The notes under the pieces: generated by a model
Database searches by the model: none
Told to the model about the DNA's origin: nothing
What the model saw: only the letters and a program-made list of their open reading frames with translations
Position numbers and translations under genes: made by a program
Shown here: positions 1-64,000 of the stretch, one piece after another
Layout of the letters: every line of letters begins with the position of its first letter
Numbering within the stretch: the stretch's first letter is position 1
NCBI GenBank assembly: GCA_038897215.1
Contig: JAWAWX010000001.1
Location: forward strand, 384,001-448,000
Source of the DNA: Acidilobaceae archaeon
GTDB lineage: Archaea; Thermoproteota; Thermoprotei_A; Sulfolobales; Acidilobaceae
Direction of reading: 5' to 3'
DNA length: 64,000 nt

Positions 1-1309
1 TGATAGCTCCAAACGCTGTAGTCAGAGACGCTATCGTGACAGCGAATATCAAGAGAGGAGCCGAGAGCGTGCCCATGAGTGCTATCGTCGTGAGTAGGAG
101 CGATGCAGCCACTATCTTGTCTATCCTGCCGGTATCCTCCTGGAGAACTCTAAGCCTCTCAGTCTTCATGCTAATAGTGCCGTAGACGTGAAGCTCCTCG
201 ACGTAGTCAGCCAGCCTCTCTCTTATCGCTTTATCCACTCTCACAGACTCCTCTGTATTAAGTTCCGCGCTCGTGTAGCCGACTGCTAGAGCGTACTCTC
301 CATCGAGAGAGATGAAGGAGAGCCTGAGCTCCTCCGGGATCCCCTGCGGGAACGGGACGAGCCTAGTCTCGACGAACTGCCTGCACGCACTGATAGCCGA
401 CGCTGGGCTCTCTCCTCCTCGGGCTCTATCGAAGGCCTCTCGTAGGCACGCATCGACTCTAGCGAGCTCCGAGCCCACGATCTCCGCCGCGATCCTCTCT
501 GGCTCCGCCACTAGCGCTTTGAACTCCTCGAAGCTCAGAGCTTCTCTGAAGCCAGTTGTCTCGTAGACGTAGCGGAGCACCTTATCGCGGTCTCTGTAGT
601 CGCTCAAGTCGAAGAACTCGGCTGCCTGAGCTAGACCGGGGTCTAGGCTTCGAGCCAGGTCTATGGCCGCTCTTCTAGCTGCCTCAGCTGGGGGGAGGGT
701 CTTCTCGTAGCTCGAGAACGCCGCGTAGAAGAAGTCTAGGAGGGGCTTGGCGTCCGGGGGGATGCTCTGGCTGAGCTGGCTGTACGCATAGGAGCCCGGC
801 TCCGGGTGGTCTTGCTGGAGCGCTGTGAGATAGTAGCCTAGGAATAGCTCGGCTAAGCCGAAGGTCTTGGCTAGACCCTCCTCTAGAGCGTCAGCGGCTG
901 AGCCCGCTAGGAGAGCCGACTCTACTAGAGCCCCGTAGCTGGAGAGAGCCGACTCCAGCCTCCTGGATAGTTGCTCGAGAGCTGACTCGACTACTCTCGA
1001 GTAGACTGTGTGGGGGCCTACAACTACTCCGCCGAACTCCCTCAACGCGTCTCTAAGAGCTTCCTCGACCAGCATGGAGGTGCGTGCATCAGCAGGCTTG
1101 AATACAACAAGTATGGTCTCTCTAGCTGAGACCAGTATCCCTGCTTCCGTTAGCTTGGATAAGCCAACGTAGCTCTCCAGGTCTCTCCTCAAGAATGCTG
1201 TCTCATCGTACTCAAGCCTCTCATCGAGAACCAGAGCTTGAGAAGCCATAATGACTACGATGATAAGCCACACCACTAGACTCGCTACAGCTACATGCCT
1301 GGCGTTCAC
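1..1309 (-). CDS. MMPL/RND family membrane transporter, 5' part (runs off the window start)
   Basis: Not in the ORF track; read by hand. GTG at 1309 with GGGTGA RBS. N-terminal TM helix (VAVASLVVWLIIVVIMAS), large extracytoplasmic loop, then ELHVYGT...EDTGRIDKIVAASLLLTTIALMGTLSAPLLIF, which is typical of MMPL. Confidence 0.75.
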   Translation of the reverse strand, partial: MNARHVAVASLVVWLIIVVIMASQALVLDERLEYDETAFLRRDLESYVGLSKLTEAGILVSARETILVVFKPADARTSMLVEEALRDALREFGGVVVGPHTVYSRVVESALEQLSRRLESALSSYGALVESALLAGSAADALEEGLAKTFGLAELFLGYYLTALQQDHPEPGSYAYSQLSQSIPPDAKPLLDFFYAAFSSYEKTLPPAEAARRAAIDLARSLDPGLAQAAEFFDLSDYRDRDKVLRYVYETTGFREALSFEEFKALVAEPERIAAEIVGSELARVDACLREAFDRARGGESPASAISACRQFVETRLVPFPQGIPEELRLSFISLDGEYALAVGYTSAELNTEESVRVDKAIRERLADYVEELHVYGTISMKTERLRVLQEDTGRIDKIVAASLLLTTIALMGTLSAPLLIFAVTIASLTTAFGAI

Positions 1310-1375
1310 TCAAGTCACCCTACTGAACCCACAATGCAAAGCTACACATTGACTTTCCTTACTTTTAACTCTTAC

Positions 1376-1425
1376 TTAACATTTTAGAGTCTACGTATCT
1401 TTACTACAGTTTTCTAATATGTTAA
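1376..1425. promoter_or_regulatory. Imperfect inverted repeat in the AT-rich region upstream of the MMPL gene (possible operator)
   Basis: TTAACATTTTAGA (1376-1388) and TCTAATATGTTAA (1413-1425): 12/13 complementary, 24-nt spacer. Confidence 0.4.
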
Positions 1426-1563
1426 ACGATGGTGCACTATGCTGACAATTACTCACATCACCATAGAACGGTTAAGTCTCCGAGCCTGATGCCGTACGAT
1501 GCCATGAAATCAAGCGAGAAAGCTGAAGTAGAGCTGAGCCGTTTCTCGGAAACCCTGTCTGTA

Positions 1564-2220
1564 TCACGCCACAGGCTTGACCTGCCGTAGCCCACTCCTG
1601 CAGAAGACTATTGCTCGCGAGGCGGCTACCAGAGTCTTGAACGAGCCTCTGGGAAGTACTCCCTTCTCGACTAGAGCCGATATGAGCTCCGCTAACTCCC
1701 TCTCCGTGACGCTCAGCTTCTCAGCTGCTTCTGAGATCGTAGTCGATGATGCTAGGGCTCTGAGTACTCTCTCGTCCTCGCCTCCGACCTCCATGCAGGA
1801 GGCTAGGAATCCGAGAGCCTCCGATAGAGCGCTGTAGACGGCCTCGTACACTATGTCTCTCAGCTCGTTAGCGCTGGCTACCAGGAGGTCTGATAGTAGG
1901 TAGAGCTCTACCCCCAGCTCTCTGGCTAGAGCTAGTGCTCTCTCGTCGGCCAAGCCCCGCCCGACGACAGCCGGCTTCATCCCGAGGACCTTAGCGTTGA
2001 CGTACGCCTGCCTTACTGCATCCACGTCGACAGCCCCACTCTTGACCTCTACAGCGTAGCTCTCTCCTCCTTTCTCCGCTACTAGGTCCACGTCGCTGAC
2101 CTCTACTCCCCCCACGACCACCTTCCTGCGGAAGTCTACCACTCTGAAGCCTAGACTCTCCAGGTACGAGGCCGCTATAGCCTCGGACGCTCTCAGAGCC
2201 CCCCTGCCGCTCTGAGGCAT
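1564..2220 (-). CDS. PD-(D/E)XK nuclease (YraN/RecB-like) with C-terminal HTH
   Basis: SE.IAASYLESLGFRV, DVDLVAEK...YAVEVK, QAYVNA motifs. Start moved to ATG 2220, downstream of a TTTAAA box at about 2254-2259. Confidence 0.75.
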   Translation of the reverse strand: MPQSGRGALRASEAIAASYLESLGFRVVDFRRKVVVGGVEVSDVDLVAEKGGESYAVEVKSGAVDVDAVRQAYVNAKVLGMKPAVVGRGLADERALALARELGVELYLLSDLLVASANELRDIVYEAVYSALSEALGFLASCMEVGGEDERVLRALASSTTISEAAEKLSVTERELAELISALVEKGVLPRGSFKTLVAASRAIVFCRSGLRQVKPVA

Positions 2221-2368
2221 GGACTGCGCCCCGGTACGCGGGGAGCGAGCTTCTTTAAAGCTTAGACTCGAGATGCTAGAGTAGAGCAATTCTATGTGAC
2301 TCGATGATGCTCGCATAACGCTTATAGGCGTCAGGCTCCCCGGGAGCCGTAGGCGGGGGTATCACCTA

Positions 2369-3418
2369 GTGCCCAGGCTCAGGAGGAGCACTGGTAGCGG
2401 CTTGTTCGAGGTCGGGTTCAGCGCTATAGCCGACTTCTTCTACAGGCTAGTCGAGGTAGCCGACGTCCTGAAAAGCGAGGGGCTCTACTTCAGCTACGGG
2501 CCCGAGAGGCTACCCGATACTATAACGGTCCCAGAGAGGGGGACTCTTAGAGTCAAGTACGGGCTCCCCGTGACTCAGAAAGGCGGAGTCGTAATGGACG
2601 TGACGAGCGTCCAGCAAGCAGAGATTGCTGAGGATGCTGGAGCAGTCGGGGTCATGGTCTTGGATAAGCTACCATACGACCTCAGGAAGAGCGGGGGTGT
2701 AGCTAGGATGGCTGACGTTAAGGCTATAAGGGAGGTCATGGAGTCTATAAGCATAGCAGTAACAGCCAAGGCTAGAATAGGGCACTACTACGAGGCTCTA
2801 GTTCTCGAAGAGCTGGGAATAGACGCGATAGACGAGAGCGAGGTCTTGACGCCCGCTGACGAGCAGAGGCATATAAACAAGTGGCTATTCAGAGTACCCT
2901 TCATAAACGGAGCCAGAGACCTAGGGGAGGCTCTGAGGAGGATATACGAGGGCTCCTCCTGGATCAGAACGAAGGGCGAAGCCGGGACCGGAAACGTGTC
3001 GGAGGCCGTCAAGCACATGAGAGCGATCAACGCTGAGATAGCCAGGATCAGAGTCCTGGCTCCCGAGGATAGGGTTAGAGCTGCTAGAGAGTACGGCGTG
3101 CCCCCCGAGCTGGTAGACCTGACTGCTCGCCTCGGGAGGCTGCCCGTGGTGAACTTCGCCGCCGGGGGTATAGCCACACCAGCTGACGCTGCTCTGATGA
3201 TGTGGCTGGGAGCAGACGGGGTCTTCGTGGGCTCAGGTATATTCAAGAGCGGCGACCCGCAGGCTAGAGCTGAAGCTATAGTCTTGGCTACCGCCTTCTG
3301 GGACGACCCGGAGAAGGTTCTAGAAGCTCAGTCGATGGTCAGCGAGACTAAGTCGATGGTGGGCATAGACATAAGGACGCTGAAGCCCGAGGAGCTACTG
3401 CAGACTCGCGGAGTCTAG
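2369..3418 (+). CDS. pdxS: Pyridoxal 5'-phosphate synthase lyase subunit PdxS (with N-terminal extension)
   Basis: [50 protein letters not shown]. Confidence 0.97.
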
Positions 3419-4026
3419 CGCGCTCTCGCTAGGAGGAGCTTGTGGAGCCTCGTGTCGCTCGTCAGCTCTGGGTGGAAGGAGAGAGCTATCAGCGAGCCCT
3501 GGTCTAGAGCCACTGGGTTCTCGCCGAGCCTCCCCAGCACCTTCACGTCTTCGTCCACGTTGGCGAAGACGGGGGCTCTTATGAATACCGCTCTGTAGGG
3601 CTTCTCGGGCTCGAACGGTATGTCTAGCTTGAGGTCTGCCTCGAATGACTCTCTCTGTCTGCCGAAGTAGTTCCTGATAGCGTCTGCTCTCAGGAGCCCC
3701 AAGCCGCTCCCGTAGCTCCTCCCTGTAGCCTTATCGTAGACGCTCCTAGCTAGCAGAGCAGCGCCAGAGGATACAGCCATAGCGGGAGCCCCCCCGGCTA
3801 CAAGCTCCTGGAGCTTCTCAGCTAGCCCCGATCTCTCCAGGAGCCTCCTCATAGCCGTGAACTCCCCGCCGGGCAGTATGAGAGCCGAGGCCCTCTCCAG
3901 ATCCTCTGGCTTCTTGGCGAGCACTGTCTCGCAGCTAAGCTCGAGCTCTCTACACGCTCTAGAGACCATGTAGACGTGCTCCTCGAAGCCCCCCTGAACT
4001 GCTATGATACCTACTCTGACAGCCAT
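3415..4026 (-). CDS. pdxT: PLP synthase glutaminase subunit PdxT (catalytic Cys replaced by Ser)
   Basis: [43 protein letters not shown]. Convergent with pdxS and shares the CTAG stop. Start set at ATG 4026. Confidence 0.92.
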
Positions 4027-4144
4027 AGCGAGCCACACACCTGAGGCTCTCGCGGGGCTCGGCTCTTATGTGTATTCATGGAGGCTCTGCTTGTAGCGAT
4101 GACCAGCTAGCTCCCCTAGCTGGCGCTCGCGGAGAGAGCGGAGG

Positions 4145-4618
4145 TCAGACGTGGAGAGGCTCTCTCCTCTCCTCCACTTCATCGCAACTCAAAGCTATGA
4201 CTGAGACCGTTGAGCCCTCTCCTCTGAGCACTAACAGCGCTCCAGGGCTACCGTCTAGCGTGATAGAGTAGACTCTCATCGAGTAGCCGGGGAATCCGCT
4301 GACTACCTCGAGAACGTCTCTGTTCACCAGCCTAGCTGAGCCCACCTCGATCACGTCGGCTGCTCTAACGACTAGGCTGGTCTCTCCCCCAGACTCTTCT
4401 ACGAGAGCTTCAGCGTTATCCTCTCCTACAGTCACGTAGGTGCACTTGCTGACCTGGATCAAAGGGACCAGTCTCGAGCTCGCCTCAGCCACGACTACTC
4501 TTAGCGGTGAGGAGTGGCACACGAAGTGCCCTGTCTCAGCGTCTAGAGCTGAGTGGAGCCCGAGGATCTCCTCGAGGAGACCGGGCGGAGCCTCGAGCCT
4601 CCCAGCCAGGAGCCTCAC
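4145..4618 (-). CDS. Hypothetical protein
   Basis: 157-aa ORF with host-like codon usage and an upstream TTATA box. No motif recognised. Confidence 0.6.
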   Translation of the reverse strand: MRLLAGRLEAPPGLLEEILGLHSALDAETGHFVCHSSPLRVVVAEASSRLVPLIQVSKCTYVTVGEDNAEALVEESGGETSLVVRAADVIEVGSARLVNRDVLEVVSGFPGYSMRVYSITLDGSPGALLVLRGEGSTVSVIALSCDEVEERREPLHV

Positions 4619-4747
4619 AGGCAGACCTGAGCACCCCCAGAGCCGGGCTTAGAGCACCAGCCTCTATAAGTAACTAGCAGGCGAGTCGAGGCAACGCGGG
4701 ACAGAGGAGAGAGTATAAAGGCTGAGGAGCACAAACCCTCGAGAGGA

Positions 4748-4825
4748 GCCGCGGTAGTATAGCCTGGACCAGTATGCGGGCCTGTCAAGCCCGTGACCCG
4801 GGTTCAAATCCCGGCCGCGGCGCCA
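4748..4825 (+). tRNA. tRNA-Asp(GTC), encoded CCA, no intron
   Basis: GCCGCGG acceptor stem, anticodon arm CGGGC-CTGTCAA-GCCCG, GGTTCAAATCC T-arm. TATA box GTATAAAG at 4713-4720. Confidence 0.98.
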
Positions 4826-4836
4826 CGCTCCAGCTT

Positions 4837-4895
4837 GGGGATGATGTGTAAGAGGGTCTCCTGAAGCGGTGAGGAGAGCCGGAACAGCGGACCCC
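4837..4895 (+). ncRNA. Box C/D guide sRNA immediately downstream of tRNA-Asp
   Basis: C ATGATGT 4841, D' CTGA 4861, C' GTGAGGA 4869, D CGGA 4888, terminal GGGG/CCCC stem. Guides are antisense to conserved 23S H69/H71 sequence. Confidence 0.85.
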
Positions 4896-4963
4896 CTCGA
4901 CTATAAAGCTTTTAAAGGAGGAAAAGCGATCTAGGTGCTCGAGGCTTCGGAGAGGGGCAGGCT

Positions 4964-5596
4964 ATGGATAGAAGAGTCTTGCTCGCTGGAGTCGCGGCCC
5001 TGCTGGCCGTGCTGGTGATAGCCAACGCTGCAGCCTTCGCCTACAGGTGGCTAGCTGGAACCATCCAGATAGCTCCGGCAACACAGGCTACGGGAGCAGC
5101 GTGCACAGGCTTCTACAGCTCCGCCGCTCAGCCGGGCATACCACTGCCTCCGGCGGGCACTAACTATGACGCTACAACCTACGGGGATAACAAGATAACA
5201 GTGACGCCGGGCTTCCCGGTCTGCGAGTTCACATACGGGGGCACGACCTACAAGCTCTACGAGTCGATAACTGTCACCATACCGGTCACTGTGGGGAGCT
5301 GGTACATTAGAGACCTCTACGGCTTCGGCTACGCTCAGGGAACAGGCACTGTCTACGTGTTCCTAAAGGTGGAGGACACTGCCGAGCACCCCGTGACCAT
5401 GGCTCGGCTGATAGTGTACAAGGGCACTGATAAGATCGGAGAGCTAGACCTCACCCAGCTCGGCGCTGTGCTGAGCTTCGAGCTGAGGCCCGGAGAGGGA
5501 GTGCAGCTAGACCTATACTTCAAGGCTGAAGCGCAGGGCACTGTCAGCTTCAAGGTAGGATTCTACGTGAGCCACGAGAACGAGCCGCCGAGGTAG
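4964..5596 (+). CDS. Secreted beta-rich protein, possible TasA/bundling-pilin-like fibre subunit
   Basis: Signal peptide MDRR + hydrophobic stretch ending ANAAAFAY, then an extended strand (WLAGTIQI). T/G/Y-rich beta content, two Cys, terminal strand VSFKVGFYV. Confidence 0.6.
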   Translation: MDRRVLLAGVAALLAVLVIANAAAFAYRWLAGTIQIAPATQATGAACTGFYSSAAQPGIPLPPAGTNYDATTYGDNKITVTPGFPVCEFTYGGTTYKLYESITVTIPVTVGSWYIRDLYGFGYAQGTGTVYVFLKVEDTAEHPVTMARLIVYKGTDKIGELDLTQLGAVLSFELRPGEGVQLDLYFKAEAQGTVSFKVGFYVSHENEPPR

Positions 5597-5629
5597 CCTG
5601 CTTGTAGCCGCGCCAGAGGGCCGCCTCTC

Positions 5630-6679
5630 TTGCCCTCCTCTTTTTTCTCCTCTCTTCTAGCCTCTAGGCGTCTCGCTCTCCTAGCTCTAGCCGTGGGGCT
5701 ACTGTGCTTGCTTCTTCTCTACGGTAAGCTCGTCTGGCTCCCTCTAGCTCTAGTCGGCCCCTCGGGCTCCAGCCCCCCGTTTCTCGGCGCCGCCTCCTAC
5801 CTGCCTCTGCGCGGAGACAGGGTTCTCTACTGCTGGGACCCTCTCAGGACAGCCTGCGCTCTGAGAGAGGCTGGAGCGGGGGGCTTCGGGAGCCCCGCCT
5901 ACTACCTCGTTCTCGAGCTGAGCACCCCGGTCTGGGCTCTCGTCGGCCTCGTAGCAGTCCTCTCTCTAGCATTCTCGGCCTACGTCCTGGCCGGAGGCTC
6001 TCTGAGAGTCCTTGCTGCCGCTGGTCTCGCTCTCATTGCTCTCAACTCTATGGCGGTAGGCTCGCTCTACGTTGACCAGGGCTTGATAGAGTACGCTCGC
6101 CCTCGCGTCGAGGTCACCAGAGTCTACCTAGACCCCGTGCCCGGCGTCTTCAGAGTAGAGCTGTCGCTAGAGGGCTTCACTATGGAGTCAGCATCGTGTA
6201 GAATCGAGGAGCTAGGCTCTCTCGAGACGAGGGTCTCGGGGAGCGCCGTAGAGGCCCTAGTCCCCAGAGACTACTTCACCTGGCTCTACAGCGTGAGGTC
6301 TGCTCAGAGACCCTTCCTGCCGTCCCCCCCGGCGGCTGTCTACGAGGCTTTCAGAGTCTCTTGCTCCATAGAGTTAGACAAGGGGAGGATCGAGGGGGCG
6401 TACGTGGCCTCATTCGCCTGGAGAGAGCCGGAGATCAGCGCCTCCGGGTCTGTTGTAGCGATAGGGAACGGTAACCCCGTAGCCTTAGAGGTCTCTGTGT
6501 TCGTCGTAGACAAGGCGAGGCTAACCACTGCCTGGAGGGGCTCCAAGACTCTGGAGCCTGGAGAAGTCTGGACCCTAGACTTGTCCACGCTCGTCAGCCG
6601 GGGGGTCTACGATGTTAGAGTACAGTACACCTTCCTGGGGTCTGAGAGAGTGAGGGGTGTAGAGGTTAGTGTCGGCTAG
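5630..6679 (+). CDS. Membrane protein with degenerate signal peptidase I (S26/SipW)-like N-terminus and C-terminal beta domains
   Basis: TM helix, then PLALVGPSGSSPP (compare VvSGSMeP) and GDRVLY (compare GDIIVY), further TM helices and an Ig-like C-terminus. Confidence 0.5.
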   Translation: MPSSFFSSLLASRRLALLALAVGLLCLLLLYGKLVWLPLALVGPSGSSPPFLGAASYLPLRGDRVLYCWDPLRTACALREAGAGGFGSPAYYLVLELSTPVWALVGLVAVLSLAFSAYVLAGGSLRVLAAAGLALIALNSMAVGSLYVDQGLIEYARPRVEVTRVYLDPVPGVFRVELSLEGFTMESASCRIEELGSLETRVSGSAVEALVPRDYFTWLYSVRSAQRPFLPSPPAAVYEAFRVSCSIELDKGRIEGAYVASFAWREPEISASGSVVAIGNGNPVALEVSVFVVDKARLTTAWRGSKTLEPGEVWTLDLSTLVSRGVYDVRVQYTFLGSERVRGVEVSVG

Positions 6680-7289
6680 CGAGCCTAGGAGAAGAGAGAG
6701 GATCCTAGTCACCGCTGCCATAGCGTCCTCTCTCCTAGCCTCGGCTCTCGTCCTCTACGCTGTAGCCGGGAGGCTGGCTAGCTTCGAGGGCTACGCTGTC
6801 TCGGGCTACGTGGGGCTACTAGGCTACCAGCTAGAGGTCCTGGGGTCTAGTGTCCGGGCTCCTCCGCTAGAGAGCGTTAAGGCGATATCCGTGGTCGACG
6901 CTCTAATCGCTCTAGCCGGGCTAGCGCTAGCGCTAGCCGGGGCTCTGGCGCTGGCCCGCGGGAGGCTCTCTCTAGCGGGAGAGCTCTCCTCCGCAGCCTG
7001 CATAGCCTCCGCTCTATCGCTGGCACTCACTCAGTCGCTCGTCAGAGTTGTCGCCGAGGACGTGATCCCAGCTCTTCCAGTGAGAGGAGTATTCGCGACA
7101 CCAGCTGGGAGGCTTGCTCTAGAGGCTCCCGTAGTCAATGAGAGCCTGGCTCTCACAGTCTTCCACGATGCGAGAGCCCTAGTCCTCCTCTGGGCTACCC
7201 TAGGCCTGGCGCTGGCAGTTGCCTCCGCGTACGTGGCGTGGAGGAGGCTGGAGAGGGAGAGAGCTCTCCCCGCGGCCGGCTCCCCGTAG
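6669..7289 (+). CDS. Hypothetical multi-pass membrane protein
   Basis: About four hydrophobic segments. Overlaps the upstream gene by 11 nt (operon). Confidence 0.65.
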   Translation: MSASEPRRRERILVTAAIASSLLASALVLYAVAGRLASFEGYAVSGYVGLLGYQLEVLGSSVRAPPLESVKAISVVDALIALAGLALALAGALALARGRLSLAGELSSAACIASALSLALTQSLVRVVAEDVIPALPVRGVFATPAGRLALEAPVVNESLALTVFHDARALVLLWATLGLALAVASAYVAWRRLERERALPAAGSP

Positions 7290-7362
7290 AGTAGCGTCCC
7301 CAGATATATACACTCCTAGCGGGCTAGCGTTGTTGAGCGAGAGCTGCTCCCTGGTGGGGGGC

Positions 7363-7797
7363 TTGGAGAGAAGGCATAGAAAGAGGTACGGTAAAGTCGA
7401 GGACTACCTGAGGTGTATTCTCGAGATCTCTCGAGCGAAGGGCTACGCTAGAGTCAAGGATATAGCGGCAGCTCTGGGGGTCAAGCCCCCCACGGTAGTG
7501 CAGGCTCTTAGGAAGCTCAGCGAGCAGGGGCTAGTCAACTACGAGAAGTACGGGGGAGTGACTCTAACGAGCGCTGGCAGAGCGTTCGCTGAAGCCACCT
7601 CGGCTAAGCACGAGATAGTGAAGAGGTTCCTAGAACTGCTAGACCTGCCCGGCGAGGTGCTGGAGAGAGATGCCCACGAGCTAGAGCACGCTCTAGACCC
7701 TCTGACTCTCGCTAGGCTAAAGAAGCTGACAGAGCTCCTGAAGGAGACCGAAGAGGGCAGAGAGGTCCTAGCTAGGCTCAGGCAGGAGCCCTTCTAG
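7363..7797 (+). CDS. DtxR/MntR family metal-dependent transcriptional regulator
   Basis: EDYLRCI, ARVKDIAAALGVKPPTV, KHEIVKRFL, DAHELEH. Start moved to TTG 7363 after a GGTGGGGG RBS. Confidence 0.92.
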   Translation: MERRHRKRYGKVEDYLRCILEISRAKGYARVKDIAAALGVKPPTVVQALRKLSEQGLVNYEKYGGVTLTSAGRAFAEATSAKHEIVKRFLELLDLPGEVLERDAHELEHALDPLTLARLKKLTELLKETEEGREVLARLRQEPF

Positions 7798-7819
7798 CTA
7801 GCGTTCTGCGAGCTCGAGC

Positions 7820-8428
7820 CTAACCCTCCTCCACTGCTCTCATTATCTTAACCTGTAGTCTCGTAGCGTGAGACGAGATGATAGACTCTATGCTGTAGTC
7901 TATGTGGGTCCCCGTGGTCGGAGAGTAGGCTACAGCTCCTCCAGTTATGCTAGCCGGCTTGTCTGATAGCCTTAAGAGCTCCCCATACCTAGAGGCTATC
8001 TCTCTAGCTAATTGCATATCTTTAGCTGAGACTCTCACAATCAACCCCCCTAGTCTATCAGCCTCGACTGATAGCTTCTCGAAGACTCTCTCCATGAATT
8101 CCCGATACCACTCGCTCTCTCGCTCTAAGTCTATGCGCTCCATGACTTCATCCATGACTCTCTTCATGAAGGATCTCCTCAAATCAGCTATCCTATTCTT
8201 GACCTCCATATCGAGCTGTCCTCTTAGAGCGCTAACCTGCTCTACCACCACTCTATACTCTTCTTGTAGTCTTCTCTCAGCCTCGCTGAGAGCTTTGACG
8301 TAGGCGTCGTCTAGAAGTCTGAGAGCTGCTTCACGCGAATCCGCTAAAGTCTTCCTAGCCTCTCTCAGCCCGTACGAGCCAGCTCTCCTCCCGAGGACTC
8401 TCGGGTCCTTGACTATTATCTCCGACAT
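7820..8428 (-). CDS. A/V-type ATP synthase subunit E-like protein
   Basis: Coiled-coil N-terminus, then IVRVSAKD, ITGGAVAYSPTTGTHIDYSIES (subunit E C-domain pattern). Divergent from a subunit I gene. Confidence 0.7.
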   Translation of the reverse strand: MSEIIVKDPRVLGRRAGSYGLREARKTLADSREAALRLLDDAYVKALSEAERRLQEEYRVVVEQVSALRGQLDMEVKNRIADLRRSFMKRVMDEVMERIDLERESEWYREFMERVFEKLSVEADRLGGLIVRVSAKDMQLAREIASRYGELLRLSDKPASITGGAVAYSPTTGTHIDYSIESIISSHATRLQVKIMRAVEEG

Positions 8429-8506
8429 TCTTACTCCTTGAATTAAAAGTTCTCTAAAACTTATAACTTCACATTCTAACCGATAAAAGTATGGGAGACT
8501 CTACTC

Positions 8507-10177
8507 TTGGGAATTTTTCGAAGACTAGTAGCCAAGAAGCTCAGCAGAGTGGTCATCGCCATACCTAAAGACGTTTACATGAGAGCACTAATTAGAATAG
8601 CCTCAGAGGGGCTACTCCATCTTGAGGAGCCCTCTCGCTCTCTCCCGGGAAAGCCGTCACCCCGCTTTAGAGAAGCGTTCACCAAGGCTTCTGAGAAGGT
8701 ATCGAAAGCACTCACCTACATGGAGGCTATTGGCTTAAAGCCTGAATTCAGGAAAGTCTCTATAGCGGTTAGGGGAGACTGCCTAGCAGCCTTTAGCAGA
8801 ACTCTCTCCGAGTACGAGAAGTACGAAGCGCGATTTGATGCTCTAGCTCAAGAAGTCTCTGCTCTAGGAGGAGCTCATGCCGTAGAGTCTTCTCAGCTAC
8901 CTAGAGGCATTGTAGAGAAGCTCTACGAGTACTACACTGTCATGTATGCTTTTAGAGAACTCTTCAGAATGCTAGCTCACGGAGTCGAATCCAGCACCTT
9001 CTTCTTCGTAGAAGGCTACGTTGACGACGAGGAGCTCCCGAAACTAACCAGGATCCTCGACGAGGAGACAGGCGGAGCTTACGCTATCGTGAGAATGAGG
9101 TGGGGTAGAGGGCACGTGGTCGAGGCTACTCCCGTCAAGCTAGAGCTACCTCCTATCATAAGCTCGTTCCACGAGATCACCAGAATGTATGGTGAGCCAC
9201 GACCGGGCGAGATTGTGCCCACGATTTTTCTAGCAGTAACGTTCCCCGTAGCTTTCGCTCTAATGTTCCCCGACGCTGGCCACGGCCTCGTTCTAGTGCT
9301 ACTAGGGCTACTGTTCTCTAGGAGGAGCAAGGTGTGGAGAGACATATTCGTAGTAGTAGGCTTGGCTGCCTTCATATCCGGGCTCCTAGCCGGAGAGTTC
9401 TTCGGGCCTCTAGGCGGGCACTTACTAGAGAAGCTCTTCGGCTGGATTAGCCCCATTCCTCCTCTAGCTCTCCCGACTTACGCTATAGAGAAGGGGCTTG
9501 GTAGCGAGGTCGTTTTCGACCTGCTTATTGGAGTCATAGTGAGAGGGCTGTGGTTCGGAGCATTCATGCTATCATTCGGCTCGCTGCTAGGCGTCTTAAA
9601 CGCCTGGCTCTCAGAGAGTATCTACGAGCTACTGGGCTTCAGGCTACCCAAGTTCCTCCTTTTCAGCTCCATAGCCTTAGCGGTCTTCACAGTCCCTCTA
9701 GCTCCTCACCTAGCTACGCTAGTCGTGGCGCTAGCAGCTGGGGGGGCTCTGGTCGCGATAGCCTGGCTCTTCTTCCTAGCTCCAGTCATCGGTGTTCTCT
9801 CTGGCCACGAGGTCGGAGAGTCGATAGTAGAGGGGGTCATGGAGGGCTTCGATACGATTATAATGGCTATGGGTAATCTGCCGAGCTTCTTGAGGATAGT
9901 AGCTCTAGCGCTAGCTCACTCAGTCATCATGCTCAGCTTCACGTTCATCTACCACACTCTAGCTGAGTTCGGGCTCTTTGGCAGCATAGCAGGCCTCATA
10001 CTCTACGTGGGCGGTAACGTGATAGCTTTAGCTATAGAGGGCATCATAGTCTTCGCTCATGCCATCAGGCTACACTTCTACGAGTGGTTCTCAAAGTTCT
10101 ACTACGGCGGAGGCCTCCCATTCACTCCCGTATCCACACCCCCAGTCTTCGCTATCGAGGAGAGCTCTCAAGACTAA
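8507..10177 (+). CDS. atpI: A/V-type ATP synthase subunit I (a), short form
   Basis: MYGEPRPGEIVPT, FALMFPDAGHG, GEFFG, SFLRIVALALAH (essential Arg), IRLHFYEWFSKFY. Confidence 0.92.
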   Translation: MGIFRRLVAKKLSRVVIAIPKDVYMRALIRIASEGLLHLEEPSRSLPGKPSPRFREAFTKASEKVSKALTYMEAIGLKPEFRKVSIAVRGDCLAAFSRTLSEYEKYEARFDALAQEVSALGGAHAVESSQLPRGIVEKLYEYYTVMYAFRELFRMLAHGVESSTFFFVEGYVDDEELPKLTRILDEETGGAYAIVRMRWGRGHVVEATPVKLELPPIISSFHEITRMYGEPRPGEIVPTIFLAVTFPVAFALMFPDAGHGLVLVLLGLLFSRRSKVWRDIFVVVGLAAFISGLLAGEFFGPLGGHLLEKLFGWISPIPPLALPTYAIEKGLGSEVVFDLLIGVIVRGLWFGAFMLSFGSLLGVLNAWLSESIYELLGFRLPKFLLFSSIALAVFTVPLAPHLATLVVALAAGGALVAIAWLFFLAPVIGVLSGHEVGESIVEGVMEGFDTIIMAMGNLPSFLRIVALALAHSVIMLSFTFIYHTLAEFGLFGSIAGLILYVGGNVIALAIEGIIVFAHAIRLHFYEWFSKFYYGGGLPFTPVSTPPVFAIEESSQD

Positions 10178-10275
10178 ATCTAGCCGTTTCTCCGCCAGCT
10201 CTAATCTACATCGCGAGAGCCGAGCGGCTCGCCAACCCTATAGCCTTCGAGAGATCTCGAGGCTGGGAGTCTGGG

Positions 10276-11508
10276 CTGGCGCGAGTAGACCCCAGGCTCT
10301 GCGTTCTGTGCAGAGGCAGAGGTCTCTGCGGGCTAGCGTACTGCCCCGCTCTAGCTAGGGCTCGAGCTCTCGTTAAGCTCGCTCCGCTCACCGAGACTAG
10401 AGTGGTGGAAGGCTCGAGCCCCCCATCGGTCTTCGTTGGCAGAGTCGGCTACCCTAGAGTGAGCGTGGGCCCCGCTACTCCACCCGAGGCTGGAGACACG
10501 CGGGTCTTCGACTACCCGGAGCTCTGGCTTGGGAGGAGGCTCGATGAGGTCATAGGATTCAGGCTGAGCCTAGTCTACGGGTCTAGCTTGGCTGACGTGG
10601 CTAAAGCCGGGGGGCTCGTCGAAGAGCTTAGGCTACTAGCGCTCAGCTCTAGGCCCGTAGACGTGGTGATGGTCTTGGCGAAGCCCCCCAAGCCCCGGGT
10701 AGGCTTGAGCGAGGAGCTGCCGCCGATGGGGCCCAGGTCTCCTCTAGAGAAGCTCGTCGTCAAGAGCAATCCCTCTGTCCCGAAGCCTCTCGAGAAGGCG
10801 TACTCGGACACAGACCTCAGAGCTACTGACGCTGTCTGGATGCTCTACAAAGAAGGAGTCCCCGTATCGCACATACAGAGAGTCTTCAGCGTTGGAGCAC
10901 TCGGGCTCGGGAGAGCTAGGAGGCTCGTGCCGACTAGGTGGAGCATAACAGCGGTAGACTCGATAGTCTCCGAGAAGCTGAAGGAGAGAGTCAGAGAGTA
11001 CAGCGAGGTCGATAAGATAGAGGTCTACATCCACAGAGGCTACGACAACCTCTTCCTAGCGATACTCTACCCGAGGAGGTGGAGCTTCGAGTGGATGGAG
11101 GCCTGGTGGCCTGGCTCCACGTGGAACCCGTTCGGAGGCGAGGTCGTAGTCGAGGGGGATTACGAACTCTACTCGGGGAGGAGAGACTACCCGGGCATCG
11201 GGGGGTGCTACTACGCCAGCATGCTCGCCGCTCTAGAGCACCTGGAGGAGAGGAGGAGGCAGGCCGCCGTGGTAATGCTGAGAGAGATATACCCGGGCTT
11301 CGATATACCGATAGGAGTCTGGTTCGTTAGAGAGATGGCTAGAGCCATGTTTAGAAGAGGCCCGGTTCTGAGAGCCGAGAGCTTGGACGAGGTGGCCGAG
11401 CTGGTCGATAGAGAGACGAGGCTGGGCTGGAGGCGGTGGCTTAGAGCATCGAGGCTCCTCAAGGCTCTGGCTTCAGAGAGGAGCCTAGATGACTATCTAC
11501 GAGGCTAG
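10276..11508 (+). CDS. nreA: Nre family DNA repair protein with C-terminal PIP box
   Basis: CxxCxG...CG...CP, GSSPPSVFVGRVGYP, RRLVPTRWSITAVD, GGCYYA, GVWFVRE, terminal ERSLDDYL. Start probably CTG 10276, because the track start overlaps atpI. Confidence 0.9.
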   Translation: MARVDPRLCVLCRGRGLCGLAYCPALARARALVKLAPLTETRVVEGSSPPSVFVGRVGYPRVSVGPATPPEAGDTRVFDYPELWLGRRLDEVIGFRLSLVYGSSLADVAKAGGLVEELRLLALSSRPVDVVMVLAKPPKPRVGLSEELPPMGPRSPLEKLVVKSNPSVPKPLEKAYSDTDLRATDAVWMLYKEGVPVSHIQRVFSVGALGLGRARRLVPTRWSITAVDSIVSEKLKERVREYSEVDKIEVYIHRGYDNLFLAILYPRRWSFEWMEAWWPGSTWNPFGGEVVVEGDYELYSGRRDYPGIGGCYYASMLAALEHLEERRRQAAVVMLREIYPGFDIPIGVWFVREMARAMFRRGPVLRAESLDEVAELVDRETRLGWRRWLRASRLLKALASERSLDDYLRG

Positions 11509-12319
11509 GAGACTCGGCAGGATAACAGTGCTAGTCGAGAGAGTAGAGAGAGCTCTAACTAGAACAGGGCTGCCAGACATAGACTATGCTCTCAACCCCT
11601 ACTCCGGTTGCTCTCACGGTTGCATCTACTGCTACGCTCGGCTCTACGTGAGTGATGCGAGAGTGAGAGAAAACTGGGGCTCGGTTGTTGCCGCTAGAGT
11701 GAACATTCATAGAGTGCTTGAGAGAGAGACTAGGAGACTCTCTCCGGGGCTCGTGGGGGTAGGGACTGTGACAGACCCCTACCAGCCCGTCGAGTCTCTA
11801 TTCAGGCTAACCAGGAGGAGCCTAGAGGTCCTCCTATCGAGAGGCTTCCGTGCCAGCATTCAGACAAAGAACCCTATGGTCTTGAGGGACCTCGATATCC
11901 TGGAGTCTAGGAGAGAGTTCGTAGACGTGGGCTTCACGATAACCACTCTGGATTGGAGTGTCTCCAAGACCATAGAGCCGCACGCTCCACCCCCTCTAGC
12001 TAGAGTGAGAGCTCTTGAAGAGCTCTCGCGGAGAGGTGTTGAGACGTGGGTTTTCTACGGCCCGGTGATACCCGGAGTGAACGACGACCCGGAGACCGCG
12101 AGGTCTATAGCCGAGGTCGCTGCCAGAACGGGGTCAGTGCTCTACGTAGACCCTCTCAGAGTCAAGCCGTTTATGCTGAGCGAGGAGCACCCATTGCGAG
12201 AAGCAGCGCTCAGAGCTAGGAGCAGGAAGTGGCTCAGAGAGCTACATGAGACAGTGGCTAGACTCTGTAGAGAGTACGGGCTGGAGTGTAGAGAGGGGTT
12301 TACAGCAAGCCCTCTCTAG
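11489..12319 (+). CDS. Radical SAM protein, spore photoproduct lyase-like family
   Basis: LNPYSGCSHGCIYCYA, VTDPYQPVE, TKNPMVLRDLD, IEPHAPPP. Overlaps the end of nre. Confidence 0.9.
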   Translation: MTIYEARRLGRITVLVERVERALTRTGLPDIDYALNPYSGCSHGCIYCYARLYVSDARVRENWGSVVAARVNIHRVLERETRRLSPGLVGVGTVTDPYQPVESLFRLTRRSLEVLLSRGFRASIQTKNPMVLRDLDILESRREFVDVGFTITTLDWSVSKTIEPHAPPPLARVRALEELSRRGVETWVFYGPVIPGVNDDPETARSIAEVAARTGSVLYVDPLRVKPFMLSEEHPLREAALRARSRKWLRELHETVARLCREYGLECREGFTASPL

Positions 12320-12324
12320 AAGCA

Positions 12325-12867
12325 TCAGCCGCCTCTCCTCAGGTACCAGCCTAAGTCGCGGATAGGCGTAGCCATCCTCTCCCCGCTCTTCTCGACTCCT
12401 CGAGCCCAGCCTAGAGGCTCTCCTCTAGCGTTCACGACGACCGCTACTCCTCTAGCCCACTCTACTAGATGGCGTTCTCTGAGAGTTCTCCCGTAGAGGA
12501 ACCTCTTCTCTCCGGCCTCGTTGACCACTATGCACTTCACTCTCTCGCCGCAGAGCTCTGAGAGCCTCCTGGCTAGAGGGAGGCCTGGCTTGAACCTGCC
12601 TTTCTCAACGTAGCCTAGGTAGAGCCCGGCTGCGTAGTGTGAGGGAAGGAGCTCGAGGACTTCTAGAGCCCACTCTGGGACGTCGAAGAGCTCCACGTAC
12701 CTAGCTCCGGGGACCTCTAGAGCCATCGGGTTAGCCGCTACCTCCTCGAGAGATAAACCCATGCTTGAGAGGAATCTCTCGAGAGCTCTCCGCTCCCCGC
12801 TCTTCAAGCGCCTCAAGCGAGGCCCGCGCGCTCTCTGAGCAGAGGGCTCTGCTGCCTGAGGGGTCAC
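12325..12867 (-). CDS. NIP7-like PUA-domain ribosome biogenesis protein
   Basis: AGLYLG, GEKRFLYGR, VVVNARGEPLGW, DLGWYLRRGG. Start at GTG overlapping the stop of the m5C methyltransferase gene. Confidence 0.8.
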   Translation of the reverse strand: MTPQAAEPSAQRARGPRLRRLKSGERRALERFLSSMGLSLEEVAANPMALEVPGARYVELFDVPEWALEVLELLPSHYAAGLYLGYVEKGRFKPGLPLARRLSELCGERVKCIVVNEAGEKRFLYGRTLRERHLVEWARGVAVVVNARGEPLGWARGVEKSGERMATPIRDLGWYLRRGG

Positions 12868-13859
12868 CGCCTCTCCCTGGCTAGCATGCAGACAAAGAAG
12901 CCCTCGTAGCCCTGGATGTGAGGCCATAGCCTCCCGCAGTGAGCGAGCCGTGGGTCTAGCTCCACGCCCCTGTAGCTAGTCACTCCTCTAGAGAGCACTG
13001 GGTGCTCTAGCCTGACTACTGTCGCGTCACTGCGGGATTCTAGGACCTTGTGCACGACGTACTCTCCCTCTTCTACAGCAGTGGAGCACGCAGCGTAGAG
13101 CACCACGCCTCCTTCTCTCAGTAGTCTGAGTGCTTTCTCGAGTAGCCTCACTTGTAGCTCGTGCATTCTCCTGATGTCCTCAAGCCTCCCTCTCTTCTTC
13201 CTGCTCGGGTCCTTCCTGATGACTCCCTCTCCCGAGCTGGGAGCATCGAGAAGTATCCTGTCTGCTTTGAGTTCCTCGGGGAGGCTTAGAGCATCTGCTC
13301 TCACGAGCACGAAGCTCTTGAACCCCATTCTCTGAAGGTGAGACCTGAGGCTCCTCATCCTGAGTCTAGACTTCTCGACTGCTATCAGTCTAGCCTTGTC
13401 TCTGGTGAGTTGCAGTATCTGAGTCGCCTTGCCCCCAGGGGCTGCGCACATATCGATGATTAGTTCTCCAGGCTTGGGGTCTAGGAGGTAGCCTGCTAGC
13501 ATAGAGCCTGGGTCCTGGACGTAGTAGTAGCCGAGGAGGTACTCGTGTGTAGCCCCTACGCTGATAGGAGCGGAGGAGACCTCGTAGCCGTGGGGGAGCC
13601 ACTCGATCCTCCTCAGCTCGAAGCCCTTGGCTTCGAGTCTCGCCTCTAGCTCTGAGCAGTCTACCAGGTAGTCGTTGCACCTGATCGTCTCAGGGAGGGG
13701 CTTCTCGTTAGCCTCGAGGACTCTCTCGGCTTCGCTCACTCCTACCGCCTCCACTAGCCTGTAGACTATGCTGGGCTCGTATCCGTACCTTTGGGAGAGC
13801 TCTAGCACCTCTCTCGTGAACTCGTAGGGAGCGAATACTCTGGAGTCGAGACCGCTCAC
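12864..13859 (-). CDS. RsmB/NOP2 family RNA m5C methyltransferase (motif IV Cys replaced by Ser)
   Basis: YYYVQD, IDMCAAPGGKATQI, ILLDAPSSGEG, LYAACS, EGFF. Confidence 0.93.
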   Translation of the reverse strand: MSGLDSRVFAPYEFTREVLELSQRYGYEPSIVYRLVEAVGVSEAERVLEANEKPLPETIRCNDYLVDCSELEARLEAKGFELRRIEWLPHGYEVSSAPISVGATHEYLLGYYYVQDPGSMLAGYLLDPKPGELIIDMCAAPGGKATQILQLTRDKARLIAVEKSRLRMRSLRSHLQRMGFKSFVLVRADALSLPEELKADRILLDAPSSGEGVIRKDPSRKKRGRLEDIRRMHELQVRLLEKALRLLREGGVVLYAACSTAVEEGEYVVHKVLESRSDATVVRLEHPVLSRGVTSYRGVELDPRLAHCGRLWPHIQGYEGFFVCMLARERR

Positions 13860-13864
13860 TGAGC

Positions 13865-14944
13865 CTAGCCCTCTATGACTCCGACAGTGCTCGCTAGCCT
13901 GTAGGCTACATCGTAGTCTATCTGCTTGTCTCCGAGTATAGTGTACCTCTCCGGTCTTATCGTAGGAGCTATGGATATCGCTTCTACTAGCTCCTCATCG
14001 GTCACCCCCAGCTCTCTAGCTGTTGTCGGGAGCCCCACGCTCTTGAGGACACTCTTGACTCTCCTCCAGTTCATCCCGTGGAGGCTAGCCGCTATGATCG
14101 TGCCTACCGCTACCGCCTCCCCGTGGAGAGGAGGCTTTCTAGCCGTCAGTGCTAGCGCGTGAGCTATGAGGTGCTCCGAGCCGCTAGCCGGCCTGGAGCT
14201 ACCGGCTATGCACATAGCTATCCCGCTACTTATCAGTCCCTCCACGAGGACTCTGAGCCCCTCCACGCTACCGCTAGCTACCTCTCTATGCTTGCTTATA
14301 GCGTGCCTAGCGCTAGTCAGAGATATCGTGGCTGAGTACTCCCCGTAGTACTCCCCCTTGAGCAAGCTGGCTAGCCTCCAGTCTCTCACAGCCGTGATTT
14401 TTCCGACGAGGTCCCCGAAGCCAGCCACATTGTACCTCCTCGGAGCTCTAGCCACAGCGTCTACATCAACTAGGATCACGTCGGGGGGCTTCGCGGGCTT
14501 CGACACAGGCCTCTCGAAGCCCTTGAGGCTAGCGTAGGGAGAAGCTATACCATCGTGGCTCGTCGCTGTAGGTATGCTGACAAAGAACCTCTTAGAGAGC
14601 TTGGCCGCGTACTTAGCCACATCTATAGACTTGCCTCCACCAAAGCCTACTATCACCTCCACAGAGCTGTCTACCTCCTGAGCTACAGTCATAGCCGCAT
14701 CCAAGCTAGCCTCTGTGACCACGAAATCCCAAACGCTGAGCCCCTCGTCTTCGAGAGCCTGCTTGAGAGCAGGGTAGAGAGACTCTCTCACGTTGGGGCC
14801 CGTGACGACGAGAACGCCGAGACTCCTCCTCCCGAAAGCGTCTACAAGGTAGGAGCCAGTCTTCTCCAAGACTCCGTAGCCGACGACTACTCTCTTAGGC
14901 AAGTCTATCTGGTGCTCTCTCGAAGCCCGCCACTCCAACTCCAC
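13865..14944 (-). CDS. egsA: sn-glycerol-1-phosphate dehydrogenase
   Basis: GGGKSIDVAK, PTATSHDGIASP, SSRPASGSEH, LHGE, IRPERYTILG. Confidence 0.97.
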   Translation of the reverse strand: MELEWRASREHQIDLPKRVVVGYGVLEKTGSYLVDAFGRRSLGVLVVTGPNVRESLYPALKQALEDEGLSVWDFVVTEASLDAAMTVAQEVDSSVEVIVGFGGGKSIDVAKYAAKLSKRFFVSIPTATSHDGIASPYASLKGFERPVSKPAKPPDVILVDVDAVARAPRRYNVAGFGDLVGKITAVRDWRLASLLKGEYYGEYSATISLTSARHAISKHREVASGSVEGLRVLVEGLISSGIAMCIAGSSRPASGSEHLIAHALALTARKPPLHGEAVAVGTIIAASLHGMNWRRVKSVLKSVGLPTTARELGVTDEELVEAISIAPTIRPERYTILGDKQIDYDVAYRLASTVGVIEG

Positions 14945-15047
14945 GCCCGCCGGGCTTATAGCAAGCCGGAGAGCTAATAGAGCTCACCTGAGACTCCCCC
15001 CCTAAAGCCCCGGGGCTTGAGAGCTGTCTCCCGGGACTGGCTTCGTA

Positions 15048-18000
15048 TTGGAGGCTCTGATAGCCGCGGTCGTCTTAGCGGGCTCAGCGAGCCTGCTACG
15101 GGAAGCGCTCTCTGCTCTAGTAGCGTCTAGACTGGCTAGTGTCAGGGAGCCGGGAGCCGTCTCTCTCGCTAAGTCCAGGCTAGTGAGGCTTGCCTCGAGC
15201 TCGCTGAGCATCGAGGCCGCGGTAGCCGGGGCTCTAGCCGAGAGAGGGCTCTTCGGAGAGCTGGCTGAAGCGTGCTCCCACACCGAGGGGCTCCACGCTC
15301 TCTGCTCGGTCGCAAGGTCGGGAGCGGCTGTCGTAGCCGTAGACTTCGAGGAGTGGCCGGGCTCCTGCGGTGTCTCTATCCTCTCCCGGGAGAGAGCTCT
15401 CGCCTCCATCGAGCTCTCTCCCTGCTCTCCTGCTATTCTAGCGAGTGAGATGAAGCCGGGAGCCGTCGTAGCCTACGACTGGAGGAGAGCTCCTCGAGAG
15501 CTCGCGAGCCACGCTAGAGCCCGCGGGCTCAGGCTACTCAGCCTTCTCGACCTAGCTCCTCTGGCTCTCCCGGGGGAGCCAAGCTACTCTCTCAGCAGGC
15601 TCGCCTTCATCCTCGGCCTGGACTACGATGAATCCCCCCGGGGGAGGGCTAGAGCTGTTCTCCTCTCGTCTCTGAGGCTAGCTGGGGCTCTCTCAGCTCT
15701 AGGGCTCTGCTGGAGGCTAGCCGGTAGCGAGCCCTGGCTGGAGGGCCTCGCTACTCTCTGCGACTACGCTGAGGCAGAGGCTCCGGCTAGGAGAGCGGGG
15801 CCCGTGGCGCTCTCTGGGGCCGATGTTGTCGTGACGCCGCGCCTCCTCGACTCCTGCTCTCCTCTACACTGGACTCCCCGGAAGCTGGCGAGAGGCTCAA
15901 GCGAGCTCTCTGGAGCTCTAGGAGCTCTATTTAGGGTAGCTGGAGCCCGCGGGGTCTGTAGCGAGAGAGAAGTGCTCGAGTCTATCAGAGCGTCTCCGGC
16001 TATGAGCGAGAGCCTCTCGCTACCGGATACTGTCTGGGAGGAGGGGGGGCTCTCGCTCCCTCTGGTGGCTCACTGCAGAGACGCTCTAGCGCTGGCAGAG
16101 CTCTTGGAGAAGAGGGGAGCCAAGCTCGGGCTCGTCTTCGTCGAGGCTGCTCACGCCTGCGTTGCGCTAGCCGGAGTGGGGGTCGCGGAGCTCCTCTCTG
16201 CTCTCTCGAGAGTCTCTAGGAGGCTGTGGGTTAGCGTCGCTGACGCTAGCGATGTGCCTCACTACGCTGAGCTAGCTGGCTTTAGAGAGGCCCCCGTCTA
16301 CGTGGTGAAAGGAGCGGGAGACCTGAGCTCTCTCGAGACGAGGAGGGTCTTCGAGCTCGCCTACTCGCTAGCAGACTCAGGCTCCTGCGTTCTGGCAACG
16401 ACCCCCGCGTCTAGGCTCTCGAGTCTAGAGCTCGGCCTGAGAGTAGTGGAGAGACTGGAGGACGCTGCGGAGTGCTCTAGAGTCGTTGTGCCCACAGTGA
16501 GCGACCTCAGAGAGCTCGCCTCGAGACACGGAGTGAGCTTAAAGCACGCTCTAGTAGCGTTGCTAGAGCTCACTCAAGACCGGCTCGTCGTGGTCAGCGG
16601 TTGGAGAGAGCTCTCTCAGCACGCGAGTCTCAGAGAGCTCGAAGTCGAGCCAGCGGGGCTCGGGCTGGCTGTTGCGCCAGCGCTCTTCTCGAGCCCCCGG
16701 AAGGCTCTAGCTGAGGTGGAAAGAGCCGCTAGAGAGAAGTGGGGTCTGGAGCTTCGCCCGTACCAGAAGAGGATAGCTTTGTACATGCTGGAGCCCTACG
16801 TGAGAGGCCGCGGCTACGAGAAGCCCACTGTCATAGCCCTTCTGCCTACGGGAGCAGGCAAGTCGCTCGTATTCCAGAGCGTCTCCGTAGCGCTCCATAG
16901 AGCCTCAGGGAGGCCCGCGCTCGTGGTGTCGCCTCTCCTGGCTCTCATAGAGGACCAGATCGAGGGGCTGGAGAGAGCCGGTGTGAGAGTGTGCAGGCTG
17001 GACGGCATGGCTGAGCCCGCTGAGAGACTGGAGTGCTTGAGGAGAGCCGCTGGGGGGGAGGTTGAGATAGTCTACTCGACCCCGGAGCAGGTGGAGAAGA
17101 GTGAGGCTAGGAGGCTAGTCGAGAGCGGCTTCTTCAGCCTCATAGTCTTAGACGAGGCTCACTGCGCTATACGCTGGGGCTACACGTTCAGGCCTGCTTA
17201 CGCTCACGCTCTCTCATTCATCAAGAGAGTGAGAGACGAGAAGCCGTGGCTCCCCGTAGCCGCGTTCACTGCTACCCTCTCGGAGAGCGAGTTGAGGAAG
17301 CTTGCTGAAGAGCTGGGAGTAGGAGAGTTCGAGGTCGTAGAGGGGAGGGAGGCGCTCGAGGAGCCCGTGGCTCTAAGCGGGAGACCCAAGGTCGTCAAGA
17401 GCGCTGTCTTGAGGAGCAACCTGAGGCTGAGAGCTGTCAGAGCCCCTCCTTCGGCTAAGCTGAGAGCTCTAGTCGAGATAGTCTCGGAGCTGAGAGAGTG
17501 GGCTGAGGAGAGCGGAGGAGAGCCCTGGATAGGCCTAGTCTTCGTGCCCTATGTGAGCCCTTCGAGAGAAGAGGAGAGCGCTGAGAGCATAGCGAGACTC
17601 CTCGAGAGAGAGCTGGAAGAGGAAGTCTTAGTGTACCACGGGCAGATGCCGAAGAGAGAGAGGAGTAGAGCCCTTGATGCTCTGAGGTCTGTTGCTCGCG
17701 GGGAGAGGAGCTCTCCGAGGATCGTTGTGGCGACCAAGGCTTTCGGGATGGGGGTAGACATACCTTGCATAAGATGGGTAGTCCACTACATGATGAGCGA
17801 GAGCGTGGAGGACTACTACCAGGAAGTTGGGAGAGCTGGGAGAGACGGGAGAGAAGCAGTCTGCATCCTGATCCACTCGGGTAGAAGCGATTTCAAGAAG
17901 AGGCTCTCGCTGAGCCGGAGGCAACACCCAAGGCTCAAGGTAGTCGAGGCTCTCTGGGCGCTCGCTATGAGAGCAGTCGAGAAGACAGGCTCTAGGAGAG

Positions 18001-18890
18001 TCGCCTTCAGGCTCTCGAGGCTGAGAGAGGAGCTAGAGAGAGCTCTAGGAGCTAGAGTCAGCGAGGAGGAGCTAGAGAAGTCTCTACACGTGCTCTCGCT
18101 AGCCGAGCTGGCTGATTACGAGGTAGCCACGGGGGTCGCTCGAGAGTGCCGAGACGGCTACGTGCTAGCCGATGACTCGAAGAAGAGAGTCTGCCTAACG
18201 GACTCTCCGGGCTCCTCGGGAGAGCTCGACAGATACTGCCTCCTAGAGGTGAGGGCGGAGAGGGGGGAGGAGAGAGCTCTCGCTAGAGTTCTGAGAGAGG
18301 TGAAGCACGAGACCCTGATGAAGCTAGTAGCGTCCTTCAGACTGGCTGAGCTCTTGGCTAGAGAGGGGGAGGAGAGGGGGAGAGAAGCGATCCTATCATA
18401 CTTCAGGATCACTGGAGGCGAGCGCGGAGAGGACGTAGCTGAGGATATGAGGAGAGAGGTCGACAAGCTGGCTCTAGCTCGAGGAGTGCACGTGAAGAGA
18501 GTAGACTCGAGGAGATACGTGGCGGAGACGCTATCGAAGCCCGCGCGCCACACCGTGGCTAAAGCTCTAGCCTACGCTATCGTAGCCTCTCTCCTAGACT
18601 CCAGAACACCGCCTAGTGACGCCGTGGTCTATACTGAGAGAGGGCTCGCTCGCCTAGTCTCGAAGCACGTGAGAGCAGTAGCTAGAGAGCTCGAGAAGAG
18701 AGGCTACATGTACCCGGACAGAGTAGAGGTCAGAGCTCTCAACGCCGGGAAGCTCGCGGAAGAGCCAAGACTCGGCAAGACAGTGATACTAGCTCTAGCT
18801 AGGAAACCCGAGGCTCTCCCAGCTGGAGGAGACTACATAGAGATAACGCTTGCCCTAAAGCACTCCAGAGAAGAGGATAAACTACGCTAG
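15048..18890 (+). CDS. RecQ family helicase with long degenerate N- and C-terminal extensions
   Basis: LPTGAGKSL, VSPLLALIEDQ, VLDEAHC..WGYTFRPAY, AFTAT, YHGQM, VATKAFGMGVD, YYQEVGRAGRDG. Confidence 0.9.
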   Translation: MEALIAAVVLAGSASLLREALSALVASRLASVREPGAVSLAKSRLVRLASSSLSIEAAVAGALAERGLFGELAEACSHTEGLHALCSVARSGAAVVAVDFEEWPGSCGVSILSRERALASIELSPCSPAILASEMKPGAVVAYDWRRAPRELASHARARGLRLLSLLDLAPLALPGEPSYSLSRLAFILGLDYDESPRGRARAVLLSSLRLAGALSALGLCWRLAGSEPWLEGLATLCDYAEAEAPARRAGPVALSGADVVVTPRLLDSCSPLHWTPRKLARGSSELSGALGALFRVAGARGVCSEREVLESIRASPAMSESLSLPDTVWEEGGLSLPLVAHCRDALALAELLEKRGAKLGLVFVEAAHACVALAGVGVAELLSALSRVSRRLWVSVADASDVPHYAELAGFREAPVYVVKGAGDLSSLETRRVFELAYSLADSGSCVLATTPASRLSSLELGLRVVERLEDAAECSRVVVPTVSDLRELASRHGVSLKHALVALLELTQDRLVVVSGWRELSQHASLRELEVEPAGLGLAVAPALFSSPRKALAEVERAAREKWGLELRPYQKRIALYMLEPYVRGRGYEKPTVIALLPTGAGKSLVFQSVSVALHRASGRPALVVSPLLALIEDQIEGLERAGVRVCRLDGMAEPAERLECLRRAAGGEVEIVYSTPEQVEKSEARRLVESGFFSLIVLDEAHCAIRWGYTFRPAYAHALSFIKRVRDEKPWLPVAAFTATLSESELRKLAEELGVGEFEVVEGREALEEPVALSGRPKVVKSAVLRSNLRLRAVRAPPSAKLRALVEIVSELREWAEESGGEPWIGLVFVPYVSPSREEESAESIARLLERELEEEVLVYHGQMPKRERSRALDALRSVARGERSSPRIVVATKAFGMGVDIPCIRWVVHYMMSESVEDYYQEVGRAGRDGREAVCILIHSGRSDFKKRLSLSRRQHPRLKVVEALWALAMRAVEKTGSRRVAFRLSRLREELERALGARVSEEELEKSLHVLSLAELADYEVATGVARECRDGYVLADDSKKRVCLTDSPGSSGELDRYCLLEVRAERGEERALARVLREVKHETLMKLVASFRLAELLAREGEERGREAILSYFRITGGERGEDVAEDMRREVDKLALARGVHVKRVDSRRYVAETLSKPARHTVAKALAYAIVASLLDSRTPPSDAVVYTERGLARLVSKHVRAVARELEKRGYMYPDRVEVRALNAGKLAEEPRLGKTVILALARKPEALPAGGDYIEITLALKHSREEDKLR

Positions 18891-19012
18891 AACAAGCATG
18901 ACACCAGTAGGCCCGCCTTCTCCTCGAAGTCAGCCATCAACACAGACCCATATTTAATCCTTTTTAGGTTCTCCCGGAGCGAGAGGAGAGTTGATCGAGG
19001 GGGCGTGCCGCT

Positions 19013-20623
19013 ATGGCTGAAACGGGGAGACTCCTCTATATAGCTCTAGCTCTCGTAGCCTTGATCCTGATAGGGATAGCCGGCTACCTGCTCCTAATAG
19101 CCCCCGAGGAGCAGCAGCCCGGAGAGAGACCGCCGCTAGAGGAGCAACCGCTAGTGACGTACAAGGAGATCAATGTCCTCAGGATCTCTCAGAGAGCCGA
19201 CTTATCGACCATTGATGTGCAAGCCGCGACAGACGCTCCTACTCTATCGGTCTTCGGGCACGTCTACGAGACCCTCTTTAGAGTCAAGTTCGACGAGAAC
19301 GGGAGAGCCTCATTCGTCCCCCACCTAGTAGAGTCCTACACTCAGATATCTGACACAGTCTGGGAGTTCAGGTTGAGGCAGGGAGTCAGGTTCCACGACG
19401 GCAAGCCTCTCACAGCATACGACGTGAAAGCAAGCTTCGAGAGAGGCCCTAGAGTCGGCGGCCTACCCAGGATCCTTCTAGGGTTCCTGAGCGAAGTCCA
19501 GGTGGTTGACGACTACACGTTCAGGCTAGTACTCAAATACCCCTTCGGCCCGATGATAGCCCATCTCTCTCACCCATCGACATCAATCATACCAGCGTGG
19601 GTAGCAGAGCAGTTCCCCAACACTCCAATCAACGACATCAGGTTCATAGTGGGAACCGGACCCTACAGATTTGTAGAGTACAAGAAGGGGGAGAGAACAG
19701 TCCTAGAGGCCTTCGAGGGCTACTGGGGAGAGAAGCCTACGGTTAAGAGGATAGAGTGGATCCCGATACCCGACGACTCCACGAGAGTGAGCTTCCTCGA
19801 AGCCGGGAGTGTTGACATAATAACGCACGTCCCACCGCAGTTCGTCAGCATCCTGAAAAACAAGGGCTTCAACATCGTGCAGATGCCGAGCGTTAGAGTG
19901 ATATACATAGGCATAAACGTGGAGAGAATCCCAGACCCTAGAGTCAGGCAGGCTCTAAACCTGGCGGTAGACAAGAACGCGATAGTCACCGGCATACTGG
20001 AGGGTGCTGGGAGCGTTGCGACAGCGCCGATACACCCCTCGGTCTTCGGCTACTCTAGGCAAACCCCGTATCCCTTCGACCCCGATAGAGCTAGAGCTCT
20101 GATAAGAGAGGCGGGCTGGGAGGGGAGAGAGCTAGTCTTCATAACGCCTCAGGGCAGGTACCTGAAGGATAGAGAGATAGCTGAAGCCGTCAAGGCGTAC
20201 CTGGAGAGAGTAGGGCTGAGAGTCAGAGTAGAGGTGATGGAGTGGGCCGCGTACATAACCAGAGTAACGACCCAGAAGGACTTCGACCTCTTCCTCCTAG
20301 GCTGGTCTACCGTGACTCTAGACGCTGACTACGGCCTATACTCGCTCTTCCGCTCTGGAGCAGCGTTCAACAGGATGCAGTACAGGAACCCGACTGTGGA
20401 CGACCTGCTCGAGAAGGCTAGAGCTGAGAGAGACCCGGCTAGGAGAGCTCAGCTGTACGCCGAGGCCCAGAGGCTGATATGGAGCGACGCCCCATGGATA
20501 TTCCTGCACTACGAGGACATAATAGTTGCCTCCAAGCCGGGCCTAGTGGGCTTTGAGATACAGCCTATAGAGAGATGGATCCTCACCTACACCATGGTCG
20601 AAGTCAGGGCTGGAGGAAGCTAG
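19013..20623 (+). CDS. ABC transporter substrate-binding protein, family 5 (dipeptide/glutathione-like)
   Basis: N-terminal TM anchor, LRQGVRFHDG, GTGPY, RVRQALNLAVD. Confidence 0.93.
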   Translation: MAETGRLLYIALALVALILIGIAGYLLLIAPEEQQPGERPPLEEQPLVTYKEINVLRISQRADLSTIDVQAATDAPTLSVFGHVYETLFRVKFDENGRASFVPHLVESYTQISDTVWEFRLRQGVRFHDGKPLTAYDVKASFERGPRVGGLPRILLGFLSEVQVVDDYTFRLVLKYPFGPMIAHLSHPSTSIIPAWVAEQFPNTPINDIRFIVGTGPYRFVEYKKGERTVLEAFEGYWGEKPTVKRIEWIPIPDDSTRVSFLEAGSVDIITHVPPQFVSILKNKGFNIVQMPSVRVIYIGINVERIPDPRVRQALNLAVDKNAIVTGILEGAGSVATAPIHPSVFGYSRQTPYPFDPDRARALIREAGWEGRELVFITPQGRYLKDREIAEAVKAYLERVGLRVRVEVMEWAAYITRVTTQKDFDLFLLGWSTVTLDADYGLYSLFRSGAAFNRMQYRNPTVDDLLEKARAERDPARRAQLYAEAQRLIWSDAPWIFLHYEDIIVASKPGLVGFEIQPIERWILTYTMVEVRAGGS

Positions 20624-20636
20624 GCGGTAGTCCAGC

Positions 20637-21572
20637 ATGTTGAGATACCTCTTCTACAGGGTTCTTCTCTACATCCCCACTCTTCTCTTCATCCTGTTCG
20701 TCGTCTTCACGCTGATGAGAGCTCTGCCAGGAGACCCTATTAGGGTCATGTACGGAGAGTTCGAGCCTCCTCCCGAGGTCAGAGAAGCTCTCGAGAAGAA
20801 GCTCGGTCTCGACAAGCCTCTCATTGTACAGTACGTCTTGTACGTTAAGAGAGTAGTCGAGGGAGACTGGGGGAAGTCTATAAGCACGGGGGAGCCCGTA
20901 CTGCAACTCGTCTTGAGGAGATTCCAGGCTACTCTAGAGCTCACAGCGGCCAGCATCGCTATAGCTTCTCTCGTAGGGCTCTCTCTAGCGCTACTCTGCG
21001 TCTGGAAGCCGGACTCGCTGATAGACAAGGCAGTCAGAGTAGCTAGCGTGGCTAGTTACTCCATGCCGGTCTTCTGGTGGGGGCTCATACTGATCCTGAT
21101 ATTCGCTGTCTACCTTCGCTGGCTCCCCCCGGGTGAGAGAGGGGGGCTCGAGCACCTAGTCCTCCCTACTCTCACTCTTAGCATAGTCAACTTCGGGATG
21201 ATCTCGAGAGTATCTAGAGCAGCGATGCTCGAGATACTAGTCCAGGACTTCGTGGCGAGCGCTAAGGCTAGAGGCTTGAGCGAGTCGAGAGTCCTCCTCT
21301 ACTACGTGATGAGAAACGCGATAGTGCCCATCATGACAGTCGTAGGGCTCAGATTCGGGGTCCTCATGGGCGGAGCCGTGATCACAGAGACTGTCTTCAA
21401 GTACCCCGGGGTAGGCTCCATGATCTACGATGCGATACTAGCGAGAGACTACCCCGTTGTCTTCGGGGGCGTGCTCTTCGTAGCCATAGTCGTGATGACT
21501 GTGAATCTGATCGTAGACATACTCTACTACCTGATGGACCCCAGAGTGAGGCTCGAGAAGACTAGAGAGTGA
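20637..21572 (+). CDS. ABC peptide transporter permease (DppB-like)
   Basis: LPGDP, LGLDKP, DWGKSI, SAKARGLSE (EAA loop), GGAVITETVF. Confidence 0.93.
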   Translation: MLRYLFYRVLLYIPTLLFILFVVFTLMRALPGDPIRVMYGEFEPPPEVREALEKKLGLDKPLIVQYVLYVKRVVEGDWGKSISTGEPVLQLVLRRFQATLELTAASIAIASLVGLSLALLCVWKPDSLIDKAVRVASVASYSMPVFWWGLILILIFAVYLRWLPPGERGGLEHLVLPTLTLSIVNFGMISRVSRAAMLEILVQDFVASAKARGLSESRVLLYYVMRNAIVPIMTVVGLRFGVLMGGAVITETVFKYPGVGSMIYDAILARDYPVVFGGVLFVAIVVMTVNLIVDILYYLMDPRVRLEKTRE

Positions 21573-22489
21573 GAGTCTTGAAGCTCGGAGCTCTAGCCGA
21601 GACCCCCACGCGGCTACTCTCTGCAACCATCTATGCTCTAAGGCTACTAGGAGGAGACCCTATGTCGCTAGCAGCTCTCATAGTAGTGCTAGGCGTCTTC
21701 TCCACAGCTGTCTCAACAACCGTCCTACTCTACACTGGAGTGGTCTCGGAGAGCGTCTACGCTGGGATAGACCTAGGCAATAGGCTCAAGCTCCCGAGTC
21801 TCGAGCACCCTCTGGGCACAGACCACTTGGGTAGAGACATACTAGTGAGGATAGTCTTCGGGACGCGGATAGCTCTCTACGTGATAGCCGCCTCCGTCAC
21901 CATCGCTATAGTGCTCGGAACGCTGGTAGGCCTCGTGGCCGGCTACATGGGAGGCTACGTGGACCTAGTGGTCTCGAGAATAATAGACGCCATCATGAGC
22001 TTCCCCGCAGTACTCCTAGCTCTAGCCATAGTCGCTGTCCTCGGGCCCGGCATAGAGAACGTAGTCCTAGCTATAGGCATAGCTGAAGCCCCGGTTTTCG
22101 CTAGGCTAGCCAGAGGGCTGGTGGCAGTCGAGAAAGAGCACCTCTACGTAGAGGCTGCTAGAGCGACTGGAGCCAGCCACGCTAGAATCATATGGAAGCA
22201 CATACTGCCAAACATAGCCGGCCCCCTTCTAGTCCAGGCTACATTCACCTCCTCCTCAGCAATCCTCTGGGAGGCAGCACTAAGCTTCCTAGGTCTCGGG
22301 GCCCAGCCCCCCACGCCCAGCTGGGGCCTCATGCTGGCCGAAGCGCGGGGCTACATGAGGGTAGCTCCTCACACCATAGTATTCCCCGGTCTCGCGATAT
22401 TCTTGCTGGTCCTCAGCATAAACATCCTAGGAGAGAAGATGAGAGACCTAATGGACCCGAGGTATAGGAGTCTAGCTGGTAGAAGCTGA
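21569..22489 (+). CDS. ABC peptide transporter permease (DppC-like)
   Basis: HPLGTDHLGRD, YVEAARATGAS, EAALSFLGLG, PSWG. Confidence 0.93.
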   Translation: MRVLKLGALAETPTRLLSATIYALRLLGGDPMSLAALIVVLGVFSTAVSTTVLLYTGVVSESVYAGIDLGNRLKLPSLEHPLGTDHLGRDILVRIVFGTRIALYVIAASVTIAIVLGTLVGLVAGYMGGYVDLVVSRIIDAIMSFPAVLLALAIVAVLGPGIENVVLAIGIAEAPVFARLARGLVAVEKEHLYVEAARATGASHARIIWKHILPNIAGPLLVQATFTSSSAILWEAALSFLGLGAQPPTPSWGLMLAEARGYMRVAPHTIVFPGLAIFLLVLSINILGEKMRDLMDPRYRSLAGRS

Positions 22490-22562
22490 AACCTTCTCTG
22501 AGGCTATAGAGCCGTCTCTTCTTTAAACCCTAGAGAGCTACAGAGAAACCGAGGACGGAGAC

Positions 22563-22628
22563 TTGGCGAAAGGATGCAAGAGAGGGAAGAAGAGCCAGGA
22601 GGCTGGAGAGGGGGAGAAGAAGAAATAA
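22563..22628 (+). CDS. Candidate 21-aa basic micropeptide (MAKGCKRGKKSQEAGEGEKKK)
   Basis: TTG start after GAGGACGGAG, TTTAAA box about 40 nt upstream, TAA stop. Below the size cut-off of the ORF track. Confidence 0.3.
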   Translation: MAKGCKRGKKSQEAGEGEKKK

Positions 22629-22669
22629 CGCTACCCCCCTCTCAGCCTCCCTCTACCCCCTCTCCCTCT
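22581..22669 (-). other. Long G-U-containing hairpin 3' of the PUA gene (between convergent units)
   Basis: Purine arm GAGGGAGAGGGGGTAGAGGGAGGCTGAGAGGGGGG pairs with a pyrimidine arm. On the minus strand most mismatches become G-U pairs. Confidence 0.55.
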
Positions 22670-22675
22670 ATCTCG

Positions 22676-23176
22676 TCATAGTAGCATAGCCGCTTTCCAG
22701 ATCTCGTCTCCAACGTAGTGAAGGCTCTCCACTACTCTCCCCCGAGCTCTGCTCTCGAGAGCCCTCTTGAGGTCCTCAGAGGAGACTAGAGCTCTCCCAA
22801 CCATCACTGGAGCTTTGGTCTCCTCGTCTGCAACGACTACTATAGCTCCTTCACTGAACTCCCCCTCTACTCCTCTAACACCGGGAGCCATGAGGTCTGC
22901 TCCTCTAGCTAGAGCTTTCGCTGCTCCTCTATCGACGTAGACTACGGGGACTCTAGCTGGCTCTCTTAGCTTGACGAGGAGGTTTAGTAGAGGGATTAGC
23001 TCTCCCGAGACTCTAGCTAGAACAGGCTTCCCGTCTACCAGGTATATCTCGAAGTCCTGGAATACCGCTATCTCTGCTACCTCGAACTCCTCTCTCCTCC
23101 CCAGGATTCTCTCGAGAGTCTCTGCTAACGCGCGAGCCTCCTTTTTAGAGACCGCATGCCTCCTACTAGGCTTCAA
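22676..23176 (-). CDS. PUA-domain RNA-binding protein (DUF1947/Tma20-like)
   Basis: VYVDRGAAKALARGADLMAPGV, LHYVGDEIW. Confidence 0.9.
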   Translation of the reverse strand: MKPSRRHAVSKKEARALAETLERILGRREEFEVAEIAVFQDFEIYLVDGKPVLARVSGELIPLLNLLVKLREPARVPVVYVDRGAAKALARGADLMAPGVRGVEGEFSEGAIVVVADEETKAPVMVGRALVSSEDLKRALESRARGRVVESLHYVGDEIWKAAMLL

Positions 23177-23265
23177 GCCTCCTGTTTCACCAACCGAGGA
23201 GCACTCTTAGCCAAGAACGCTTTTAACTCCCTAGACTATAGCGTAGAGCAACAGGTGCCTAGAGA

Positions 23266-23490
23266 GTGAGCGATGCTTTTAGAGAGCTGAGGAGCTACAT
23301 CGGGATGCCTGTACTAGTGAAGATCAAGGGGGGCAAGGGCTTTAGGGGGATACTTAGAAGCTACGACCAGCATCTAAACATAGTCTTGGATAACGCTGAA
23401 GAGATAGAGGGAGAGAATAGGAGGACTCTCGGCAGAGTCTTGATCAGAGGAGACAACGTGGTAGTAGTGAGTCCAGCGAAGCTAGAGTAG
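23266..23490 (+). CDS. Sm-like protein (SmAP1/Lsm)
   Basis: [21 protein letters not shown]. Directly upstream of rpl37e. Confidence 0.95.
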
Positions 23491-23503
23491 AGGGTGGAGT
23501 AGC

Positions 23504-23692
23504 GTGGCTAAAGGAACCCCCTCTATGGGGAAGCATGGTAGGAGCAAGACGCACATAGTCTGCAGAAGGTGCGGTAGGCACTCATTCAACGTGGCTAAAG
23601 GCTACTGCGCTGCCTGCGGCTTCGGCAGGAGCAGGAGGATGAGGAGGTACAGCTGGCAGAACAAGAAGTGGAACCGTGTTAGAGTCAGGTAG
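23504..23692 (+). CDS. rpl37e: 50S ribosomal protein L37e
   Basis: [28 protein letters not shown]. Confidence 0.98.
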
Positions 23693-23709
23693 AGCTGAGG
23701 CAGAGGGCT

Positions 23710-24840
23710 TTGGAGCAGAGGTTCGCGGCGAACAGGTCTAAGCTCAAAAAGCTCTCGGAGGAGTCCGGGTTCACTGCTCTAGTCTTGGTGGGCGAGCCCA
23801 ACATAGTCTACGCTCTCGGGCTGAGAAGCCCCTCTGGCGCTCTCGTCTTGAGCAACGAGTGCGGTGACTACTTGCTAGCCCCCCTCCTAGACTACACTAG
23901 AGCTCTGAAGTCTGCTCCTAGAGACGTCGAGGTCAAGACATACTTCAGGAGAGGAGAGGAGGGGATAAGAGCCGACGTCCCGAGCAGAGACGTAGCCGGA
24001 GATACTCTCTACTCGGCTCTCTCAGCTGTCCTCAAAGGCTGCGAGAGCAGAGTCGGGCTAGACTCCTCCTGGGCTAGAGCAGACGTAGCTAGAGAACTCG
24101 AATCCAAGCTGGGAGCCGTTGACGCGAGCAACCTAGTCAGGAGAGCTAGAGCTGTGAAGGACCAGTGGGAGGTCGAGCTGATCGAGGAGGCGGCCAGGAT
24201 AGCGGAGGAGGCTCTCAGGAGAGCCGTTGAGGCTCTTAGAGAAGGCGTCTCAGAGGAGGAGGTCGCTGGACTCATAGGGTACGAGGTGAGAAGACGGGGA
24301 GGCTGGAGGACCTCGTTCGACCCAATAGTGGCGTTCTACTCTAACACAGCGTACCCCCACCACGTCTCCTCGGAGACCAGGCTAACGGTGCCGGGCCCCG
24401 TGCTCATCGACCTCGGAGCCGTTGCTGGAGGCTACTCGAGCGACCTCACGAGAAGCTTCTGGCGTGGAAGTAGCGGGGGAAGGGGGGAGTACGGGAAGCT
24501 CGTGGAGACAGTGGTGGAAGCGCAGGAGACAGCGATCGACACTATAGCTCCGGGGGTTGAGGCGTGGGAGCCGGATAACGCTGCTAGGAGAGTCCTGGAG
24601 AAGCACGGGCTAGCCAGATTCTTCATCCACGGGCTAGGCCACGGGGTCGGAGTTGAGATCCACGAGGAGCCCTATCTCAGACCCGGCTCGAAGACCTCGC
24701 TTGAGAAGGGCATGGTTGTCACCGTAGAGCCTGGAGTCTACATGGAGGGAGTGTATGGAGCTAGAGTAGAAGACCTCGTCTTAGTGACTGAGAGAGGGAG
24801 GAGAGTGCTCACGAGGTTCGCTAAGATACTCGAGCTCTAG
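23710..24840 (+). CDS. Xaa-Pro peptidase (M24 family, aminopeptidase P/prolidase)
   Basis: PHH, LIDLG, YSSDLTR, HGLGHGVGVEIHEEP, TVEPG, RVED. Confidence 0.95.
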   Translation: MEQRFAANRSKLKKLSEESGFTALVLVGEPNIVYALGLRSPSGALVLSNECGDYLLAPLLDYTRALKSAPRDVEVKTYFRRGEEGIRADVPSRDVAGDTLYSALSAVLKGCESRVGLDSSWARADVARELESKLGAVDASNLVRRARAVKDQWEVELIEEAARIAEEALRRAVEALREGVSEEEVAGLIGYEVRRRGGWRTSFDPIVAFYSNTAYPHHVSSETRLTVPGPVLIDLGAVAGGYSSDLTRSFWRGSSGGRGEYGKLVETVVEAQETAIDTIAPGVEAWEPDNAARRVLEKHGLARFFIHGLGHGVGVEIHEEPYLRPGSKTSLEKGMVVTVEPGVYMEGVYGARVEDLVLVTERGRRVLTRFAKILEL

Positions 24841-24939
24841 ATAGCAACTCGCCTTGATGCAGAGCTCGGTTAGAGCCTGAGCTCTGCGAGCGCTTGCAGA
24901 GACTCCTCTAGCCTTTAAAGGCTCTAGTCTCGATAGGTT

Positions 24940-24998
24940 GAAGTGATGAGGAGACCACGGGTCTGACTAGTGAGGAAACCTGTCTCAACCGAGACTTC
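24940..24998 (+). ncRNA. Box C/D guide sRNA
   Basis: TATA CTTTAAAG 24913, C GTGATGA 24943, D' CTGA 24963, C' GTGAGGA 24970, D CCGA 24989. Guide ACCTGTCTCA is antisense to 23S UGAGACAGGU. Confidence 0.85.
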
Positions 24999-25008
24999 TA
25001 GTGAGGCG

Positions 25009-25443
25009 ATGACTATGGACTTAAGTGATGACCTCGACTCGGGGGATGAGTTTGAACCCACGCTAGGAGCCTCGAGAATCTGCTTGAAGGACTCGGGGAT
25101 ACTGCCAGAAGAGCTGGCTAGCGAGGTTGAAGCCGAGGTCTACGTTAGAGACGCTACTCACGTAGACCTTCTGCTATACCACTCTAGCGATACAGAGCTG
25201 GTAGCGGAGGCCGCGTCGACACCCGATTGCCTAGTGCTACTAAGCCTCAAGCTTAGGAGGTGCGGGGCTTCGGCTAGAAGCCTCCTAGAGTGGGTTGAGT
25301 GGCCGGAGGTGTCGAGAGCAGTAGTGGAGGGGGATTGCGTTGAGCTAGCTGCTCTAGCTGACACTAAGTCTAGACTGAGAAACTTCCTGGAGAAGACCGG
25401 CATAAAGCCTCTGGGAGTTCTAGCCTTCAGGCAGAGAGGCTGA
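25009..25443 (+). CDS. Hypothetical protein
   Basis: Start moved to ATG 25009, because the track start lies inside the sRNA C' box. Acidic N-terminus, no family recognised. Confidence 0.6.
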   Translation: MTMDLSDDLDSGDEFEPTLGASRICLKDSGILPEELASEVEAEVYVRDATHVDLLLYHSSDTELVAEAASTPDCLVLLSLKLRRCGASARSLLEWVEWPEVSRAVVEGDCVELAALADTKSRLRNFLEKTGIKPLGVLAFRQRG

Positions 25444-25472
25444 AAGACCGGGCTCGAATCGGGGTCTAGAGC

Positions 25473-27083
25473 TTGGAGACCAGGCTCCGCTTCAGAGTGA
25501 AAGGCTGGCTGAGCGAGGAGGAGTTCAGAGAGCTCCTAGAGTTCTCGAGCTACCTAGGCAGAACCCCCGAGGGAGCGGTCTTCGAGATAGACCAGGAGAA
25601 GATGAAGAGAGCGGGGGTTACTTTGAGAGATGTCTACGCTAAACTAGCCTCGACTCCCGGAGTCGATGAGAGCGACTTGAGCGAGATAGAGAAGCTCTAC
25701 AGAGAAGAGTACAGAGTAGAGGTCTACCTGGGGCCAGACGGGCTCCTGAGGATAAAGTCGAGAGTTCTGCTCAAGCCGTACCTGCAGAGAGTAGGATTGG
25801 AAAGCCTAGCGTGGGACCCTGAGGATAGGTCGTTTAGAGCCCGCCCTCACGTTTATCCTGATGTCGTGAAGAAGCTCTCGGAGCAAGGCTTGATCTTAGA
25901 GGATAAGCTGGGGCTCCTTCAGGCGAAGCTCCCTAGAGCCGTCTCGTTCACAGGCAACCTGAGAGACTACCAGAGAGAGGCTCTCGAGAAGTGGGAGTCT
26001 AACAGCTACAGAGGCATACTAGCTCTCCCCACGGGCTCGGGGAAGACCGTGATCGCTCTAGCGGGAGTAGCGAAGCTCTCTGCTCCAACCCTGGTGGTTG
26101 TCTACACGAAGGACCACGTGAGGCAGTGGGTTGAGGCCTTTAAGAGGTTCACAGACGCGGGGAGCCTGGTTGGAGCGTACTACAGCGAGGAGAAGAGGCT
26201 AGCGCCCATAACGGTCACCACCTACAAGTCCGCCTCATCGAATATCAGAGTCTTCGCCGCCAGGTTCTCTCTAGTGATCTTCGACGAGGCTCACCACCTG
26301 CCAGCAGATACCTTCAAGGAGCTCGCGCTAAGCCTCCCGGCTCCCTACAGGCTCGGTCTCTCAGCTACGCCGGAGAGAGAGGATGGGAGGCACGTCGACA
26401 TATTCCCGCTAATCGGGGGCGTGGTGTACCACCTGACCCCTACCGAGCTCGCTGAGAAAGGCTACCTAGCGCCCTTCGTGATAAAGAGAGTAAAGGTCGA
26501 CTTGAGCTTGCTGGAGAAGGCTCGCTACGAGTCTCTCAGGAGGAGGTATCTCGAGCTCTCTCGAGGAAGGAGCTTCCAGGAGCTCCTAGAGCACGCGAAG
26601 AGAGGTGACTCTAGCGCAGTCGAGGCTCTAAAGATTCACGCTGAGATGCTCGACATAGTTCAGAGTAGCGAGAGTAAGATAGAGAAGGTGGTTGAGATAG
26701 CTAGGAGAGAGCTCGAGAAGGGGGGCAAGATAATAGTATTCACTCAGTTCAAGAGCCAGGCTGAGAGGATAGCTGAGAAGCTCGGAGCACTGCTCCTCCA
26801 CGGAGGCTTGAGCGATGAGGAGCGGTCCAGAGTACTCGCTAAGTTCAAGTCAGCCAAGTCGGGTGTGCTGGTAGTCACAACAGTTGGAGACGAGGGGCTA
26901 GACATACCAGACGCTAGCGTAGGCATACTAGTCTCAGGGACTGGGTCCCGCAGGCAGTTCATCCAGAGACTAGGCAGGCTCTTGAGACCCTCTTCTCCAG
27001 GCAAAGTGGCTGTCCTATATGAGGTGATAGTGAGAGGGACGATGGAGGAAGCTCAGGCTAGGAAGAGGAGAGAGCTCATCTAA
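25473..27083 (+). CDS. xpb: XPB/Rad25-like SF2 DNA repair helicase
   Basis: LRDYQ, LPTGSGKT, IFDEAHH, RLGLSATPEREDGRH, DEGLDIPDA, QFIQRLGRLLRP. Confidence 0.9.
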   Translation: METRLRFRVKGWLSEEEFRELLEFSSYLGRTPEGAVFEIDQEKMKRAGVTLRDVYAKLASTPGVDESDLSEIEKLYREEYRVEVYLGPDGLLRIKSRVLLKPYLQRVGLESLAWDPEDRSFRARPHVYPDVVKKLSEQGLILEDKLGLLQAKLPRAVSFTGNLRDYQREALEKWESNSYRGILALPTGSGKTVIALAGVAKLSAPTLVVVYTKDHVRQWVEAFKRFTDAGSLVGAYYSEEKRLAPITVTTYKSASSNIRVFAARFSLVIFDEAHHLPADTFKELALSLPAPYRLGLSATPEREDGRHVDIFPLIGGVVYHLTPTELAEKGYLAPFVIKRVKVDLSLLEKARYESLRRRYLELSRGRSFQELLEHAKRGDSSAVEALKIHAEMLDIVQSSESKIEKVVEIARRELEKGGKIIVFTQFKSQAERIAEKLGALLLHGGLSDEERSRVLAKFKSAKSGVLVVTTVGDEGLDIPDASVGILVSGTGSRRQFIQRLGRLLRPSSPGKVAVLYEVIVRGTMEEAQARKRRELI

Positions 27084-27307
27084 GCCTCTACATCGATCTC
27101 ATCGGGTAGCTTGAAGAAGCCGGCGCTAACTCTAACTGGAACATCTGCTCTCGCTCCGTGGTACACCGATGTCCAGAGCTCTCTCTTGAGAAGCTCTCTT
27201 ATAGCTGCTCTAATCGCCTCACTCCTATTAGAGTATCTGCCGCTTCTAACCAGGTCATCTATCCCCCTAACGTAGACCTCGGGTACTTTCACGGTAACGA
27301 GCCTCAT
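27080..27307 (-). CDS. Ribbon-helix-helix (CopG, CdrS-like) transcription factor
   Basis: MRLVTVKVP...GRYSNRSEAIRAAIRELL. Confidence 0.92.
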   Translation of the reverse strand: MRLVTVKVPEVYVRGIDDLVRSGRYSNRSEAIRAAIRELLKRELWTSVYHGARADVPVRVSAGFFKLPDEIDVEA

Positions 27308-27634
27308 TTCTGTTCTCCGCTCTCTCAGCTGAGGTAGCTGAGGGTATTCGAGGATCTATCCCTGAAAGCCGGAGAGCCGGAAGTACTGGTGCGCGACTAC
27401 CTAGCTATATCTCAAGCAGTGAGAACACCCCGGTTGAGCTAAACCAGAGGTTAACTGTGGCCTAGCCTCCAGTAATACCGGGGCTCTCGTAGCTCGCTTC
27501 AGCTAGAAGAATAATCCTGAGTTAGGGAGAGCTCTCGTCTAGAGTAGACATGAGCAAAGTATAATAATCTTGAGTCTTCACGTATATCAAGAGGGGGTCT
27601 TTCTATCAAGAGAGACGAGAGAGTTTTTGACTTC

Positions 27635-28600
27635 GTGAGAGTAACGACGGGGTCCAGGCTACACGCTGGCTTCTACCATATCAGCACTCTGTACAACGTG
27701 TGGAGTGTTCTCTTTGCTGGAGCAGGCTTCTACGTAGAGTACCCTAGGGTTGTAGTGGAGGCTCGGAGATGCGATAGAGTAGAGCTAGAAGGCTTCGGGG
27801 ACTTGACGGGAGCGGTGAAGGGGCTACTTCTACTAGCCGGGTTCACTGCCTGCTTGAGGCTTTCTGAAAGCATGCCTAGACACAGCGGCTTAGGTAGCAC
27901 CACTCAGATACTGCTAGCTTCTCTCCTAGCCGCTTCTCGAGCTAGCGGGTTTTCTTTAAGCATAGATAGCTTGATAGAGCTCTCGGGGAGAGCTTCGAGA
28001 TACTCCTCCATCGGGTCTCTTCTCTTCAAGTACGGGGGCTTCGTGGTAGAGCCGGGAGTCCCGGCTAAGAACGGGCTCTACAGACCGCTCGTCAGGCTAG
28101 ACGTGCCGGGAGACTGGAGATTCGTTATCGCTCTCCCGAGAGCCGAGAGAGGGCTCGATGAAACTCGAGAGAAATACGTCATGGATGTCGTCCTATTCAA
28201 GAGCGTTAGTACTGAAGCCAGGCTACTCATGTCGGTAGGCTGTCTGAGGCTAGCTTCGGGGATAGCTAGGAGAGACTTGGAGGACGCTCTAGCCGGTTTA
28301 GCGATGATGCAGAGAGGGACCGGCATGGTGTTCGAGACAGTGCAGGGAGGCGTATACAGAGAAGACTTGCAACACTTCGTCGAAATAGCGGACAGGAGAG
28401 GGGTCAAGCTAGCTCAATCGAGCTGGGGGCCGACACTCTACACTATAGCGACATCTTCTCGCGCTCCCTCAGTGAAGGAGAGCCTAGAGAAGGCTATGGA
28501 GAAAGCAGGGCTAGAGGGAGAGGTGCTCATAGCGGCTCCTCGGAACTCGGGAGCAAGCCTAGAGGCGGCTTCTCGCTCTCCGGCTTCTAGCTCTCGCTAG
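27635..28600 (+). CDS. GHMP-kinase-fold protein, beta-RFAP synthase family
   Basis: SRLHAG, PRHSGLGSTTQ, GGFVVE, QSSWGPT, PRNSGA. Confidence 0.88.
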   Translation: MRVTTGSRLHAGFYHISTLYNVWSVLFAGAGFYVEYPRVVVEARRCDRVELEGFGDLTGAVKGLLLLAGFTACLRLSESMPRHSGLGSTTQILLASLLAASRASGFSLSIDSLIELSGRASRYSSIGSLLFKYGGFVVEPGVPAKNGLYRPLVRLDVPGDWRFVIALPRAERGLDETREKYVMDVVLFKSVSTEARLLMSVGCLRLASGIARRDLEDALAGLAMMQRGTGMVFETVQGGVYREDLQHFVEIADRRGVKLAQSSWGPTLYTIATSSRAPSVKESLEKAMEKAGLEGEVLIAAPRNSGASLEAASRSPASSSR

Positions 28601-28640
28601 CTGAATAGCCCTGCTTCTAGAGAGCACTCATCGAGGATAT

Positions 28641-28744
28641 TGGTGGGCCCGCCGGGATTTGAACCCGGGACCACGGGGTCCCGAATCGGGCGCCGCTCGC
28701 TACTCGGCGTACCCCGCATCCTAGCCAGGCTAGACTACGGGCCC
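28641..28744 (-). tRNA. tRNA-Pro(CGG) with a 26-nt intron at position 32/33 (intron 28685-28710), encoded CCA
   Basis: GGGCCCG acceptor stem. After intron removal the anticodon arm reads CGGGG-TTCGGGA-CCCCG. BHB motif: central helix CGGG/CCCG, bulges GUA and AUU. Confidence 0.95.
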
Positions 28745-28880
28745 TCTTACCGTCTCCTCTACGTCTCAGCGTCTCTCACAGCGGCTTTTTTAATTTGCGA
28801 GCTCTGCGAGCTCCGCTTCCACTCTCTCCGCCATACTGTCTTTAGGTCTCGTCTAGCGCTCTGCGAGTCGGGAGAGAGCT

Positions 28881-29624
28881 GTGGTCGAGCAGGCCATAGC
28901 TAGAGACTATGTGCTACAAGCTGTAGCCAAGAGGGTAGCTGGAGACATAGTTTTCAGCGATAACATAGCGGCTTCGCTGAAGAAGTGGCGCGAGTACTTT
29001 GAGGTATCTCAGTCAGAGATAGCTAGAGCCATGAATGTAGCTCCCAGCGTCATAAGCGACTACGAGAAGGGGAGGAGAGTGCCTGGAGCCAAGTTCATCC
29101 AGAGATTCGTGACCGCTCTACTTGAGATCGATGGGAGGAGGGGTTGGAAGAAAGTGACCGCACTCACAGCGAGCTTGGGGATTATGCCTGAGGTGATAAT
29201 AGACATGAGGGAGTTCGAGAAACCTGTGAGGCTCGAGGAGTTCATCACCGCGGTGAAGGGGGTTCTCTTGAATCCAGAGGCTAGAGCCGACAGGCTGATA
29301 TACGGTTACACGGTAGTCGATAGCATAAAAGCCATACTGTCTCTCAGCGGGCTCCAGTTCTCGATCCTCTTCGGGCTGACTCCCGAGAGAGCCTTCATCT
29401 TCACCAGGGTAGCTATGGGGAGGAGCCCCATGGTCGCTGTTAGAGTGACCCCCATAAAGCCAAGCATAGTGGTGCTACACGGCCCCAGAGAGAGAGTAGA
29501 CCCTCTAGCAGTAGAGCTCGCCAGGAGAGAGGGGATACCCCTCATACTGAGCCTGGCTAGGAGTGAGGACGAGCTGCTCTCAGAGTTGAGAAAGCTAGCT
29601 AGCCACGTTACTCCTCTGGGTTAG
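28881..29624 (+). CDS. XRE-type HTH transcriptional regulator (COG1709-like)
   Basis: LKKWREYF, PSVISDYEKGRR.PG, YGYTVVDS, GRSPMVAVRV. Confidence 0.9.
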   Translation: MVEQAIARDYVLQAVAKRVAGDIVFSDNIAASLKKWREYFEVSQSEIARAMNVAPSVISDYEKGRRVPGAKFIQRFVTALLEIDGRRGWKKVTALTASLGIMPEVIIDMREFEKPVRLEEFITAVKGVLLNPEARADRLIYGYTVVDSIKAILSLSGLQFSILFGLTPERAFIFTRVAMGRSPMVAVRVTPIKPSIVVLHGPRERVDPLAVELARREGIPLILSLARSEDELLSELRKLASHVTPLG

Positions 29625-29981
29625 CTTGAGTATGGCTAGCGCTATGTCGCCCCCTGTCTCCTCGAGAGCTCTCCTAGCCTCCTCGAGGCTCACTCCGGCT
29701 TGCTCTGCTACTAGCTTCACGTCTTCCTCTGTGAAGACTGGGGCTTCTCCACGCTCGCTCTTCTTCTCCTCGACTCTATACTCTCCCACCACGTAGAGAA
29801 CCGGGGTTGCCCCCTTCTGCCTCACTATAGCGGCTGACGCGGGATTCTCGAAAACCATGACTGAGCCATCGCTAACCTCTACAACAACCCTAACAGCTTC
29901 GACCTCCTCCACGGTTATCCCCAGCTTCTTGAGCAACTTCTCTAGATCCTGAGGCTTGACCCCGAAGAAGCCTAAAGCCAC
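29595..29981 (-). CDS. nac: Nascent polypeptide-associated complex protein
   Basis: LKKLGI, NAC barrel, UBA tail EEDVKLVAEQAGVSLEEARRALEETGGDIALAI. Exact start uncertain. Confidence 0.93.
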   Translation of the reverse strand: MALGFFGVKPQDLEKLLKKLGITVEEVEAVRVVVEVSDGSVMVFENPASAAIVRQKGATPVLYVVGEYRVEEKKSERGEAPVFTEEDVKLVAEQAGVSLEEARRALEETGGDIALAILKLTQRSNVAS

Positions 29982-30013
29982 TCCTCCCACTCCCCGGGTC
30001 TTCACGCTAGCTT

Positions 30014-31183
30014 TCAGCTCTTAGATAGCTCATCCCAGCTCCAAGGCCCCTCTCTCCACATCCTCGAGGCTAGCTCACCGTCTCGCATGTATAGGTGGAG
30101 GAGTTCTCTAGCCTGCTCTCTCCTAGCTCTGAAGTCTTCGAGGAAGGAGTTCAGCTTCTCGATAAGATACTCCTTCAGCTCACCCGTGAGCATCCTCCCA
30201 CTCCTGTAGTCCTCCTCGATCCTCCTGAGCTTCGAGTCGTCGGGCTCGAAGAACATCTTGAGCCACTGGAAGGAGACGTCGACATCAGGGTTGCCGCCCA
30301 GCTTTCTATGCAATTCTACCGTAGGCTGGCCTCCGGAAAACGCGTACCTCATCACCTTGTATCTAACGACCTCTGGAGGATCGTGGAGGAATATTGCTGT
30401 CTCCGGCTTAGAAGTGCTCATCTTGCCGTGGAGACCCGTGAGGGGAGGCAAGAACTTGGAGTGTATTGCTGCAGCCTTATTGTAGCCAAAGCTCTCCGCT
30501 ATGTCTCTCTGGAGTCTCCAGTAGGGGTCTTGGTCTATAGCTGCTGGGATCAGGCATCTCTTCTTCTCGAAGAACGTGGGGACTATCTGGAGAGCTGGAT
30601 AGAATATGAGCCCTATGTTCGTGGAGCCCGTGAAACCGAAGGTTGCTTTCACCTCGTTGAGGTTAAGCCTCTTAGCTACCTTTACAGCCATGGGGTAGAG
30701 CTTTCCGATGTACTCTATATCGTGGAATATGAATGTCCTATCGGGGTCGAAGCCTAGAGCGGCTATGTCTAGAGTGTTCTCGTAAGCCCATCTCCTAGCC
30801 TCGCCCAAGCTCATCCCCTCCTCGTCTAGGTACTTCTCGTCATCAGTTATCATTATGTACACGTTAGCCTTGAACCTATCCTGGAGCCACTTGGTCAAGA
30901 TGAAGGGTATGATGTGACCTATGTGCATAGGGCCTGAGGGACCTCTGCCAGTGTAGAGGAAGAATCCTCTGCCTTTCTCGTAGTCGTCTAGGATGAGTTC
31001 TAGGTCTCTGTGAGAGAAGAAGACTCCTCGCCTCAAGAGAACGTGAAGCTCTCCAGCGAGACTCTCTATCCTTCTCAGCAACTCCTCCGTTATAGGCTTG
31101 GTCCCGAATATCTCGATAAGCCTATCGTAGTCTACTTTGCCTCTTACCTCCCACGGCGTTACAACGAACTCCTCGGACGCCAC
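30014..31183 (-). CDS. trpS: Tryptophan--tRNA ligase
   Basis: VTPWEV, YTGRGPS, HIGH, AIDQDPY, KMSTS. Confidence 0.98.
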   Translation of the reverse strand: MASEEFVVTPWEVRGKVDYDRLIEIFGTKPITEELLRRIESLAGELHVLLRRGVFFSHRDLELILDDYEKGRGFFLYTGRGPSGPMHIGHIIPFILTKWLQDRFKANVYIMITDDEKYLDEEGMSLGEARRWAYENTLDIAALGFDPDRTFIFHDIEYIGKLYPMAVKVAKRLNLNEVKATFGFTGSTNIGLIFYPALQIVPTFFEKKRCLIPAAIDQDPYWRLQRDIAESFGYNKAAAIHSKFLPPLTGLHGKMSTSKPETAIFLHDPPEVVRYKVMRYAFSGGQPTVELHRKLGGNPDVDVSFQWLKMFFEPDDSKLRRIEEDYRSGRMLTGELKEYLIEKLNSFLEDFRARREQARELLHLYMRDGELASRMWREGPWSWDELSKS

Positions 31184-31350
31184 AACAGTTATTCACCGAG
31201 TCTCTCTGGTTGAAGAGCACACGAGCTTATTAAAGCGTTTTTCTCGAAAACCGCTCTCGCGAGATAGCTGAAAGAGGAGACGCTAGAGTCAGCGCTAGAG
31301 TAAGGCATCAAAATTTATCCCCGAGACCGCTGTAGGAGCCGAGGGCTGGC

Positions 31351-31974
31351 TTGTCGGAGAGCGAGTACTCCTCTCTGGTAGCAGAGATCCTGGAGTGTAG
31401 GAGGTGCCCTCTAGCTGAGAGCAGGACTAGAGCTGTTCCGGGAGAGGGCTCTCTAAGAGCGAGAGTGATGCTAGTAGGCGAGGCTCCCGGGAGGAGGGAG
31501 GACGAGGAGGGGAGGCCTTTCGTGGGGGCTGCTGGCAAGCTCTTGACGGCCCTCCTGGAGTCTATAGGGGTTAGGAGAAGCGATGTCTACATAACCAACG
31601 TGGTTAAATGCAGGCCTCCGAATAACAGAGAGCCGACCGAGGACGAGGTCAAAGCGTGCAACCCCTTCCTCAGGAGGCAGATAGAGCTAGTCAAGCCCAA
31701 AGCAATCGTGGCTCTTGGGAGGATAGCTGGGAGAACTCTCTACGAGATGGCTGGATTGAGGTGGGTGAGCGTGGAGCGCGCTAGAGGAAACGTGGTGAGA
31801 GCTAAGATACAGGAGCTAGAGGTCTCTCTAGTAGTCACCTACCACCCAGCCGCAGCACTTTACAACCCGCAGCTCAGAGCAGAGCTCGAGAACGACTTCA
31901 AAAACCTAGTCTCAAGACTGTTCCGAGAGGATAGCTGGAGCAAGAGGAGAGCTACCCTAGAGGACTTCATCTAG
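31351..31974 (+). CDS. udg: Family 4 uracil-DNA glycosylase with C-terminal PIP-like motif
   Basis: CRRC, GEAPG, GRPFVG, TNVVKCRPP, TYHPAA, terminal TLEDFI. Confidence 0.95.
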   Translation: MSESEYSSLVAEILECRRCPLAESRTRAVPGEGSLRARVMLVGEAPGRREDEEGRPFVGAAGKLLTALLESIGVRRSDVYITNVVKCRPPNNREPTEDEVKACNPFLRRQIELVKPKAIVALGRIAGRTLYEMAGLRWVSVERARGNVVRAKIQELEVSLVVTYHPAAALYNPQLRAELENDFKNLVSRLFREDSWSKRRATLEDFI

Positions 31975-31984
31975 ACTCGTTACG

Positions 31985-33874
31985 CTATAAGCTAGGAGGC
32001 CTCCTTCTCAGACTCAGGTATACCGCTATAGTCGACAACCCCACTCCGCAAGCCAGACCTGTAGCTAGAAGTAGTAGAGTCCAAGCCGTCGTCATTATAG
32101 CCTGTCTTAACGCTACCTCCGCTCTAGCCTGAGACGTCTCTATAGAGCCATCTGGGTAAGGTCTAGCAAGGTATGATAGCGCCGCCATGCTCCACAGCAT
32201 CGCTGATAAAACAGCGTCCTCCATGAGGTCTAATGCTGAGCCATAGTCTCCTCTGCTAGCTCTATAGGATGCATACTCGTAGTAGAGATACGACACTCCT
32301 GGAGACAAGCCCTTTGCTGAGAGGCGAGCGATAGCTATAAGCCATGAGCGTTGCAACTCCTCATAGTAAAGCCTGAGCGCCCGGTCGTCGCCAGCTAGAA
32401 GCTGAGAAGTTATATCGAGAGCTTTCGACAAACACTCTCTATAGTATCCGAGCGCCGCCACTCTATTCTCTCTCGCATACTCGGCCTCAGCGAGCCTGGA
32501 GATCTCTCTGAGCTGTAGCGCTATCGAAGACATGTACCTCTTGGTGTCTTCATCGAGAGGATAGTATCTGATAGAGTAGTTAACTACCTCTACCGCATAG
32601 TCAGCAGCTATTCTAGCGAAGTCTCTCAAGTGAGTCAAGAGGTCTGAGAAAGCATACTCTGAGAGCTTTAACCCCTCTCCTCTCAGATCCTCCGCTACTG
32701 CGACCCACAGTCTAGAAGTCTCCAGCCTCCCGCTTATGTAGGCTAGTCTAAACGCTAAGTCTTCGGCCTTCAGCCTGTCTATGTTAGCCTCGACTAATCC
32801 TATGTGGTAGACGGCGTCAGCCAGCCTAGCGTACGCTAGGCTCGCGAACTCTACGTAGAGCTGGCTGTTATCGGGCTGGAGATTTCTCAGCTTGAGCTCG
32901 ATACTGCTTGCTTCGCTCTTCAAGGACTCCAAGACTCTTACAGCATAACTCCTGCCCTCTCTCGACAACGCGTAGCTGTATTTTGCCTGGAGGGCTCTAA
33001 TGTAGGCTGAGAAAGCTATGCTCGACGCCGTGTAGGGGCTCTTCTCTCTAACGCTCGAGGCTTCTTCGAGAAGAGGCGCCACGACTCTACTCACTTCAGC
33101 TTTTAGGGGTGGAGGCAACTCGGATAGAATGCTCTCAGTCTTCGCTGATAAGTCTTCAGCAACACGAGAGAGAAGAGAGTCTAGCTTAGGGTGGAGAGTG
33201 GAGAAGTCAACCCTCAGGTCTACAGAGGGGACGTCGATCACTCCCAGCTTCTCACTGGCATCGAGAACACCGGCGACGGGCAGATAGCGGCAGGTTTGCG
33301 GTGCTTCAGCAGTGTTAGCTAGAGGCATTACTAGAATCATGCCTCCTGACATAGCCGCAACACACTTCTCCGGGATCCCTCCTACTCGAGAAGCCAGCCC
33401 GTGAGGAGTCACTGCTCCCGTTACGGGGACTGCTATAGACGAGTTGGAGTTGAGTGATAGCAGAGAGTACGTGAGTAGAGCTATAGCAACCCCTCCGCTA
33501 GGGCCGGTGATGTCTGTGGTTATGTGGATCGTTATGTTTGCATCAAAGCTCCTCCAAGAGTATCCAGCGAGTAGGCTAGCTGTTCTGACCGCTAGCTCCA
33601 TGCTGAGCCTCGTGATCTTGCCTATCTCCCCCCGCTCGTTCTCCACTGCTACACGGATAGCTCCAGAGCCCGGGTAGACGAGCTGGACTGTTACGTTTAC
33701 CAGAGTCCCTTGAGAGCCTCTGACTGCCGGCACGAGGACCCAGCCGCTGAGCTCTCTCAGTGTCTGCGAGTAGCTCTCAAGCTGGCTCTGAGAAGCGAGC
33801 GTAGCTCCCAGAATGAGTAGTAGCATGTATGCAGCTAGGAGCTTCCTGAAACCCTCTAGCTTTATCTCAACCAC
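31985..33874 (-). CDS. Membrane-anchored S16 (Lon-C-like) serine protease
   Basis: Signal peptide, VPAV, ITGPSGGVA, VTGAV, VGGIPEK (Ser-Lys dyad), helical domain, C-terminal TM helix. Confidence 0.85.
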   Translation of the reverse strand: MVEIKLEGFRKLLAAYMLLLILGATLASQSQLESYSQTLRELSGWVLVPAVRGSQGTLVNVTVQLVYPGSGAIRVAVENERGEIGKITRLSMELAVRTASLLAGYSWRSFDANITIHITTDITGPSGGVAIALLTYSLLSLNSNSSIAVPVTGAVTPHGLASRVGGIPEKCVAAMSGGMILVMPLANTAEAPQTCRYLPVAGVLDASEKLGVIDVPSVDLRVDFSTLHPKLDSLLSRVAEDLSAKTESILSELPPPLKAEVSRVVAPLLEEASSVREKSPYTASSIAFSAYIRALQAKYSYALSREGRSYAVRVLESLKSEASSIELKLRNLQPDNSQLYVEFASLAYARLADAVYHIGLVEANIDRLKAEDLAFRLAYISGRLETSRLWVAVAEDLRGEGLKLSEYAFSDLLTHLRDFARIAADYAVEVVNYSIRYYPLDEDTKRYMSSIALQLREISRLAEAEYARENRVAALGYYRECLSKALDITSQLLAGDDRALRLYYEELQRSWLIAIARLSAKGLSPGVSYLYYEYASYRASRGDYGSALDLMEDAVLSAMLWSMAALSYLARPYPDGSIETSQARAEVALRQAIMTTAWTLLLLATGLACGVGLSTIAVYLSLRRRPPSL

Positions 33875-33945
33875 CCGAGACTTGTAGCGTAGAGGTAGAA
33901 ACTTTAAAGCTACAAGCAGAGCAAAGAGCTTCTGGTGCGGAAAGC

Positions 33946-34494
33946 TTGTCTAAGGCCAAGAAGGAGAAGACAACACAGACCACGAAGGGGAGCGGTGAGG
34001 CCGCTACTAAGAGCAAGGAGCTAAAGCTGGTAACAGTTCAAGTCATTACCAAAGATAGGGTGGTCAAGAACGAGAGGCAGATGGCTCTACTCTATTTGAT
34101 AAACGAGATCGGGCCTATGCACGAGAGGACGGTCTATGAGATAGCTAGAGAGGTCCAGGAGCTAGGCTTCCCTCTAGGCTACACCTTCAAGAGAGTAGCC
34201 GACTCGCTCTACTGCCCAGAGCTGAAGAGCGACTTGATAGCCTTGACGTACGTAGGCTTCCTGGAGACGGATCCCGTGAGGAAGAAGTATAGAGTGACGG
34301 GTCAAGGCAAGGAGGCTCTCGAGGCTACAGGCGTCCCCGAGGCTTTATCGAAGCTCGTGGAGTCTCATAGAGAGAAGCTGAAGAATCACGCTAGCCTAGT
34401 CGACGCTCAGGTAGAGTTCCAATCCGTTAGACCAGCGAGGCGGAGAAGAGAGTCGAGTATTCTAAGCAAGCTATCTAAGCTAGGCTTGAGATAA
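33946..34494 (+). CDS. Winged-helix-like hypothetical protein
   Basis: LLYLI...LGYTF...YCPELKSDL.AL..VGFL...YRVTGQG pattern, with basic termini. Confidence 0.7.
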   Translation: MSKAKKEKTTQTTKGSGEAATKSKELKLVTVQVITKDRVVKNERQMALLYLINEIGPMHERTVYEIAREVQELGFPLGYTFKRVADSLYCPELKSDLIALTYVGFLETDPVRKKYRVTGQGKEALEATGVPEALSKLVESHREKLKNHASLVDAQVEFQSVRPARRRRESSILSKLSKLGLR

Positions 34495-34495
34495 G

Positions 34496-35053
34496 GTGCG
34501 GACGCACCCCTACATAGAGCGAGCTGTGACCAGCAGGAGGTTCGTGTTCATCTACGGAGTCTCGGGATCGGGGAAGACTAGGCTGGCTCTGCACGTCGCC
34601 AGGCTGGCTTCAGAGTCGGGCTTGAGCGTGCTCCTAGTAGAGACCGAGCCCGTGAAATCCATAGTCTCTAGGCTCTACGAGGGCGAGATTAGGAGCGTCT
34701 CTAGCTTCGACGAGCTAGCGCGCGTAGTAGCTCAAGCAGCGCTCTCGAACCGCTACCTGGTGGTAGACAGCGTGAACTCCCTGTATCTCGACGAGCCTCC
34801 ACTAGCTAGACGTAGGACTCTTGCATTCATAGCGTCTATGCTGAAGAAAACAGGGGGGCTCGCCGTAGGCCAGGCTAGGTTGAGAGAAGACGGGGGTATA
34901 ACAAGCCCGGGGCTAGAGCTCATCTCTGTCTACGCTGACGTTATCGCTCAATCTCAGAAAGTTGGAGAGAACAAGTTCAAGCTAGAGGTCTTAAAGCCTG
35001 AGCGTAGAGTCATGCTTTTCAGAGTCTTGGAGGCGGATGTAGAGTGGCTGTAG
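34496..35053 (+). CDS. Small RecA/RadB-like P-loop ATPase
   Basis: IYGVSGSGKT, LLVETE, LVVDSVNSLY. Confidence 0.85.
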   Translation: MRTHPYIERAVTSRRFVFIYGVSGSGKTRLALHVARLASESGLSVLLVETEPVKSIVSRLYEGEIRSVSSFDELARVVAQAALSNRYLVVDSVNSLYLDEPPLARRRTLAFIASMLKKTGGLAVGQARLREDGGITSPGLELISVYADVIAQSQKVGENKFKLEVLKPERRVMLFRVLEADVEWL

Positions 35054-35550
35054 TCGTCGAGGAGTTTCTTCAAGCATTTCTGCTAATCCTCCCAGCTATG
35101 CTAGCTAACGCTACCCCGGTAGTCTTCGGAGGCTCTCGGCCGATAGATGGGGGGAGAGTGTTTCTTGACGGTAGGAGGCTTCTAGGAGACGGCAAGACGT
35201 GGGAGGGGCTGGCTTCAGGCATAGCCGCGGGGTCTCTTCTAGGAGGGCTTCTGGCTTACGCTCTAGGAGACCCTCTCTACGCCTACGCTGGAGTCTTCTC
35301 ATCTCTGGGAGCTATGCTGGGAGACTTGGCGGCATCGTTCGTGAAGAGGAGGCTAGGCTTGGAGAGAGGTGCTCCAGCACCTCTCCTAGACCAGCTGAAC
35401 TTCTACGTGGGAGCACTCGCTCTACTCTACGTTGCGGGGTTTAGGTTTACTCTAAGCGTGGTGATAGCTCTAGGGCTCTTATCCGCTATCGCTCATCTCG
35501 CGGCTAACGTGGTAGCGTACCTGTTGAGACTCAAGAGTGTTCCCTGGTAG
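35044..35550 (+). CDS. carS: CDP-archaeol synthase
   Basis: PAMLANATP, PIDGG, DGRRLLGDGKTWEG, GDLAASFVKRR, LDQL, VPW. Confidence 0.96.
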   Translation: MAVVVEEFLQAFLLILPAMLANATPVVFGGSRPIDGGRVFLDGRRLLGDGKTWEGLASGIAAGSLLGGLLAYALGDPLYAYAGVFSSLGAMLGDLAASFVKRRLGLERGAPAPLLDQLNFYVGALALLYVAGFRFTLSVVIALGLLSAIAHLAANVVAYLLRLKSVPW

Positions 35551-35740
35551 GCTCTGAGGTCTGCTCGAGCGCTCTGCTTGACTCCAGCGATTTAGCCTTG
35601 ATCCTGTACTTAACGTACCTATCCTCGGGCGAGAACCGAGGGGGATGCGGTACTCTGAGAGCTCCACCGCAGACAGGGCACTTATCCTTGGCTAGAGTGT
35701 ACCTACCGCATTTCTCGCACTTTCTGAGAAGCCACCTCAC
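35531..35740 (-). CDS. nop10: H/ACA RNP protein Nop10
   Basis: KCEKCGRYTL, CPVCG, HPPRFSPEDRY. Confidence 0.96.
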   Translation of the reverse strand: MRWLLRKCEKCGRYTLAKDKCPVCGGALRVPHPPRFSPEDRYVKYRIKAKSLESSRALEQTSEPTREHS

Positions 35741-36543
35741 TTCTCTTCAATCCTCTCGAAAGCATAGGCTACTCCTAGAGCTCTAGCTACCTCCTCTGCT
35801 CTGCTAGCCGCTAGCTCGAGCGCTTTCTCGACTGTCTTGTAGTCGTAGCCCTCCAAGTCTACCCTGTATCTCGGAGCCCCTATAGCGTACACTCTGATTC
35901 TAACCATCGGGATGCCTGCCGCGACGCTCTTAGCCTCTAGGAGTACTCGCTTTATCTTCTCGACTCCATCGCTATCCATAGACGTGAGGGTTAGAATGCC
36001 GCTAACTCTGACTGTCTTCAGCTCCACGTGCTTCCCCGCTATCTCTATGATGTGTGGAACCCACTCGCTCGAGACCCCGGCATTCAGTAAAGCCTCGGGT
36101 CCCTCGATGAGAGCCTTCTCTAGCCCGGCTAGAGGGTCTCCGTAAGCGTCCTCAAGCTTCCACACTACCTCTCTATAAGCGTCCTCCTCCGTCTTGCCTA
36201 GCTTCTGAGCCGCCATTATCGCTATCATCGTTGCTCTCACGTACCTCTTGTAGGCGAGCATCTTCCTCCTCCTCTCGCCCTCGAGGGTTCTCTTTATGCT
36301 AACATCTACACTCATCCTGTCTCTGTAGACTCTAAGCACTTTACCGACTACCTTCTGCCCTTCTCTCAGAACCTCTTCAACCTTCCTGAAAGCTTTACTG
36401 CTGATCTCGCTCCAGGGGATGAAGGCAGAGACTCCGGCGTACTCGTCGAGCTCAGCATACGCTCCGTAGTCGTGAATCTTAGTTACAGTGCATACCACGA
36501 GGTCGTTGACGTCTGGGAGAGGTCTGCGAGACCTCAGCTTCAA
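35737..36543 (-). CDS. eif2a: Translation initiation factor aIF2 alpha subunit
   Basis: S1 domain (YGAYAELDEY, IPWSEI), GAPRYRV. Start moved to TTG 36543. Confidence 0.96.
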   Translation of the reverse strand: MKLRSRRPLPDVNDLVVCTVTKIHDYGAYAELDEYAGVSAFIPWSEISSKAFRKVEEVLREGQKVVGKVLRVYRDRMSVDVSIKRTLEGERRRKMLAYKRYVRATMIAIMAAQKLGKTEEDAYREVVWKLEDAYGDPLAGLEKALIEGPEALLNAGVSSEWVPHIIEIAGKHVELKTVRVSGILTLTSMDSDGVEKIKRVLLEAKSVAAGIPMVRIRVYAIGAPRYRVDLEGYDYKTVEKALELAASRAEEVARALGVAYAFERIEEK

Positions 36544-36684
36544 GCAAGCTACACCCTCGCGGTTGTCTCGTATACCTAGCAACTCTTAAAACTATGTTGC
36601 TAGACAGCGCTAGCTACCTCGCATTACTTATAAGGAACAAGTACTCAGAGAATGCTATAGCGCGGAGACGGGGGGCGAGCTTTA

Positions 36685-36957
36685 ATGAGTAGCAGGCTGG
36701 CTAGTAATGAGGCTAAGATTCAGTACGTGCTCATGATCTTATCGAGTATAGTGAATGACACGAGCGTGCCTAGAAACATTAGGAGAGCTGCTGTCAACGC
36801 TCTCATGCAGTTACGCGATACAAAGCTCTCTCCGGGAGTGAGAGCCGCTAACGCTATAAGCATACTCGATGAGATAAGCCAGGATCCCAACATGCCTTCT
36901 CACGTGAGGACTAGAATATGGCAGGTCATATCGACTCTAGAGACTGTGAAGGATTAG
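36685..36957 (+). CDS. UPF0147 family protein
   Basis: [32 protein letters not shown]. Confidence 0.95.
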
Positions 36958-36999
36958 AGAGCGTGGAGCTACGCGAGCCGAGTAGTGGGTTGAGAGAGC

Positions 37000-38415
37000 G
37001 TGGAGCTAGCTAGAGTGAGAGTTAGAGGCATCTATGCGACTGCTCTCAGCGTAATCCTTCTAGAGAGAGGGTTCCTCATAGCAGATGCTAGCGACGTCTT
37101 GAAGAGTAGACTGAGTAGACCTATCGCCGAAGGGCCTGCAAACGTGACAGTGAAGAACCTAGATGAGGATAGAGACTCTTTGCTGATCGTGGGAGCCCCC
37201 TGGGAGGCTGGAGTTAAAGTAGAGGAGGCTATCCTGGAGTACGTCGGCTACGCTAGCAGAGCCCGGGGGAGGCTGGGAGTAGGGACGGTTGTAGACGCTG
37301 TCAGCCTCGGAGGCTGTAGAGCCGAGGGCCCCGGGGGTGTCGAGATAACGCTAGATGCTCCCTGCCCGGAGCCCGGCAAGACTGTCAGATGCTATATTGT
37401 GAGAGATGCTCTGAGGAGAGGAGAGGCTCCTCGCGCTAGAGCCGGAGTGGCCGCTATCGGGCTCTACGTGAGCGTCTACGCTCCAGGTAGTGGTGTCAGC
37501 TTCAGCGAGCACTTGAGAGACAGAGAGAGAATCTCTCAGCTCGAGAGTCTAGCCGGCAGAGTGGCCGACCGCGGAGTCCACGTCAGGTTCAGGAGCAACA
37601 GCAGGCTGGGAGGCTTAGCTGAGATAGCTGAAGAGCTCGAGTCTCTGGTTGCTGAAGCTGAGAGAATGCTCTCCGAGCCAGCCTCCAGTGAGCCTAGAGT
37701 GGTGAAGAGGGGCGAGTACGTGTCCCTAATCGGCTTGACGTCTGCCGCTAAGCAGCGCCTAGACGAGGCTAGAGGCAAAGTGTGCCCCACTATACTGATG
37801 CATCACAGCTTGAAGAGCGGGGGCGATGCTGAGTCTGCGAGCGTCGACGTGCTAGAGGAGGCTCTCAGAATGGGTCTAGCCGATAGGAGAGCAGGCCTAG
37901 CTCTAGTCTCTAGGATACTCTCGTCTCTCTCCGGTAGGAGGATTACTGTAGAGCACAAGCGCCCCGACGGGGAGGTGATCAGCCTCGGCCCCTTCACTCT
38001 CGAGAGCTACGAGGTGGAAGAGGATAGAGTAGAGCTGACTCTAAGCAGGGTCTTCACGAAGCCCGGAGTCCTAGACGGGCTCGGGGTAGAGAAGAAGCCC
38101 GGCGACTACTCGATAACGAGGCTGTCGCTCAGCGAGTGGCACGTGATACACGAGTACTATAGAGCAGACGGCAGGCTTCTAGGAGTCTACGCTAACGTCA
38201 ACAGCCCGCCCGAGGTGAGTAGCAGGGGGATCAGATACCTGGACCTCTACGTAGACGTGGTAGCCAAGCCCGGCGAGGAGCCTAGAGTGCTGGACTCGGA
38301 GGCTCTAGAGAGAGCTCGAGAAGAGGGGCTAGTCTCAGAGGCTCTCTACGAGAGAGCTCTAGAGGAGGCGAAGAGCCTGACTAGGAGGCTGAAGAGCTAC
38401 CCTCCAGCCCGCTAG
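37000..38415 (+). CDS. FAU-1/AubA-like RNA-binding ribonuclease (DUF402)
   Basis: VRVRGIYATAL, LDEAR, HHSLK, LDGLG, YANVNSPPE, YLDLYVDV. Confidence 0.9.
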   Translation: MELARVRVRGIYATALSVILLERGFLIADASDVLKSRLSRPIAEGPANVTVKNLDEDRDSLLIVGAPWEAGVKVEEAILEYVGYASRARGRLGVGTVVDAVSLGGCRAEGPGGVEITLDAPCPEPGKTVRCYIVRDALRRGEAPRARAGVAAIGLYVSVYAPGSGVSFSEHLRDRERISQLESLAGRVADRGVHVRFRSNSRLGGLAEIAEELESLVAEAERMLSEPASSEPRVVKRGEYVSLIGLTSAAKQRLDEARGKVCPTILMHHSLKSGGDAESASVDVLEEALRMGLADRRAGLALVSRILSSLSGRRITVEHKRPDGEVISLGPFTLESYEVEEDRVELTLSRVFTKPGVLDGLGVEKKPGDYSITRLSLSEWHVIHEYYRADGRLLGVYANVNSPPEVSSRGIRYLDLYVDVVAKPGEEPRVLDSEALERAREEGLVSEALYERALEEAKSLTRRLKSYPPAR

Positions 38416-38498
38416 ACATCGTAGCGAGTTGTGAGAGCTTGGAAGCATTTATTAACCTATATCTATGAGAGTCTCTTGGAATAGCGGTGGATGGCGGG

Positions 38499-38750
38499 AT
38501 GAGCGAGTTCCAGCCCCCTCTCAGATACCTGAGGAATGCTCTCAACAGCAGAGTCTACGTGAAGCTCAAGGATGGAACAGAGTACGTGGGTAGGCTAGTG
38601 AGCGCTGATAGCTTGATGAACCTGGTTCTCGAGGACTCATTCGAGGTCAAGGATGGGAGGAGCCCCGCGGCTAAGATGGGAGTGCTATTGGTTAGAGGTA
38701 GCATGATACTCTTCGTGAGCTTCAACCCAGAGCTCTTCTTAACAAGCTAG
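38499..38750 (+). CDS. Sm-like protein (SmAP2/Lsm)
   Basis: VKLKDGTEYVG, DSLMNLVL, VRGSMI. Confidence 0.93.
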   Translation: MSEFQPPLRYLRNALNSRVYVKLKDGTEYVGRLVSADSLMNLVLEDSFEVKDGRSPAAKMGVLLVRGSMILFVSFNPELFLTS

Positions 38751-38772
38751 AGCTAGCAGTCGAGAGAGCTAT

Positions 38773-39567
38773 CTAGGGGAGCTCTCTGAGAGCTCTGTCT
38801 CTAGCTCTAGATATCCTCCTAGAGACGTCCTCTGGGAGAGCTAGGTCTCCTCTAGACACTACCGCTGGCCCCTTGACTATCATCCCCTTCTTGTCCACTA
38901 TCTCGATCTCGTGGACTCTAGTGTCGTGGGGGGTCTGCCTCATCTTCTCTATTATCACGTACCTCTTGAGGACTCCTCCTCTGATAGCTCTCCTGAACTT
39001 TATTATCCCGTCCGCTACGTGCTCGACACCCCACCCGAACGCCTCAGCAGTGGTTATAGCGTACTGGCTCACGAGGAGAGTCGTGAAGTCCCACCTGTAG
39101 AGTAGCCTCTTGACCATGTAGCTGTACTTTCTAGCCATAGCCGGCTTGTCTAGCCAGAAGGCGCTCATACTGTCTACTACGAGCCTAGCTCTCCCGTAGC
39201 CCAGCTTCCTCTTAGCCTCCAGGACTTTCTCCACCATCTTCTCCAAGTCTAGCTCGTCTAGGCTCCACTCATCGCTCTTGCTCTTTAGCAGAGCGTCTAT
39301 CACTATTGCTTTGCCCGAGTCTACAGCCTTGTCTAGATCCATGCCGAACATCTTAGCCTGTCTGAGTATGCTCTCTCTGCTCTCCTCTGTCGTCACGTAT
39401 ATCACCTTATCCCCCTCTACTACACCCTGCCAGGCGAAGTGGATAGAGAACACTGTCTTCCCCGTCCCCGGCTCTCCGACGACGGCGACGAAGAACCCTC
39501 TAGGTATCCCCCCGGCTATCAGCTCGTCGAAGCCCGAGACCCCCGTTCTCAGCCTCTCTACCTCCAT
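38773..39567 (-). CDS. KaiC-domain RecA-family ATPase
   Basis: TGVSGFD, GEPGTGKT, YVTTEES, DSMSAFW, EHVADG, IEKMRQT. Confidence 0.93.
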   Translation of the reverse strand: MEVERLRTGVSGFDELIAGGIPRGFFVAVVGEPGTGKTVFSIHFAWQGVVEGDKVIYVTTEESRESILRQAKMFGMDLDKAVDSGKAIVIDALLKSKSDEWSLDELDLEKMVEKVLEAKRKLGYGRARLVVDSMSAFWLDKPAMARKYSYMVKRLLYRWDFTTLLVSQYAITTAEAFGWGVEHVADGIIKFRRAIRGGVLKRYVIIEKMRQTPHDTRVHEIEIVDKKGMIVKGPAVVSRGDLALPEDVSRRISRARDRALRELP

Positions 39568-39643
39568 TACGCTCCACCACACACTCTCTGTGTGTTGAGG
39601 GAAAATAAGCCAAGCGACTCCACTAGAGTCTTGGGGGGGCTTC

Positions 39644-40624
39644 GTGGAGTGCGCTGTCTGCGGTAGAAGGGGGGAGGTTCTCCAAGCCTATAGGGGTAGA
39701 GTGCTCTGCAGAGAGTGCTTCGTGAATGATGTGAGAGAGCGGGTTAGGAGAGAGGCTGAAAGGTGGAGACTCGTAGAGCCCGGCGATACCCTGCTTCTCG
39801 CTGTAAGCGGGGGCAAGGATAGCTTCGTCTTGCTAGACACTCTGCCTAGAGCCTTCGGGGAGTCGAGGTTCATAGCGTTCACCATAGTCGAGGGGATACC
39901 TGGCTACAACAGGCTCTCTGATGTGGAGGCGCTCGCTGACCACGCTAGAGAGGTTGGAGTAGACTTTGTTAAGGCGAGCTTCAAGGAGTATCTAGGCTTG
40001 AGCCTAGGCGAGATCGTCGAGAAAGCCTCGAGACTCGAGCTGGAGCACTCGCCCTGCACGTACTGCGGTGTGGCTAGGAGGCACATGATGGTGAGAGCGG
40101 CTGAAGAGCTTGGAGCAAGGAAGATAGCCACTGCTCACGTGCTAGACGACGAGATTCAGACTCTGCTGATCAACATCATGAGAGGCGATTGGAGAGGAGT
40201 GCTCAAGCTACACCCGGCTTCGTGGAGGAGGGAGAGAGGCCCTGTTAGAGTTAAGCCTCTCAGAAAGGTCTACGAGTGGGAAGCCGCTCTATACGCTTAC
40301 CTGAGAGGATACAGGTTCCAGGAGGTCGAGTGCCCCTACATAACCCTGCACCCGACTCTCAGAGCTAGAGTTAGAGCCAGGCTACTCGAGGTCGAGAAGA
40401 GGAAGCCCGGGCTCCTCATGGGCATGCTCGAGTTCCTAGACGAGCTCCTAGAAGAGGAGGCGTCGAGACTCAAAGAGGCTCCGTTAAAGTGCCCTCTTTG
40501 CGGTGCTCCAGCGAGCGCTAAGAGGGGCTCATGCAGACTCTGCGAGCTCCTAGGAGAGCTGGGGGTCGTCGGGCTCTACAGGAGCCTGGGAGGAGGCGTT
40601 TTTAAGGTCGGCTCGCTAGCCTAG
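39644..40624 (+). CDS. TtuA/NcsA family tRNA 2-thiolation protein (PP-loop)
   Basis: N-terminal CxxC pairs, [31 protein letters not shown]-terminal Zn finger. Confidence 0.92.
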
Positions 40625-40641
40625 CGCTCAGGGTCTCAGCG

Positions 40642-41175
40642 ATGCCCCTGAAGCCTGCTAGATGCTACACGCACTTCAGCGGGCCGCCTTACACTAGAGT
40701 AGAGTATATTGCTGGAGCTCCGCCACCCAAGATCACGAAGTTCGAGTTAGGCAATAGAGCTGTAGTCGAGAAGGCTGTGCTGAAGGCTGAGCTTGTAGCT
40801 GAGGAGGCTGGACAGATTAGAGATAACGCTCTCGAAGCCATGAGAGTCATCATCAACAAGAACCTGACGAGGCTACTGGGAGAGAACAACTACTACATGA
40901 GGGTCAGGATGTACCCGCATCACGTCTTGAGAGAGCACAAGATGATGGCTTTCGCTGGAGCCGATAGACTACAGGAGGGGATGAGGAGAGCCTTCGGGAA
41001 GCCTGTGGGGAGAGCTGTTCGAGTCTACCCGGGCGACGTCCTCGTAGAGGTCTGGGTAGCTGGGGAGGCAGGGAAGCTCGGTGAGGTTGAGGAGAAGGCT
41101 AAAGAAGCTCTTAGAGTGGGAGCTAGCAAGCTCCCAATACCTACCAGGATAGCGCTACGCAATCTGAAGCAGTAG
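40642..41175 (+). CDS. rpl10e: 50S ribosomal protein L10e (uL16)
   Basis: [40 protein letters not shown]. Confidence 0.98.
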
Positions 41176-41185
41176 CCTACCCCTT

Positions 41186-41992
41186 CTACCATCCTCGAGT
41201 CTTACTCTTCTTCATCCAGTTAGCTAGAGCTACGGCTAGCACTACTAGGCCGAAGTAGGGGACTAGCAGGATCAGCATTCCTATCCCGGAGGGGTCGGGG
41301 CTCACTATAGCCGCTACTATGGCTGCAGCTACGAGAGCGTACCTCATCGTCTTACCGAAGACCGAGATTCTCACTACGTCGTAGTATACGAGAACGAAGA
41401 CTACGAGAGGGGTCTGGAAGGCTATCCCGGTAGCTAGCGTTATCAGTAGAGCTGACTTAAACACCTCAGAGTAGTCAGCATAGGCCGCGAGCTCTCCTGC
41501 TATCAGGTACATCATCGTAAACATTATCCTATACGTGATGGGGAGCAAGACGAAGAGAGCGAGAAGCGCTCCGATGAAGAATAGAGCGGCTGACGCGAGA
41601 GCTCCTCTCTTGAGAGCTCTCTCCTCGTGAGGGTAGAGAGCTGGCTTAAGGAAAGCGTATATCTCGTAGGCCATGTAGGGGCCTGCGACCACGACTCCGA
41701 TCAACAGCATAGTGTAGAGCGTTAGCTTGATCCCAGCGAAGGGGTCTCTCGAGACTAGGTGGATCTCGATAGTCTTACCGCCTACAGTGATACTATCGGG
41801 GATCACGTAGCCTCTTATGAAGTAGTGGACTGAGAAGAGTAGAGGAGAGTAGCCTCCCCCCTCGAGTAGAGTCAGAGGATTGGGGAGAAACGGGACTACA
41901 ACTGAGGCTATGAAGAGAGCTAGGAGAGCTCTTCTAAGCCTGATCACTAGCTCCTCGAGATGCTCCCAGATCGTCGCTTCTCCTTTGCTCAA
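41186..41992 (-). CDS. tatC: Twin-arginine translocase subunit TatC
   Basis: HLEELVIRL, FLKPALYPHE, FQTP, AIVSPDPSG. Confidence 0.95.
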   Translation of the reverse strand: MSKGEATIWEHLEELVIRLRRALLALFIASVVVPFLPNPLTLLEGGGYSPLLFSVHYFIRGYVIPDSITVGGKTIEIHLVSRDPFAGIKLTLYTMLLIGVVVAGPYMAYEIYAFLKPALYPHEERALKRGALASAALFFIGALLALFVLLPITYRIMFTMMYLIAGELAAYADYSEVFKSALLITLATGIAFQTPLVVFVLVYYDVVRISVFGKTMRYALVAAAIVAAIVSPDPSGIGMLILLVPYFGLVVLAVALANWMKKSKTRGW

Positions 41993-42069
41993 GCGCTCGC
42001 ACCGAGTCTCCTGCCCGCTATGTTGGCTACCGAGCAGGCTCTTCCGAGGTTTGAGAGTGCTAGCCTCTC

Positions 42070-42780
42070 CTACCTCTTGTACCTAGCGTAGACCATGGCG
42101 TGGTCTCTATCGAATGGGTCTAGGTGGACTACGTCTACTATCTCGAACCCTCCGTTCTCGAGCGTTTCTATCTCCTTCTTGTATACATCGCTAGGCTCTA
42201 GCGTCACGTCTATGCTTCTAGCCTTGATAGCTAACAAGAGGTAGCCTCCGTTCTCGAGGAAGAGTCTAGCGTTCCTGACCACTATAGCTGCCTGGTCTGG
42301 CTGAGCTATGTCTGCGTAGAGTCCTCTCACGTTCTCCACGAGGAACCGGTACTTCTCAGGGAACCTGGCGTCGGCTAGTATCGGGTTTATGTTCTTCCTA
42401 TCCTTCACCACGACTAGGAGGTCTCTGAGAACTCTTGGAGCGAACTCGACTCCGTAGATTACTCCAGATGGCCCTATTATGTCGCTTATGTGGCTCGCAG
42501 TAGTGCCGCTAGCTATGCCCAGGTATAGGATTCTATCTCCTTCTCTAACGGGGAGCTCTTCTAGCCCCTTGAGTAACGCTCCTGCTAGCTTGCTCCTATA
42601 CGGATTCCACTCTCTGTACTCGGCATCGCCGTATCTGAAGAGCCTCTCTCCGTAGACTCGCTGACCCGGCACTAGGTTCTTGGTCGCTATCCTGAGGCTA
42701 CCGTCCTCTAGCTCCACCACGTAGACTCCAGTCCACTTATCGTGAGGATAGACTCTGACTGCTTCAGACAAGCTCTTCAC
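42070..42780 (-). CDS. flpA: Fibrillarin-like rRNA/tRNA 2'-O-methyltransferase
   Basis: EWNPYRSKL, LYLGIASGTTASH, DIAQPDQA, IKARSID. Confidence 0.98.
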   Translation of the reverse strand: MKSLSEAVRVYPHDKWTGVYVVELEDGSLRIATKNLVPGQRVYGERLFRYGDAEYREWNPYRSKLAGALLKGLEELPVREGDRILYLGIASGTTASHISDIIGPSGVIYGVEFAPRVLRDLLVVVKDRKNINPILADARFPEKYRFLVENVRGLYADIAQPDQAAIVVRNARLFLENGGYLLLAIKARSIDVTLEPSDVYKKEIETLENGGFEIVDVVHLDPFDRDHAMVYARYKR

Positions 42781-44006
42781 CTCTTCTCCTCTCTCCTCCT
42801 AGCCTGCTTTTTCTCACGTCTAGGCGGGACTTTTGGCTTAACCTCTTCCTTCTTAGCTGGAGGCTTCGGGTAGAGCTTCTTGATCTCCTCGATTCTCTCT
42901 CTGAGCTCTTTCACGAGCTTCTCTCCGAGAAGCCTGCCTGTGAACGCGTCTATCCTAGCCGCTATAGCGAGCTTTGCTGCTAGAGCTCTCGCTATCTTCC
43001 CTCTCTGCCACTTGGGGCTTCTGTGTATATCGGGATACTGGAATATGACTCCATGCTTTGGAGGCTTGCCGCCTGTTCTGAGAGCTCTGAATAGGGCCTT
43101 CTCAGCGCCCAGAACCTGTATCGTGCTAGCCGGTAGCCTAGCTAGCTTCTCGAGACCCCCGGCTAAGCTCAAGAGTCTAGCTCCTAGGAGTGGTCCTACG
43201 AGCGCTGTCACGTTTGGAGCAGTCTCCTCCATGACCTCGCTTACGTATTTAGTCAGAGTTCTCCTGTGCTCGTAGAGGTCTAGAACTATCCCGGCTAGTA
43301 CTCTCACTGCTTCTACATCGAGCTCGCTCACATCAGCTCCAACGCTAGCCGATGCTGCTTCAGCTAGCTTTCTCGCCTTAGACTCGCTTAGACCGAGCTT
43401 AGTCAAGCTCTCTACCGTGAAGTTCTCTCTGTGCCCTAGCTCGTAGACGAGCTTGAGGAACATCTCGTGGTCTTCTACTTGCTCTGAGAGCTCGGGGAAG
43501 TGGACGGAGTACCATTCCCTGGTTCTAGTCGCTAGAAGATTGACTATCTTATCGATGTCGTCTATTGCTCTGATAGCTTGGACGGCTAGGAGGTCTCTCT
43601 TAGCTGCAGCCTTCCTCAGCTTCCTCCTGCTATACTCTACTGAAACCTCGTGAATCCATCTGTCTAACTCCTCTCTGCTCTTAGCGAAGCCTAGGCTTAC
43701 AGCGATCTCCGCTAGGCGGCTCCTAGCTCTCTTCTGGACCTCGGCATCGAGAGCTGTAGATGTAGCGAAGCCTAGGCTAGCAACGTTTCTAGCTAGAGTA
43801 TCGTCTTCGAGAACCACCTCGCCAGCTTTGCCTCTAAGCCTCTCTAGGAGAGAGGAGAGAGCGAAGTTCACTCCCCCCGTCTCTAGCTTGAGTAGCTCCT
43901 CTACAGCCTCATCTATTGCTCGCGGGTAGAACTCGTAGTCGGCTACTCCTCCGTTCTCGTCGAGAGCCAGGAAGCCTATGGGGAGAGCTACAATGTATAC
44001 CCGCAT
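42777..44006 (-). CDS. nop5: C/D RNP subunit Nop5 (Nop56/58)
   Basis: REWYSVHFPEL, PASTIQVLGAEKALF, PPKHGVIFQ, RGKIAR. Confidence 0.98.
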   Translation of the reverse strand: MRVYIVALPIGFLALDENGGVADYEFYPRAIDEAVEELLKLETGGVNFALSSLLERLRGKAGEVVLEDDTLARNVASLGFATSTALDAEVQKRARSRLAEIAVSLGFAKSREELDRWIHEVSVEYSRRKLRKAAAKRDLLAVQAIRAIDDIDKIVNLLATRTREWYSVHFPELSEQVEDHEMFLKLVYELGHRENFTVESLTKLGLSESKARKLAEAASASVGADVSELDVEAVRVLAGIVLDLYEHRRTLTKYVSEVMEETAPNVTALVGPLLGARLLSLAGGLEKLARLPASTIQVLGAEKALFRALRTGGKPPKHGVIFQYPDIHRSPKWQRGKIARALAAKLAIAARIDAFTGRLLGEKLVKELRERIEEIKKLYPKPPAKKEEVKPKVPPRREKKQARRREEKR

Positions 44007-44107
44007 CTAGCCGTTCACCTCACCTAGCGAGATTCGCTCTATTAGAGAGTTAATAACGCTACCCTACGCTCGACGAGCCGAGCCCTGCTACCTAGGAGAG
44101 CCTCTAG

Positions 44108-44272
44108 CTACAGAGCCGCGGCTCTAGGAGACTCCGCGGGCTTCTCGAGTAGCTTCAGGTACTTGTCTCTATTCCTCATCCTAGGCGACGGTCTCTCCTT
44201 AGGCTTAGGCTCGATCTTAGGCGTCGCTTTCCTCACCTTACCCGCCTTAGTCATAGACCCGTGTGTAGGCAT
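44108..44272 (-). CDS. rps30e: 30S ribosomal protein S30e
   Basis: Not in the ORF track. Hand translation: [54 protein letters not shown]. Confidence 0.96.
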
Positions 44273-44364
44273 CTCTCGACAGCCCTAGGAGAACCTCTCG
44301 GGCACCGAGGCTTAAAAGATTGCGGAACACCAAAGACCCTCGAAGAGAGCGGGGGAGAGCTGGC

Positions 44365-45687
44365 TTGCGGAGCTCCGAGCTACTACTCGGAGTAGAGGAG
44401 GGCGACTTGGTGGAAGTCGAGACTAGCGATGGGCTGAAGCTAGAGGGGGTTGTTATGCCTAGGTTCTCTAAGAGAGAAGACATCCTGGTCTTGAAGCTGA
44501 GAAACGGTTACAACATAGGCTTGTCCGTTAAGCGCATCAAGAGCTTGAGGAAGCTGAGTAGAGTCGAGAGAGGGCAGCCGGGCTCTCCCGTGCCTCTCGT
44601 AGAGAAGCTAGAGGAGGGAGATAGGCGGGTCTTCATCCTAGGCTGCGGGGGGACTATAGCGAGCAGGATAGACTACGATACGGGAGCAGTCAAAGCCTAC
44701 TTGTCCCCCGAGGAGCTCAGGCTGAGCGTTCCAGAGATGTTCTCCTACGCCTCCATAGACGCTGAGAACCTCTTCTCGATCCTGAGCGAGGACATGAAGC
44801 CCAGCATGTGGAGCGCTATAGTCGAAAACGTGGCTAAAGCCATCTCGAGAGGATACGATGGAGTAGTCGTGACTCACGGAACAGACACCATGTCGTACAC
44901 AGCTGCAGCTCTAGCCTTCGCGTTCCACAAGGGGCTCCCCGTGCCGGTCGCTCTCACAGGGGCTCAGAGGAGTAGCGATAGACCGAGTAGCGACGCGGCC
45001 TTCAATCTCACAGCAGCAGTGCTCGTAGCCTCGAGAGCTCCCTTCGCTGAAGTCGTGGTAGTAATGCATGGAGAAACGGGAGACACCTACGCGCTAGCCC
45101 ATAGGGGAGTAAGGGTTAGGAAGATGCACACGAGTAGGAGAGACGCGTTCCAGTCGATCAACTCCCCCCCGCTGGCTAGAGTGTGGCCTCTCGAGGGCAG
45201 AATCGAGGTCCTAGACTCGAGGTTCAGGAAGAGGGGGGAGGAGAGTCTGGTCTACGAGAACGGCTTCGACGAGAGAGTGGTGCTGATCAAACACTTCCCC
45301 GGCATTATCGCTGAGGTAATAGACGCTCTAGTCGATAAGGGAGTGCACGGGATAGTCGTAGAGGGCACAGGCTTCGGTCACGTATCCACGGACGCCATAG
45401 AATCCATTAGGAGAGCTGTAGAGAGCGGAGTGCCCGTCGTGGTAGCTAGCCAGACTATCTTCGGCCGAGTCAACCTAAACGTTTACAGCACGGGGAGGAA
45501 GATGCTGGAAGCCGGAGTCATACCAGTCGAGGACATGCTGGCTGAGGTAGCCTACGTTAAGCTAAGCTGGGTTCTAGCCAGGACTAGAGACATGAGCGAG
45601 ATCAGGAGGCTCATGCTCACAAACCTGGCAGGCGAGATCAGCCAGAGGCACTACTTAGACCTCTTCCCGAGGTGGAAGCATGAGTGA
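44365..45687 (+). CDS. gatD: Glu-tRNA(Gln) amidotransferase subunit D
   Basis: KLRNGYNIG, GGTIASRIDY, HGTDT, QRSSDRPSSD, RKMHTSRRDAF. Start moved to TTG 44365. Confidence 0.97.
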   Translation: MRSSELLLGVEEGDLVEVETSDGLKLEGVVMPRFSKREDILVLKLRNGYNIGLSVKRIKSLRKLSRVERGQPGSPVPLVEKLEEGDRRVFILGCGGTIASRIDYDTGAVKAYLSPEELRLSVPEMFSYASIDAENLFSILSEDMKPSMWSAIVENVAKAISRGYDGVVVTHGTDTMSYTAAALAFAFHKGLPVPVALTGAQRSSDRPSSDAAFNLTAAVLVASRAPFAEVVVVMHGETGDTYALAHRGVRVRKMHTSRRDAFQSINSPPLARVWPLEGRIEVLDSRFRKRGEESLVYENGFDERVVLIKHFPGIIAEVIDALVDKGVHGIVVEGTGFGHVSTDAIESIRRAVESGVPVVVASQTIFGRVNLNVYSTGRKMLEAGVIPVEDMLAEVAYVKLSWVLARTRDMSEIRRLMLTNLAGEISQRHYLDLFPRWKHE

Positions 45688-47593
45688 GATAGACTACAGG
45701 AAGCTGGGCTTGAAGGTGGGGCTCGAGATCCACCAGCAACTAGACGTGGGCGCAAAGCTCTTCTGCAGCTGCCCGAGCACGCTCTCCGATAGCGTGGCTC
45801 AAAGAGTCCCCAGAAGGCTTAGGCCGACGAGGAGCGAGGTGGGAGACGTAGACCCAGCTGCTCTCTTCGAGTGGAGAAGAGGGAGAGTCTACGAGTACGA
45901 GACGGGGGGAGAGTACTCGTGCCTAGTGGAGGCCGACGAGGAGCCTCCCCACGAGCTGAATAGAGAGGCTCTGAAGACCGTGGTATCGGTCGCTCTAGCG
46001 CTTGGCTCGAGAGTAGTCGACGAGGTCTACGTGATGAGGAAGATTGTGATAGACGGGAGCAACACTAGCGGCTTCCAGAGGACAGCGCTGGTAGCTCTAG
46101 GCGGTCAGATAGAGGTGGGAGACAAGATAATCCCCATTGAGACTATATGCTTAGAGGAGGACGCTGCCAGGAAAGTGGACGAGAAGGGGAGAGTGGTCAC
46201 TTACAGACTAGACAGGCTGGGGATACCGCTCATAGAGATCGCTACTGCTCCAGTCATAGAGACCCCAGAGGAGGCAGCTGAAGTAGCTCTAGCTATAGGC
46301 AGGCTACTCAGGCTCACTAGGAGAGTGAAGAGAGGGATAGGCACGATAAGGCAGGACCTCAACGTGAGCATAGCTGGAGGAGCTAAGACGGAGATCAAGG
46401 GGGTGCAGAGGCTCGAGCTCATACCCAAAATCATTAAGAACGAGGTCCAGAGACAGCTCAGCCTCCTCAAGATAAAAGAAGAGCTGGAGAAGAGAGGTCT
46501 GGCTAAGAGCGACCTCTCAGTTGCTCCCGTGGACCTAACGAGCCTCCTCTCGCAGACCAAGAGCGGGGTGATCAGGAGAGCTCTGGAGAGAGGAGGAGTC
46601 GTGCTAGGAGTCAAGCTCCCCAAGATGAGAGGAGTGCTCGGCTGGGAGGTAATGCAGGGGAGGAGGTTTGGGAGCGAGGTAGCCGACTACGTCAGGTTCT
46701 GGTCGGGAGCCTCCGGGATAATACATAGAGACGAGCTCCCAGCCTACGGGATAACGCTGGAGGAGGCTGAGGCTATAGCTAGAGCTCTAGGCTGCGGAGA
46801 AGAGGATGGCTTCATAATAGTAGCCGACCAGAGAGAGGTAGCGCTCAAAGCGATCGAGGTGGCTATCGAGAGAGTCAAGGCTGCGCTCGACGGGGTCCCC
46901 GAGGAGACCAGGATGGCTCTAGACGACGGGACCACCAGGTATATGAGGCCGAGGCCGGGAGCTGCTAGAATGTACCCTGAGACAGACATACCCCCCGTGC
47001 CTGTAACTAGAGAGCTCCTTGAGGAAGCCGAGAAGATCAAGCCAGAGCCTCTCAAGGCCAAGTTGCAGAGACTCGTAGAGAAGCACGGGCTCTCGAGAGA
47101 GCTCGCTCTAGAAGTGCTGAGAGACCTGAGGCTAGACCTAATCGAGGAGATGATAGAGAGATACGGGGAGAAAGTGCCCCCCAAGACGATAGCGTCTCTA
47201 TTCGTGGTCGTCTTGAGAGGATTGAAGAGCAAGGGCTTGGATGTCGAGACTGTGAGCGACGAGGTGCTAAGAGAAGTGGTTGAGATGCTAGCCGAGGGGT
47301 CTATAGCTAAGGAGGCGGTAGAGAGGATCCTAGAGGAGGCAGCGAGAAGCCCCGGGGTCTCAGCTAGAGAGATAGCGAGAAAGCTCGGACTGACGGCTCT
47401 CACTGTCGAGGAGGCTGAAGCCATAGTGGACTCTATAGTGAGAGAGTATAGAGAAGAAGTGGCTAAGAGAGGGCAGAGAGCAGTAGGCTTCATCATGGGT
47501 AAAGCGATGGAGAAGCTGAGAGGGAGGATTGACGGCAAGGTGGTAGCGGAGATAGTGAACAGGAAGGTTGAGGAAGCGCTGAGAGGAGGCTAG
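45680..47593 (+). CDS. gatE: Glu-tRNA(Gln) amidotransferase subunit E
   Basis: GLKVGLEIHQQL, DGSNTSGFQRT, IRQDLNVSI, RMYPETD. Confidence 0.98.
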   Translation: MSEIDYRKLGLKVGLEIHQQLDVGAKLFCSCPSTLSDSVAQRVPRRLRPTRSEVGDVDPAALFEWRRGRVYEYETGGEYSCLVEADEEPPHELNREALKTVVSVALALGSRVVDEVYVMRKIVIDGSNTSGFQRTALVALGGQIEVGDKIIPIETICLEEDAARKVDEKGRVVTYRLDRLGIPLIEIATAPVIETPEEAAEVALAIGRLLRLTRRVKRGIGTIRQDLNVSIAGGAKTEIKGVQRLELIPKIIKNEVQRQLSLLKIKEELEKRGLAKSDLSVAPVDLTSLLSQTKSGVIRRALERGGVVLGVKLPKMRGVLGWEVMQGRRFGSEVADYVRFWSGASGIIHRDELPAYGITLEEAEAIARALGCGEEDGFIIVADQREVALKAIEVAIERVKAALDGVPEETRMALDDGTTRYMRPRPGAARMYPETDIPPVPVTRELLEEAEKIKPEPLKAKLQRLVEKHGLSRELALEVLRDLRLDLIEEMIERYGEKVPPKTIASLFVVVLRGLKSKGLDVETVSDEVLREVVEMLAEGSIAKEAVERILEEAARSPGVSAREIARKLGLTALTVEEAEAIVDSIVREYREEVAKRGQRAVGFIMGKAMEKLRGRIDGKVVAEIVNRKVEEALRGG

Positions 47594-47637
47594 ACTGGCT
47601 GAGACCAGCTTAATAGCCTCTGTGAGAGAACCGTAGA

Positions 47638-47693
47638 GTGGTGATGACTACTCCCGACTGCGAAGAGATGAGCGGAAGGCATTTAGCTGAAGA
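47638..47693 (+). ncRNA. Box C/D guide sRNA (first of a tandem pair)
   Basis: TTAATA at about 47610, C GTGATGA 47641, degenerate D' (CTGC/GCGA) at about 47658-47663, C' GAGATGA 47665, D CTGA 47687. Guide AAGGCATTT is antisense to 23S AAAUGCCUU. Confidence 0.8.
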
Positions 47694-47706
47694 GCTAGAT
47701 AGAGCT

Positions 47707-47765
47707 GAGGGGATGAGGAAGCCGTCCCAATATGAGTGGTGACTGAATCACGACGGGCTGACCTC
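47707..47765 (+). ncRNA. Box C/D guide sRNA (second of a tandem pair)
   Basis: C ATGAGGA 47713, D' ATGA 47732, C' GTGGTGA 47736, D CTGA 47758, GAGG/CCTC terminal stem. Guide TCACGACGG is antisense to 23S CCGUCGUGA. Confidence 0.8.
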
Positions 47766-47767
47766 TC

Positions 47768-48328
47768 CTAGCTCTTGCTCAAGACGAGCGAGCCAACCTT
47801 GTAGAAGGCTCTACCAGAGCCGTGTAGGATAAGGTCGGCTTGTGGTAGCCTCCAACCCCATCTGCTCCACAGCTCTGAGCGCACGTGAGCCGCTATCACC
47901 TCGAGTAGGTAGAGCCGCGATTCGCCCGCGTCTACGCTGTCTCTGACTCTGACCTCCATGTAGCCTAGAGCATCAGCCCAGTGGGGAGCCGAGACGCTAG
48001 GAGAGTCTTCTAGGCTGAGCTTGAGCTGAGACACTTTATCGGTCTCTCTGCCTGAGACTGAGCCGGCTTTGTAGACGATATCTGCGTGCTCTGCTCTAGG
48101 TATGTTTAGAGTGGCCTCGAGGCTGTACTCTAGGCACTCTATCGTGTAGTTCTGCTTGTAGACAGCTACAGCGACTAGAGGAGGCTCCTCGGAGACCGGG
48201 GTTATCCAGGAAGCCGGCATAGCGTTGACTCTACCCCCCGGGCATCGAGCCACTATTAGAGCTAGGGGTCTCGGATGGAGCATCAGGTAGAAGCGTGAAG
48301 TATCCTCTAGTCTCTCGAAGCGAGGCAC
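47768..48328 (-). CDS. Flavin reductase family protein
   Basis: HPRP, NAMPASWITPVS..PP, GSVSGRETDK. Confidence 0.9.
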   Translation of the reverse strand: MPRFERLEDTSRFYLMLHPRPLALIVARCPGGRVNAMPASWITPVSEEPPLVAVAVYKQNYTIECLEYSLEATLNIPRAEHADIVYKAGSVSGRETDKVSQLKLSLEDSPSVSAPHWADALGYMEVRVRDSVDAGESRLYLLEVIAAHVRSELWSRWGWRLPQADLILHGSGRAFYKVGSLVLSKS

Positions 48329-48349
48329 GAGGCTACACCAGTGCTATGC

Positions 48350-50362
48350 TTAGAGCTGAGGGCTCTTCTCTCCTCCTCTAGCTCTCTTCTCCGACTCTCT
48401 CGCAACCAGCCTCCTGTAGTCCTCTATTATCCTCTCTATGTCTGGCTTCTCTCTGCTCTTCTCTAGCTTGAGCTTCTCCTCAGCACACCTGCTGTAGACG
48501 GTCTTGGAGAGGAAGAGGAGACTCTTGTACTCGGCTACCTCAACATCCTCTCTCCTCACAACGGGGACTCCGTGCCTGGCTAGAGCTCTAGCTAGGGGGC
48601 TCTCGAGGTCTCTGTCTCTGAGCACGAAGCACTCCACGCCTGCTCTAACGGCTTCTCTTATAGCCTGCTCCTCGAACGTGCCCGGGTTCTTGACCGTCAC
48701 TATCTTGAACCCCTGGGCTTCTCTAAGCGAGCTGAGGGTTGCTGAGGGCAGGACTGCCGCTACCGCAACCTCTCCTCTCGCTACTCTCTCTGCTAGGTCT
48801 TCGAGTACGCGCTTCTCCGCGAGGAGGGCCTCGAGCTCTCCTCTCAGTCTCTCGGCTTCTCTCTCGAGCTCTCTGACTCGAGAGCGTAGAGCCTCTATCT
48901 CGCTGTCTCTGAGTAGCTCTATCTTCACTGCTTGTTGCTGAGCTCTAAGCGCGCTCTCTAGCTCTCTCACCCTCTCTTCTAGAGCTGAGACTTGGGCCTC
49001 GAGGACTCTGTTTCTCTCCTTCAGCTCCTCTATCTTGACTATGTAGTAGCTGACGTCTGCCTCCTGCTTCTTCTCTCTGACCCCTTCGGCTACTCTAGCT
49101 TCTCTGAGAGCTTCTTCTTCTAGAGCCTTCTCTATGATCTTCTCGAGAGCGTCTGCTACGCTAGCTCCCCTCAAGACCTCTCTCTTAGCCTCGCTTAGGT
49201 CCACGTCTAGAGAGAGTCGTGAAGCGATCTTCTCTACTTTCCTCAAGCGAGACGTCATTACTCTATGGGCTCTTATCGCTGCCGCTAGAGCGTCTCTCTC
49301 GTGGGTATTGGAGACTAGATGTGAGTAGCTCTCAGTCAGGTAGTGTTTCTCCGATACGCTCAAGTCGTGAGGTGGAGTGTAGAGGTGGGCTCCTAGCTGA
49401 GCAGCGAGCTTCTTCACTGCCTCAGCTGGCTCAGCCACGTCTGCTGCCACGACTACAGGCTTGCCGTAGCCTAGCACTAGGTCTATAACGCTACCTCTAT
49501 CCATGTGTCTCCCGCTACCGACGTAGAGGACTTCGCCGGAGACAGCGTCTAGCACAGCTAGCCCAAGGGTTACCCCGGGGTCTACTCCCACTATGAGGAG
49601 TCTCTCGCTGACCTCTCTAGACTTGGGTAACGCTATCTTGCTCTTGACCACTGGCTTGACTCTAATCGAGACCTCGGGCGAGCCTACTCTAGGTAGAGCC
49701 TCGCGGACAACTCTATGTGGAGCGTAGACAGTGAAGACTGCTGACTCGAGCCCTCCTCTGCTCTCTCTATAGCTGTAGTCGTAGTCGAGACCAGCTCTGT
49801 CTAGAGCTTCTCTCACAGCTCTAGCTACAGCCTGGACCTCTGCTCGGACCCTCCTCTGGTACCTCTGCTGGCTCCAGCCCCCCTTGCTTCCAGACCTCTT
49901 CCCCGAGACGTGGACTACTGTTCTCTCCTCCACGACCCTGACGTCTGTCCCGTAGCCTTTGCACGAGAGGAGAGCTAGCACGAAGGCTGTCTTGGATGGC
50001 GTGAGCTTAGAGTAGTCCTCGAGTAGCCCGGCTTCTCTAGCGACTTGCTTCAAGTTCTTCAGCCCATCTTGAGTCATAGTTACCTGAACTACTCTAGTCT
50101 CTGGAGGGAGTATCGCGAATACTTTCAAGAGCTTCTTCTCGCTATCAGCAAGCTCGAAGACGTTGTCTAGAGCTACGACTGATGGTTTGAGCTCCCAGAC
50201 TAGTCTAATCAATCGAGGTAGAGTGACGCTCTCGCTCTTGTAGACTACTCTGCTCGACTCGTCTACCACCATGACTGAGTAGAGCGCTCTCCCACTCGGA
50301 GACCCAGACTCTATGTCTACACCCATGCAGAGCAAGCTATCGCTAGATCTCGTGAATCTCAC
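48350..50362 (-). CDS. DUF460 family protein (RNase H-fold plus coiled coil)
   Basis: MGVDI, ALDNVFEL, GGWSQQRY, IVGVDPG, HERDALAAA, long coiled coil. Confidence 0.88.
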   Translation of the reverse strand: MRFTRSSDSLLCMGVDIESGSPSGRALYSVMVVDESSRVVYKSESVTLPRLIRLVWELKPSVVALDNVFELADSEKKLLKVFAILPPETRVVQVTMTQDGLKNLKQVAREAGLLEDYSKLTPSKTAFVLALLSCKGYGTDVRVVEERTVVHVSGKRSGSKGGWSQQRYQRRVRAEVQAVARAVREALDRAGLDYDYSYRESRGGLESAVFTVYAPHRVVREALPRVGSPEVSIRVKPVVKSKIALPKSREVSERLLIVGVDPGVTLGLAVLDAVSGEVLYVGSGRHMDRGSVIDLVLGYGKPVVVAADVAEPAEAVKKLAAQLGAHLYTPPHDLSVSEKHYLTESYSHLVSNTHERDALAAAIRAHRVMTSRLRKVEKIASRLSLDVDLSEAKREVLRGASVADALEKIIEKALEEEALREARVAEGVREKKQEADVSYYIVKIEELKERNRVLEAQVSALEERVRELESALRAQQQAVKIELLRDSEIEALRSRVRELEREAERLRGELEALLAEKRVLEDLAERVARGEVAVAAVLPSATLSSLREAQGFKIVTVKNPGTFEEQAIREAVRAGVECFVLRDRDLESPLARALARHGVPVVRREDVEVAEYKSLLFLSKTVYSRCAEEKLKLEKSREKPDIERIIEDYRRLVARESEKRARGGEKSPQL

Positions 50363-51245
50363 CCTTCACGTATCTCAGAACTCTCTCTTGGTCGAGAGTA
50401 AGACCCCATCTGCTCCTAAAATATCTTACGATATAGCTCGCGTCTCTCCGGAGGAGGCTCTCAGCGCTAGGCTCGTCTCTGTAGACGTACTGAGGCCAGT
50501 CTATCACGTAGGCTTCCGAGGATTCCAGCACGGCTAGGACGTTGTACTCGCTCAAGTCTCCATGAACTATCCCTACTCTAGTGTAGGCTATTCTAATGGT
50601 CTCCACGACTGTTCTCGCTAGCTTCTCTGCATCGACCTCGACGAGGCCTGGCTTGAGCTTGTATAACTCGACTCCCGGGATGTACTCCTGGACTACAGCG
50701 TGTCTATTGTAGGCGATGCCGTCGGGGACTCTGGCTCCCTCCTTCTTCAAGACTACTAGAGCCTTGAACTCACGCTCAGCAGATAGCTTAGCTAGCTCGA
50801 CGAAGTCTCCGAGCACTTCGCTAGCATAGCTCCTGTAGACTCTAATCCTCCTGAAGCCTCTTACTCCACCTCTATGGAGCTTGAGCACGAGAGGCTCTCC
50901 GCTTGGCGCGTAGGCTAGATAGGCCGTCCCCTCCTTGCCTACCCCGATCCTCTCTCCTAGAGTTGCTACTACCCCCCGAGACCTCAGATTGTCTAGAGCC
51001 AGGATGTCGAGCCCCCTGAAGGTTAGAGCGTAGCTGAGCTCTGGCGTAGACGCTCTCTCGACGAGCTTGAGTGAGAGAAGCCTTGAGAGAGCTCGTGCAA
51101 GCCTGCCTGGAGGCATGCCGGTCTTCTTCTCCAACACTTCTAGAGGCACATGCCTACGTCTTCTCGATAGCTCCTCTATAGCTCTGAGTACTCTCAGCTC
51201 GCCTCCGTCTAGAGACTCGAGTATAGCCCAGAGCGAGCCGGGCAC
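50343..51245 (-). CDS. rio2: RIO2 family serine/threonine kinase
   Basis: N-terminal wHTH, IGVGKE, AEREF, HGDLSEYNV, IDWPQ. Confidence 0.93.
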   Translation of the reverse strand: MPGSLWAILESLDGGELRVLRAIEELSRRRRHVPLEVLEKKTGMPPGRLARALSRLLSLKLVERASTPELSYALTFRGLDILALDNLRSRGVVATLGERIGVGKEGTAYLAYAPSGEPLVLKLHRGGVRGFRRIRVYRSYASEVLGDFVELAKLSAEREFKALVVLKKEGARVPDGIAYNRHAVVQEYIPGVELYKLKPGLVEVDAEKLARTVVETIRIAYTRVGIVHGDLSEYNVLAVLESSEAYVIDWPQYVYRDEPSAESLLRRDASYIVRYFRSRWGLTLDQERVLRYVKGEIHEI

Positions 51246-51386
51246 CCGTGTCTACAGAGAGTCTAGCAACCCGTATAGAGTAAACCGTAGAGCGCTACCC
51301 TCGAGAGTCTAGAGCGCGGGTTTAGAGCCGGTTTGAAGTATAAATTTTTAAGCTAAACTCCTCTTACTAGAAGCGGGAGAGCTACA

Positions 51387-51755
51387 GTGGAGCATACAGA
51401 GAGCATTATCCCGGAGAAGGAGGGGATCGTGGAGGTCGAGGATGAGGAGGGAGTGACGCTCTACGTTAGAGGCAGCAGGTACATAGCTAGAGTAGCATCG
51501 ACTCTAGGCAGCGAGACTAGAGCTAGGATAATAGAGCTCCTCTTCGAAGGACCCAGAGACCTAGACGATATAGCGGCTGAGCTGAGACAAAGCAAAGCCA
51601 ATATAAGCAATCAGGTGAAGAGACTCGAGGACCTTGGTCTCGTCTCGAGCTCGTACCACGCGGGCGAGAGAGGAGTCAGGAAGGTGGTGAAGCCTAGAGT
51701 CAGGAGAGTAGTTATAGAGCTCGCTCCGCCATCGCGTCAATACTCGCCACAGTAG
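51387..51755 (+). CDS. ArsR-type HTH regulator
   Basis: LGSETRARIIELL, QSKANISNQVKRLEDLGLV, GERGVRK. Confidence 0.88.
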   Translation: MEHTESIIPEKEGIVEVEDEEGVTLYVRGSRYIARVASTLGSETRARIIELLFEGPRDLDDIAAELRQSKANISNQVKRLEDLGLVSSSYHAGERGVRKVVKPRVRRVVIELAPPSRQYSPQ

Positions 51756-51816
51756 AGAGAGCCGGGGCTAGGGGAAGAAGAGATAGCGTGAGAGAGCAAG
51801 CCTCTAGCCGCTCAGG

Positions 51817-53430
51817 CTAGAGCTTTCTAGCTGCTACTGCTAGGAATAGCGTGAAGAGAGGAGAAGGCTTTAGAGGTCTACTCTTGAACTCAGGGTGTGC
51901 TTGTATCCCTAGGTAGAATGGGTGCGTTTTCTCCGGGAGCTCTACTATCTCGGCTAGCTTGTTTCTCGAGACACCGCTTATGGAGAGACCAGCGTTCTCC
52001 AAGGCGTCGACATACTTGGGGTTGACCTCGTACCTATGCCTATGCCTCTCATAGACTACCTCTGCTCTATAGGCTCTCCAGGCTAGAGTGCCGGGCTTGA
52101 TCTCGATAGGCTGAGAGCCGAGCCTCATAGTGCCTCCTAGCATCGTCACCCCAACCTGCTCTGGTAGCAGGTCTACTACGGGGTGGGGCGTCGTCGGGTC
52201 TATCTCCGTGGTGTTTGCTCCAGCTAGCCCTACAGCGTTTCTAGCGTACTCTACTACCATTAGCTGCATCCCGAAGCATATGCCTAGAGTAGGGGTCTTC
52301 TCTTCTCTCAGGAAGCGTAGAGCTCTAATCTTGCCCTCTGCTCCCCTGACCCCAAAGCCTGGCAGGACTACTGCCCCATCTACCTCTCCTAGCTCCTCCT
52401 CCACGTCTACCTCCCCTAGCTCTATGTCCGTAGACTCTATCCACTCGAAGACAGGCTTGAGCCCCAGGTGGGCTGCCGAGTGCTTTACGGCCTCGACTAT
52501 GCTTATGTAAGCGTCTCTAAGCTTAGTGTACTTGCCTATCATCGCTATCCGCACGGGCTCGCTGGCTGAGACGAGCTTCTCCACGAAGCTCCTCCACTCG
52601 TCGAGCTTGGGCTTCGAGGGGGGTAGTCCCAGCCTCCGGGAGACTAGCTCGCCTACTCCCTGCTCTTCTAGTATGAGGGGTACTCTGTATGTGGTGTCTA
52701 CGTCGTAGCTGTTGAATACGTGGCTTTCGGGGAGTGTAGCGTGGAGAGCTATCTTCCTACGAGCTTCAGCGTCTATAGGCTTCTGGGACCTGACTATGAT
52801 TATATCGGGCTGGATCCCGATCCTCCTAAGCTCTTGAACGCTGTGCTGGACCGTCTTCGTCTTGATCTCCCCAGTCGTCGAGAGGAGCGGGGCTAGAGCT
52901 ACGTGGATGAAGAGAGTGTTCTCGAATCCCTCCTCTAGCCTCATCTGCCTAGCTGCTTCGAGGAAGGGCAGTCCCTCAATGTCCCCGACTGTGCCCCCGA
53001 TCTCGACTACCGCTATCTCTGCTCCCGATTCTCTAACGACCTCCTTTATCCTAGCCTTGATCTCATCAGTCACGTGGGGGATTATCTGGACTGTCTGCCC
53101 TAGGTAGGCGCCCTCTCTCTCCTTCGATATGACGCTCAGGTAGATCTGCCCCGTCGTAATGTTGTGCTTCTTAGTCAGGTTAGCGTGCAGGAATCTCTCG
53201 TAGTGCCCCAAGTCTAGGTCCGTCTCTCCCCCGTCTTCTGTCACGAAGACTTCTCCGTGAGCATAGGGGCTCATGGTTCCAGCGTCTACGTTTATGTAGG
53301 GGTCTATCTTGACGGCTGTTACGCTGAAGCCTCGCGAAGCCATCAGCATAGCCACGCTAGCCGCTACCGTCCCCTTGCCTACACTCGAGAGCACGCCGCC
53401 CGTGATGAAAATGTACTTAACGGCAGCCAC
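51817..53430 (-). CDS. pyrG: CTP synthase
   Basis: [53 protein letters not shown]. Confidence 0.98.
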
Positions 53431-53533
53431 AGAGCCCGCTCTAAGAGATCCCGGGGAGAGCCTATTAGGGGCTCTCTCGCTAGAAGAGCCTCCTGCTTAA
53501 GAGCCTCGGGTCTAGACTGGTATGAATGGCTCT

Positions 53534-53589
53534 GGGATGATGTGATTGGCCTTTGATGAGCATCGTGATTAGTAACGCCCAGCTGACCT
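53534..53589 (+). ncRNA. Box C/D guide sRNA overlapping the 3' end of a convergent gene
   Basis: C ATGATGT 53537, D' ATGA 53556, C' ATCGTGA 53562, D CTGA 53583. Guide GATTGGCCTTT is antisense to 23S AAAGGCCAAUC (11 nt). Confidence 0.8.
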
Positions 53590-54231
53590 CCGGAGCCTGC
53601 TGAGGAACGGGTTGTGGGAGAGCTCAGCGGCCATGAAGGTGGAGGGACCGTGCCCCGGGTATACTCTATGGTCTGGCGGGATCGACTCAGCGATTTTCGA
53701 GAGAGTCTCCTCCATAGCGTGGGGGTCGGAGCCAGGCAAGTCTACTCTGCCCACAGACCCCTTGAATAGCACGTCGCCAGTGAACGCTAGCCTAGAGCCT
53801 ACCAGCACTATGCTACCAGGGCTGTGCCCCGGGGCTTCTAGAACTCTGAGCTCCACATCGCCTACTCTAATCGAGTCCCCCTCGCTGACTAGAGTAGAGG
53901 GGTCTACGCCGAGAGGGGGGAAGAGAGGCTCCTCTACTCCCTCTAGCCTCACCTCAGCCAGCCTCAGTGCAGCGTAGTACTCTACTCTTCCCACAACCAC
54001 GTCCGCTCCAGTGGCTCCAGCTAGCTCTGAGACTCCTAGAGTGTGGTCGAAGTGCATGTGGGTTAATACTATGGCTCTGAGCTCTGCCCCCGCTACTCTA
54101 AGCCTATCGAGCACTACGCGAACCACACCGGGCCAGCCGGGGTCTACGACTACCGCCTCTCCTCCCGAGACTAGTATGTAGCAGTTGGTCGCGAGAGAGC
54201 CTCCTCTAACGACCTCTACGAGAGCCCCCAA
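53569..54231 (-). CDS. MBL-fold metallohydrolase (glyoxalase II-like)
   Basis: THMHFDH, PGHSPG, TGDVLF, GRVDLPG, PGHG. Confidence 0.93.
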   Translation of the reverse strand: MGALVEVVRGGSLATNCYILVSGGEAVVVDPGWPGVVRVVLDRLRVAGAELRAIVLTHMHFDHTLGVSELAGATGADVVVGRVEYYAALRLAEVRLEGVEEPLFPPLGVDPSTLVSEGDSIRVGDVELRVLEAPGHSPGSIVLVGSRLAFTGDVLFKGSVGRVDLPGSDPHAMEETLSKIAESIPPDHRVYPGHGPSTFMAAELSHNPFLSRLRRSAGRY

Positions 54232-54280
54232 GAGAGCCTCCCGCTCTTCTTTCGAGATGTTGAAGCTAAATGCTGTAATG

Positions 54281-55264
54281 CTAGCCTTCTAGCCAGACGC
54301 TACTCCCGGAGTCTCCGGGCTCCAGGATTCTCGTTGTCAGCACGACGTCAGTGAAGAGAGCAGACCAGCCGCCGAAGCCGACCGCGATCGTCGCGGAGGA
54401 GTCTAGAACTCTGCCTCTCGTGACGCAACTAGTCCTCCCCGTCTTGACTACTCTATCCCCCTCTCTAGCATCCACGGGAGCAGCGTCCACGGGCTTGTAC
54501 CCGAGCCCGGCTATCCTGCTAGACTTGCAGACTAAGCTGACTGTATCAGAGCCCGCGAACCCCAGGCCTGCGAGTCTGCCGGTGACGTCCATGTCTACAG
54601 CTCTCTTCTCGACATCGACTAGAGGCTTCGCTACAGCGAAGTCTACAGTGTTAACCGCCTCAACTACCGCTCTGAGCCTTGTCTTCGCTCCAGTGAGTTC
54701 AGCTAGAGTGTTGTAGACCCATGCTATAGCTCTAGCAACTAGACACTGGCTTGGAGCAAGCCAGGGGGCTATCCTCTCGTGCCACACGTAGACAGCGACT
54801 CTGTCGTCTAGCGTGCCCCCATCATGCCTCCCTGGTTGCACTATGTCTCTCACCTTGACCTCCTCGGGTCTCAGCCTCGGGTCTCCCACGAATACGTGAG
54901 CGTTGGAGCCTAGGAGGAGCTCTCCACGCTTATCCTCGAAGAACCATCCCAGAGTGCCTGCTGTGACCTCGATGCTCCCTATAGACACGCCCGCTACCAG
55001 TGGCCTGAACCTAGCCCTCTTGTCCACGCTGAGAGCTCTAACCTCCCCTATCTCCACGACGTCTGTCGGAACGCCCCCCACCTCTCTCGGTATGACCTCG
55101 TGTGGTCTAAGCTGGTCGACTGGAAGCTTCCTCGAGACGTAGACCCTCAGGCAGAGCTCTCCAGGGTCTTCTCTGCCCCTCTTGATTCTAGGCATTAGCT
55201 TATTGCTGACCCCCACGACGTTCGGATACTCTGATAGCATAGACCAGAGTCTGAGAGCCTCCAC
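54281..55264 (-). CDS. Nal1-like trypsin-fold serine protease
   Basis: N-domain PNVVG...VYVSRK...IPREVGGVPTDVVE, then RPLVAGVSIG, AGTLG, SNAHV (His), QPG..DGG, VDFAVA (Asp), KTGRTS, PGDSGS (Ser). No signal peptide. Confidence 0.85.
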   Translation of the reverse strand: MEALRLWSMLSEYPNVVGVSNKLMPRIKRGREDPGELCLRVYVSRKLPVDQLRPHEVIPREVGGVPTDVVEIGEVRALSVDKRARFRPLVAGVSIGSIEVTAGTLGWFFEDKRGELLLGSNAHVFVGDPRLRPEEVKVRDIVQPGRHDGGTLDDRVAVYVWHERIAPWLAPSQCLVARAIAWVYNTLAELTGAKTRLRAVVEAVNTVDFAVAKPLVDVEKRAVDMDVTGRLAGLGFAGSDTVSLVCKSSRIAGLGYKPVDAAPVDAREGDRVVKTGRTSCVTRGRVLDSSATIAVGFGGWSALFTDVVLTTRILEPGDSGSSVWLEG

Positions 55265-55406
55265 GCTCTCCCCCCACTAGGCGATAGTTTACTGAATCGA
55301 GTTGAAATAGCTCGAGTGTTGCTCGCGCTCGAGAGCTACGTGGTGCCTGCTTATAACCGCCTATTTTTCGAGATCGACGCTTAGAGGAGAGGGTGCAGTC
55401 TATACA

Positions 55407-55715
55407 ATGCACTCCTGTCATGATCTAGGCATAGATACCGATATCAGAGTCAAGGTCTGCAAGATGATAGAAGAGGTCCTAAGGGAGATCGACGGGTATA
55501 TCGACGAGTGCTTTGGTAAACGCAACCCCCTCGAGGCCATGGAGGTCAGAAAGAGGAGAGAGTTTAGAGTAGCGGCCGCGCACCTGGTTAGAGCGAGCTG
55601 GTATCTCGGCTGCCTCCCGGAGCAGATTAAGAGTAGCTCGATGCTGGCTGAGATAGTGTGGGAAGAGTTTCTGGAAGAGAGGCTGGAGAGGATAAGGAGG
55701 GGGATTGTTGAGTGA
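55407..55715 (+). CDS. Hypothetical alpha-helical protein
   Basis: 102-aa ORF, TTATAA upstream, GAGGAGAGG RBS. Its stop overlaps the next start (GTGA). Confidence 0.7.
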   Translation: MHSCHDLGIDTDIRVKVCKMIEEVLREIDGYIDECFGKRNPLEAMEVRKRREFRVAAAHLVRASWYLGCLPEQIKSSSMLAEIVWEEFLEERLERIRRGIVE

Positions 55716-56092
55716 CCAGAAGAGAGGGGCTTCGAAGATTCGCCGAGTTGCTGGCTAATGACTTCGATGTCGAGCCGCCAGCACTAGAGGTAGCGGGGAG
55801 GGATAAGCTACAAGAGGTCTGCGGCTCCCCCGTACTTGCTTGCTACAACTTCTACGAGAAGAAGATGTACGTTGGGGAGGACGTCGACTTATGGACGTTT
55901 CTCCACGTGTTCAGCCACCATCTACGCCTCTCCTTCCTAAACTGGGACGCTGAGAAGTTCCGCAGCGAGTTGCTGAAGTCGATGCTCGACCCTCTCTACT
56001 CGATGCCCCACGAGGCTGAAGCCGAGAGGTTCGCTAGAGTCTTCGCGAAGCTCTATAGGAAAGTGTGGGAGGAGCTAGTCGAGAAAGCCTAG
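55712..56092 (+). CDS. Zincin-like (HExxH) small protein with catalytic Glu replaced
   Basis: LACYN....MYV, TFLHVFSHH, PHEAEAERFA. Confidence 0.7.
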   Translation: MTRREGLRRFAELLANDFDVEPPALEVAGRDKLQEVCGSPVLACYNFYEKKMYVGEDVDLWTFLHVFSHHLRLSFLNWDAEKFRSELLKSMLDPLYSMPHEAEAERFARVFAKLYRKVWEELVEKA

Positions 56093-56114
56093 AGTGGAGC
56101 GAGAACTCTCCCAG

Positions 56115-56136
56115 CTCGGAGAGCGCGTTCTCCGAG
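56115..56136. terminator. Hairpin between convergent genes
   Basis: CTCGGAGA-N6-TCTCCGAG, a perfect 8-bp stem. Confidence 0.35.
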
Positions 56137-56137
56137 T

Positions 56138-56407
56138 CTAGAGCTGGCTTCTCTTCTCCTCCGCGAGAGCTCTGACTTCGCCGACCTCGACTATATCAGT
56201 AGGGATTCCGTCGACCTCTCTCGGTATGACCTCGTGGGGCTTGAGGAAAGCTAGCGGTAGCTTCCTAGACACGTATACTCTTATGCAGAGCTCTCCTGGG
56301 ACCTCCTTGCCTCCCCTGATTCTAGGCATTAGCTTGTTACTAATCCCTACGACGTTAGGGTATCTTGAGAGAATCCTCCATAAGCGGTCCCAGTCTAGAG
56401 TAGCCAA
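56138..56407 (-). CDS. Stand-alone copy of the Nal1-like protease N-terminal domain
   Basis: 57/74 aa identical to residues 5-78 of the protease at 54281-55264. Has its own TTG start and TAG stop. Confidence 0.88.
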   Translation of the reverse strand: MATLDWDRLWRILSRYPNVVGISNKLMPRIRGGKEVPGELCIRVYVSRKLPLAFLKPHEVIPREVDGIPTDIVEVGEVRALAEEKRSQL

Positions 56408-56495
56408 GCTCTCCGAGCCCCCCGCTTGGGGGAGTAGGGGAGCCTAATGCCTCTATTGCTCTCTTCCTCGTTTTAACCGGCTTCTAGACAGGCCC

Positions 56496-56553
56496 GGGAG
56501 TTAACTCTACTTAAACGTAAACCGCACGAAGGACTGGAGTAGAGTTAACTCCC
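56496..56553. repeat. Perfect 16-bp inverted repeat with 26-bp spacer
   Basis: GGGAGTTAACTCTACT (56496-56511) and AGTAGAGTTAACTCCC (56538-56553). Each arm contains the palindrome GAGTTAACTC. Confidence 0.92.
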
Positions 56554-56843
56554 AGTTAGCTGTAATGTGGGGGCTCACGAGCCTCCTTGAGGCTGATTAG
56601 AGGCTTTCTGCTAGAGTGTCTCTAGTGGGAGCCGAGGCGCTCGATGAGATGCGCTAGCTTGAGCGAACAGTATTACGCTAAGCCGCGCGAGCCTGGGGAG
56701 AGCGAGTGCTAGAGCCTGCTCGCGAGAAGCCCCTCTAGGAGCTCTCGAAACTAGCCGTAAGACGGAGAATCTCATAGAGAGCGTGAGCGAGAAGAGCTTT
56801 ACGCTCGGCTTCCGGGGGAGGGGCTGGCTCGCCTTCGGCTCTC

Positions 56844-57254
56844 TCAGCTGGAGTATCGGGAGGCTGTCGCTACCTCCTTCTCGTGGGCTCTCATGCTTCT
56901 ATCAGCGTAGTGTGCTGTGTAGTGCTTGGGCTTGAGGGCTTTGACTATGACCTCGAAGGCTCTCGCCGGGTCTGTGTGGTCTCCGCAGGTGAATATGTCT
57001 ACGGTAGCGTACTCGTACTCTAGCCACGTGTGTATCGCCACGTGGCTCTCCGTTACTAGCGCTATGACTGAGACTCCTCCCTTCTTCCCCCCGAACTTCC
57101 AGCTCTTGACCTCGTGGAGTCTGGCTCCTGAGGCGTTGACGGCCTCGACCACGATCTCTCTGAGCCTCTCCTCGTCTCCGGCGAGCTCTCTGTCTATGCT
57201 GTAGAGACTGCCGTAGACGTGCTTCCCGACTATATAGTCTCGGCCATTATGCAT
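56844..57254 (-). CDS. Pyruvoyl decarboxylase proenzyme, AdoMetDC fold; probably the crenarchaeal arginine decarboxylase paralog
   Basis: [25 protein letters not shown] cleavage site, HTW.EY, TCG, YADRS. Confidence 0.9.
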
Positions 57255-57391
57255 CTCTATGCTTCAGCCTCAAGTAGCAACTCCTCGAGCTTCGAGCTAT
57301 TAAGCTCTACGGGAGCCCAGAGAGGCTACGAGCTGGTCGGCTCGCTAACCTGCGGTAATCCCGTGAGATGCTACGAGCTAAGAGCTCGCTC

Positions 57392-57886
57392 TCAGTTTCT
57401 CCGGCCGTGACCGTGGCCTTTGATCTCGTCTAGGAGGTACTCTGACATCTCCTCCAGGATGTCTAGCACTACGCTGACAGCGCTAGGGTTCCCCGGGCAG
57501 GCCACGACTAGAGACTCTCTCACGATGAAAGCCGTGGCAGAGCTCTGAACAGCTCTCAATCCGACCTCCGCGGAGCTCCTCCTCCTATGCTCCTCCCCGA
57601 AGCCAGGGAGCTCTTTCCGCGCTATTCTCCTCAAAGCCTCTACTGTGACATCGCGTGGACTCATACCAGTACCTCCAGTAACCACGACCACGCTCGCTCT
57701 CCCAGCTAGCTCTAGAACCGCTCCCCTAATCTCCCCGGGGTCGTTGGGTATCACTCTGTAAGCCACGAGCCTGAAAGGAGGCCTAGTACACCTCCTCCTA
57801 ACAATCTCCCACGTCTCATCCCTCTTACCGCCCCAGTAGACAGAGTTACTCGGGACAACGAAAGCCACAGGAACCTCGGCCACCAA
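57392..57886 (-). CDS. moaB: Molybdopterin adenylyltransferase MoaB/Mog family
   Basis: TGGTGMSPRDVT, LPGFGE, PGNPSAV. Start uncertain. Confidence 0.88.
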   Translation of the reverse strand: MVAEVPVAFVVPSNSVYWGGKRDETWEIVRRRCTRPPFRLVAYRVIPNDPGEIRGAVLELAGRASVVVVTGGTGMSPRDVTVEALRRIARKELPGFGEEHRRRSSAEVGLRAVQSSATAFIVRESLVVACPGNPSAVSVVLDILEEMSEYLLDEIKGHGHGRRN

Positions 57887-58002
57887 GCCGGCACCAAGCC
57901 GCTCCCGCCGACGCGAGCCTTTAACCACACACACCTACCCACCAAGAAAGCCAAAGCGTTGAGAATTCAGCACATGAAGCCACGAGGATATAGAAATTAG
58001 AT

Positions 58003-58422
58003 GTGTGGGCTTTTCCTAGGTCTAGACCAGAGCATAGATGTAATAGGGGAAGTGACAAGGAGGTGGAGGTGTTGCGCAGAATGCGTGCATTTTCAAGGTT
58101 TGCGTGTCGGCTTCTAGACTCTCCATGTGATGCTCTCGTTTACCTCGTGGAAACTCATTTCTTAAGGTCTAGGCGTGGGTCTCCTCGACCATCGTTCGTG
58201 AGATATGTCGTTATTGCTACTCTATTCTTACTGTCATCTCTAATTATTTTCGTTATTGTCTCCTGGATTGTGTGGCTTATGTTGAATCTCTTGGGAGGCC
58301 ATGTATACGGCTTGGAAGCTCTTGTACTCTTCTTTTTGCCTTTTCTGACTGCATCTCTGCCTTTTCTGTGCTCGATTAAATATTTTCAACGCGCGCTCAA
58401 ACACTTAAGGGTTAGGGTTTGA
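58003..58422 (+). CDS. Hypothetical membrane protein with atypical low-GC composition
   Basis: Two hydrophobic helices and T-rich codons unlike the neighbours. The real start may be near ATG 58081, after AGGAGGTGG. Confidence 0.5.
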   Translation: MWAFPRSRPEHRCNRGSDKEVEVLRRMRAFSRFACRLLDSPCDALVYLVETHFLRSRRGSPRPSFVRYVVIATLFLLSSLIIFVIVSWIVWLMLNLLGGHVYGLEALVLFFLPFLTASLPFLCSIKYFQRALKHLRVRV

Positions 58423-58423
58423 G

Positions 58424-59329
58424 CTAGGGGCTTCTGATGTATCCCGAGCCGTCGCAGACGGTCTTGGTGACTAGTATCCCTTCTCTGCATGTAGCGAACT
58501 CTAGTGCGTGCTTCTCTGTTGCTTCTCGCGCTTTCTCTAGTATCTCCTGCCTCAGGCTTCTCTTGAGATATCTGTAGCCGCGGACCCTCTCTCCCTCGAG
58601 CCGGTACAGTCTCCTGAGCTCTCCCTCTATGCTCGGTAGTGCTCTCGCTAGCCTCTCGAAGTTATCCGGCTTGGCTTTGTAGGTGCTCGCTGTTATCTGG
58701 AGTGCTCCTGCTCTCGCTGCTTCCCTGACTACTGCCTCTATGTTCTCGCTCGAGTCGTTAACTAGAGGGATGATTGGATCAAGCCTGATAGTCACAGGGA
58801 TCCCCGCGGACGCGAGTCTCGCCACTGCTCTCAGCCTGAGCTGGGGCGGGGGCGCTCCCGGCTCGAGGATAGCCGCTAGCCTCTCGTCTAGCGTGGTCAC
58901 TGTCACCGCCACGGCCACTCTACCCTTGTGCTTCTCCAAGACTTCAGCGTAGTCTAGGAGCACGTGGGGAGCCTTAGTCGTGACCAAGACTCTGAACCCT
59001 CTGGAGAGCAGCAAGCCGAGGACTCTGGCTGTCGCTCTATGCTCTAGCTCGAGAGGCTGGAGGGGGTCGCTGCTAGCCGAGAGCTCTACGAGAGAGCCCC
59101 GGGGGACTCGGCGCGAGTCTCTCTCGACGCTCTCGACGAGCCCCGGCTTCAAGCGGGGCTCGAAGAACCTCCTGATGTAGCTCGAGGCGTAGCAGTAGAG
59201 ACACCCGTGGCCGCAGCCGGTGTAAGGGTTCACTGTCCACTTGGGGGGGCAAGTGCACAGAGGAGACCTCCACGGGTCGAAGGGTCTCAGGACTCTCCAG
59301 CTCCCCGACCCCATAGAGCCGTGCTCCAC
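58424..59329 (-). CDS. Radical SAM protein, SPL-like family
   Basis: FDPWRSPLCTCPPKW, NPYTGCGHGCLYCYA, SSDP, LEPGAPPP, RLDPIIP, CREG. Confidence 0.92.
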   Translation of the reverse strand: MEHGSMGSGSWRVLRPFDPWRSPLCTCPPKWTVNPYTGCGHGCLYCYASSYIRRFFEPRLKPGLVESVERDSRRVPRGSLVELSASSDPLQPLELEHRATARVLGLLLSRGFRVLVTTKAPHVLLDYAEVLEKHKGRVAVAVTVTTLDERLAAILEPGAPPPQLRLRAVARLASAGIPVTIRLDPIIPLVNDSSENIEAVVREAARAGALQITASTYKAKPDNFERLARALPSIEGELRRLYRLEGERVRGYRYLKRSLRQEILEKAREATEKHALEFATCREGILVTKTVCDGSGYIRSP

Positions 59330-59462
59330 GCAAGCCAGCTCGGAGACTTGAGCCTAATCAAGCTTACACGAGCCGCCGGCCCCGCGTGCCGGAACCCGTG
59401 TCAGCGCTCTTAGCCCCCACTGCCGCGCCGGGCTCTCGGCCCTCTCTCCTCGGCTGGTCTGC
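59330..59462 (-). ncRNA. Candidate multi-stem structured leader RNA upstream of the radical SAM gene
   Basis: Closing stem CCAGC..GGAGA/TCTCC..GCTGG plus internal hairpins. G-U pairs favour the minus strand. Confidence 0.4.
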
Positions 59463-59564
59463 CGTGAGAGGTGCTTAGACGCGCTAGAGAACTCCATCAG
59501 CCGTCTTGGGGGAGCTCGTTTTTAGAGTAGATTAGCTTCGGGGGCTTGTTGAGGAGCTGGGTGG

Positions 59565-59816
59565 TTGCTTGTGGTTAGGAAGCGTCTCGTTATCAGTAGG
59601 GAGGCATGGGAGGCGTGTACTGCTACCCCCTCCCACTCTCTCGTCGGCTTTATGGAGGACCTTAAGCCTGGCGAGGAGGTAGAGATTGTTGGAGACGAGG
59701 AGTACGCTCCTTTGGAGGCTGTGGTCAGGATCCTCACGTGGAGGTGGAGAGTTGAGGTTGTTGGCGTCGAGAGAGAGGGGCATAGGTACGTCTTGAGGGT
59801 TAGGAAGGTGGGCTGA
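59565..59816 (+). CDS. TusA/SirA-like small sulfur-carrier-fold protein
   Basis: Single Cys, LKPGEEVEIVGD, YVLRVRK. Abuts the cysteine desulfurase gene. Confidence 0.6.
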   Translation: MLVVRKRLVISREAWEACTATPSHSLVGFMEDLKPGEEVEIVGDEEYAPLEAVVRILTWRWRVEVVGVEREGHRYVLRVRKVG

Positions 59817-61049
59817 TTGGGTTTCAGCTGCGAGAAGGTTAGAGAGGACTTCCCCGAGCTCTCTAGGCGGAAGGTAGTCTACCTGGATAGCACTGCTAGT
59901 AGCTTGAAGCCCAGGCGGGTCATTGAGGCTATGGCTGAGTTCATGAGCTACAGCTACGCTAACGTCCATAGAGGAGTCTACACTCTCTCTCTCGAGGCTT
60001 CAAGAGCATACGATGAAGCTCATGAGGTCGTAGCTAGATTCATAGGAGCTAGAGACTGGAGAGAGGTGGTCTTCACCAAGAGTACTACCGAGGCTATGCA
60101 GCTCCTAGCTCAAACCTTCATCCACAACAGGATAGTAAAGCAGGGTGATGAAGTGATACTGACTGAAGCAGAACACAACAGCACTCTACTCCCGTGGTAT
60201 AGAGCGGCGAAGAGCGCTGGAGCTAGAGTAAAGCTAGTCCCCGTAGACGAGGAGGGAGTACCTCGCTGGAGTCTCCTAGAGAGCATGGTCTCGGAGAAGA
60301 CTAGAGCAGTCGTCTTCGCTCACGTCTCAAACGTTACCGGCTACGTATCAGACGTCAGGAGAATAGCTAGGATAGCTCACAGCGTTGGAGCATACGTGGT
60401 AGTCGATGGAGCTCAGTCTGTTCCACACTTGAAGACTAGAGTCTACGAGCTGGAAGCAGACTTCTTAGCATTCAGCGGTCACAAGATGCTAGGGCCCACG
60501 GGCATAGGGGTTCTCTGGGGCCGCCTAGACATCCTGGAGGACTTAGAGAACCCTCTTGGTGGAGGCGATACCGTGAAGAACGTGACTCTAGCAGGCGAAG
60601 ACCTTATCATAGAGTGGGAAGACTTGCCGATGAGGTTCGAAGCAGGGACGCCCCCGATAGTCGAGGCAGTGGGCTTAGCCGAAGCCGTGAGATACCTTGA
60701 GTCGCTCGGCATGGAGAGCGTTGAGGAGCACGATAGAGAGCTCACTAGGCTCGCTCTCAGAGAGCTCGAGGAGATCGAGGAGGTCAAGATCGTCGGCCCC
60801 CGAGACCCCCAGAAGAAGACAAGCATAGTGGCTTTCAACGTGGGTAGTGTAGCCCCAGACCTGGTGGGGCTCTGGCTTGACAGCATGGGGATAGCTGTGA
60901 GGACGGGGCGCCACTGCGCTCACGTGCTCCACCAGAGGCTAGGCTTGCCTCTGGGAAGCGTTAGAGCCAGCTTCTACGTCTACAACTGCAGGGAGGACGT
61001 GTACGCTCTAAGCGAGGCTCTGAGAAAGCTCTCGGCTACGATAAAGTAG
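59817..61049 (+). CDS. sufS: Cysteine desulfurase, SufS family
   Basis: YLDSTASS, NVHRG, DGAQS, SGHKMLGPTG, FEAGTP, RTGRHCA. Confidence 0.95.
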   Translation: MGFSCEKVREDFPELSRRKVVYLDSTASSLKPRRVIEAMAEFMSYSYANVHRGVYTLSLEASRAYDEAHEVVARFIGARDWREVVFTKSTTEAMQLLAQTFIHNRIVKQGDEVILTEAEHNSTLLPWYRAAKSAGARVKLVPVDEEGVPRWSLLESMVSEKTRAVVFAHVSNVTGYVSDVRRIARIAHSVGAYVVVDGAQSVPHLKTRVYELEADFLAFSGHKMLGPTGIGVLWGRLDILEDLENPLGGGDTVKNVTLAGEDLIIEWEDLPMRFEAGTPPIVEAVGLAEAVRYLESLGMESVEEHDRELTRLALRELEEIEEVKIVGPRDPQKKTSIVAFNVGSVAPDLVGLWLDSMGIAVRTGRHCAHVLHQRLGLPLGSVRASFYVYNCREDVYALSEALRKLSATIK

Positions 61050-61070
61050 AGTACAGCCTGGCGGGAAAGC

Positions 61071-61499
61071 CTATCCCAGCATGGCGAACTCAGGGTTAGC
61101 GAGGAAGACTAGAGCCCCCTCTCCGTAAGCGTACCTAGCCGCCTCTACTAGAGCGAAGCCTCCGGGGCTTAGCTTTATGTTGCCTCCGCCTATGAGAGCA
61201 GTCACGATAGCCTCTATGCTTGGAGAGTGCCCCACGAAGACCGCTCCGTCTCTCACGTATCTCGCTATAGCCTCGAAGCTAGCTATTGCTGGAGCTAGCT
61301 CCGAGAGAGTCGCGTAGCTCGACTTCTTCACCTTAGCTATGACTCTCGCTGTCTCCACGGCTTTATCGTAGGGGCTAGAGTAGACGATCGACGGCCTGAT
61401 CGGGAGGAGCTTGGCCATGAGTTCTGCCTGAAGAGAGTTGATATCGCGTAGAGACGCTCCAACCCCCTCAGCGTGCCTGAAGAAAGCGAGCCTCAGCAC
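61071..61499 (-). CDS. Histidine phosphatase superfamily protein (SixA-like)
   Basis: FFRHAE, SSPY.KAVETA, VGHSP. Confidence 0.85.
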   Translation of the reverse strand: MLRLAFFRHAEGVGASLRDINSLQAELMAKLLPIRPSIVYSSPYDKAVETARVIAKVKKSSYATLSELAPAIASFEAIARYVRDGAVFVGHSPSIEAIVTALIGGGNIKLSPGGFALVEAARYAYGEGALVFLANPEFAMLG

Positions 61500-61549
61500 G
61501 CACAGCCCCTCCAGTCTCTCGCTCCCGAGCGTTTATCCGAGAGTCCAGC

Positions 61550-62659
61550 CTAATCAATCCGATCGATCTGCTCTACTCCACCTAGGGGGAGCTCCACATC
61601 AGCTACCTCCATCAAGACTATCGTGGCGTAAGCGGAGGGCGGGAGGCAGAACGCGATCTCGGCTCTCGAGACTCCGGCTTTGCAGGTCTTGAAGGCTATG
61701 GGGAAGAGGAGAGGCCTCAGGGGGGCTCTCGGAGGGAGCTCTTCAACCCTAACCCCCTCCTCTTCAATCACGCTTCTCACTATCTCAGCCCAGCGCGTGC
61801 CGCTCTTCAGGAGTCTTCTCGAAGGGAGCCTAGCTGCCGGTACTCTCGCTTCTACTCCACAGGCTACTAGGGAGACTCTGGTCTCCGCTATCTCCACGAC
61901 TCTCTCCTCGAGAGCTCTGGAGAGAGCTCTGTTGAAGAGGTATGACTGGAGAGCTTCTCCAGCGATCCTAGGGGCTCTCTTAAGCGAGACCCAGGGGCTC
62001 TTCTCCTCGGCTGCTTCTCTGAGAGCTCTACTCTCGTAGCCCAGACTTCTCGCGAGGTCTTCGAGAGGGTACCTGTAGGAGTACTCTCTCAGAAGCCAGC
62101 CCCCCTCTCTCCCCGCTAGCCTGAGCCCGTAGATGTGAGTAGAGGGCCTCGACAGACCGAATCTCTGCGGCCCGTAGAACCCGGGGATTGCCGCTAGAGC
62201 CTCTAGGTTACCGCAAACCCTACCGGGCTCCTCTGTCTCCAAGACTATCTTGAAGATGTTCCCGGAGTGAGAGCCTGGGCGGAGAGCTCCCCCCTCTCCC
62301 AGAAGCCACGCTTTGACTCTACCGAGGTCTACGAAGCACCGCTCGTCTCCAGGCTCGAGGAGAGAGATGTATTGGTAGGAGACTCCCCACGAGTCCTTGA
62401 GTCCAGCGAAGCTCGCTCTCCGGGCTCTGAGCTCTCGTTTCAGCATGCTGGCAGCAGCGAGAGTAGGAGTGTCCTCCTTCCTCACGAGGTACAAGCGCCA
62501 CCCCTCCTCCTCGTTGAGTAGCGCGGGCTTGAGCTCGAAGACTCTGAACTCTCGGGGGAGGAATACTGCTCTAGGCTTTCCAGCGTCTTCGAGAAGGCTT
62601 CTCTCGATGCCCCAGAGTCTCCGCAAGCTCTCTCTGAGACCTCGAGAGCTCTCACCCAA
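61550..62659 (-). CDS. truD: tRNA pseudouridine(13) synthase TruD
   Basis: FRVFE, FAGLKD, GNIFKI, PGFYGPQRFG, ALQSYLFN, LPPSAYAT. Confidence 0.9.
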   Translation of the reverse strand: MGESSRGLRESLRRLWGIERSLLEDAGKPRAVFLPREFRVFELKPALLNEEEGWRLYLVRKEDTPTLAAASMLKRELRARRASFAGLKDSWGVSYQYISLLEPGDERCFVDLGRVKAWLLGEGGALRPGSHSGNIFKIVLETEEPGRVCGNLEALAAIPGFYGPQRFGLSRPSTHIYGLRLAGREGGWLLREYSYRYPLEDLARSLGYESRALREAAEEKSPWVSLKRAPRIAGEALQSYLFNRALSRALEERVVEIAETRVSLVACGVEARVPAARLPSRRLLKSGTRWAEIVRSVIEEEGVRVEELPPRAPLRPLLFPIAFKTCKAGVSRAEIAFCLPPSAYATIVLMEVADVELPLGGVEQIDRID

Positions 62660-62670
62660 GACCCGAGCAC

Positions 62671-63039
62671 CTAGTACAGCTTGAGGCTCCCCGTCACTCT
62701 ATCCACTAGATGTGCTGGAGCCGGCCCCACTGCTACAGCTGTGAGAGTACCGGGCTCTAGCTGAGTTCTCCCAGCGTCTCTCACGAGAGAAGCGGGGAGC
62801 CCCTCGGCTCTAGCTCTCTCGTAGACTTCTAGAAGCTCCTTCTCCGAGTCGACGCGCAACACGACCTTAGTCTGCCCCTGAGAGAGCCAGCTCTCAAGCC
62901 ACTCTCTCCACTCTCTCCTACCGCTTCTCAGAGCCTCCATTACCGCCTCTACGCTAGCGTGAGCAGCTTGAGCTGCAGCCTTCCCCCTACCCATCTCCAA
63001 GTCGCGCCTCAAGACTATAGCCTGCTTGAACTCAGCTAA
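62671..63039 (-). CDS. pth2: Peptidyl-tRNA hydrolase Pth2 (probable non-canonical start)
   Basis: FKQAIVLRRDLEMGRGKAAAQAAHAS, GQTKVVL, DAGRTQL, GPAP, LKLY. The conserved first strand lies upstream of the first TTG. Confidence 0.95.
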   Translation of the reverse strand, partial: LAEFKQAIVLRRDLEMGRGKAAAQAAHASVEAVMEALRSGRREWREWLESWLSQGQTKVVLRVDSEKELLEVYERARAEGLPASLVRDAGRTQLEPGTLTAVAVGPAPAHLVDRVTGSLKLY

Positions 63040-63140
63040 AGCCCCCCACCCGCTCTAGAGCTTCTGCTCGAGGGAGGCGAAGAGGTTAAGCTTAAATTCG
63101 GTGAAAGCCCCCCAGCTCGCGGCTGAGGGGGTGTTATTGC

Positions 63141-63971
63141 TTGAGCGAGGTTATAGTTAAGCCTGCTGGTGTTAGAGCTCACGTCGGCGTCATCGGGGGC
63201 TCCGGGCTCTACGACCCCGGGATCATATCGAGCCCTGTAGAGGTCACTGTGAACACACCTTACGGCGAGCCCTCGGATAAGATAATAGTGGGCGAGGTCG
63301 GGGGAGTCAGGGTAGCCTTCCTCCCGAGGCACGGGAGAGGTCACAGGATCCCGCCTCACATGATAAACTATAGGGCTAACATCTACGCTCTGAAAGCTCT
63401 TGGAGTCAAGTGGGTTATAGCTGTCTCCGCTGTGGGGAGCTTGAGGTGGGACTACAAGCCCGGAGACCTGGTCGTCCCCGACCAGTTTATAGACATGACT
63501 AAGAATAGGAGGCACTACACTTTCTACGATGGGCCGGTCGTTGTCCACGTAAGCATGGCCGACCCCTTCTGCGAAGAGCTTAGAGAGAAGCTGGTAGAAG
63601 CTGGGAGGAGGCTAGGCTACACTATACACTCTTCTGGCACATACGTCTGCATAGAGGGCCCAAGGTTCTCGACTAGAGCTGAGAGCAGGCTGTGGAAGGA
63701 CGTGTTCAAGGCTGACATAATCGGGATGACTCTAGTCCCCGAGGTCAACCTAGCCTGCGAGGCTCAGCTCTGCTACGCTACTCTAGCCATGGTGACAGAT
63801 TACGATGTGTGGGCTGAAAGGCCTGTCACAGCTGAGGAGGTAGTCAGGGTTATGAGCGAGAACGTTGAGAAAGCCAAGAGGATACTCTACACAGTCATAC
63901 CGGAGCTCGGAGGAGAACCGAGCCCCGCTAAGTGTAGTTGCTGCAAGGCACTAGAGTATGGAGTCGTCTAG
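63141..63971 (+). CDS. mtnP: S-methyl-5'-thioadenosine phosphorylase
   Basis: [37 protein letters not shown]. Confidence 0.97.
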
Positions 63972-64000
63972 CTCTAGAGTAGCAGCTGAGGAGCTGAGGA

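What the first reader, a model, noticed from the sequence alone, without database searches (positions are those of the whole stretch)
54281..56553. Candidate new protease-regulated module: Nal1-like protease, free copy of its N-domain, dead zincin, partner protein and inverted repeat
Seen: four genes sit between core genes (MBL hydrolase and ArgDC). They are a cytoplasmic trypsin-fold protease with an intact His/Asp/Ser triad (-), a translationally coupled pair (102-aa helical protein and 126-aa HExxH-like protein, +), and an 89-aa gene that encodes only the protease's N-terminal domain (-). A perfect inverted repeat lies upstream of the 89-aa gene. Known: trypsin-like proteases act as effectors in prokaryotic conflict and signalling systems, and N-terminal/pro-domains commonly control protease activation or oligomerisation. 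Inference: this is a self-contained switch in which the free N-domain inhibits or co-assembles with the protease, and the middle pair supplies a sensor and/or substrate. It could be a toxin-antitoxin-like, defence or stress module.
Basis: partly seen in the sequence, partly recalled or inferred. Interest (0 to 1): 0.85.

Follow-up and report, generated by a model that had tools for sequence, protein, structure and literature searches.

The report
Split-and-duplicated protease gene, not a module
In this one archaeal species, a 1.1-kb piece of virus-like DNA sits inside the front of a resident NAL1-type protease gene, leaving the old front end as a separate 89-codon gene, so the four genes are a species-specific mosaic and not a conserved switch.

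Summary
All four ORFs and the 16-bp inverted repeat are real. The "module" reading does not hold.

- **Congener:** it carries one full-length protease between the same MBL and ArgDC genes, and none of the other three genes.
- **Co-occurrence:** no p102- or p126-like gene lies near any of 86 related protease loci. Among 351 genomes of the class, only this one has both the protease and the zincin family.
- **n89:** it is the ancestral 5' end of the protease gene. Its TTG start and about 160 bp upstream are orthologous to the congener's gene. The full-length gene now begins with a second, diverged copy of the ribosome-binding region and N-domain.
- **p102-p126:** this is a degenerate copy of a unit found on virus-like contigs (65-aa partner, HExxH mini-zincin, helical domain). 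p126 has lost the catalytic Glu.
- **Inverted repeat:** it belongs to a family-wide, single-copy, roughly 100-nt GTTAAC-box element, also present in genera that lack the protease.

n89 shows strong purifying selection on its own branch (14 synonymous, 4 nonsynonymous changes). It equals the NAL1 ATP-binding/trimer-contact domain. N-only or split versions occur in two distant relatives. A trans-acting N-domain therefore remains possible (about 0.3). Expression could not be tested.

The parts
54281..55264 (-). Full-length NAL1-like S1 serine protease (327 aa): N-domain 1-74, low-confidence linker 75-78, protease domain with His123/Asp208/Ser319. It ends 6 residues after GDSGS.
   Evidence: ORF; phrog_20754 'protease' E 1.9e-48; 38% identity to the putative serine protease of Aeropyrum coil-shaped virus; NAL1 profile and fold hits; AF2 pLDDT 90.6.
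55010..55281 (-). Second (derived) copy of the duplicated unit: about 25 nt of G-rich ribosome-binding region, a GTG start and N-domain codons 1-88. It now heads the full-length gene.
   Evidence: Local DNA alignment of the two copies starts at 55281 / 56429 and runs to codon ~88. Repeat D1 has a spacing of 1134. This branch has 9 synonymous and 11 nonsynonymous changes.
55265..55406 (.). 142-bp divergent intergenic region between the protease and p102, species-specific apart from the ~17 nt next to the protease start (to 55281), which belong to the duplicated unit.
   Evidence: Read. No counterpart in the congener locus.
55407..55715 (+). p102, a helical ORFan and probably a divergent, longer relative of the 64-70-aa Cys-containing partner that precedes p126-type zincins on virus-like contigs.
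   Evidence: No homologue besides itself in 5.8e9 proteins. The partner-family HMM ranks it first of 284 window ORFs, E 0.038. It occupies the same overlapping upstream position as in L024, L025 and L059. Its codon usage score is below all 34 reference genes.
55712..56092 (+). p126, a mini-zincin with an inactivated active site (HVFSH instead of HEFAH). H65, H69 and E101 are kept; the family's HC(E)R motif is lost.
   Evidence: 27 relatives at E<=1e-3 in an exhaustive HMMER search; alignment; the relatives hit DUF3920, DUF6782, SprT-like, Tox-MPTase4 and M78 weakly; AF2 pLDDT 93; the fold hits are zincins: SPRTN Z 6.7 (rmsd 3.7, 95 aligned), PprI Z 6.5 (rmsd 4.1, 89 aligned), abylysin Z 5.5, Wss1 Z 5.0.
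56115..56136 (.). 8-bp hairpin (CTCGGAGA / TCTCCGAG, 6-nt loop) in the 45-bp spacer between the convergent p126 and n89. Homology of n89 to the protease stops at its stop codon just beside it.
   Evidence: Read directly. No protease-like sequence beyond residue 87.
56138..56407 (-). n89, the ancestral 5' end of the protease gene (TTG start and N-domain), now a free-standing 89-codon ORF.
   Evidence: Region 56569-56178 aligns to the congener's protease start and upstream region at 68.7% over 399 nt. 70.8% amino-acid identity to the congener's N-terminus over all 89 residues. Own-branch pN/pS 0.085. Host-typical codon usage, 94th percentile.
56464..56575 (-). Conserved ~100-nt GTTAAC-box element containing the 16-bp inverted repeat (56496-56553). 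It is independent of the protease.
   Evidence: Conserved in the congener with compensatory changes. Found once per genome in genera g7, g14 and g5 of the same family, which lack the protease. Neighbours differ between genomes. No Rfam family.

Best explanation
This is a species-specific mosaic made by an insertion with partial duplication in the 5' part of a protease gene that was already resident between MBL and ArgDC in the genus. The extra 1134 bp carries two things. The first is a degenerate two-gene remnant (p102 plus a catalytically dead mini-zincin, p126) of a unit otherwise found on virus-like contigs. The second is a diverged second copy of the ribosome-binding region and N-domain codons 1-88, which now heads the full-length protease. 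The original upstream region, TTG start and N-domain were left behind as n89. The most likely route (inferred, not shown) is integration of a mobile element at the N-domain/protease-domain junction, with the element supplying a replacement 5' end, as prophage e14 does at icd (recalled from memory, not checked), followed by loss of the rest of the element. n89 keeps the ancestral expression signals, so a folded free N-domain is probably still made. p102-p126 has no demonstrable link to the protease. The inverted repeat is an unrelated conserved element that was already upstream of the gene.
For: (1) The congener has MBL, a single 349-codon protease ORF and ArgDC, with no p102, p126 or n89.
(2) n89 plus ~160 bp upstream is orthologous to the congener's gene start, whereas the full-length gene aligns only from inside the coding region. 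The TTG start and the first residues of n89 match the congener, not the full-length copy.
(3) The two copies are direct repeats 1134 bp apart. Homology starts ~25 nt before the start codons and ends at codon ~88, which is the predicted domain linker (pLDDT <50 at 75-78).
(4) The closest p126 relatives lie among arrays of small co-directional ORFs with PolB, primase and TnpB-like genes. They sit in a conserved order of 65-aa partner, zincin (1-3 copies), then a CGY helical domain. p102 is the top-ranked window ORF for the partner HMM.
(5) No co-occurrence of the protease with the zincin unit was found anywhere else searched. The protease has no conserved neighbour across 86 loci.
(6) p102 and p126 have less host-like codon usage than n89 and the protease.
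(7) A distant relative (L118) shows the same layout: an N-only 87-aa ORF, an opposite-strand gene, then a full-length protease on the same strand as the N-only ORF.
Against: - There is no integrase, att core or other mobile-element hallmark in the 1.1 kb. The integration route is inferred from the layout alone.
- The two N-copies are anciently diverged (pS 0.71, dS saturated). n89 has the shortest and most constrained branch (14 synonymous, 4 nonsynonymous changes). That is unexpected for a useless leftover unless the event is recent.
- The order of the three N-domains (n89, full-length copy, congener) is unresolved (delta lnL <1, AU p 0.25-0.72). An old in-lineage duplication with a selected n89 therefore cannot be excluded.
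- GC content of the insert is not distinct from its surroundings.
Confidence: 0.6

Rival explanations
1. n89 is a selected, trans-acting N-domain protein. By analogy with NAL1, whose ATP-binding domain contacts the protease domain of the neighbouring subunit to build trimers, free n89 would dock on the protease domain and tune assembly and activity, either by co-assembly or as a dominant negative. p102-p126 are hitch-hikers.
For: The ORF is intact, with pN/pS 0.085 on its own branch against 0.37 for the N-domain of the full-length copy. Its codon usage is host-typical. It keeps the ancestral start and upstream region. The N-domain aligns to NAL1 residues ~90-170, the domain that forms the trimer interface with the protease domain (PMC12012508). 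It is a confident separate domain. A relative (L103) encodes the N-domain (84 aa) and the protease domain (245 aa) as two ORFs overlapping by 4 nt. L118 has an intact N-only ORF about 45% identical by eye to its neighbour's N-domain.
Against: No free-standing homologue of similar length exists in 5.8e9 proteins apart from the same species (word-limited search). It is absent from the congener. The selection signal could date from when n89 was still part of the full-length gene. Two of its five unique amino-acid changes fall in the otherwise invariant DVVEIGE motif. L103 may be a frameshift or an assembly error. Expression is untested.
Confidence: 0.3
2. All four genes form one protease-regulated switch (toxin-antitoxin-like, defence or stress module), with p102 and p126 as sensor or substrate.
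For: The genes are tightly packed, and a dead zincin could serve as a decoy or adaptor. The p102-p126 complex prediction gave weak support: score 0.59, best control 0.17. The mark was reached by 58 of 80 solved complexes and 2 of 110 mismatched pairs, but at 0.60 or under by only 7 of those 80 and by both mismatches. The runs agree in at least 81% of contacts, and the partner pLDDT is at least 60.
Against: No co-occurrence was found in any other genome or contig searched. There are no PADLOC hits. p102-p126 belongs to a different conserved unit that never includes a protease. The repeat element is independent. The complex result bears only on p102 with p126, not on any link to the protease.
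Confidence: 0.07
3. The duplication is an assembly artefact.
For: None beyond the presence of a repeat.
Against: The copies are only 73% identical at the DNA level. The same arrangement is present in independent metagenome assemblies and, for the protease-p102-p126 part, in a MAG.
Confidence: 0.01

Closest known systems
Rice NARROW LEAF 1 (NAL1) serine protease (PDB 7Y77, 8PMM and others)
   Same: Same domain order: a small N-terminal beta-rich domain (NAL1 ATP-binding domain, residues ~89-172) followed by a chymotrypsin-fold His/Asp/Ser protease. Profile E 5e-10; top Foldseek hits E ~1e-11.
   Different: Identity is only ~19%, and the archaeal protein lacks NAL1's extra N-terminal 88 residues and its C-terminal tail. 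In this subfamily the last strands of the second barrel appear to sit before the GRT...GDSGS segment. A free second copy of the N-domain has not been described for NAL1.
Aeropyrum coil-shaped virus ORF 25-326, putative serine protease (phrog_20754)
   Same: 38% identity over 97% of the protein and the same length and architecture, including the early end after GDSGS.
   Different: The viral copy is single and complete. The ACV genome gave no match to p102 (E<=1) or p126 (only a marginal hit in an unrelated phage).
Minimal zincins: minigluzincins (abylysin, jannalysin, selecase), SprT/Wss1/SPRTN, IrrE/ImmA (M78)
   Same: p126 relatives carry HExxH plus a downstream Glu in ~125 residues. The p126 model matches these folds: SPRTN Z 6.7 (rmsd 3.7, 95 aligned), PprI Z 6.5 (rmsd 4.1, 89 aligned), abylysin Z 5.5.
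   Different: No Pfam or NCBIfam family reaches its threshold. p126 has Val in place of the catalytic Glu. Its upstream partner is not an HTH repressor as in ImmR/ImmA.
Gene-end duplication at integration sites (prophage e14 in icd; tRNA-gene integration) and orphan modules of polymorphic toxin loci
   Same: A displaced, still readable piece of the target gene lies on one side of the inserted DNA, and a diverged replacement copy restores the gene on the other side.
   Different: Here the 5' end is replaced, not the 3' end. No integrase or defined att core is present, and the insert is only 1.1 kb. The comparison rests on general knowledge, not on a test.

Membership tests
NAL1-like S1 serine proteases | Chymotrypsin-fold protease domain with a His/Asp/Ser triad | tested here: met
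   H123, D208 and S319 are invariant in 33 relatives. Foldseek matches NAL1 at E 1e-11 and alpha-lytic protease/streptogrisin at E 1e-4.
NAL1-like S1 serine proteases | N-terminal domain homologous to the NAL1 ATP-binding domain | tested here: met
   Profile positions 25-125 align to NAL1 residues 90-208. n89 hits Pfam NAL1_N at E 0.0027, below the curated cut-off.
NAL1-like S1 serine proteases | ATP binding and a trimer/hexamer cage | not testable with these tools
   Known for rice NAL1 (PMC12012508). No oligomer model or ligand test was run here.
Zincin metallopeptidases (HExxH) | HExxH with a catalytic Glu | tested here: not met
   p126 has HVFSH. Glu is present in at least 90% of 24 relatives.
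Zincin metallopeptidases (HExxH) | Zincin fold with two His and a downstream Glu as metal ligands | tested here: met
   H65, H69 and E101 are invariant. The fold matches are nearly all zincins, at middling Z of 5-6.7.
Anti-phage defence or toxin-antitoxin systems | Match to a known defence protein model | tested here: not met
   PADLOC gave 0 families for all four proteins at E<=1.
Anti-phage defence or toxin-antitoxin systems | Conserved co-occurrence of the components as a neighbourhood | tested here: not met
   The four genes are together only in this species.
Integrated mobile element | Integrase or recombinase gene | tested here: not met
   The species-specific 1134 bp holds only p102, p126 and the N-domain copy.
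Integrated mobile element | Direct repeats of the target flanking foreign cargo | tested here: met
   ~270-bp direct repeats (73% over the 224-nt core of the repeat) flank p102-p126, whose relatives are on virus-like contigs.
Virus-borne partner / zincin / CGY-domain unit | A small Cys-containing partner ORF overlapping the start of the zincin gene | tested here: inconclusive
   p102 is in the right place and overlaps p126 by 4 nt. Similarity is weak (E 0.038, rank 1 of 284).
Virus-borne partner / zincin / CGY-domain unit | Downstream or fused CGY helical domain | tested here: not met
   p126 ends at residue 126 and is followed by a 45-bp spacer and then n89.

The most novel reading that the evidence does not exclude
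The free 89-residue N-domain is a natural trans-acting assembly factor or competitor for a cage-forming NAL1-type protease. On this reading, separate encoding of this domain (here, in L118 and in the split gene of L103) is a recurrent way of regulating this protease family.
Probability: 0.3. Interest if true: 0.6.

Novelty: new variant of a known kind. Interest (0 to 1): 0.35.

Why it matters
The result removes a candidate "new protease-regulated system". It shows instead how a resident archaeal gene can be remodelled by a small piece of virus-derived DNA while staying intact. The free N-domain, equivalent to the NAL1 domain that builds the active oligomer, is a ready-made natural experiment. 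If it binds the protease in trans, it would show how assembly controls this poorly studied protease family, which is shared by archaea, their viruses and plants. Two by-products may deserve their own study: a family-wide conserved GTTAAC-box element and a conserved virus-borne mini-zincin unit.

Tried and rejected
- **Family libraries:** Pfam and NCBIfam gave nothing for the protease, p102 or p126. PADLOC gave nothing. PHROGs named only the protease.
- **Phage collection:** tblastn found no p102 or p126 relative.
- **Word-indexed protein search:** it found only self-hits for n89, p102 and p126. Only the exhaustive HMMER search found p126 relatives.
- **Direct PDB search:** phmmer with the protease against PDB sequences found nothing; the family profile did.
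- **Order of the three N-domains:** site patterns with the ACV outgroup gave 3:2:1, FastTree gave support 0.745, and constrained ML with the AU test rejected no topology. A mosaic or crossover pattern along the DNA was looked for and not seen.
- **Decayed N-domain fragments:** tblastn over ~96 related loci found none, so the fate of displaced fragments could not be judged.
- **Conserved neighbour of the protease:** none across 86 loci. A G000-type MBL next to other proteases was not found.
- **Repeat element:** Rfam gave only chance-level miRNA hits. No conserved ORF lies downstream of the element.
- **p102 look-alikes:** the ESM Atlas search was uninformative.
Full report
**Observation**

The ORF list shows four genes between a Lactamase_B protein and an AdoMet_dc-family decarboxylase:
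- protease 54281-55264 (-), 327 aa
- p102 55407-55715 (+)
- p126 55712-56092 (+)
- n89 56138-56407 (-)

The p102 stop and the p126 GTG start overlap as GTGA. n89 matches protease residues 5-86 without gaps at 72% identity. The inverted repeat 56496-56553 has perfect 16-nt arms. The genome is a single 1.16-Mb contig, and these are the only two copies of the N-domain in it. The n89 protein is called on 8 contigs. The two run assemblies read are 100% identical to the window, one of them spanning all four genes.

**What the proteins are**

The protease matches phrog_20754 (E 2e-48). It is 38% identical to the putative serine protease of Aeropyrum coil-shaped virus. A profile of 33 relatives hits rice NAL1 structures (E 5e-10), with the N-domain aligned to NAL1 residues ~90-170. 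The AF2 model (pLDDT 90.6) has a separate N-domain and a low-confidence linker at residues 75-78. Its best fold matches are NAL1. In NAL1 that domain binds ATP and makes the trimer contacts with the neighbouring protease domain (PMC12012508). His123, Asp208 and Ser319 are invariant.

p126 has 27 relatives in an exhaustive search. They carry LHEFAHH and a downstream HExEA; p126 has LHVFSHH, with the metal ligands kept. The relatives weakly hit DUF3920, DUF6782, SprT-like and M78. The p126 model (pLDDT 93) matches zincins, including SPRTN, PprI, abylysin and Wss1. p102 has no relative found by ordinary search.

**Is it a conserved module? No.**
- The only congener has MBL, one protease and ArgDC, with no p102, p126 or n89.
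- The protease family is patchy: 9 of 351 genomes of the class.
- Distant chromosomal relatives of the zincin occur in 44 of 351 genomes, and only this genome has both.
- In 86 loci (485 kb) that encode relatives of the protease, no ORF matches the zincin profile, p102 or the partner profile.
- The seven zincin loci have no protease.
- The protease has no conserved neighbour at all.

**Where p102-p126 comes from**

The closest p126 relatives lie in arrays of small co-directional ORFs with PolB, primase and TnpB-like genes. There a 64-70-aa Cys-containing protein overlaps the start of the zincin gene. One to three zincin paralogues follow, and then a helical "CGY" domain, either separate or fused. 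An HMM of the small partner ranks p102 first among 284 window ORFs (E 0.038). That score is weak, but p102 is in exactly the expected position. In this genome the unit is degenerate: the catalytic Glu and the HC(E)R motif are lost, and the third part is missing.

A complex prediction for p102 with p126 gave weak support. The score was 0.59 and the best control 0.17. The mark was reached by 58 of 80 solved complexes and 2 of 110 mismatched pairs. At 0.60 or under, it was reached by only 7 of those 80 and by both mismatches. The runs agree in at least 81% of contacts, and the partner pLDDT is at least 60. The codon usage of p102 and p126 is less host-like than that of n89 and the protease.

**What n89 is**

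The stretch 56569-56178 (n89 and ~160 bp upstream) aligns with the congener's protease start and upstream region. The full-length gene aligns only from inside the coding region. n89 shares the TTG start and the first residues with the congener. The two copies in this genome share ~25 nt of G-rich leader and codons 1-88, and lie 1134 bp apart. n89 is therefore the ancestral 5' end, and the full-length gene now carries a derived copy.

The copies are old. Pairwise dN/dS is 0.10, with synonymous sites saturated. The three N-domains form a clade (support 0.976), but their internal order is unresolved. Branch counts over 57 codons:

| Branch | Synonymous | Nonsynonymous | pN/pS |
|---|---|---|---|
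| n89 | 14 | 4 | 0.085 |
| Full-length copy | 9 | 11 | 0.37 |
| Congener | 15 | 11 | 0.22 |

Either n89 is maintained by selection as a stand-alone gene, or it was part of the functional gene until recently.

**Parallels elsewhere**
- L118 has an intact 87-aa N-only ORF, an opposite-strand NYN-like gene (E 0.0018, below the Pfam cut-off), and then a full-length protease on the same strand.
- L103 encodes the N-domain and the protease domain as two ORFs overlapping by 4 nt.
- In G219 an N-domain ORF abuts a papain-family peptidase.

The N-domain is thus a separable module. The N-only / insert / full-length layout has arisen at least twice.

**The inverted repeat**

It is conserved in the congener with compensatory changes. 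The surrounding ~100-nt element, with four to five GTTAAC-type boxes, is also present once per genome in three other genera of the family that lack the protease. Its neighbours differ between genomes. It matches no Rfam family. It is not part of any protease module.

**Verdict**

The best reading (0.6) is a species-specific mosaic. A virus-derived two-gene remnant and a replacement 5' end were inserted at the domain junction of a resident NAL1-like protease gene, and the ancestral 5' end was left as n89. The integration route is inferred from the layout alone; no integrase or att core is present. The main rival (0.3) is that n89 is a selected trans-acting N-domain. The four-gene switch is unlikely (0.07). 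Expression could not be tested.

Noticed in passing
window 56464-56575 (-); also L006 7054-7162, L063 1496-1603, L064 1493-1600, L065 863-970, L066 1467-1573, L067 232-339, L156-L159 ~1501-1607: A single-copy ~100-nt element with 4-5 GTTAAC-type boxes arranged as a long hairpin. It is conserved in at least four genera of one archaeal family, with different neighbouring genes in each. It matches no Rfam family. It could be an RNA gene or an array of protein-binding sites.
   Followed up: partly
window 54281-54600 (-), protease C-terminal part: The protease, its congener orthologue and the ACV protein end a few residues after GDSGS. A segment resembling the usual C-terminal 'vGLxFAGS...CK' strands lies earlier, before the GRT motif. 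This suggests a circular permutation of the second beta-barrel (alignment; confident AF2 model).
   Followed up: partly
L024, L025, L056, L058, L059/L060 (metagenome contigs): A conserved virus-like gene unit: a 64-70-aa protein with two conserved Cys, one to three HEFAHH mini-zincins, and a 'CGY' helical domain that is either separate or fused to the zincin. No function is known.
   Followed up: partly
L019 1498-2653 (genome G219): A NAL1_N-like domain ORF (104 aa) overlaps the start of a papain-family (Peptidase_C1, E 9e-40) ORF, next to a MazG-like gene. The same N-domain seems to be combined with a different protease class, or the pair is frameshifted.
   Followed up: partly
L103 190-2948: A relative of the protease is split into an 84-aa N-domain ORF and a 245-aa protease-domain ORF overlapping by 4 nt. 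An MBL-fold hydrolase gene lies upstream. An MBL-fold gene (of a different subfamily) also adjoins the protease in this window and in the congener.
   Followed up: partly
L153/L154 1921-6206 (IMG/VR contigs): Three tandem paralogues (450, 455 and 430 aa) of the N-domain plus S1 protease on a 42-51-kb viral contig.
   Followed up: no
window 58003-58422 (+): A 139-aa predicted membrane protein in a low-GC patch (GC 0.45, GC3 0.43). Its codon usage is far outside the host range and it has no counterpart in the congener locus. It is probably foreign.
   Followed up: no
window 51000-61000 versus L006: The gene set around the locus is shared with the congener, but several single genes or small blocks (protease, radical SAM gene, the MBL-ArgDC block) are inverted relative to each other.
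   Followed up: no
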